From positions 1-31,669 of IMG/VR virus record IMGVR_UViG_3300022670_000078: DNA of 31,669 nucleotides. One strand, 5' to 3'. Below, piece by piece: positions 1 through 31,669 of this stretch; within the stretch, counting starts at the first letter, position 1, and the number at the start of each line of letters is the position of its first letter. The translations under genes and the position numbers were made by a program. The notes beneath the pieces were generated by a model, which did not search any database, had not been told where the DNA came from, and worked only from the letters and a program-made list of their open reading frames with translations. This stretch comes from a virus (taxonomy: Duplodnaviria > Caudoviricetes).

Positions 1-1
1 A

Positions 2-199
2 GAACGTTATGCGTTTGATGTGCACAATCAAGAGGCCGTGTTACTAAGCTATAACCGTAAACATAAGGTACAGTTGCGCGGTGCTGACACAATGAACTCT
101 AACGTGGGCACTAAGTTTATACACAGTGATTCAATCGGTAAGAACGTACACTCTTACTTCATATTAAATGGCGTTGATTATTATACAGCAGGGGCATAG
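2..199 (+). CDS. 3' end of a hypothetical early protein (truncated by window edge)
   Basis: Open frame ERYAFDVHNQ...GVDYYTAGA* ending at TAG 197-199, just before the next ATG at 201; translated by hand. Confidence 0.6.
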   Translation, partial: ERYAFDVHNQEAVLLSYNRKHKVQLRGADTMNSNVGTKFIHSDSIGKNVHSYFILNGVDYYTAGA

Positions 200-200
200 C

Positions 201-401
201 ATGAAGAACTTAACAGCGGGACACCTAATAAACAATGGCGGTGGTGAATTCTATCCCTTTAGGGTAGTGGCACAAGGTACGTTTGACGCCCTTAAATGGC
301 ACGTGGTGTGGCCTAATGGTAGCTACACAGTATGTAATTACGATAGGGTACACGATGCATGTAACAAAGCCCGTCTATTATTCTCTGTATGGAGTGCATA
401 G
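201..401 (+). CDS. hypothetical early protein (66 aa)
   Basis: ORF track 168..401; ATG 201 follows AGGGG SD-like sequence and the upstream stop. Confidence 0.65.
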   Translation: MKNLTAGHLINNGGGEFYPFRVVAQGTFDALKWHVVWPNGSYTVCNYDRVHDACNKARLLFSVWSA

Positions 402-556
402 CTAGTAGCCTAGTGCCTGAAGAGAACCCACTAACAGCGCGTGAACTTGCATTCACTGGACGTGGTAAAGGGGGCAAACATTCAAGCAAGCGAGGCAATA
501 CCGCCAGCCTTAAGCGTGCATCAACTAAGCGTAATAACATACGCAAGTTTGGCTAG
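389..556 (+). CDS. small basic hypothetical protein (55 aa)
   Basis: Hand-translated MECIASSLVPEENPLTARELAFTGRGKGGKHSSKRGNTASLKRASTKRNNIRKFG*; fills the gap between genes; weak RBS. Confidence 0.45.
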   Translation: MECIASSLVPEENPLTARELAFTGRGKGGKHSSKRGNTASLKRASTKRNNIRKFG

Positions 557-565
557 TTGATAGCC

Positions 566-614
566 TATAGCAGGGTGCTAGCCTGTTATGTGATATTAAC
601 TAACAACAAGGTAG
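566..614 (+). promoter_or_regulatory. intergenic stem-loop followed by an A/C-rich leader and RBS (AACAAGGTAG)
   Basis: ATAGCAGG-gtgctag-CCTGTTAT hairpin with one G-U pair; leader TATTAACTAACAACAAGGTAG recurs at 2378-2400. Confidence 0.45.
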
Positions 615-621
615 AACTATT

Positions 622-780
622 ATGAGTGTAGCAGTGGCAGATGTCCGTGATTTAATCAACGAGCTGGAAGAGGTGGCATACCTCCTTGATAGCGGTGACT
701 TTCAATCAGCTTATGATGAGCTTGAGAATCAACAGGGTACCATCGGTACCATCGCCTCACATATAGAGGAGCTACTATGA
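622..780 (+). CDS. small acidic hypothetical protein (52 aa)
   Basis: MSVAVADVRDLINELEEVAYLLDSGDFQSAYDELENQQGTIGTIASHIEELL*; AAGGT SD; ATGA overlap with next gene. Confidence 0.75.
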   Translation: MSVAVADVRDLINELEEVAYLLDSGDFQSAYDELENQQGTIGTIASHIEELL

Positions 781-1289
781 ATAACTTACACACGCTATTA
801 ATAAACGAGGTGCCAGCTATACAATCACAGCTTGCATCTATAAACAGAGGGGGCTGTGCTATATTCGCGCACCAATTACACCTCGCACTAGCTAGCAGAG
901 GCATAGCCTCCGACATAGTATTGGTGGAGTATTCATGGTATGACGCGGACGATGTAAACTCTATGCTTGTTGCCCATAATACCACGGACATTAACGAGGT
1001 ATATATGGACGAGCTTATAGAGTATGTCAGTGATGAATTTGACCCGTGTATAGGGCACCTGTGCGTAGCAGTAGGGGGCAAGTTGTATGATGATAGTGGT
1101 GTAGTCTCACATACTATTATCAGTGACCCTATTGACGCTGATGTAGCAGAACTGTTAGTAGAGAAGGTATCATGGAACCCTACGTTTTTAGACTCCAACT
1201 CATGTGATATGAAGGGTGCACAGGCTATCATGTCTAGCTTTTTCACTAATGTATTCAGTAATCTAACTGACAGCGAGGTAGTCGCATGA
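777..1289 (+). CDS. acidic early protein with possible transglutaminase/papain-like Cys-His-Asp motif
   Basis: GAGGAG SD; GGCAIFAHQL ... GHLCVAVGGKLYDDSG pattern. Confidence 0.6.
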   Translation: MNNLHTLLINEVPAIQSQLASINRGGCAIFAHQLHLALASRGIASDIVLVEYSWYDADDVNSMLVAHNTTDINEVYMDELIEYVSDEFDPCIGHLCVAVGGKLYDDSGVVSHTIISDPIDADVAELLVEKVSWNPTFLDSNSCDMKGAQAIMSSFFTNVFSNLTDSEVVA

Positions 1290-1462
1290 GTAAGAAACTA
1301 ACGCCAGCACAGGTCAATGATAAATTCATGGCAGACATGCGAGCAAGGGGGCATGAAACAATCTTTGCATTGGAACTACCACACCCTGCTAGTACACGTA
1401 ACTGCCAGCTAATACTGGCAAGACAGGGCAATCTAATTTACATACGTGAGGAGGTCGCATGA
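1286..1462 (+). CDS. hypothetical protein (58 aa)
   Basis: MSKKLTPAQVNDKFMADMRARGHETIF...IREEVA*; GAGGT SD; ATGA overlaps at both ends. Confidence 0.7.
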   Translation: MSKKLTPAQVNDKFMADMRARGHETIFALELPHPASTRNCQLILARQGNLIYIREEVA

Positions 1463-1596
1463 TTAAACCCCACTTGTTTAAACGCTTTGGGTACTGGCGT
1501 GTATCACGTAGACCTAAGCCGTACGGTGCAACGGACAAAGCATGGCACCTTGCACACTTACATGCTATACAACTAAACAATAAACTCAGGGAGTAG
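1459..1596 (+). CDS. hypothetical protein (45 aa)
   Basis: MIKPHLFKRFGYWRVSRRPKPYG...NKLRE*; GGAGG SD; ATGA overlap. Confidence 0.65.
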   Translation: MIKPHLFKRFGYWRVSRRPKPYGATDKAWHLAHLHAIQLNNKLRE

Positions 1597-1600
1597 CACC

Positions 1601-1840
1601 ATGGATAAGGCAATTTGTGTAGTACTTGAAGTGGGTACGGGTGGTAACCCCTCCGTGATGTCAGCCTCATGTATTGGGGAGCGTACCATAGTACGTAAGG
1701 TGTGTGACTTGCCTGAACAGCAACCAGCACATGCAATAGCATTGCTAATGTGTCACCAAAAGAAATGGCCTACTGACCTAGTGTATGGGCTGTTACCTAA
1801 TGGCACTGAGGTCTTTTGTTTCAGAGAAAGCGGGAGATAG
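1601..1840 (+). CDS. hypothetical protein
   Basis: ORF with GGGAG SD, packed in the operon. Confidence 0.7.
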   Translation: MDKAICVVLEVGTGGNPSVMSASCIGERTIVRKVCDLPEQQPAHAIALLMCHQKKWPTDLVYGLLPNGTEVFCFRESGR

Positions 1841-1843
1841 CTG

Positions 1844-2209
1844 ATGACGGCATTAGAATTGGATGCATACCTAGCTAAGAAGTATGTCAACAAGGTAAGC
1901 AAATGTGCTACTGATGACATGGCCTTTGAACTAACCTTTGCAGAGTTCAAGAAGGTGATGACTGCTAAACGTTGTAAGTATACGGACGTACTGCTCACCT
2001 ATCAGAGGGGAGTAGTGCAGATTGATAGCGATGTCACTATAGACAGAATAGATAATAACAAGGGGTATGTTAAGGGTAATGTAGTGGCCTGTTGTCACGG
2101 GTACAACGCATTCAAAGCTATCCTTGAGCACCCAGACACGTTCATTACATTCGAGCTACTGCATAAGGCAGTGGCGGTGCAGGTTAAGCTGATGGGGAGG
2201 TGTCCATAG
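1844..2209 (+). CDS. HNH-fold protein resembling the T4 Srd-like family
   Basis: FELTFAEFKKVMTAKRCKYT...TIDRIDNNKGYVKGNVVACC...N beta-beta-alpha-metal-like motif. Confidence 0.6.
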   Translation: MTALELDAYLAKKYVNKVSKCATDDMAFELTFAEFKKVMTAKRCKYTDVLLTYQRGVVQIDSDVTIDRIDNNKGYVKGNVVACCHGYNAFKAILEHPDTFITFELLHKAVAVQVKLMGRCP

Positions 2210-2406
2210 CTACAAGACTAAGTAACGGGTTACGAATGCTGCTAGTGACAGCCCTCGTGACAATGCTAGTAGGACAATCACTAACAAGGGTAGCCTGTGC
2301 ACTGTGGTGGTACATCGTTATGGTCATAGGATGGGGCATTATATTACTGCCCTTCACCTTAGTAATACTTTATTTTATATTAATCTAATCAACAAGGTAG
2401 GTCGCT

Positions 2407-2721
2407 ATGAAAGTTTTATCCCCTCACTTCTTCATGGAAGTATTAGTTAAAAAGTTACACACAACAGTGGACAAATACGCCACGCTTAATCGTGAAGGTA
2501 ACACAATCCTGTACACTACCAAGGCACAGCCTAAGCTCAAGCAAACCATAAGCTTAGCCCAAGGTAAGCGTATCTTTGAAGACCTGTATGGTGCCATTGA
2601 GCAACGATGGGTGGTGACACCTGAGTATGCCGCACTGCAGGCACGTAAGGATAAGGCTATCAGTCGTAGAGCTAAGCGTAACACACGTAAGCCTCGTACA
2701 TTCAACAAGGGGTATGCTTAA
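2407..2721 (+). CDS. hypothetical basic protein
   Basis: ORF preceded by AACAAGGTAGG leader; Arg/Lys-rich C-terminus. Confidence 0.7.
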   Translation: MKVLSPHFFMEVLVKKLHTTVDKYATLNREGNTILYTTKAQPKLKQTISLAQGKRIFEDLYGAIEQRWVVTPEYAALQARKDKAISRRAKRNTRKPRTFNKGYA

Positions 2722-3034
2722 GAACAACATCATGGGTGAGCTGCTTGATGTTATCAAGACTAAGCTACTGAGTAGTAAGTTCACTGTGGGTCAGCGTTGT
2801 GAGATGTATGCGCCAGCAGCTAAGGAGCTTGTACGCGTGTATGGTGCTAAGTTCCATGACTCTAAGGGGTATAGCTTCACAGTAACGCTGGTACATGCCA
2901 ACATGTTATGGACTAATGATATAACGTATGGGAAAAATATAGAAGGGGAAGCCAGCCCTCCTCCTCATCATACATATGGTGTGCCTATACCCTCTGTAAT
3001 TAATAGGTTTATACGGCCTGTAACAGGTGAGTGA
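2714..3034 (+). CDS. hypothetical protein
   Basis: ORF track 2627..3034; likely start ATG 2714 or 2731-region after AAGGGG. Confidence 0.55.
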   Translation: MLKNNIMGELLDVIKTKLLSSKFTVGQRCEMYAPAAKELVRVYGAKFHDSKGYSFTVTLVHANMLWTNDITYGKNIEGEASPPPHHTYGVPIPSVINRFIRPVTGE

Positions 3035-3854
3035 CTACAAGCAGTCAGTGACTGAGCAGGTGTTGTCTCTACCTGAGGGGTGCAGTACACGGGGGATATG
3101 TCCCAAGTGTGGCACTACCTCTGCCTTCAGCATGACACGTAACAGCAGTGAGATAATGTACATATGTTTCAGTGCTACATGTGGCTTGAAGGGTGTTATA
3201 ACCTCGAAGGGTAGTGATAGTACAGGCTTAGAACAAAACGTTATTAGACAGCATAAACTATTTAATGGTAACCTGTCTGTCTTACATGCACACGAGGAGG
3301 ACTATCTACACGATACATTCCTCATAGATTATGAATGGTTACATGCTGTTAGGTTCTCTGAGCAGGACATGAGGGTGTACTACCCGCAGTATGATGTGAT
3401 GGGCAGGGTGGCAGGATATATAGCCAGACATTACCCCGCATTGGACGGGGACATGCCTACCAAGGGAGCCAAGGCATACTGGAAGCAAGCAATACAAGGT
3501 GACATTGGCCTATGCTTTCCTAACATGAATGTGTTGCAACAAGTGGTGACAACCAAGCGTATGTGTGTGGTGGAGGATTACCCCTCTACCTTGCGCATTA
3601 ACTCACAGATAGGTATGCCTACGTGCTGCTTAGGAGGTACTAGTATATATGAGAGACACATCAGCACCATGCTATCACTAGGTGTTACAGAGTTAATCAT
3701 TCTGCTTGATGCAGATGCAGTAACCAAGGCTATCAAGCTTAAGCGTAGCTTATCCTTAGCCTTTGATAATGTACATGTCATACCCCTGCTGGGAGCAGAC
3801 CCCAAGGACATGACAGTGCAGGAATTAAACAAAACATTCGAGGGTATATTATGA
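3027..3854 (+). CDS. DNA primase (Zn-finger + Toprim), separate from the helicase
   Basis: CPKC...CFSATC zinc-binding domain; VVED, LGGT and LLDADA Toprim motifs; DPKD near the C-terminus. Confidence 0.9.
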   Translation: MSDYKQSVTEQVLSLPEGCSTRGICPKCGTTSAFSMTRNSSEIMYICFSATCGLKGVITSKGSDSTGLEQNVIRQHKLFNGNLSVLHAHEEDYLHDTFLIDYEWLHAVRFSEQDMRVYYPQYDVMGRVAGYIARHYPALDGDMPTKGAKAYWKQAIQGDIGLCFPNMNVLQQVVTTKRMCVVEDYPSTLRINSQIGMPTCCLGGTSIYERHISTMLSLGVTELIILLDADAVTKAIKLKRSLSLAFDNVHVIPLLGADPKDMTVQELNKTFEGIL

Positions 3855-4057
3855 AAATTAAATTTAATAACAGAACAGACACAGGCTTCTTATATTACTC
3901 TTTCCATAAGGAGTACAAGCACCATACGCTGCCTGCCACTAAGGATGATGGTGGTTACCTTGTAGAATTTCCTGTACCTGTAGGAGACATCGCAGTCCTG
4001 AAGACGTTATGGTGGTACCATGCGGACGTAGTGGAGGTGCTTCATGTGCAGCACTAA
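3851..4057 (+). CDS. hypothetical protein
   Basis: GAGGG SD; ATGA overlap with primase. Confidence 0.7.
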   Translation: MKIKFNNRTDTGFLYYSFHKEYKHHTLPATKDDGGYLVEFPVPVGDIAVLKTLWWYHADVVEVLHVQH

Positions 4058-4283
4058 ATCAGCAGGCAAGGTTAAGTTATTAAAGGCAGCGTTAGACTGC
4101 TACCCTAACTTAGCCCCAGCAGTGGGGCATGCATTGCCCTGTAGTACAGAAGACTTTGGCGATGGTAACAAGTTGTTCAAGGTACCAGCAGAAGAGTTAG
4201 AGAAGTTGGGATGTAACGTAGGTACATGCGGACAGCCCTTCCCTTTTTACGGTGAAGAAGTAGAGGAGTTAAACTTACTATGA
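4044..4283 (+). CDS. hypothetical protein
   Basis: GGAGGT SD; overlaps neighbours. Confidence 0.7.
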   Translation: MCSTKSAGKVKLLKAALDCYPNLAPAVGHALPCSTEDFGDGNKLFKVPAEELEKLGCNVGTCGQPFPFYGEEVEELNLL

Positions 4284-4498
4284 GTAATCCATTTAAAGCC
4301 GGCGATAAAATTACAGTGGAACCAGCAAGCGACGCAGAGCAGGCGTGTGCCCGAGACACTACTACAGGTAAAAGTTATACCTTACTTGAGGTAGACACTT
4401 ATACATGCACTAAGGGCAAGCATGATGTGAAATTTATAGATGATGCAGGAGATGAGGTACACTTACGCCCCGAGTCAGTTACCCTGTCCAAGGAGTAA
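4280..4498 (+). CDS. hypothetical protein (SH3-like small beta-barrel)
   Basis: NPFKAGDKITV...FIDDAGD pattern; GAGGAG SD. Confidence 0.7.
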   Translation: MSNPFKAGDKITVEPASDAEQACARDTTTGKSYTLLEVDTYTCTKGKHDVKFIDDAGDEVHLRPESVTLSKE

Positions 4499-4502
4499 GC
4501 CA

Positions 4503-5723
4503 ATGAACGAGGGCAGTATACTATCAGCATTGATACAGTCCCGTGAAGCTTATGATGCAGTGATACCTTACCATGATGATGGTGACTTCAGTGATATGGG
4601 GGAGCTGATATTCAAGGAGCTAGTTAAGTATTATAATCGTGATAGTACAGCTAGTGAGATGGATAAGCAGTCGCTACTTAGCAGACTGTCAAGGTGCTAC
4701 CCCAAGCACATCGCTAAGTTTGATTCATTCTTAAGTAAGCTAACGCCCGTGTCAGTGGATAACATCCTCGATGACTACAGGGCTATGAAGTCCGACAGTC
4801 TAGGGGAACTGATAGGGGGCTACTTGTTAGCTAAAGAACACAGCAAGGCTGCGCCCTTACTTGAAAGGTACAACAGCATACAGGCTGATGGGTTACAGAA
4901 CGAGGTGGATGCACCTATAGTGTATGCTGATGCAGATGTGGAAACCTTTGCTGAGTCACTCACTACCAAGAACAGAATACCTATAGCACCACGAGAATTG
5001 AATGATGCTTTTGATGGAGGACTTATAGCAGGCAGTCATACCTTAGTGTATGCTCCGCCTGAGACAGGTAAGACAGCGTTCGCTATCAACACAGCGTATG
5101 CAATAGCATGTACCAAGCGGACACGTGAAGGGGACAAGTGCTTATACATAGGCAATGAAGAGGCAGCTGACATGTACTTGATGAGGCTACTATGCCGCTT
5201 CACTCAGTGGGATGCTGAGCAAGTACAAGAGGACAGGGCAGGGGCTATGGAGCTAGCCCGTGAGAGAGGATGGGGTAACCTAACCTTTGTACATCTATCA
5301 CCGGGCACGGTGGCACAGGTGCAGGCTCTTATCCTTGAGCATAAGCCTAAGGTGTGTATCATTGACCAACTATCCAACCTGATACTAGGGAAGGGTAAGG
5401 AACCTGAGAAGACACAGCTACTGGAGAAGCTAGCCTACGCTATGCGTATGTTTTATAGCAGAAATAAAGTGGCAGGTGTAAGCATGGCACAGGCAGATGA
5501 GAAGGCAATAGGTAAACTATACCTGACCATCAAGGATGTGTACTACAGCAACATAGGGGTGCAAGGACAGACTGATGCCATGATAGGTATCGGAATGAAT
5601 GCAGAGTACCAAGCCTCAGGGCGTAGGATACTGAACATAACCAAGAACAAGTTGGGAGGCAAGCACTTAGCTATAGTCGTACAACTTAACCAAAAGATAT
5701 CAGCATTCAAATCAATAGGATAA
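4503..5723 (+). CDS. replicative DNA helicase (DnaB/RecA-like SF4)
   Basis: Walker A YAPPETGKT, YIGNEE, Walker B IIDQL, MAQAD, ITKNKLGG; start ATG 4503 after AAGGAG. Confidence 0.92.
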   Translation: MNEGSILSALIQSREAYDAVIPYHDDGDFSDMGELIFKELVKYYNRDSTASEMDKQSLLSRLSRCYPKHIAKFDSFLSKLTPVSVDNILDDYRAMKSDSLGELIGGYLLAKEHSKAAPLLERYNSIQADGLQNEVDAPIVYADADVETFAESLTTKNRIPIAPRELNDAFDGGLIAGSHTLVYAPPETGKTAFAINTAYAIACTKRTREGDKCLYIGNEEAADMYLMRLLCRFTQWDAEQVQEDRAGAMELARERGWGNLTFVHLSPGTVAQVQALILEHKPKVCIIDQLSNLILGKGKEPEKTQLLEKLAYAMRMFYSRNKVAGVSMAQADEKAIGKLYLTIKDVYYSNIGVQGQTDAMIGIGMNAEYQASGRRILNITKNKLGGKHLAIVVQLNQKISAFKSIG

Positions 5724-5728
5724 TTATT

Positions 5729-5944
5729 ATGTCTAAGTTAAATTCTACAACAAAGCATGCACCAGAGGAGGGGCTAGTGTTTCCCTGCCTACGGGAACAC
5801 AAGAACACAGGAGCTATCTTCCTCTTCAGTGATGAGCTTGAGGCAGTCATACTATCAGGGGTGCAATTAGGTAGCTGCATCAATACGTGCACTCAGGAAA
5901 ACTTCAAGCCCTTTCATGGGGATGTAATCATTACACAGGAGTAG
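5729..5944 (+). CDS. hypothetical protein
   Basis: ORF between helicase and ferredoxin; AGGA SD. Confidence 0.65.
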   Translation: MSKLNSTTKHAPEEGLVFPCLREHKNTGAIFLFSDELEAVILSGVQLGSCINTCTQENFKPFHGDVIITQE

Positions 5945-5947
5945 GCT

Positions 5948-6148
5948 ATGTACGTATGTAATTGCTATGGTGTAACAGAACAGGATGTCATACAACTAGC
6001 TGCAAGCGGCAGTGTTACATTCAAGGAAGTGGCACGGTACCTCAAGGACAAAGGTAGCTGTTGTAAGTGCTTGCCTAAAACGTTGGAGGTGTTTCGTGAG
6101 GAGTACTCGAAGAACATTACGTGGCACTACAGCCCACCCATTGGCTAA
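5948..6148 (+). CDS. bfd: bacterioferritin-associated ferredoxin (Bfd)-like [2Fe-2S] protein
   Basis: MYVCNCYGVTE...GSCCKC with Cys4, Cys6, Cys38 and Cys41, the Bfd C-x-C...C-x2-C spacing; AGGAG SD. Confidence 0.85.
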   Translation: MYVCNCYGVTEQDVIQLAASGSVTFKEVARYLKDKGSCCKCLPKTLEVFREEYSKNITWHYSPPIG

Positions 6149-6161
6149 GCTACCCAAGGCT

Positions 6162-8078
6162 ATGCTTAAGGCATTGCCTAAGTTCTTACTGATGCCAGAC
6201 CCTGACATATATTTGTCGGATAATTTTATAGTAATAGACTTAGAGACTAACACTAAGGGAGATGCACGTAGCCCTCAGCCTTGTTGGCCTGCTAACAGTA
6301 TCGTATGTGGTAGCTGGTGCATTGGGATGAGAGGTGAGGCACACAATGTATATGGTAATGAGTTAGAGATGGGGGAGTTAGTAGAAGCAATGGAGGATGC
6401 TGACTTTATCATAGCTCACAACGGTAAGTTTGATACGGGATGGTTGCAACGAGCAGGCATAGACCTACGCAAGCTGATACTGTATGACACCATGATAGCT
6501 GAGTACTGTCTCAATGGTAACTTACAGACGGAGCTATCGTTAGATGCCCTGTCCACTAGTTACCTAGGCAAGAGCAAGGCACCTTACATTAACCTATGCA
6601 TGAAGGGGAAGGTAGACCCTGAAGACATGCCACGTAGCAAGCTGATTGACAGGTGTAACTGGGACATACTACAAACCCGTGACTTATTCTTGCATCAGTT
6701 GGATGTAATCTGTGAGAGGGGTATGCTTGGCCACGTATACACTAGGTGTCTGTTGTCTACAGCCCTAGCTTCTATCGAGTCTATGGGCATGCACATTGAT
6801 GCAGATGCAGTGAACACACGTTACCGTGAGTCTGCTGTCAAGCTAGCAGCCGCTAGTGCAGAGTTAGATATATTCACAGGAGGTATCAACCCCCGTAGTC
6901 CTAAGCAAGTGAAGGAGTTTGTGTACGAGGTACTTAAGTTCAAGCCCAAGCGTAGAGGCAAGGAGCCGATATACAGTACCAAGATAGATGACCTACTGCA
7001 GCTGAAGGCTACCACTAAGCGCCAGCGTGAGTTTGTCAGGCTTAAGAAGGAACACTCGAAGTACAATGCAGAGGTGACTAAGAACTTACTGTTCTTTCAG
7101 GGAGTAGCAACGGACAAGCGAGATGATATACCTGAAGGGGTATTCTATGCACAGTTTAACCAGTGTGTCACCAAGACTCACAGGCTGAGCAGTAGTGGTA
7201 TCAAGCGTACCTTTGCACACTTGCTAGATGATAAGGGCAAGGAGATAACTAAGTCAGTACAGTTTCAGAACTTTAGTAGACAGTTCAAGCCTTGTTTCTC
7301 CCCTCGTAAGAAGGGATGGGTGATGGGTGAAGCTGATGGTAGTCAGTTGGAGTTCAGGGTTGCAGCCTTCTTAGGTCAGTGCCCCGTAGCTACACAAGCT
7401 ATCGTTAATAACTTAGATGTCCACACAGACACGATGAACGTACTCTGTGATGCAGGCCAGCCTACCACTAGGCAGGAAGCTAAGCCTCATACGTTTAAGC
7501 CCTTGTTTGGGGGCATGAGTGGCACGGATGCTGAGGTTAAGTATTACAAGTGGTTCAATGAACACTACTCAGGGATAGGCAAGGCACAGCAGGGATGGAT
7601 TGACACAGCACTAAGGACTAAAGAGGTGAAGATGCTACACGGCTTCAGCTTCTTCTTTCCTGACTGTCACATGCAACGTAGTGGGTATGTTACCAACAGT
7701 ACCAACATTAAGAATTACCCGGTGCAACACTTTGCAACAGCAGAGATAATACCGATAGCTGTGTTCTATATGTGGCACGCTATGAGAGATATGGAATCAT
7801 TCTTGGTTAACACCATACATGACTCCGTAATATCCGAGGTACATCCTGATGAGCATGAAGAGTTTAAGGAGTACAGCCTGCACGCATTTACAACATGTGT
7901 GTACCACTACCTCAAGGAAGTGTACGGAGTAGAGTTTAATGTACCACTAGGCATAGGCGTTAAGCTTGGTGAGCCTCATTGGGGTACAGGGAAAGAAGTT
8001 AAATGTGTTCCACTACCTCCGTATGAGATGGAAGGTATTGATTACACTGAATTAATAACGGAGTGGATAGATGACTAG
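6162..8078 (+). CDS. polA: family A DNA polymerase with 3'-5' exonuclease
   Basis: ExoI DLET, ExoII AHNGKFD, motif A DGSQLEFR, motif B RQEAKPHTFKPLFG, motif C IHDS; frame open from 6012, real start probably 6141 (TTG) or 6162 (ATG). Confidence 0.95.
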   Translation: MLKALPKFLLMPDPDIYLSDNFIVIDLETNTKGDARSPQPCWPANSIVCGSWCIGMRGEAHNVYGNELEMGELVEAMEDADFIIAHNGKFDTGWLQRAGIDLRKLILYDTMIAEYCLNGNLQTELSLDALSTSYLGKSKAPYINLCMKGKVDPEDMPRSKLIDRCNWDILQTRDLFLHQLDVICERGMLGHVYTRCLLSTALASIESMGMHIDADAVNTRYRESAVKLAAASAELDIFTGGINPRSPKQVKEFVYEVLKFKPKRRGKEPIYSTKIDDLLQLKATTKRQREFVRLKKEHSKYNAEVTKNLLFFQGVATDKRDDIPEGVFYAQFNQCVTKTHRLSSSGIKRTFAHLLDDKGKEITKSVQFQNFSRQFKPCFSPRKKGWVMGEADGSQLEFRVAAFLGQCPVATQAIVNNLDVHTDTMNVLCDAGQPTTRQEAKPHTFKPLFGGMSGTDAEVKYYKWFNEHYSGIGKAQQGWIDTALRTKEVKMLHGFSFFFPDCHMQRSGYVTNSTNIKNYPVQHFATAEIIPIAVFYMWHAMRDMESFLVNTIHDSVISEVHPDEHEEFKEYSLHAFTTCVYHYLKEVYGVEFNVPLGIGVKLGEPHWGTGKEVKCVPLPPYEMEGIDYTELITEWIDD

Positions 8079-8280
8079 ACAATTTAAGTTCAACGGGTAC
8101 CATGACAAGCCTTACTATGGTGACGGAGCGTTCACAAAAGGCAAGGTGTACCTCGTAGTAGGAGATGTGGACTATGCTGCTGGTAGAGACCCTCGTGATG
8201 CAGATGCACTCTTTGTTGATGATAACGACAAGAAGAACCATGAGGAGATACAGTACTTCACTGAGGTGACTGATGGCTAA
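8071..8280 (+). CDS. hypothetical protein (SH3-like)
   Basis: FTKGKVYLV...FVDDND pattern; overlaps polymerase stop. Confidence 0.7.
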   Translation: MTRQFKFNGYHDKPYYGDGAFTKGKVYLVVGDVDYAAGRDPRDADALFVDDNDKKNHEEIQYFTEVTDG

Positions 8281-8533
8281 ACGAATAGCAGTTAGGTACA
8301 TAGGTAATATGCATTCCCGTTGCCGGAGTATGAAGTTTATACCAGAGGGTACAGAGTTCAAGGCAGTGGAAAGCTTAGACAGCAATGGCACCTTCCAAGG
8401 TGTAATCATTAGAGGTAGTAACTTAACGAAGGCATGCAAGGGTAAGCATAAGTTTAAGTCTAAGCAGTACCTGTTTACCATAGGGGATAACCCTAAGGAA
8501 AATTCAATGGAGGTCGTAAAGGCTAAGGAGTAA
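8273..8533 (+). CDS. hypothetical protein
   Basis: GAGGTG SD; packed. Confidence 0.7.
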   Translation: MAKRIAVRYIGNMHSRCRSMKFIPEGTEFKAVESLDSNGTFQGVIIRGSNLTKACKGKHKFKSKQYLFTIGDNPKENSMEVVKAKE

Positions 8534-8535
8534 GC

Positions 8536-8742
8536 ATGGCACATGTACGCATAGTAACGATAGGTAAGGGTACTACCCTCCGTAACATAAAGATGGATGG
8601 GTGTACTACGAAAGCATTAAACCAAGCAGCCAATACACTAGAGTCTCTGATACACCAAGAGAGGGACATACTCTCAGTGGAGGTAGACTACACAGGCTGT
8701 GATGATAGTAAGACTGTCGAAGGGCACAACCCATGCCAGTAA
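8536..8742 (+). CDS. hypothetical protein
   Basis: AAGGAG SD; packed. Confidence 0.7.
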   Translation: MAHVRIVTIGKGTTLRNIKMDGCTTKALNQAANTLESLIHQERDILSVEVDYTGCDDSKTVEGHNPCQ

Positions 8743-8927
8743 TATACAAGGCGTTGCACACAGGTAACAAGAACCCATGGAGCCGGGAAGAGATGCAGTA
8801 TATATTAGACCATCATAAGGAAAACTTCGTAGAAGAATTAGCAGTACACTTAGGTAGAACAGTATCAGCCGTTAAAGGCAAAGCTCATGCAATGGGCTGT
8901 AGTATTAAATCAAAAGGTATTAAATAA
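8733..8927 (+). CDS. small HTH (Myb/SANT- or GcrA-like) DNA-binding protein
   Basis: PWSREE..IL...ELAVHLGRTVSAVKGKAHAMG. Confidence 0.75.
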   Translation: MPVIYKALHTGNKNPWSREEMQYILDHHKENFVEELAVHLGRTVSAVKGKAHAMGCSIKSKGIK

Positions 8928-9610
8928 TGTCAGACCATGTTGAAGGTATAGTAGCAAAGATTACTGAGAAAGCCACACGTAATGGGGGCACCATATACAA
9001 TGTGTGCTTAGAGATAGATGGCGCAGATGATGAGTGGTTTGGCCACGGATTCGAGGAGCCTGCATTCCAAGAGGGTGATGAGATTGAGTTCGATATCTCT
9101 TACAACGGAGACTACTGCAACGTAGACCCGAACACAGTTAACATCCTGAGTGAAGGAGAGCCTAAGCCTCGTGGCCGTAGCAGCGGAGGCAGAAGTGGTG
9201 GACGTAGTGGAGGTGGGCGTAGCAGTAAGCCTGCAGGTCGTTCAGGAGGAGGTCGCAGTAGCAGTAGAAGTTCCAAGCCTGCATCTAAGCCTGCAAGAGG
9301 CAAGTCATCAGGGGGTGGTGATAAGCCTGCCACTATGAGCAAGGAGGAGTGGGCACAGAAGGATAAGATTATACGCAGACAAGCGTGTATGAATACAGCC
9401 ATCGCCCTTATTGGTACGGCTGTTAAGTGTGAACTAGTGGCACTGCCTGCTAAGAAAGCTGACAAGCTTGATGCATTCGTTGCCCTGTGTGATGAAGAGG
9501 CTGACCGCCTGTATGACCAGTACGAGGAACAGGTGTACGGCAAGAAAGAAGCAAAGCGAGGTAGTCGCAAGTCCCGTAACGATGACTACGACGATGACAT
9601 CCCAGAGTAG
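8927..9610 (+). CDS. ssb: single-stranded DNA-binding protein
   Basis: N-terminal OB-fold-like region, G/S/R-rich linker, helical domain, acidic tail DDYDDDIPE; lies between polymerase and exonuclease. Confidence 0.8.
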   Translation: MSDHVEGIVAKITEKATRNGGTIYNVCLEIDGADDEWFGHGFEEPAFQEGDEIEFDISYNGDYCNVDPNTVNILSEGEPKPRGRSSGGRSGGRSGGGRSSKPAGRSGGGRSSSRSSKPASKPARGKSSGGGDKPATMSKEEWAQKDKIIRRQACMNTAIALIGTAVKCELVALPAKKADKLDAFVALCDEEADRLYDQYEEQVYGKKEAKRGSRKSRNDDYDDDIPE

Positions 9611-9656
9611 CGCCAGCGGGGACACCATTTACTTTGATGATGACATACCATTTTAA
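9582..9656 (+). other. +1-frame segment encoding a canonical bacterial SSB tail (...GDTIYFDDDIPF*)
   Basis: Frame open 9468-9656 with ATGs at 9582 and 9594; overlaps the SSB stop. Confidence 0.6.
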
Positions 9657-9679
9657 ATAGAGGGGAGCAATCCCCTATT
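9656..9679 (+). promoter_or_regulatory. GNRA-capped hairpin (stability element or weak terminator)
   Basis: AGGGGA-GCAA-TCCCCT at 9661-9676; no U-tract. Confidence 0.55.
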
Positions 9680-9688
9680 GGAGGTAAC

Positions 9689-9997
9689 ATGGAAGCAGAT
9701 GAGCTACGTAAATTAGTATTACAATTCGTAGAACAAGCATCCCCTATTGTTATGGTGTCCACGGGCACCGAGTCAGGCATATTAGATGTGCAGGGTACGC
9801 TATCCTTATGGATGCAGGTACCTGACTGTAGTTACACTGCCATGTTCTTAGGATGGGCACTCGCATCAGGCCATGACATCAACAGCTTCAGTCCGAAAGA
9901 ACTAACACAGGCTGTACAGACAGCCCTAGTAGGGGACAACAAGAACGTGATGTTCGACTGGCTAGGGGATGCCGATGCTAGCGACAAGCCTCACTAA
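9689..9997 (+). CDS. hypothetical protein
   Basis: GGAGGT SD. Confidence 0.75.
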   Translation: MEADELRKLVLQFVEQASPIVMVSTGTESGILDVQGTLSLWMQVPDCSYTAMFLGWALASGHDINSFSPKELTQAVQTALVGDNKNVMFDWLGDADASDKPH

Positions 9998-10006
9998 GGA
10001 GTCACC

Positions 10007-11068
10007 ATGGGTAGGACAAGTAGGTACGATAAACAGAATGTATTAGTACTTGATAGTGACAGCAGTGTATACGCTATCGGTTTCGTTACTGAGACTAAAG
10101 AGCATTACCTGTATGGACTTGATGGGGTGCTATGGCAAGGAACGGATAAACGAGAGCTTAACAAGTGGCAGAAGGAGAACGACCCTAATAAGCAACTAAC
10201 GTATGACTTCACAGTGCACGTTGCACCTGTTAGTCATGCACTTTCATCAGCTAAGAAGTTTGTAGCCAATACACTGGCATTCACAGGCTGTAGCAGGGTG
10301 ATAGTATTGCTCACTAAGGGAGGTAACTGCTTCAGGCACCACTTAGCTACCATCCAACGGTACAAGGGTAACCGCATTAACATGCAGAAGCCTGCACATT
10401 ATGATGCTATCCGTGAGTACTACATGACATACCATGGAGCTAAGATGTATGACAAGTGGGAAGCAGATGATGCAGCTTGTATGGCCTTACATAGAGGTAG
10501 TGGTGTTGAAGGTATCTCGTATGTACTAGGCACAATAGACAAGGATTTAGCACAGCAACAAGGGAGACATGTTAACCCGTCCAAGAAGGACGAGGGTGTG
10601 TACACTATCAATGAAGTGGAAGGGTGGTATAACTTCTACCATCAGCTACTCATGGGCGATAAGGCTGACCATATCAAAGGGCTAAGCGGTAAGCGCGGTG
10701 CCCCCGGTATTGGTGCAGCTAAGGCACACAAGCGGCTATCAGCTGCAGGGAATAACATCTCCCACATGTGCCAGATAGTGTACGATGAGTACGTGATTAA
10801 GTACGGAGCAGAGGAGTTCAACTACATACCATGGTGGTGTGAGGAAGAGATGAATCCTGACGCAGAGTTTGCGGATAGACCTAGAGTATTGAAGGGCACA
10901 GCCCTTACAATGTTTAGAGAGAATGCAGACTTACTGTACATGCTACGTACACCAACAGACCAGTACCTGCCACATTGCAGGGTGTTGCTTGACCAATGGG
11001 ACAAGTACCCCGAGGGTACAGCATACCACTTCTTACCTGATAAGGAAGAGACTGATGATGAAAGTTAA
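10007..11068 (+). CDS. 5'-3' exonuclease/RNase H (T7 gp6/FEN-like)
   Basis: VLDSDS, YKGNR, WEADD, IDKDL, LMGDKADHIKG, GIG motifs. Confidence 0.92.
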   Translation: MGRTSRYDKQNVLVLDSDSSVYAIGFVTETKEHYLYGLDGVLWQGTDKRELNKWQKENDPNKQLTYDFTVHVAPVSHALSSAKKFVANTLAFTGCSRVIVLLTKGGNCFRHHLATIQRYKGNRINMQKPAHYDAIREYYMTYHGAKMYDKWEADDAACMALHRGSGVEGISYVLGTIDKDLAQQQGRHVNPSKKDEGVYTINEVEGWYNFYHQLLMGDKADHIKGLSGKRGAPGIGAAKAHKRLSAAGNNISHMCQIVYDEYVIKYGAEEFNYIPWWCEEEMNPDAEFADRPRVLKGTALTMFRENADLLYMLRTPTDQYLPHCRVLLDQWDKYPEGTAYHFLPDKEETDDES

Positions 11069-11291
11069 GCGCAAGTGTTGTGGTAAGTGCTTGTTCGGTA
11101 GTAACAAGATAGTATCAGATGAGCGCAAGCAATCTATACTTGATGATTGTACTGAGAACGATACGCACTTTGTGTGCCATGAAGGCACCATAGCAGGCGA
11201 AGATATATGCTGCAGAGCATTCTTTGAGCAGCATACTACTAACATGCTACGTATCAGCCAACGATTACACATGTTGGAGTTCGTAGAATAA
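11055..11291 (+). CDS. small Cys/His-rich putative metal-binding protein
   Basis: CCGKCLF...FVCH...ICCRAF; start ATG 11055 or 11058. Confidence 0.7.
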   Translation: MMKVKRKCCGKCLFGSNKIVSDERKQSILDDCTENDTHFVCHEGTIAGEDICCRAFFEQHTTNMLRISQRLHMLEFVE

Positions 11292-11302
11292 GGAAGACGA
11301 CG

Positions 11303-11509
11303 ATGAAGAAGGCTAGAATACAATTTACTACCTCAGGTGCAGTAGTACACACTGTAGCCTATGATGCTTACATATGTGAAGGCTGCTTATGGCTAGACTT
11401 AAGTGAAGACGGACTATCTTCTAAGGTAATACCTCTACACTCCATAGCCTGCGTAGACTTTCAAGTACCAACTGAAGATGACGACGAGGTACACTATGAC
11501 AAAACGTAA
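11303..11509 (+). CDS. hypothetical protein
   Basis: AAGGA SD; packed. Confidence 0.65.
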   Translation: MKKARIQFTTSGAVVHTVAYDAYICEGCLWLDLSEDGLSSKVIPLHSIACVDFQVPTEDDDEVHYDKT

Positions 11510-12185
11510 AGTTCGTGAGCAAGAAGCAAGAGCTGATAAGTTAGAGAAAGCTAGACCACAGATATATGTTAAAGGATTGAACCCTAAGCAGGATGCTTAC
11601 ATTATATCCTTGCAAACTTCAGCATGTACCATAGTGACAGGCAGTGCAGGTACTGGTAAGACATACCTAGCAGCAAGCCTAGCAGCCCGTGCGTTAGCTG
11701 AACGGGAGATAGCTACTATCGTTATCAGTCGGCCTAACGTGCCAACAGGTAAGAGCTTAGGAGCTTTCCCCGGTACAGTAGAAGAGAAGATGGCACCATG
11801 GTTAGTACCCATTACCAATACACTCAAGCAACAGCTAGGTATAGGTTTCTACGAGCATGCATGTAAGAATGGGAACATTCAGATACAGCCTATTGAAACT
11901 ATACGTGGTCAGTCGTTTGATAACTCTGTCATCCTATTCGATGAGTCACAGCAGTTAGAGATAGACGAGGTGAAGGCTATCGTTACACGTATCGGTAAGT
12001 TCTCTCGCTTAGTACTGATGGGAGATACCTCGCAACGGGATAACAATGCGAAGGGCTTAGAGTACTTGATAGGCTTAGCGGAGAGACACCACCTACCAGT
12101 GGCACTGCACCACTTCACTAGCGATGACATTGTACGTAGTGATGTATGTAAGCTGTTCGTTAAAGCATTTGAAGCAGAGGAGTAA
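11496..12185 (+). CDS. phoH: PhoH family ATPase
   Basis: GSAGTGKTYLA, ISRPNV, LGAFPGTVEEKMAPW, IRGQSF, DESQQ, GDTSQRD, DIVRS; start ATG 11496 after GAGGT. Confidence 0.95.
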   Translation: MTKRKVREQEARADKLEKARPQIYVKGLNPKQDAYIISLQTSACTIVTGSAGTGKTYLAASLAARALAEREIATIVISRPNVPTGKSLGAFPGTVEEKMAPWLVPITNTLKQQLGIGFYEHACKNGNIQIQPIETIRGQSFDNSVILFDESQQLEIDEVKAIVTRIGKFSRLVLMGDTSQRDNNAKGLEYLIGLAERHHLPVALHHFTSDDIVRSDVCKLFVKAFEAEE

Positions 12186-12186
12186 T

Positions 12187-12444
12187 ATGATTTACTTAGT
12201 GCAGTTCTTAATCATGCTCGTGTATGTATTCCTTAAGGGATTCCAACATCAGAATGTTATAGGTGGTAAGTATCTATCAGCAGCCATACTGTCGTACCTA
12301 ATGGCAGGGTTTGAAGTAGCCTGTATAACCTTCGTGGTTAAGCAGGGATGGTACTCAGTAATACCTGTAGGCACAGGAGCTGCACTAGGTATTGTATTAT
12401 CCATGTACATGTATCGTAGATTTAATCCAACGGAGGATAATTAG
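12187..12444 (+). CDS. small three-helix membrane protein
   Basis: Three hydrophobic segments with GTGAALG; GAGGAG SD. Confidence 0.8.
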   Translation: MIYLVQFLIMLVYVFLKGFQHQNVIGGKYLSAAILSYLMAGFEVACITFVVKQGWYSVIPVGTGAALGIVLSMYMYRRFNPTEDN

Positions 12445-12639
12445 ATGGCTAAAATAATTGCAGGAGTAGATGGGTTAGAGCATTTAGTAACGCCAGAAGG
12501 CACAAGCCTTTGTGGCAAAGTACAAGATAAACCTCCTATAGGGGTAGGAGTATTAACCTGTCCTGAGTGTGCAAAGATAGCACTGTGTGCAGTGGAGTTA
12601 GTGACCAAAGCAGAGAAACGTGAATGGAGAAAGCTATGA
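12445..12639 (+). CDS. small putative zinc-finger protein
   Basis: H...SLCG...TCPEC; GGAGG SD. Confidence 0.7.
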   Translation: MAKIIAGVDGLEHLVTPEGTSLCGKVQDKPPIGVGVLTCPECAKIALCAVELVTKAEKREWRKL

Positions 12640-12896
12640 GTACTGCGAAGACAGCACATGAGAAAGCCCTAGAGCTAGCTAAGGCTTCATCACCTAGGTA
12701 CGGTATATACTTAGATGGTGGAGATGCAACAGCACTTAAAGATGCAATGGATATAACAGGAGCATTACTGCTATCCGTGCTGAACTCTGACTCTGAAGAG
12801 AAGACAAAGCGACAGGCACTGGCCATTTTAATTAAGGCTACACCTTCTATGGACTACACCACAATAACTAACTGCAACATAACGATGGAGAACTAA
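12636..12896 (+). CDS. hypothetical protein
   Basis: ORF track 12624..12896; ATGA overlap start at 12636. Confidence 0.7.
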   Translation: MSTAKTAHEKALELAKASSPRYGIYLDGGDATALKDAMDITGALLLSVLNSDSEEKTKRQALAILIKATPSMDYTTITNCNITMEN

Positions 12897-12898
12897 CC

Positions 12899-13627
12899 AT
12901 GGCAGCACGTAAGTTAACAGTATACAAAGAAGCAGCACAGGCACTAGCACAGTTTGAGAAAGACTATGGCAGTATCCTAGTTGATTGCTCCACCCCTAAG
13001 GGGATGAAGTCGGCTAAGGATTGTCGTAAAGAGATACGAGATGCACGTAGTAACCTAGAGGATTTACGCAAGGAAACTAAAGAGCCTGCACTAGCCAAGT
13101 GTAAGCAGATAGACAGCGAAGCCAAGGCTATCAAGGAGAAGCTGGATGTCCTCTTCACGAAGTTCGACAGCGGCATTAAAGCTATTGAAAACAAGAAAGA
13201 AATTGAAGCAAAGGAGAAGGCGGATGCAGTACTTAAGCATGCAGATGAACTCGATGCAAGAGAAGCAGCCATCTACGCCAAGGAGATTGAGCTTGGACTT
13301 AGAGAACCAGATGATGAGCACCTACCTGAGGGAAGTGCCGACACTGGTGACAGTGGTGGTGATACTGAGCACCTTAATCGCAGTCCTCGTAATAAGCGTA
13401 AGCTAGAAGAGTCTATAGCAGAGCTAGATGATTCAGCAGAACAAGTGAGCACTATCTGTGAACCACACATCAAGGTGGCAGCTGAAAGACTACATGTACT
13501 TAAGCGTATACGTGCTCTGGTAGAGCCTACGGATGCACAGCCTACTGGGGAGATAGACGAAGAGATAGCCCGCACACATGACGAGGTAATAGCTGAGGTG
13601 TGGGAGCTAGTCGATGTCTTCAAGTAA
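12899..13627 (+). CDS. coiled-coil phage protein
   Basis: RSNLEDLRKETKEPAL..KQIDSEAKAI heptads; acidic linker; GGAG SD. Confidence 0.8.
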   Translation: MAARKLTVYKEAAQALAQFEKDYGSILVDCSTPKGMKSAKDCRKEIRDARSNLEDLRKETKEPALAKCKQIDSEAKAIKEKLDVLFTKFDSGIKAIENKKEIEAKEKADAVLKHADELDAREAAIYAKEIELGLREPDDEHLPEGSADTGDSGGDTEHLNRSPRNKRKLEESIAELDDSAEQVSTICEPHIKVAAERLHVLKRIRALVEPTDAQPTGEIDEEIARTHDEVIAEVWELVDVFK

Positions 13628-13811
13628 AAAGATTAAGGGGTATATCTTCCGCAGTAGCAAGGGTGGCTACTTCAGAGAGTACATGGCAGGGGTTACCTAT
13701 CACAAGGGACTTGCCTATGTGTATACCCGGATAGAGGCACAGGCAATAGAGGATGTGTGCAAGGGATGGGGTAGTAAGGCTGAAGGTAAGTGGCGAGAAG
13801 TTTATGAGTAG
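13614..13811 (+). CDS. hypothetical protein
   Basis: GGGAG SD; AYVYTRIEA motif. Confidence 0.65.
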   Translation: MSSSKKIKGYIFRSSKGGYFREYMAGVTYHKGLAYVYTRIEAQAIEDVCKGWGSKAEGKWREVYE

Positions 13812-14370
13812 GGTTAGTAAGGTACCACTGGAACCGTGGCAACAATGTCCTGATGTATGGAAGACTGAGGCACAGTTCTTCATATGGATGAGAGGCCAGA
13901 TGCGTAGAGCATGGAGTAGGCATCCCGTTAAGCTATCATACATGCATCAACATAGGAAGAGAGTACCATTGGGTCGTGTGACGAAGTCAAACCCTGAGGG
14001 GCTTGTATGGGGCTGTCAGTGTGAGCACTGTAAGCAAGAGTTTAAGCAAACGGAGTGTGAAGTAGACCACATGAATGCAGCAGGTAGCTTCAAGGGATGG
14101 GAGGACTTCGAGGTATGGATGACTAAGCTCATGCACATTAACTTCGATAGTATACGGATAGTGTGCAAGGGGTGTCATCGTATCATCAGCTATGCTGAGC
14201 GTATGGGCATTACATTCGAGGAAGCTAAGCTGGAGAAGGAAGTGATAGCCTTCACCAAATGGCCTATCTCACACCAAGTGTCATGTCTTGTTGAGTTCTC
14301 TTCAGGACAATATGGCAACGCTAAGCAGCGTAGAGCTGCATACAAGAAGTTACTACAGGAGAAGCTATGA
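13804..14370 (+). CDS. HNH-type phage endonuclease (putative resolvase or host-DNA nuclease)
   Basis: WMRGQMRRAWSRHP, CEHC...EVDH...VCKGCH. Confidence 0.8.
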   Translation: MSRVSKVPLEPWQQCPDVWKTEAQFFIWMRGQMRRAWSRHPVKLSYMHQHRKRVPLGRVTKSNPEGLVWGCQCEHCKQEFKQTECEVDHMNAAGSFKGWEDFEVWMTKLMHINFDSIRIVCKGCHRIISYAERMGITFEEAKLEKEVIAFTKWPISHQVSCLVEFSSGQYGNAKQRRAAYKKLLQEKL

Positions 14371-14588
14371 GGAAAATTATAAAGTTACTACTATCTGCAT
14401 GGACTATAAACTTGGTAGTATTTACATCTACCCTGTTCATACACGGCTACTACGATAGCATAGGTCATTGGTCTGAGACAGCATGGGATGGCATATTGTT
14501 TACGAGTGTCCTAACAAAGATTGTATTGTCTATATGTCTAGTAGCTAGTAGCGTTGACCATGGCATATGGACTAAGGGAGACGATTGA
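14367..14588 (+). CDS. small two-TM membrane protein
   Basis: Two hydrophobic stretches; AGGAG SD; ATGA overlap. Confidence 0.65.
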   Translation: MRKIIKLLLSAWTINLVVFTSTLFIHGYYDSIGHWSETAWDGILFTSVLTKIVLSICLVASSVDHGIWTKGDD

Positions 14589-14865
14589 TGAGCAAACCAA
14601 GTAAGCAAGAGATAATCCCGTTACAAGATAGAGTGTTGATAGAGCCATTCGAGACAGACCATACATCTGCAGGAGGGATTGTCCTAGCAGGAGATGACAT
14701 GAAGTATAACCGAGCCAAGGTGTTAGCCGTAGGTGCAGGTCGTGCCATGCCACGGGAGATACCATCATCTATGGTGACTTACAGAATACAATTGAAGATA
14801 AGCTGAATGGTAAGCGTGTGTTGCTCGTTGTAGAGCAGGGTATAGTGGCCATCATTAAGGAGTAG
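14585..14865 (+). pseudogene. groES: GroES/Cpn10 co-chaperonin split by a -1 frameshift near 14752
   Basis: Frame 0: IPLQDRVLI...TSAGGIVL...AKVLAVGAGR; -1 frame 14752-14865: TGDTIIYGDLQNTIEDKLNGKRVLLVVEQGIVAIIKE*, matching the GroES C-terminal half. Confidence 0.8.
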
Positions 14866-14868
14866 GAT

Positions 14869-15033
14869 ATGTCCATAGGAAAACTTAACAAAGGTTTAAA
14901 GGCTAAAGTGATTGAAGCTGCAGAGTATGTAGAGAATGGCGACCCTTGGAAGGATGTAATGAATGACAGTGAAGTATCAGAGGTACTAATTTATTTAGCT
15001 CAAGTATTAAGGGGTAGGTATGTTTACGTCTAA
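14869..15033 (+). CDS. hypothetical protein (54 aa)
   Basis: Hand-translated MSIGKLNKGLKAKVIEAAEYVENGDPW...RYVYV*; AAGGAG SD. Confidence 0.65.
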   Translation: MSIGKLNKGLKAKVIEAAEYVENGDPWKDVMNDSEVSEVLIYLAQVLRGRYVYV

Positions 15034-15388
15034 GATTAGGATTACTGCTACAGCCTTAGTTATCTGTGCAATACTAATGGGGTTTAGCGCCAGCGGTATT
15101 GTACATGCAGCAGAGCAAACAGTAGCCACGGCAGAAGAGGCAGCTAAGTGTTACATATTCGCTGAGGCTAAGGGAGATACTCCTGATACGCTTATAGTAT
15201 TTGTACGTAGGCTAGAGAAGTTTAGCCATAACTTCAGTATCATACGAACACTAGGGTATTACGAGGGAGTGCTAGATACCTATGGACAAATCAACGCTGA
15301 GGCGTTTGGTTCCTTTGATGCTAGTAGGAGGGATGCAGCTAAGAACTTATACACTCTTATGGGCTGTACTATTAACGTGAGGATATAG
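15020..15388 (+). CDS. putative exported/periplasmic protein
   Basis: Basic n-region, hydrophobic h-region, VHA|AE signal-peptidase-like site; two Cys in the mature part. Confidence 0.7.
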   Translation: MFTSKIRITATALVICAILMGFSASGIVHAAEQTVATAEEAAKCYIFAEAKGDTPDTLIVFVRRLEKFSHNFSIIRTLGYYEGVLDTYGQINAEAFGSFDASRRDAAKNLYTLMGCTINVRI

Positions 15389-15389
15389 C

Positions 15390-15563
15390 ATGACAGAGCA
15401 ATGCTGTGGTACAACGTGTAATAAAGATAAGCTAGAGGCAGAGTTTAAAATAACAGGAGCTATAGAGTTTGTGGAGTTCCTAGAGGCTAACGCCACAGAG
15501 GATGTGAGTAAGGAAGCTGTTGCAGAGTTGCTGGATGCGTATATATTTACCATGGATAGCTGA
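15390..15563 (+). CDS. hypothetical acidic protein (57 aa)
   Basis: MTEQCCGTTCNKDKLEAEFKITGAIEF...FTMDS*; GAGGA SD. Confidence 0.65.
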   Translation: MTEQCCGTTCNKDKLEAEFKITGAIEFVEFLEANATEDVSKEAVAELLDAYIFTMDS

Positions 15564-15592
15564 TATACTGTTATAACTAACAGGAGAGTATT

Positions 15593-15676
15593 ATGAATAA
15601 TGAATATGATGGCGTTGATGAAGGCTTTTTAGAAGAAGGGTACTTAGATGTATCCTCCGAGGTGACAGGCCCGTAG
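15593..15676 (+). CDS. 27-aa acidic peptide
   Basis: MNNEYDGVDEGFLEEGYLDVSSEVTGP*; AGGAG SD; ends just before the terminator. Confidence 0.5.
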   Translation: MNNEYDGVDEGFLEEGYLDVSSEVTGP

Positions 15677-15684
15677 CCTTAAGT

Positions 15685-15715
15685 AAGAGGGGAGCACTAA
15701 GCTCCCTTTCTTTTT
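15685..15715. terminator. rho-independent terminator between the convergent arms (probably bidirectional)
   Basis: GGGAGC-ACTAA-GCTCCC followed by TTTCTTTTT on +; purine-rich run on the other side. Confidence 0.8.
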
Positions 15716-15720
15716 GCCTG

Positions 15721-17106
15721 CTATATAGTGAAGTAGTTTGTTCCATTAAAGTACAGTGTGGTTGATTGTAAGTCTGCACTAAGAATCAACGAGTCCTGAA
15801 AGTCTATCTTAATATCCCTATCCCCTGCCACCTCAGCTACACCAAATGCCTCTGCACTGGCTATACCTGTCGGTCTTAGGAATGTAGCTTGGCTAACATT
15901 ATGTGCACCAAACGATTCCTCACTAGCAATGCCACTAGGAGATACGGTCACAGCTCCTGTGGTTAACACAGCCGTGCCGAAAGCTTCTTCCGATGCTATC
16001 CCACTAGGAGACAACACTTGTACATTAGCGACAGTGTGAGAGCCGAAGGCTTCAGCACTTGCAATGCCTGTAGGACTTAGGGTAACTGCGCCAGTGGTTA
16101 GTACTGCTGTACCAAAGGCTTCTTCTGAAGCTATTCCTGTTGGTGATATATCGTCACCACTAGCTGCTACCCAATCTGCACCTATACTCCACGGGTCTGA
16201 TATTGCCTCACCATCTATATCTATGGCATCAGTAACACCGCTTAAATCTACACCTTCATCTTTAGCTGCTGTATCTCCGCTAGCTAAATGATAATCATCT
16301 GACCCAGCATCTTCAAAGGTAAATGTCTGGCTTACTCTGTCATTGGTGTTAGTTGTGTACCCAGTACCAAAGTCTGCATCCTCCGTTGCGTTGAAGTCCG
16401 ACGACGAGTCCATTGTGCCTGTAATACCGTTGGTAGTTCCGTGTATTATGTTGTTCTTAAATATAGGCTTGTTGGAACTCTTTGTGAATGTGTATATGTC
16501 TACCGTATTTATGATGGTGTTGTTGTAATAACTAGCTATAGTACCTGACCCTGATGTATCTTGGGTGAATATACCACAATCAAGTATAAGGTTAAAGCAC
16601 ACGTCTACAACATGTCCTGACCTTGAAACCGCTAGGGCTGTAGCTTTATTAGCACCGCCCGTATCACGTACAATATTCCGCTTAAACGAACCACCGTCAC
16701 AGGGGTCACCAAATGCTACTGCTACCCTTACTGTGCTTGCCGAAGTCTGCTCAAACTGTATATACTCTATCGCTACATTTTCTTCCGCTATGTTAAACGA
16801 AGTGTTAGCCCTGACACAGCTGAACTTATTATCATCCCATACACCTGAATGCCTGTAGTTCACATGCGAGGTGAATATTAATGCACCTGTAATCGTCCAC
16901 CCTGACACAGTACAAGAGCCTATATCGTTAGCTGTACCACCACATTGGATGATAAGCCTATCTCCTGACGAGATGGTGCCCTGCTCTGCTGCCTCTGCAG
17001 CTGCTCTGGATGCGTATGCTGCATCTGTACCTGACAGTACGTCTATACCTCCTGTACCGTCACCCCCTGCACTAGCTGGGTTTACAAATCGGATAGTATC
17101 GGTCAT
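15721..17106 (-). CDS. fibre/spike protein: N-terminal beta-helix-like domain plus C-terminal tandem repeats
   Basis: NNTIIN/KNNII beta-helix ladder, DYHLASG..AKDEG..DIDG..WSIGAD cap, five SPxGIASxExFG repeats. Confidence 0.75.
   Translation of the reverse strand: MTDTIRFVNPASAGGDGTGGIDVLSGTDAAYASRAAAEAAEQGTISSGDRLIIQCGGTANDIGSCTVSGWTITGALIFTSHVNYRHSGVWDDNKFSCVRANTSFNIAEENVAIEYIQFEQTSASTVRVAVAFGDPCDGGSFKRNIVRDTGGANKATALAVSRSGHVVDVCFNLILDCGIFTQDTSGSGTIASYYNNTIINTVDIYTFTKSSNKPIFKNNIIHGTTNGITGTMDSSSDFNATEDADFGTGYTTNTNDRVSQTFTFEDAGSDDYHLASGDTAAKDEGVDLSGVTDAIDIDGEAISDPWSIGADWVAASGDDISPTGIASEEAFGTAVLTTGAVTLSPTGIASAEAFGSHTVANVQVLSPSGIASEEAFGTAVLTTGAVTVSPSGIASEESFGAHNVSQATFLRPTGIASAEAFGVAEVAGDRDIKIDFQDSLILSADLQSTTLYFNGTNYFTI
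15830..16150 (-). repeat. five about 22-23-aa tandem repeats (SPxGIASxExFG...) within the fibre gene
   Basis: Visible in translation; repeats 1 and 3 share GTAVLTTGAVT. Confidence 0.85.
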
Positions 17107-17471
17107 TGGGTTATATCCTTAAACATCTCAGACGCACGAACCCATGTAAGGTTTAGGTGTCTGTTTGCTGCCAGCTCAGCTAGCTCCTCGGCTGTTATGA
17201 GGGATGAATCTATAACAAACTTACATCTATGTATCACCTCAGGTGTTGCTAACGGTAACGCTGAGTAGACAGGGGGTAGTATCAGTGCCTTAGCTTCTTC
17301 TAAGCTTTTCACAGGCACGTCATATACATCTACCGTATAGAACTTAGTCAACTGCTTCTGCAGCTTACCTACAGGGAAGATGTCTACTAGCCCATACTTG
17401 TTGTGACGCATAGCTGTATGTGCAGCTGTGTGCGTCTTATCTTCTGCCATTATTAATACTGTTATATCCAT
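17103..17471 (-). CDS. hypothetical protein in the fibre module (possible chaperone)
   Basis: ORF track 17103..17540; likely start MDITV at 17471 after AGGAG. Confidence 0.7.
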   Translation of the reverse strand: MDITVLIMAEDKTHTAAHTAMRHNKYGLVDIFPVGKLQKQLTKFYTVDVYDVPVKSLEEAKALILPPVYSALPLATPEVIHRCKFVIDSSLITAEELAELAANRHLNLTWVRASEMFKDITQ

Positions 17472-17481
17472 AGGAAGGCTC

Positions 17482-17889
17482 CTATAATTTAAATATTTTG
17501 TTTGCGCCACTATCCCAAGTGATTGTAATATCACCACCATTGGGGGTTACAGGTAGTCCTGTGGCAGCATCAATGTAGGCAATTAAGGGACTAGTACTAG
17601 CTGTACCCGTATCTTTGTATATAACTAACGCTTCGGATACATCCCCTGTTACAGAACTAAAAGTTATATCGGCTGCATCGAACACTCCGAGGGTACTCGT
17701 CTTACTAGCCATGTTACCTGAGGTAGCCACACGTGCGCCAGCAGGGATGTCATCTAGGAAATCATGTGTGTCTATTGCTAAGGTGTAGTCGGCTAAATCT
17801 ACCAGTACAACTTTGATGTTGTCGGTTAACATAGCTATACTGCCTTCTAAAATCTTTTGTCGGCCTAAGCCATATAGTGCATCTGCCAT
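17482..17889 (-). CDS. conserved virion structural protein (fibre/spike base-like)
   Basis: IKVVLVD...FDAADITF...LIAYID...TPNGGDITITW..IFKL, a pattern seen in phage virion proteins next to fibre genes. Confidence 0.7.
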   Translation of the reverse strand: MADALYGLGRQKILEGSIAMLTDNIKVVLVDLADYTLAIDTHDFLDDIPAGARVATSGNMASKTSTLGVFDAADITFSSVTGDVSEALVIYKDTGTASTSPLIAYIDAATGLPVTPNGGDITITWDSGANKIFKL

Positions 17890-18350
17890 TATTGGTTCTC
17901 CGTTGTAATGGTTATGTTGTTTGTGCTTGCGTTGTTGCTTTCATCTTTAATAACGATAAGTATATTCTTACTTATGCCACTAGGCAATATAACTTCTACA
18001 TCTCCTGCAAAGTTAACGCCAAATATGTTAGTGCCTACTATCAGTGCTTGCCTGTTTACTTTAAACGTAGCAGCCTGTATAGGGATATACTTTACTGCTT
18101 CTGAGCCTCCGCCACCACTGCTGGTAGGCTGTACTGTTATCCACTCACCCCATGTACCATCAGGATGTTTAAATCTTATCTCCCCATTACGTACCTCATG
18201 TTCAGGAGCTGCGCCAGCAACCCCTTCTTCCTGTACGTGCACTGTCTTGTTAACAGTGGTAGTGATACCATCCTTTCCGGGCTTACCCCGCTTCCCTTCA
18301 ATGATTTGCTTGAGGATAATAACACTGTCAGTTACTTCATGTAGTGCCAT
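17889..18350 (-). CDS. putative structural protein with short collagen-like stretch
   Basis: GKRGKPGKDG; IRFKHPDGTWGEW; C-terminal LP...IVIKDESNNASTNNITI; start MALHEV at 18350 after GAGGT. Confidence 0.7.
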   Translation of the reverse strand: MALHEVTDSVIILKQIIEGKRGKPGKDGITTTVNKTVHVQEEGVAGAAPEHEVRNGEIRFKHPDGTWGEWITVQPTSSGGGGSEAVKYIPIQAATFKVNRQALIVGTNIFGVNFAGDVEVILPSGISKNILIVIKDESNNASTNNITITTENQ

Positions 18351-18351
18351 G

Positions 18352-19062
18352 TTACACCTCTGTTTTGTTGCCTTGCTCGTCCACCATGAACAGCTTACCT
18401 GCATCGTCCTTGAATAGTCCACCCTTAGAGGGGGTTAACTCTTCCTTAGGTGCTACTACTTCTTCCTCTTGCACGTTAGACTGTACAGCTGCCATCCTAT
18501 CGGATAATCTTATTGCCCGGTTACCTACTTGCTTAGCCCAGTCAGAATCTCTCATCTCTGCAGCAGCTGCCTTCCAGTCACCTACTTCAATAGCCTTCCA
18601 CATATCCTTAAATTCAGAGATACCCTTCTTGCCTAGATTGAACGTCATGTTCTGCAGGATATCAAACACTTCATCAGGTACGTGTACCTTCTTCTTCTCC
18701 AGTACGGAGGTTATGTCCTTATCAGCCTCGTTCATGTCAGTCTTAAACCAAGCATCGACTACGTCATCTGGAATTGCAGTACCTATAGGGTACAGCTTCT
18801 TCTCTTCCTTGGTCATTAGGTGGCCTACGCCCCCTGTAAGCTTCTTCTTACTGTCCTTGTAAGAGACGTGAGCGCCCTCTTTGTTACGAACGGCACCTTC
18901 ATCCTTCTTGATGACCTTCTCTTCTCTGAATGGCTCTGGTGCATCCTCAACTATAGTTTCCTCCTCTTCTACAGGGAGGTTACTCAGTATTTCAGTCATT
19001 TCCTCTTGCGTTGCATCTTTCGGGAAGTCATACTGCTGGCCTTCAAACTCTACAATAGGCAT
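18352..19062 (-). CDS. T4-type (GH24) lysozyme with acidic extensions, likely virion-associated
   Basis: DEG...YKDSKKKLTGGVGH, NMTFNLG, WKAAAAEMRDSDWAKQVGNRAIRL; start MPIVE at 19062 after GGGAG. Confidence 0.9.
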   Translation of the reverse strand: MPIVEFEGQQYDFPKDATQEEMTEILSNLPVEEEETIVEDAPEPFREEKVIKKDEGAVRNKEGAHVSYKDSKKKLTGGVGHLMTKEEKKLYPIGTAIPDDVVDAWFKTDMNEADKDITSVLEKKKVHVPDEVFDILQNMTFNLGKKGISEFKDMWKAIEVGDWKAAAAEMRDSDWAKQVGNRAIRLSDRMAAVQSNVQEEEVVAPKEELTPSKGGLFKDDAGKLFMVDEQGNKTEV

Positions 19063-19063
19063 A

Positions 19064-20854
19064 CTACTCCCCTTCAGTGGCAGGAACAATGTTCCCATTA
19101 GCATCACGGACAAACTTAATAACTTCAGCACTCTCAGGCTCCTTAGGCTGTACAATGCTAGTGGCAGCTTCAGCAACTGTGTGCCAGTATGCCTCAGTAC
19201 CTCCATATCTAGCTGATGGTAGTACTCCTGCTCCATTGTACTTAGCAGATATACTGTTAGCTCTGTTAAATCGTCTTGCGTATGTTGCCATACTAACGTC
19301 TGCTGTAATTGCTGTCTGTGCAAGGCCAATACGCTCTGCTTGACTACGAGGGGTAACTACTAAGCTACCTCCTTCACCTAATACTAGGCGTTCTAGCTGT
19401 ACGTTAGGGTCACTGGCTAGTTCTACCAGCTCCTGACTTAGCCCGGCTGTTGTGGTTACTTGCATGTTAATGAATGCAGCTTTAAGCTTGTTACTCTTGG
19501 CTGTTGCCGTTAGTACTTTGTTGCTACCGAAGCTACTCCACGCTAACTCTTCACCACCATACTTACGTATGTCTTCGAGGGCTGCTATCTGGAAGTCTTC
19601 CTCGATACCCACAGTACTCATAGCTATACCTGCAGCTACTACCCTGTCCTGCTTCTCTTGACGTGTCTCTAGTGGCTCAGTGCCACCAATCCTAGCATAC
19701 TGCTTAGGGATATTCGTCATATCAAAGGCTATCTTGGCATTGCCTGAAAGGGCAGCTACTAAAGCTTTACCTTTAGCAGTACCACCTGACTTGTCCATGA
19801 ACTTCACCATCTCAATGAACCCACGAGCACCACCAATGGCATAAGCATTCACATACTCAGGCATGTTCAGTAAACTGTTCTGTACGGAGGCAATGATAGT
19901 TTTGTTGTGCTGACTTAACGTCTCAAACAACGTACCATCCTCAATCATCTGGATAGTGGTATCCCGCATCTCATTTAACGGGGCTAGTTCTGCATTGATA
20001 GCAGTACCTGATACATTCAGTCCTGCAGTCTTGGCTAGCATGGCTGATGTAGATGCACCAAAGGCAGCATTCACTTTAGATATCAGGGCACGCTTAGCAT
20101 CATCCCCTATACTCTGGCCTGTTGTTACCATACGCTGAACGTCTGCCATTACATCTGTTATCAGTGCACCACCACGGTTAATCACTTCACTAGCTGCAGT
20201 GTTCAGGGTGTATGTTCCCTGCTTAGCTGATAAGTCAAACTTCTGTTGCTCGATTGCGTTGACAGATGCTGCTTGATTCATACCTACTAACTGGTCAACA
20301 GTAACGCCTAGCTTAATGGACTCTATAGTCAACTGTTCAAATGCTCTCTGTTCAGGAGTCTTAGTAGCCTTAGCTTCTGTAAGTAGCTGGCTGAATAAGG
20401 TCTTACTTGGGTCTTGTCCTGTGCTGTCACGCATAGCTCCACGTATCTCTGCCTCAAACTCAGGGGCATTACGTATAGCATTGTTCTGTATCAATTCTAA
20501 TCTCTCAAGAGCAAAGGTAGATGGTAGTCTACCCTGCTTAGTTGCATCCCGTATCAGGGTGAACTCTTCTAGTGCCATAGCGACATTGGGATTAGCCAAT
20601 GCCTCTTCACTGAACACACTGCTCTGTATTGACGGGAACCTAGTAGCCTTGAGTGCAAGACTAACCGCTTGGGTTCGTCCTGTTACATCATCAGTTATAT
20701 CATCTTCAAGGTTCTGACGTATCAACGGTAGGGCTATGTTAGCTATATCTTCCACTGCGTCCAACACACCAGTAGCGGGAGTAAATCCTCCCTTTAGTTG
20801 CACGGGTGCTATGTCTGCTACGTTACCTGTTGTCTGGAACGGGGACGCTGCCAT
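19064..20854 (-). CDS. internal virion (ejection) protein
   Basis: 596 aa, Ala/Gln-rich and helical, no Cys; lies in the ejection block. Confidence 0.65.
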   Translation of the reverse strand: MAASPFQTTGNVADIAPVQLKGGFTPATGVLDAVEDIANIALPLIRQNLEDDITDDVTGRTQAVSLALKATRFPSIQSSVFSEEALANPNVAMALEEFTLIRDATKQGRLPSTFALERLELIQNNAIRNAPEFEAEIRGAMRDSTGQDPSKTLFSQLLTEAKATKTPEQRAFEQLTIESIKLGVTVDQLVGMNQAASVNAIEQQKFDLSAKQGTYTLNTAASEVINRGGALITDVMADVQRMVTTGQSIGDDAKRALISKVNAAFGASTSAMLAKTAGLNVSGTAINAELAPLNEMRDTTIQMIEDGTLFETLSQHNKTIIASVQNSLLNMPEYVNAYAIGGARGFIEMVKFMDKSGGTAKGKALVAALSGNAKIAFDMTNIPKQYARIGGTEPLETRQEKQDRVVAAGIAMSTVGIEEDFQIAALEDIRKYGGEELAWSSFGSNKVLTATAKSNKLKAAFINMQVTTTAGLSQELVELASDPNVQLERLVLGEGGSLVVTPRSQAERIGLAQTAITADVSMATYARRFNRANSISAKYNGAGVLPSARYGGTEAYWHTVAEAATSIVQPKEPESAEVIKFVRDANGNIVPATEGE

Positions 20855-21114
20855 TATTTATTCTCCTCAGTAGCCACATACGTGGCATGGAAGATATCAG
20901 GTTTACATGGATAGAATTCCCCTTGTACTCCTCTTATAATGATGTCACCTATACTAGCGTGATGACATCCTTCTAGGGTACGTATAACCAAACCGTTTCT
21001 CTCGTCGTGGTCGAAGTTTCGCCACTCTAAAAACTTAGACATTTCATCTATATTAGTACCGTCCCATTCTAAAGTAGCAACTGTTACTGGGCGCTTAGTA
21101 TAACGTTTAATCAT
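20854..21114 (-). CDS. small conserved phage protein (TLEG...GEFYPCKPDIF family)
   Basis: KRPVTV...IRTLEG..ASIGDIIIRGVQGEFYPCKPDIFHATY; AGGAG SD. Confidence 0.85.
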   Translation of the reverse strand: MIKRYTKRPVTVATLEWDGTNIDEMSKFLEWRNFDHDERNGLVIRTLEGCHHASIGDIIIRGVQGEFYPCKPDIFHATYVATEENK

Positions 21115-21115
21115 G

Positions 21116-24100
21116 TTATTTATTCTCCTGTTCTAACGTGTCTTGGAATGGTTGCACGATAGCTTGTTTATTGAATACATTACTAGGGTTAAATCCTAAA
21201 GTTGTATCCAGTATAACACCTTCGGTTAACTTCTCAGGTACTGTACGTTCGTAGAACTTCTTAAGCTCCCTATCCTCGGTAGTCTGAGGGTCTGTGAATA
21301 TATTACGAGCTACTTGCTCATTCACCTTGTTGATTAGAAACTCATTGTCCAGTGTCTCGTGCACCAACTGCTGTATATTCTTGACAGACTGAGCATACTT
21401 AGGGTTCATATCATGGGTGTACACGTAACGATGGTAAGCCTTGACTATAACGTCAGCTGCTTCGTTAACTAGCATGTCCACTTCTCTATTGCTCTGCTGT
21501 AGCTGTCTAACACGTGTCTCTGCAGTCAATTGAAAGCCTAGGGCTACACCCAGCTTGTCTGCGAAGGTAAAGCCATCCTCTCTCTCGATAGTCACACGAC
21601 CTCTACGGTCAAGTATCTTACCCGAGTTGTGCATCATACGGGCTTTGAGCAAGTTACGTCCCGAAGACGTTATGGTGGCCATCACTACAGCTATATCAGC
21701 TGCTGTTTCCAGCATAGTAGGCTCATCCATGTCTGTTTCACTGGCTCTGTTATGCATGAGTAGTGGCTCTAGCTCTGCTAAACTTGCAAATGCTTGGGAC
21801 TTCAGTACCATGCTAGACTCTTGTAGTGCTTCTCCTGCACGTACACCTGTAGTGCCTGTCACGGCAAGGAACTTAGACCACATAGGGTCTTTACTTGTTA
21901 TGATATCTCTCGTAGTTTCAAACGTACTAGAGAACAATGCTGCTCTGTTGGCTATATCGATGTCCGCCCCGAATACTTCCTTAACTAGGGTACCTGTAGC
22001 CCCTTGGTTAATTGCATTAGCAGCTGTGTCATTAGGCTCTATGTCTAACCATTCGAACATTGCCGGAGCTACTACACTTACCAGAGGAACACCTGCGGAG
22101 CCGAACAGTAACACTTGTCCTACTGCTATACGTCTCTTCTGTGCAGCTGTAAAGCCACCACGCTGTGTACCCTTAGCTGTTAGCTCTACTGTCTTGGCCA
22201 GTACCTGTTGGAACTGTCCTGTCATGGAGAACATTCTTTGTGGTGCGGGCTTACCTGCGCCACCTTGCCACCATGCCTTGTTCGCGGCATTCAATTCAAG
22301 CATAGTCTTGTTAGCTTCTTGTACTACTGCAGTTAACGCATCGTCATCAAACTTAACCTTAGGGTTCTCTGCTCTCCAACGAGTGAAGGCTGAAGTAAAG
22401 CTTAAGCGTCTGTTCATTAGCTCACCTGCACGGTAGAATATTAGACTTGCATTACCACCCTTACGCAGTACATCGGCAGTTACGCCAACACCTGTGCTAG
22501 ATATGTAATTCATATCCGCATTACTACGTACGGACTCATACAGTCCTGACCTTCTCCATGCGTGGTATAGCTCTGTATCTTTACCTGCCACCTCACCACC
22601 GTTTACAAGCTTCTTAAGGACTGCGTCAAACGTACTGCCATTCCGTACATTATCTAACATAGTTAGACGTGCGGAGGTAGCTATGATACCGGGGATATCA
22701 CTTATCTTAACGAGGGACATGGCTACTACAGCAGCTGATGCCTGTACGTAAATCTGTGCAGGGTTCATAGCCCCTAACATGAGGTGCATATTAGCTGTTA
22801 ACACAGCAGCAATAGGGTCAGTGTGCTTAAGCCATAGTGCATGCTTGATACTGTTCTTCTGTAGTCCCATACCACGGCTACCATTCAGTGCCCAGTCGTG
22901 ATACTTCTGTGCTGCACCTTCAAACATACTTTCCTGTCTGCTTGGTACTCTGTTCCACGTATTAATCTGCTCACGTAATCTGCCTAGTGCTTTCCCTTCA
23001 GGAGTAGCAGGTAATCTTGTACCATTGAAGCCTTCAAGCTTAACGCTGTTGTCTAACTTGGCCACAGTGTTCAACCATTGCTTCTCTTGGCCTATTCTCC
23101 ACTCATTACGTGCCAGTGCATTGCCCATGTGGTCAATATAACGGCCAAACGCCTCACCGGGAGCCATACGCTCAATAGGAACACCATCTAAACCCATAAG
23201 TAACTCATCAGCACTACGTGTACCAGTGTATAGTCCTCCTGAGCCGCTGAGGGCGCTCTCCATTCTCTCCATCTGCTTCATTTGACTGCCATCACCTATG
23301 TCGAACATACGTGCTGCATCTTCAGGGCGTATCTCAGGGTTCTTGGCAATTATTAAGTCCACTTGATTCTGTATAAACTTATCAGCATCTTGTTTAGAGC
23401 TGAATGCACGTAGTACATGGTCAATTGTATGGCCTTGCACACCAGACTTAGTTACAGGGAACTTCTGCTTAACTACAAATTCCACCCCTTCATTAATCTT
23501 AGGTACATACCCCTCCTTATAATGTAATACTTGTTCTGGAAGGTTTCTTAGACGATTTGCTTCTATGAACATGTACTCTACAACTTCACCACCTGTAGCT
23601 AAATCACCTGCGCCTGTGGTATTCCAGTCGTTACGAGAACGTACCAGTACTCTGCCTTTAGCATACATGGTATCTATTAAAGCATCTGTAATAGGAACAG
23701 TTATATTCTCATTGGCCAAGAACACGCTGTAATTAGGACGTAGTCCTGCTGATGCCTTAGCTGCTTCAGGAGTAGCCAAGCGCTTAACGGCTAGGCTCTG
23801 CCCCTTCAGGGTAACCGAGTTCTCAAATCCTGCTAGCTGTAGCTCTCTACGGGATACAAAGTTCTGCATGTCCCATAAGGAGTCGGCAAAGATTCTACGT
23901 TTGTAGTAGGCTTCCACTTCATTGGGCTTGGTTAGATGTACTGTACCTTGAGAGGTTTGTACTCCTGCAGCCAGCTCACGTTCCGTGTATACTCTGCCTC
24001 TAATCTGTGTGCCCTTGTTAACGTACTCATCACCAGCTAACTCAATGCTGTCTATACGACTCCTAGCTTGCACATCTCTAAGGCCATTGATACTTGCGTT

Positions 24101-25891
24101 AGCTTCAAGCCACTGGTCATTGATACGAGACTTACTAGCCACTGCTATATCTTCCAGTGCTATCGATTGCTTAACTGCATCGTTAAAATCTAAGGCTTGT
24201 CCGGGCTTGGTGATAGACCATGCTGCCGGAGATTGTCCGGGGATACTGCTGCTACTAGGTGAAGCTAAGTCTCTAACAGTCTCGACGAAGTTACCTGTCT
24301 GCTCATTGATTCTCCATGACCTGAATGCTGTATGGGTACTAGGTACAATCTCAGCTGCTCCTCCACCTGCGGGTAGGAACTCCTGTTTGCTGTTTGCAAT
24401 AGTGTACTCGTACGAGAATCCCATAGAGTTTATGGAGTCTGGAATGATACGAACATTAGTAAGGCTTATACCTTCTTGTAATAAGTCTTCGGTTTTTAAT
24501 TCCATTTCGTTATTAAAACTACGTATGACTAATGACCTGTCTGATTGATTCAGTGCCCCGATACGCATTAAGTCTGACTCTGTAGTCATGCTACGTACAA
24601 AGCCCTTGTTACCCCGGATGAAGTTGTTCATCATCTCCGCTGTGGCAGCAGATAGGCCACCAATGAACTCAGGGTTCATAGATGTAGCTGTCATAGGCAT
24701 GGTGTTAGTGTACGCTACGTCAGAGGGCATACCGTACGCTCTGGCTATGTCCTTATCCCCAACAGCAGCTAAGTTTATAGCAGCAGCTTCTTTCTTATCG
24801 CCTGCATCTGCTATCAGTTTAATAGGATTGTTCTTCTTACGGGAATACTCTGCAGCATTACCCATGATAGCTTCCATATTCTTACGAGTGTTGATAGGTA
24901 GCTTGTTAAGCTTGGCTATCTGGGAGCCTGTCCTCGCACTGGCTAAGCCACCAATCATATCAGCTGCTATGGGTGCACCTAGTGCTAGTACGTCAAAGGT
25001 GTTTAGTACACGTACAGTGGTAATGGTACGCTCTCCACCTTCAGGCTTTAAGAAGCTTAGAAGAATACCTGCAGCATTCAATACATTCTTATCCGACTTA
25101 AGGAAACTTACACCTAAGCCTAGGGAGTAGTCCACTCCTGTGGCTGCTAGTACAGCCTCAGTTAGAGCAGGAAGCAACGCATGCTTACGCTCCGTAGGTA
25201 AGGATTGCCATGTAGCAATCATGCCCTGAATAGACTCGCCGTCAATGACATCTTTCAGCTTGGCATGTTCCCTGATATTATCTTTCACATCCTCAAAATC
25301 CATACCCATACGGAACGGTATAAAGTTACCGCCTATGTCAGATATGAAGTCAAGCGTACCAGCCTCATCCAGCATACGGGATATCTCATTACGGGCAGCT
25401 AGGTTAAAGGCTAGCTCCTCCTGTACTGCTTGGTCTAATGGGATGGTAGTAGCTCTTTGGATAACTGCCAGCTCCGTGGAGACTGGACTGTTGCGCATAT
25501 TATTTATCTTCTGTTGGCCTGCTACTAGCTGGTCAATAACTCCCGGTAGTTCATTAGGCGCTATCTCACCAAAGGCGTTGCCTGCATCGCTAAGCTTACC
25601 TTCGAGGGTAGTGAATAGAGCTTCTGCAGACATGGCTAAGGAAGCAGTGGCATTGTAATCAGCTTTGGCTACGTTAATTGTAGCTAAGTCTGTGCCTCTG
25701 CCCTGTATCATAGCGTTCTGTGTAGCCAAGTCATCTGTACGTACACTGCCTGTAGTGAGAGCATCATCGAACAACGTTGCTACATTGTCAGGAGTTACAA
25801 GTCCTACACCTTCTGTTGCTTGGTCTAAGGAATCGACATCCGTGTCTAGCACTTTACCAAAAGCATCCGGGTTAATTAGTTCATCTGCCAT
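21116..25891 (-). CDS. large internal virion (ejection) protein, T7 gp16-like position
   Basis: 1591 aa, helical; hydrophobic segments in the C-terminal third; lies after tail genes. Confidence 0.75.
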   Translation of the reverse strand: MADELINPDAFGKVLDTDVDSLDQATEGVGLVTPDNVATLFDDALTTGSVRTDDLATQNAMIQGRGTDLATINVAKADYNATASLAMSAEALFTTLEGKLSDAGNAFGEIAPNELPGVIDQLVAGQQKINNMRNSPVSTELAVIQRATTIPLDQAVQEELAFNLAARNEISRMLDEAGTLDFISDIGGNFIPFRMGMDFEDVKDNIREHAKLKDVIDGESIQGMIATWQSLPTERKHALLPALTEAVLAATGVDYSLGLGVSFLKSDKNVLNAAGILLSFLKPEGGERTITTVRVLNTFDVLALGAPIAADMIGGLASARTGSQIAKLNKLPINTRKNMEAIMGNAAEYSRKKNNPIKLIADAGDKKEAAAINLAAVGDKDIARAYGMPSDVAYTNTMPMTATSMNPEFIGGLSAATAEMMNNFIRGNKGFVRSMTTESDLMRIGALNQSDRSLVIRSFNNEMELKTEDLLQEGISLTNVRIIPDSINSMGFSYEYTIANSKQEFLPAGGGAAEIVPSTHTAFRSWRINEQTGNFVETVRDLASPSSSSIPGQSPAAWSITKPGQALDFNDAVKQSIALEDIAVASKSRINDQWLEANASINGLRDVQARSRIDSIELAGDEYVNKGTQIRGRVYTERELAAGVQTSQGTVHLTKPNEVEAYYKRRIFADSLWDMQNFVSRRELQLAGFENSVTLKGQSLAVKRLATPEAAKASAGLRPNYSVFLANENITVPITDALIDTMYAKGRVLVRSRNDWNTTGAGDLATGGEVVEYMFIEANRLRNLPEQVLHYKEGYVPKINEGVEFVVKQKFPVTKSGVQGHTIDHVLRAFSSKQDADKFIQNQVDLIIAKNPEIRPEDAARMFDIGDGSQMKQMERMESALSGSGGLYTGTRSADELLMGLDGVPIERMAPGEAFGRYIDHMGNALARNEWRIGQEKQWLNTVAKLDNSVKLEGFNGTRLPATPEGKALGRLREQINTWNRVPSRQESMFEGAAQKYHDWALNGSRGMGLQKNSIKHALWLKHTDPIAAVLTANMHLMLGAMNPAQIYVQASAAVVAMSLVKISDIPGIIATSARLTMLDNVRNGSTFDAVLKKLVNGGEVAGKDTELYHAWRRSGLYESVRSNADMNYISSTGVGVTADVLRKGGNASLIFYRAGELMNRRLSFTSAFTRWRAENPKVKFDDDALTAVVQEANKTMLELNAANKAWWQGGAGKPAPQRMFSMTGQFQQVLAKTVELTAKGTQRGGFTAAQKRRIAVGQVLLFGSAGVPLVSVVAPAMFEWLDIEPNDTAANAINQGATGTLVKEVFGADIDIANRAALFSSTFETTRDIITSKDPMWSKFLAVTGTTGVRAGEALQESSMVLKSQAFASLAELEPLLMHNRASETDMDEPTMLETAADIAVVMATITSSGRNLLKARMMHNSGKILDRRGRVTIEREDGFTFADKLGVALGFQLTAETRVRQLQQSNREVDMLVNEAADVIVKAYHRYVYTHDMNPKYAQSVKNIQQLVHETLDNEFLINKVNEQVARNIFTDPQTTEDRELKKFYERTVPEKLTEGVILDTTLGFNPSNVFNKQAIVQPFQDTLEQENK

Positions 25892-25900
25892 GAGAGTATC

Positions 25901-26335
25901 CTATACTAAGCTGTCTAAGGCAGCTACAAATTGGTCATTCTGGGCAATCCCACCTGCTATACTAGAGACTGTTCGTGCATTGATAGCTCTGCCTTGGGAG
26001 GCGCTTATACTGTTAGAGAAGTCCGCGAGAAACCCTTGGCTCGTAGCCTGTAGGTTAGACTGTGCAATGCTGCTAGCTGTGTCACTTATGACACCAGCTC
26101 CTGCACCTGCTACTGCACTACTTCCTGCTACGCCTAGCTGAAAGCCTATAGCTTGCTGCTCTGCTACCTGTACACGCTGAGTGGCTATAGCTCTCTTAAC
26201 GTCACGCTGGCGCGTTATAGCTGACACCTTGTTAGCCAATAGAGTCTGTCGCTTCTGAGCCTTTCTACCCTTACGTGTTTCTACAGCACCTACTACGGCA
26301 CCTATTGCTGCTACTACGGCTAATGCTGTTGCCAT
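25901..26335 (-). CDS. small internal virion protein (T7 gp14-like position)
   Basis: Hydrophobic Ala/Gly/Val N-terminus, Gln/Arg coil, GVAGSS motif. Confidence 0.7.
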   Translation of the reverse strand: MATALAVVAAIGAVVGAVETRKGRKAQKRQTLLANKVSAITRQRDVKRAIATQRVQVAEQQAIGFQLGVAGSSAVAGAGAGVISDTASSIAQSNLQATSQGFLADFSNSISASQGRAINARTVSSIAGGIAQNDQFVAALDSLV

Positions 26336-26814
26336 TATAATTCCTTAGTGACGGAGTACTCTGTGTGCAGGTAATCTTCCCTACATAGAGCGCCACGTAC
26401 GTTATCGAAGTGCGGCATATTAGGATTAAGCCCCACAGTTAAAAATCTAATGCCATTGCTACGCACATCGTCTTCGACATAAGTAAGTAAGGCTTTGAAT
26501 GCACCTGTGCTTCTGTACGCGGGTGCTATGTAAAATGAGTCTGTTACTGCTTGAGTAACACCTCTGTGGTGTATCATCTCTGATGCTAGTATTAGCATGT
26601 AGCCTGCGTAGTCACCGTCTACGGTTACCTTATAGCATCTACAATGTCCTACCATCTCTGAGTAAGTATATGCCTCGTGTACGAGGTCTAGCTCTAGCTG
26701 ATACTTCCCGAACGGAACCTCTTCAAGGTGTTTCGCGGGGTGGTTATTCATTAAAGTTATAAGTTCATTAAAGCTTAGACTATTAACTTTTATAGACTTG
26801 ATAGTTCTTGACAT
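26335..26814 (-). CDS. GNAT-family acetyltransferase (T7 gp13-like position)
   Basis: YAGY...TDSFYIAPAYRSTGAFKALLTYVE acetyl-CoA-binding motif A. Confidence 0.8.
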   Translation of the reverse strand: MSRTIKSIKVNSLSFNELITLMNNHPAKHLEEVPFGKYQLELDLVHEAYTYSEMVGHCRCYKVTVDGDYAGYMLILASEMIHHRGVTQAVTDSFYIAPAYRSTGAFKALLTYVEDDVRSNGIRFLTVGLNPNMPHFDNVRGALCREDYLHTEYSVTKEL

Positions 26815-26882
26815 AAATTAGTACCATTTGTAAAATAGAGCCATGGAAGGCGATAAAGAGAATACAAGGATGTATATTAATT

Positions 26883-26940
26883 GCGGCCTGTTGAGCCGCT
26901 ATACTAATAGGGAGTAGCGTTGTCATAGCTACTCCTATAT
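26883..26940. promoter_or_regulatory. two intergenic stem-loops
   Basis: GCGGC-ctgttga-GCCGC (26883-26899) and GGAGTAGC-gttgtcata-GCTACTCC (26911-26935). Confidence 0.5.
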
Positions 26941-26943
26941 ATA

Positions 26944-27216
26944 CTACTTACGTCCTCTACCAGAGGCTTTGGTACCATCTGCTTTAATCTCTTTATGCTT
27001 AAGCTTAGCTAAGTAAGAGTCAGTCGCGTGTTGCGCTGCTTGTACCGAACTAAAGCCACCTTGTAACTGTACGGGTAGCTGTCCTCCACTCGTAAACGCA
27101 ATCATGCGTACTGAGCATTCAGGTCTGCGTATCAACACAATATCCTTTCCGCCCTCAGTTGTACCAAGTAAAACTCTAACCATATTTTTATCTACCGCTT
27201 CTACTTCTACGCCCAT
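26944..27216 (-). CDS. conserved hypothetical tail-region protein
   Basis: IAFTSGGQLPVQLQGGFSS..AA motif; overlaps the adaptor gene end. Confidence 0.75.
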   Translation of the reverse strand: MGVEVEAVDKNMVRVLLGTTEGGKDIVLIRRPECSVRMIAFTSGGQLPVQLQGGFSSVQAAQHATDSYLAKLKHKEIKADGTKASGRGRK

Positions 27217-27955
27217 AATTTGCTTCCTTTATATCTTTATTGGTAATGTGCTCATGCTCTCGCATAGCTATGTGTTGTCTTCGTGCCACTCGTTCTGCCT
27301 TAGGGTCAACTGTTTGACGTAGGCGTATGGCGCACGTGCTTAGTGCTTCGTTATAGATTAAAGTCTCCATTCGTTCAGGCACCTTCAGCGTTGCTGTCGG
27401 GTCTGTATAATCTATAACTGGAACGATATCAGCTATTATAACACTATCTACAACTAAACTCCCTGTACCTACAGTCGCATCATATGCGTCGAACGTAATG
27501 TTCTCTTCATCAAAGGATGTCCACCTTGTAGGGGGAGCATCTGTAATCACATTAATGAGTACACCATCAGCATTGGCAATGGCTGTTATGTTATCGTCCG
27601 AGGAGTTACGTCCCTGTACAAGCTCTAAAAATTCACAGGGTTGTAGGTAAAGAATCTCTGTAAACTCTGTAACAGTATTGTCCGTGTTACGGTACTTAAG
27701 ACAGTTCACACGGGTTACGTCCGAAGGTATAACCAGAGTGTTAAGCTGAGTACTACCTCCTGCACGAGCATCTAGCTGGCGTACTCTATCAGCTATAAAC
27801 TCCCACCGCTTACGGCTGATAACTTCCGTTACTGTCTGTTCTAATATTGTAGCAATCTCGGAGGCTTCTATAGTTTCGTTGAGAGAATCAATCTCATCGG
27901 AGCCTATACCTTCTCCCAGTTGCTGTATCAATTGTAGTATGGTTCTCTTGGCCAT
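27188..27955 (-). CDS. tail tubular protein A / adaptor (T7 gp11-like)
   Basis: TILQLIQ...SDEIDSLNETIEASEIATI, PTRWTSFDEENITFDAYD, C-terminal YGRR. Confidence 0.75.
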   Translation of the reverse strand: MAKRTILQLIQQLGEGIGSDEIDSLNETIEASEIATILEQTVTEVISRKRWEFIADRVRQLDARAGGSTQLNTLVIPSDVTRVNCLKYRNTDNTVTEFTEILYLQPCEFLELVQGRNSSDDNITAIANADGVLINVITDAPPTRWTSFDEENITFDAYDATVGTGSLVVDSVIIADIVPVIDYTDPTATLKVPERMETLIYNEALSTCAIRLRQTVDPKAERVARRQHIAMREHEHITNKDIKEANYGRRSRSGR

Positions 27956-27957
27956 GG

Positions 27958-28053
27958 TTATTTACCTTTACGTTTAGTAGGTTTCTTAACAGGCGCTTTC
28001 TTACCTTGCTTTCTTTTAAGTATCTTCTTCTTTTTGGGTGTATGTATTGGCAT
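27958..28053 (-). CDS. 31-aa Lys-rich basic peptide
   Basis: MPIHTPKKKKILKRKQGKKAPVKKPTKRKGK*; GAGGG SD; exactly fills the gap between genes. Confidence 0.7.
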   Translation of the reverse strand: MPIHTPKKKKILKRKQGKKAPVKKPTKRKGK

Positions 28054-28057
28054 AATG

Positions 28058-28342
28058 TTATCCCTCTGATTCAGCAGTGAATGGTGTTACTCTGCCTATT
28101 AGTTCAAAATCTTTTCCTGCCTCTGACTCGTAGCGGTACGACACTACTCTACCTGTGCCACGTACCCTGAGACGGGTATCTACTACACTGTACGGGTAGG
28201 CTAGTTCCGTTACTGTCTTATTAAAGCGAAGAGTACTGTACTTCCACGCCTGCTGCGGGGTACTCCATTTGCCTGAGGCATCGTCTATTGCGAAGTCAAA
28301 CTTAGCAGTTAACAGGCAACTATAAATGCTGGACGTTATCAT
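28058..28342 (-). CDS. C-terminal part of tail tubular protein B (nozzle), encoded as a separate ORF
   Basis: SCLLTAKFDF...VVDTRLRVRGTGRVVSYRYESEAGKDFELIG resembles a nozzle C-terminus; own AAGGA SD. Confidence 0.75.
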   Translation of the reverse strand: MITSSIYSCLLTAKFDFAIDDASGKWSTPQQAWKYSTLRFNKTVTELAYPYSVVDTRLRVRGTGRVVSYRYESEAGKDFELIGRVTPFTAESEG

Positions 28343-28351
28343 TGTAAATCC

Positions 28352-30352
28352 TTACAGAGGTGGTAGTTCATAATATCCTCCGGGTAGTAGGTTCTTGCTA
28401 TCCTTACTAAAGTAACTGTGTATATACGTAGGTCTGCCTCTTGTATGCGGTGCCCCTAAGTTGAACTCAGCAAACTCTACAAAGGAACTCATAGCCAAGC
28501 CTACACTCGCGGGGTCAAAGTCTCGCCAGTCAGTAAACGACCTATCATGTAGTGTGGAGAATGTAAGCTTGTACTCTCCACTGTCAAACACTAAGGTAGC
28601 TATCTTAATTTCACTAACTTGTCCTGCGTCAGCTATTATATCCTGTGTTAGTGTACTCGCATCAGTTAGGGTTACAGGAGTAAGGTCTGATTCTGTTACA
28701 ATCTCATTGGTAACCTCTCCGGCTGCAATAGGATTAACTGTGGTAAGCCCTATTACTTCAGGGAAATCATTTGCGGAATCTTCTCCTATACTAAACTTGT
28801 AAAATCCCTTAACATCTAAATCTAATACTAGCACTCTATTGGCGTTACGCAGTACCTGTGTATCGTCCTTAGCCGTATCCCTATATGCCCAATAAATCTT
28901 GCGCTGTTCAGGAACATAAACAGTGGTAGCAACCTCCCTCGCAGATGCTGATATGTTTACGTAGAACTGCTGTATGCTATTCTGAGTAATGTTGGAAGCA
29001 ATAGCGCCCCCTGTCTCACTCAGGGCTATCTGCATAATCCCTTCTATACCGAAGTAGTATAACTGTCCTTCTGCATGTACTACACTGGACGCACTAAGTG
29101 CTCCTGAGGAATGCACCTTGTCCACACGTAAGTTAGTGGCGGTCATAGCACTAGAAACATCAGCACCAGTTAGGTACCACACTCCGTTGGATGCTAGCAT
29201 TACTACACCGTTACCAAACTCTTGTAAGCTGTATACTTGTCCTACTCCGGGAGTGGGCAGGAAGCCCCCATCCGTAGCTATTAAGTCATTAATCTCTGCT
29301 GCTGTAGGGTCTGCCTCTTGGAAGCATTTGGCAGCTCTGTCGTCGTTTAAGAGTTGCTGGCTGTAGAATATACCATTGCCTCTACCTTGTACTTCTGGCG
29401 ATGAGTAGAACACTCTGCCTTGGTGAAAGGTTACAGCCTGTGGTCGCAAGGCAGTGACTACGTCAGCAGGTGCTGTGGCACAGTCAGATACAACACTGTA
29501 CTCCTTATTAAATGCATCTAATATGTAGTGGCCTTTAGGCGCAGGAGTATTACCTAAGTATGCATCTCTAACAAATACAGGGTCAAACACTAAGTCTCCT
29601 GCAGAATCTGTAACGATACCTACTGTCATTATATCCGCATTACTAGGCCAGAAACCATCTACTAATGCTGCAGGCAATGAGTTACAAATGCCAGTATTTG
29701 CAGGAGCACCCCTTGCTAAGTTTAGATTTTTATCCGTCCATCCCTGATTAGTTAGATTATAGTAATGTTCTTTCGTAAGACTGGCAGGTCTTTCGTCTAT
29801 GGCAAGACCATCATCCACTCCCTCAAAGTCGCGTTGCTGTAGTATAAGTTCAGTGGAAGTAAATGTGGTGCCATCGTAGGTTATCTTAACAGGTTCCATA
29901 AAAGCACTGACCACAAATAACGCACCCAGTCCTGAGGCAGTTTCCATAGGAAATCTTCCTAGCTGTGCTCTATCTACAGCGTGGTCTGCCAGTGTTATCT
30001 CTCCTAAAAACTGAGAGGACACGGGACTTAGCTGTGAGTAGAACTGTAGAACTAGTCCGATTTGCTGCACTATAATGTTCAGAGTGCCTGAGTTATTTAC
30101 AAACTCCCACAAGTGAGTACTGAATGCAAGGGTCTGTATGTTACCCTTGAGCAGTATACCCTCTGCAGGAGCTGTTAGCACCACGGGCTGCTCTACATCT
30201 ATACCCGGTCTGCGGCGAATGCTACCATCTGTGTCAATGATACAATTGTCTATGTCAATGGCAGCTTCCTGAGGAAATCCTAAAGGAGTGAACTCAGTAA
30301 CAAAGCCACGTGTGACTTGGATTTTTCCATCTATTGCCTTTTGTCTAGCCAT
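28352..30352 (-). CDS. tail tubular protein B / nozzle (T7 gp12, P22 gp10-like), N-terminal part
   Basis: GFVTE..PLGFP...GSIRRRPG, RDFEG, YNLTNQGW, FHQGRVFY, CFQEADPT...LIATDGG, NGVW. Confidence 0.8.
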   Translation of the reverse strand: MARQKAIDGKIQVTRGFVTEFTPLGFPQEAAIDIDNCIIDTDGSIRRRPGIDVEQPVVLTAPAEGILLKGNIQTLAFSTHLWEFVNNSGTLNIIVQQIGLVLQFYSQLSPVSSQFLGEITLADHAVDRAQLGRFPMETASGLGALFVVSAFMEPVKITYDGTTFTSTELILQQRDFEGVDDGLAIDERPASLTKEHYYNLTNQGWTDKNLNLARGAPANTGICNSLPAALVDGFWPSNADIMTVGIVTDSAGDLVFDPVFVRDAYLGNTPAPKGHYILDAFNKEYSVVSDCATAPADVVTALRPQAVTFHQGRVFYSSPEVQGRGNGIFYSQQLLNDDRAAKCFQEADPTAAEINDLIATDGGFLPTPGVGQVYSLQEFGNGVVMLASNGVWYLTGADVSSAMTATNLRVDKVHSSGALSASSVVHAEGQLYYFGIEGIMQIALSETGGAIASNITQNSIQQFYVNISASAREVATTVYVPEQRKIYWAYRDTAKDDTQVLRNANRVLVLDLDVKGFYKFSIGEDSANDFPEVIGLTTVNPIAAGEVTNEIVTESDLTPVTLTDASTLTQDIIADAGQVSEIKIATLVFDSGEYKLTFSTLHDRSFTDWRDFDPASVGLAMSSFVEFAEFNLGAPHTRGRPTYIHSYFSKDSKNLLPGGYYELPPL

Positions 30353-31620
30353 TATCGTACCCTTAGCGTTGCATCTGAAACCAGTAAGTTTACACTATCA
30401 GTTTCATTCTCCACAAATACTTCTATAAAATCTGTGCTAGCCATATCAATCTGCCACGGGATAGTAATTACCTTTGGGTCGCTTGAATCTACATGAGTTG
30501 ATATACCACTCGCAATTACAGCAGTCCCATTCAATGCTACATAACAACGGACAATCTTATTAGTACCTGACACAGGTTCAATGGCTACAGTAATATCTAT
30601 AGGGGTTACTAAGTTACGTTCTCCATTGTACGTTACCCTGCCTGCTGCAGTGTTGCTATAGTGTGATGCTCTTACTGATACCCAAGTACCTTCCACGAGT
30701 GTAGGTACGCCTACAGATACTACAGTGGCTGTAGCGTTAGCTGTTAGGGAAGTTAAAGCGTCAGGCATGGTATCAGGTACATTACCGTTACCTATAAAGT
30801 TCCAACGTATATCATCAATAGTGATTCCCGATAAAGGAGTAGTCACGCCCGCAAAGGAGCCGTTGTTAACATTAGCAATGAAGTTAGTTGTGATGTTAGC
30901 ACTACCTGTAGCACCTTTAAGTCCTATGGAGCCTGCTCCGCCTATGAATAAGGGGTCAGTAATTTCTATTGTCTGCAGTACACTAGTGCCCAAGTCTATA
31001 CCTACGAATGATGTGCCACTGCCTATAAGCGCGACCTGTCTAATCGAGACTACTAGGGTTACGTTGCCTGCTATAGTAATACCATCAGCACAATTTGTAC
31101 ACGAGGAGTTAGTTACTAAAACGGAAACCATTTTATCAAATGTTCCCCACTTGGTACACGCAGTTGCGCGGACACTTCTTATATCTATTATCTTAGTACC
31201 GCCTGTTGCTGTTTCTGACATATCAAATATTTCTGCAGTGGCAGAATTTAGCAGTATATCTTTAATAAGAAAGCTAACATCTACCCCAACGAACATAGGT
31301 GTAGTTCCTGTGTAAGTTAACTCAGGGGCTAGAAAGTTCAGAGATGTTACTAGGTTGTTAATGCCTAGTGTTATAAAGTTAGTGCCTATATTAATTGGTG
31401 CAGCAAATATGTAGTTAGTATTACTAGCCAGAGTAATAGTACCTCCTGAGGGAGTAGGCAAGTCCGCAAGTACATTAACTACTACAGTGTTGTTACCTAC
31501 AGGCAAGGCAAATGTGCCACTACCAGCGCCATCCGCAGTGTATATAGTTCCTTTAGCTGCTGACGCTATACCTTTAGGTTCGTGTAACTCAATGCCTGTT
31601 AGGGCGTTATGAAGAGCCAT
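30352..31620 (-). CDS. virion fibre-like structural protein
   Basis: N-terminal LHEPKG...YTADGAGSG motif, Thr/Gly/Asn-rich beta body, C1q/TNF-like end (DFIEVFVEN); AAGGA SD. Confidence 0.7.
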   Translation of the reverse strand: MALHNALTGIELHEPKGIASAAKGTIYTADGAGSGTFALPVGNNTVVVNVLADLPTPSGGTITLASNTNYIFAAPINIGTNFITLGINNLVTSLNFLAPELTYTGTTPMFVGVDVSFLIKDILLNSATAEIFDMSETATGGTKIIDIRSVRATACTKWGTFDKMVSVLVTNSSCTNCADGITIAGNVTLVVSIRQVALIGSGTSFVGIDLGTSVLQTIEITDPLFIGGAGSIGLKGATGSANITTNFIANVNNGSFAGVTTPLSGITIDDIRWNFIGNGNVPDTMPDALTSLTANATATVVSVGVPTLVEGTWVSVRASHYSNTAAGRVTYNGERNLVTPIDITVAIEPVSGTNKIVRCYVALNGTAVIASGISTHVDSSDPKVITIPWQIDMASTDFIEVFVENETDSVNLLVSDATLRVR

Positions 31621-31634
31621 AAGTTTATCCTTAT

Positions 31635-31663
31635 AAACAAAAAAGGGAACCCTAAGGCTCCCT
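31635..31663 (-). terminator. rho-independent terminator of the upstream late gene (probably capsid, outside the window)
   Basis: Minus strand AGGGAGCC-TTAG-GGTTCCCT followed by TTTTTGTTT. Confidence 0.85.
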
Positions 31664-31669
31664 ATTTAA

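Follow-up and report, generated by a model that had tools for sequence, protein, structure and literature searches.

Results

Gene organization and predicted structure of the SSB-like protein

The DNA analyzed here (31,669 nt, hereafter the window) is a phage fragment that encodes primase, helicase, DNA polymerase A, an SSB-like protein, exonuclease, and PhoH on one strand, with its virion genes on the opposite strand to this replication module. The SSB-like gene sits between DNA polymerase A (6012-8078) and the exonuclease (10007-11068), and a D5-like regulator (8733-8927) adjoins its start. Elsewhere the window contains an HNH or anti-sigma-like ORF (1844-2209) and a DUF1351-like coiled-coil ORF (12899-13627). 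The features of the locus are the following.

8927..9610, plus strand: SSB-like gene, frame 0, 227 aa, the proposed short isoform ending in DDDIPE (ORF list, 94 homologues)
8927..9151, plus strand: N-terminal beta-barrel, predicted OB fold, residues about 1-75 (AlphaFold and structure search)
9158..9337, plus strand: Gly/Ser/Arg-rich linker (sequence; pLDDT <50 at residues 83-92 and 94-116)
9341..9538, plus strand: conserved two-helix segment, residues 139-204 (AlphaFold helices 139-167 and 177-204; conserved columns)
9590..9607, plus strand: first acidic tip, DDDIPE, which lacks the Phe (sequence; family termini)
9599..9611, plus strand: putative recoding cassette AUC-CCA-GAG-UAG-C (RTC-CC, GA[ACG]-stop, closed -1 frames)
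9609..9656, plus strand: +1-frame extension of 15 codons, SASGDTIYFDDDIPF then TAA, without a credible start codon (equivalents in 30 other loci)
9636..9653, plus strand: second tip, DDDIPF (sequence), identical to the bacterial SSB C-terminal consensus (available text of PMC3045619)
9661..9676, plus strand: GCAA-loop hairpin that closes the transcript segment after the extension stop (sequence folding)
9689..9997, plus strand: next gene, 102 aa, with a strong Shine-Dalgarno (SD) sequence, outside the recoding unit

In the AlphaFold model of the 227-aa protein, a beta domain predicted with confidence (residues 3-75) is followed by a linker of low confidence and by two helices; the overall pTM is 0.36, and pLDDT values are 82-93 over residues 1-80. 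The top structural matches of the beta domain were LEF-3, RPA, SSB, and PriB (Z 8.8-10.8, rmsd 2.4-2.8 over 73-75 residues), led by LEF-3 (Z 10.8, rmsd 2.8 over 74) and including archaeal RPA (Z 9.1, rmsd 2.6 over 75) and Coxiella SSB (Z 8.8, rmsd 2.5 over 73); the SSB and PriB matches lay at Z 8.8-9.1, and matches from the Atlas structures also included OB folds. This whole-protein search barely probed the two-helix segment. The protein had no Pfam or PHROG match, a PDB sequence search returned no meaningful match, and 31 of 142 distant family members matched phrog_18140, a family of unknown function. All eight phage records matched by the protein are from Vibrio or Enterovibrio phages, and the three that were opened are all assigned to Zobellviridae. 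SSB traits are present in the flexible linker, the acidic tail, and the position within a Zobellviridae-like replication module. We infer that the protein is an SSB from its predicted fold, acidic tail, and gene context, without a curated-family match.

A second tip, DDDIPF, lies out of frame beyond the stop codon

The 227-aa protein terminates in DDYDDDIPE, followed by TAG at 9608-9610. A first-pass annotation of this DNA reported that this frame-0 DDDIPE-TAG is overlapped by a +1 frame ending in DDDIPF-TAA, and both ends were confirmed in the window sequence. The +1 frame has its first start-type codon at TTG 9468, crosses the TAG, and ends in FDDDIPF with TAA at 9654-9656; an IPF-stop occurs just this once across the six frames of the window. 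The same annotation noted that the +1 frame is open from 9468; we attribute this upstream openness to chance because its 57 codons were reached by 21% of 2000 synonymous-codon nulls. The IPF tail beyond the stop, in contrast, exceeds chance. Among the distinct stops of frames of at least 100 codons that were examined, 31 of 416 were continued by an IPF-ending or acidic-IPF frame, comprising 28 stops of the SSB-like family and three tails of annotated genes. Beginning 4 nt past the extension TAA, the hairpin at 9661-9676 has a 6-bp stem (AGGGGA/GCAA/TCCCCT, -10.6 kcal/mol); it carries no U-tract and was not called by terminator prediction. A public contig covering 9476-10100 showed 0 differences and 0 gaps, a comparison of contigs only and possibly with the source sample itself. 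Positions 9631-9660 also had an exact 30-nt match, with unrelated flanks, in a contig of another sample from the same study, which is probably another SSB tail.

Conservation of the extension in related phages

Among the frame-0 proteins of 94 homologues, the closest of which show 70-76% identity, 52 end in IPE, 9 in IPQ, 9 in IPD, and 5 in IPY, and none ends in IPF. We compared the DNA 3' of the stop in 36 distinct close loci (L numbers below) of this marine phage family. Removed beforehand were partial or broken matches (L029, L059, L061), a sequence whose contig ends 26 nt from an in-frame TGA (L030), sequences with no stop on the contig (L046, L049, L056, L060), the apparently chimeric L055, and repeat copies of a contig or sequence. 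In 31 of the 36 loci, the stop is overlapped or followed by an extension that has no conserved start; the comparison of related phages suggested in the first-pass annotation shows retention of both the stop and the downstream tail in these loci. These 31 loci are relatives rather than independent cases. The extension lies in the +1 frame in 22 loci, in the -1 frame in eight, and in frame 0 behind a TGA in one; the use of -1 and 0 frames, like the presence of whole domains in the extension, goes beyond the earlier description of the locus.

Three extensions (L041, L043, L054) run off their contigs and were counted by homology only. The 28 complete ones end in IPF-stop in 24 cases, and the other four continue for about 25 residues after IPF. 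Bare-tail extensions span 10, 15, or 22 codons. Domain extensions of 80-110 aa are predicted to form an SH3/KOW-like barrel (model pTM 0.65), with a structural match to Spt5 KOW (Z 8.8, rmsd 2.0 over 61), and Cys4-module extensions measure 43-46 aa. Capping of IPF by about 25 conserved residues was seen in the -1 extensions of L024 and L051-L053, and capping by E or EQ in frame 0 was seen in Vibrio breoganii phages (L013 2211, L014 2283); a capped tip should bind unlike a free one.

The five close loci that lack an extension are L016 (IPQ), L026 (VPY), L027 (VPD), L013 (IPFE), and L014 (IPFEQ), of which L016 is a near neighbor of the window that has lost it. None of five distant family members (L057, L058, L082-L084) has an extension, and a hidden IPF tail followed 0 of 14 non-family DDDIP[E/D/Q]-stop matches examined as a control. 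L063 and L090, non-family proteins that appear SSB-like by eye and end in DDDIPE or DDDIPQ, likewise have no hidden IPF tail. A hairpin resembling that at 9661-9676 follows the extension stop in phage VpV262, L015, L018, and L045, and a similar one lies shortly after the frame-0 stop in the five close loci without an extension; hairpins are absent after most long extensions.

In a tree built from 33 of the 36 proteins, without the N-terminally cut L028, L047, and L048, the window pairs with L015. L018, with a short extension, is sister to L031, with a domain, and L034, with a domain, is sister to L035, with a Cys4 module; since both members of each pair use the +1 frame, the register outlasts module loss and swap. 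The deep branches, including the one that pairs the cultured phages VpV262 and 1.077.O, are long and unsure. In the wider family, nine of 145 proteins end in PF in frame 0, which argues that the tip is native to the family; the extension-bearing clade appears, from this distribution, to have moved the family's IPF tip behind a stop. Glu is the terminal residue of 68 of the 145 wider-family proteins (P0095-P0239), compared with 17% Glu in the preceding nine residues.

The extension-domain scan of viral contigs found one already-known locus among the matches listed, the phage collection held no match to the domain, the genome collection held no relative, and scans with individual proteins of distant members turned up one known locus and otherwise nothing. 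An in-frame fusion of the extension domain was found in 0 of 23 candidates in what was a weak search.

Extensions in cultured phages

In VpV262, ORF22 ends in EEDDE at GAG-TAA-G, and the 321-nt unannotated gap that follows holds a 95-codon +1 frame ending in DDDIPF-TAG, with a U-tract hairpin directly 3' of the extension stop. This 95-codon segment had no other match among phage records. Phage 1.077.O of Enterovibrio norvegicus, with a frame-0 protein of 215 aa and a predicted fused form of approximately 314 aa, has GAG-TAA-T followed by 99 +1 codons ending in FDDDIPF, which its record annotates as a separate gene from an internal ATG. Neither phage has Pro at the site, and all that the two share there with the other loci is the acidic tail and the GAG-stop, which favors the stop as the site. 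Directly after the hidden extension, VpV262 also carries ORF24 (L080 2446-2703), a small SSB-like gene with its own start that ends in DDDIPF; with both, VpV262 would have two IPF-bearing products.

Coding constraint in the extension

Over extension codons 1-79 of six ungapped +1 loci, pN/pS was 0.18, compared with 1.88 and 1.41 in the other frames. For codons 1-9 immediately after the stop in +1 loci the value was 0.28 (0.69 and 4.17 in the other frames), and ratios of 0.21 and 0.30 were obtained for one Cys4 pair and for four -1 loci, respectively. Judged by these ratios, the extension is under purifying selection in relatives from right after the stop. All values come from relatives, the 15-codon tail of the window having no close relative for comparison. 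The synonymous variation proposed as a check in the first-pass annotation was found among the short forms (window, L015, L018), which keep the acidic IPF-stop with synonymous differences. At codon 8 of the +1 domain extensions (e.g., L023 2755-2757), Glu is encoded by GAG in 12 of 12 loci, whereas GAG makes up less than half of the Glu codons in gene bodies.

Proposed recoding site and mechanism

The pattern of conservation makes it probable, in our view, that two SSB isoforms are produced by ribosomal frameshifting at the terminal AUC-CCA-GAG-UAG. The majority of ribosomes would end translation at UAG 9608 and release the 227-aa DDDIPE form, and a minority would shift to +1 at AUC-CCA-GAG-UAG-C and add 15 residues ending in DDDIPF, such that the extension would be translated as a fusion to the SSB-like protein. 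A low shift efficiency may be tolerable because SSBs are abundant. Production of two SSB forms by recoding was the first possibility raised by the first-pass annotation, and this part of it is well supported by the conservation and by the selection right after the stop. Of the two sites it offered, the GAG-UAG-C region at the gene end is supported as the recoding region; AAA-G at 9545-9548 is not, as AAA-G occurs within the last 25 codons in only 6 of 31 loci and at differing positions.

The location of the site is narrowed from both sides. On the 3' side the entry point is limited by selection that acts from codon 1 onward, and on the 5' side by the -1 frame, which in five -1 loci closes 3 codons before the stop. 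Of the 29 extension loci that contain Pro, 28 carry RTC-CC, compared with 0 of 3 loci without an extension, and GA[ACG] precedes the stop in 27 of 31 extension loci, the last codon being GAG in 16, GAC in six, GAA in five, and a Ser codon in four. If one site is common to all loci, it would be Ile/Val-Pro-X-stop, at 9599-9611 of the window.

For the step itself, we propose that the ribosome shifts by +1 while the stop, preceded by the acidic/Pro nascent tail, occupies the A site, without good P-site re-pairing; this would yield a 242-aa protein. The sequence evidence leans modestly toward this step rather than toward tRNA-Pro slipping by -2 (243 aa). In the available text of PMC3082878, frameshifting at a stop is described as raised by the nascent peptide and by the penultimate residue; the same text also cautions that high-level frameshifting can be incidental. 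Against a +1 shift at the stop, tRNA-Glu by our reading of the sequence pairs poorly on the +1 codon AGU, and a case described in the accessible part of PMC5009743 gave only very low product without re-pairing. The portion of PMC10861913 at hand concerns non-programmed shifts and has no bearing on the SSB-like locus.

No SD-like element lies 5' of the site, where the window codons are GAC-GAT-GAC-ATC-CCA (relatives were judged by eye), and the 11 +1 domain loci compared show no conserved RNA structure (consensus -0.88 kcal/mol, 0 compensatory pairs). No classical slippery site or matched hop common to all 31 loci fits. Suppressor tRNAs were found neither in the window, which covers part of a genome of probably about 44 kb, nor in 1.077.O, nor in five viral records, two of which are extension-bearing and incomplete; VpV262 has one tRNA-Pro(TGG), and across these sequences no tRNA gene tracks with the extension. 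The tRNA-Pro(TGG) gene, identified by ARAGORN (L085 45250-45327, minus strand) near the right terminal repeat, is absent from the record annotation, and the genome end that would match this region lies outside the window.

The same two isoforms could arise by another step, in which peptidyl-tRNA-Pro slips back on U-CCC one codon before the stop: by -2 onto UCC in the +1 loci (window 9600-9602) and by -1 from CCG to CCC in the -1 loci, where a 3' hairpin would assist. We regard this as the less likely route, though a serious one, and its probability is counted inside that given to the two isoforms. The RTC-CC distribution fits it, as does codon usage: Pro is CCG or CCC in 23 of 29 loci at the site compared with 18 of 170 Pro codons in gene bodies, and ATC accounts for 85 of 258 Ile codons in gene bodies. 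C-CCG is present in 8 of 8 -1 loci, and a 3' hairpin occurs in L024 and L051-L054 with one compensatory pair and four one-sided changes. Precedents in the available text of PMC5009743 are a Pro-codon shift in phage PSA and a -2 shift in Mu. This step is, however, inapplicable to VpV262 and 1.077.O, which have no Pro at the site; CCG is also found in nine +1 loci, the loci owe their common codon bias to descent, and C_CCG gave only 1.8- to 3.6-fold over background in Escherichia coli despite a pseudoknot (PMC4066793, available text). For the -1 loci, serial +1/+1 shifting can also be considered. A +1-frame stop, past which another +1 shift would lead into the frame of the extension, lies within 2-4 codons of the frame-0 stop in seven of the eight (L020, L025, L050-L054) and not in L024, such that serial shifting would fit seven of the eight and fails L024.

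A more general and more doubtful proposal extends the +1 shift at the stop to an escape from the stop that needs no slippery codon, driven by the acidic tail and by Glu or Asp before the stop. Ribosomes would resume in whichever frame (+1, -1, or 0) the downstream module uses, and the SSB stop would act as a plug-in socket for exchangeable host-docking cassettes. The candidate cassettes found at the stop are a bare DDDIPF tip, an SH3/KOW domain, and a Cys4 module.

Alternative explanations

The short tail of the window might instead be an untranslated domain remnant, with recoding of the domain confined to relatives. Loss does occur within the same clade, as L016 shows, and the window tail allows no dN/dS; against this, the three short forms fall in two separate clades, are all in +1, and retain an intact acidic IPF-stop despite synonymous differences. 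We therefore consider a remnant improbable.

A translational hop to a matched downstream codon in whichever frame, or stop readthrough, would account for all three frames being used. L045 (GAG-TGA-GAA) and L015 (GAG-TAG-T-GAG) have the exact geometry of a stop hop, and VpV262 has a strong hairpin 10 nt past the stop (81 nt, -26.7 kcal/mol). Nevertheless, only 13 of the 31 loci have their first matched triplet within 45 nt in the frame of the extension, seven loci, the window among them, have none, and selection on codons 1-9 leaves no coding gap. This mechanism is quite improbable for the family, and the specific version of a matched-codon hop was rejected, being in frame in 13 of 31 loci from the last codon and in 10 of 31 from the Pro codon.

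Independent initiation of the extension, as a small protein or an SSB-tail mimic peptide, is very improbable. In favor of this reading, the 1.077.O record begins the extension at an internal ATG, in-frame fusions were missing among longer proteins (weak evidence), and a TTG with a moderate anti-SD duplex lies right after the stop in three loci. There is, however, no conserved start or SD for the extension in the 31 loci. The first full codon past the stop encodes Leu in 11 of 12 aligned loci as CTG, TTG, CTA, or TTA, and a codon written in four ways is not a start. L031 and L051 have no ATG, GTG, or TTG between the stop and the conserved LxxGD strand, so that their first start codon comes only after conserved residues, and the L051 extension frame, traced 5' from the stop, closes after 3 codons. 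Furthermore, the L015 frame runs for only 10 codons after the stop, and the internal ATGs of the Cys4 forms would cut off the first Cys. The peptide that the first-pass annotation suggested, beginning at ATG 9582 or 9594, fares no better: its anti-SD duplexes are weak (-0.2 and +0.3 kcal/mol, respectively; the next gene reaches -9.9 kcal/mol), and no more than 9 of the 31 loci have an ATG in the 12 codons upstream.

A one-base assembly error or recent insertion that broke a single doubled tail, also raised at first pass, is effectively refuted by the layout conserved in relatives, including cultured, independently sequenced phages, by the matching contig without an indel, and by the frame-0 ends of the homologues (IPF in 0 of 94, IPE in 52), even though the window sequence is backed by contigs only and not by raw reads.

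Proposed function of the two tips

The terminal Pro-Phe of E. coli SSB occupies a pocket of its partners, and the addition of one Gly (SSB+Gly) abolishes chi binding, indicating that the terminal Phe must be free; DDDIPF is given as the consensus of the bacterial SSB C-terminus (PMC3045619, in the part available). Because a free terminal Phe is required in E. coli, a Glu-ended tail should bind poorly. By analogy, the long form would supply the working tip and the Glu-ended form would bind partners poorly. A free C-terminal acidic-Ile-Pro-Phe is provided by 24 of the 28 complete extensions and by none of the 94 frame-0 products. We suggest that the Phe-ended minority may recruit host SSB-interacting enzymes, with ExoI, RecQ, chi, and primase as candidates, to phage DNA and that the Glu-ended majority may coat DNA without titrating them. 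If so, recoding would set how much host repair and replication machinery phage DNA recruits, the tuning knob being the share of SSB subunits with a working DDDIPF tip. Mimicry by DDDIPF has been proposed for prophage DUF669 SSBs (available text of PMC13687109).

Comparison with known systems

Known phage frameshifts concern mostly virion and tail-assembly proteins, as far as the available text of PMC5009743 describes them. The proposed arrangement resembles the frameshift extensions of tailed phages (lambda G/GT; capsid or tail proteins of T3, T7, A2, PSA, and A118) in pairing a short major with a longer minor product. In that group, according to the same partial source, the direction of shift differs between relatives, modules are exchanged, and frame-indifferent extensions and useful low-efficiency shifts are known. 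Unlike the G/GT or capsid extensions, the SSB-like gene encodes a predicted replication protein to which a host-type tip is added, and its site has no X_XXY_YYZ heptamer or CCC-stop. With respect to the classical -1 signal, the window extension is in +1, and the eight -1 loci have a weak C_CCG tetramer with a hairpin in five.

Like the shifty-stop +1 systems (prfB CUU_UGA, Listeria phage tsh CCC_UGA, and E. coli pheL), the locus has an A-site stop, a +1 overlap, and a possible nascent-peptide contribution (PMC3082878 and PMC5009743, available portions). As in prfB, a conserved coding +1 frame without its own start overlaps the stop. Unlike in prfB, the P-site codon (GAG, GAA, or GAC) re-pairs poorly in +1, an SD-like sequence is missing from the position 3 nt before the shift codon, the stop is UAG or UAA rather than UGA, and relatives also use the -1 and 0 frames. 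T4 gene 60 bypassing is similar in having a stop right after the last sense codon, and a downstream hairpin is found in some of our loci, but the window has neither a matched landing codon nor a coding gap. Judged by its sequence, the SSB-like site fails the defining site features of both prfB-type and gene-60-type recoding. Matching no standard bacterial signal, it would be missed by motif-based frameshift finders and by gene callers; the 95-codon extension has no annotation in the VpV262 record, and that of 1.077.O is entered in its record as a gene of its own. Neither a frameshifted SSB tail nor recoding of VpV262 ORF22 was found in the full-text literature, a survey made up of listings and abstract openings with few subscription papers.

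The protein shares with bacterial SSBs the identical DDDIPF at a free C-terminus and a flexible linker to a predicted OB fold; it differs from them in that the tip is encoded out of frame, a two-helix segment is added, and no Pfam or PHROG SSB family is matched. As far as sequence comparison reveals, what is particular here is a proposed recoding with no classical signal, extensions in three frames, exchangeable modules, and the presence in cultured phages.
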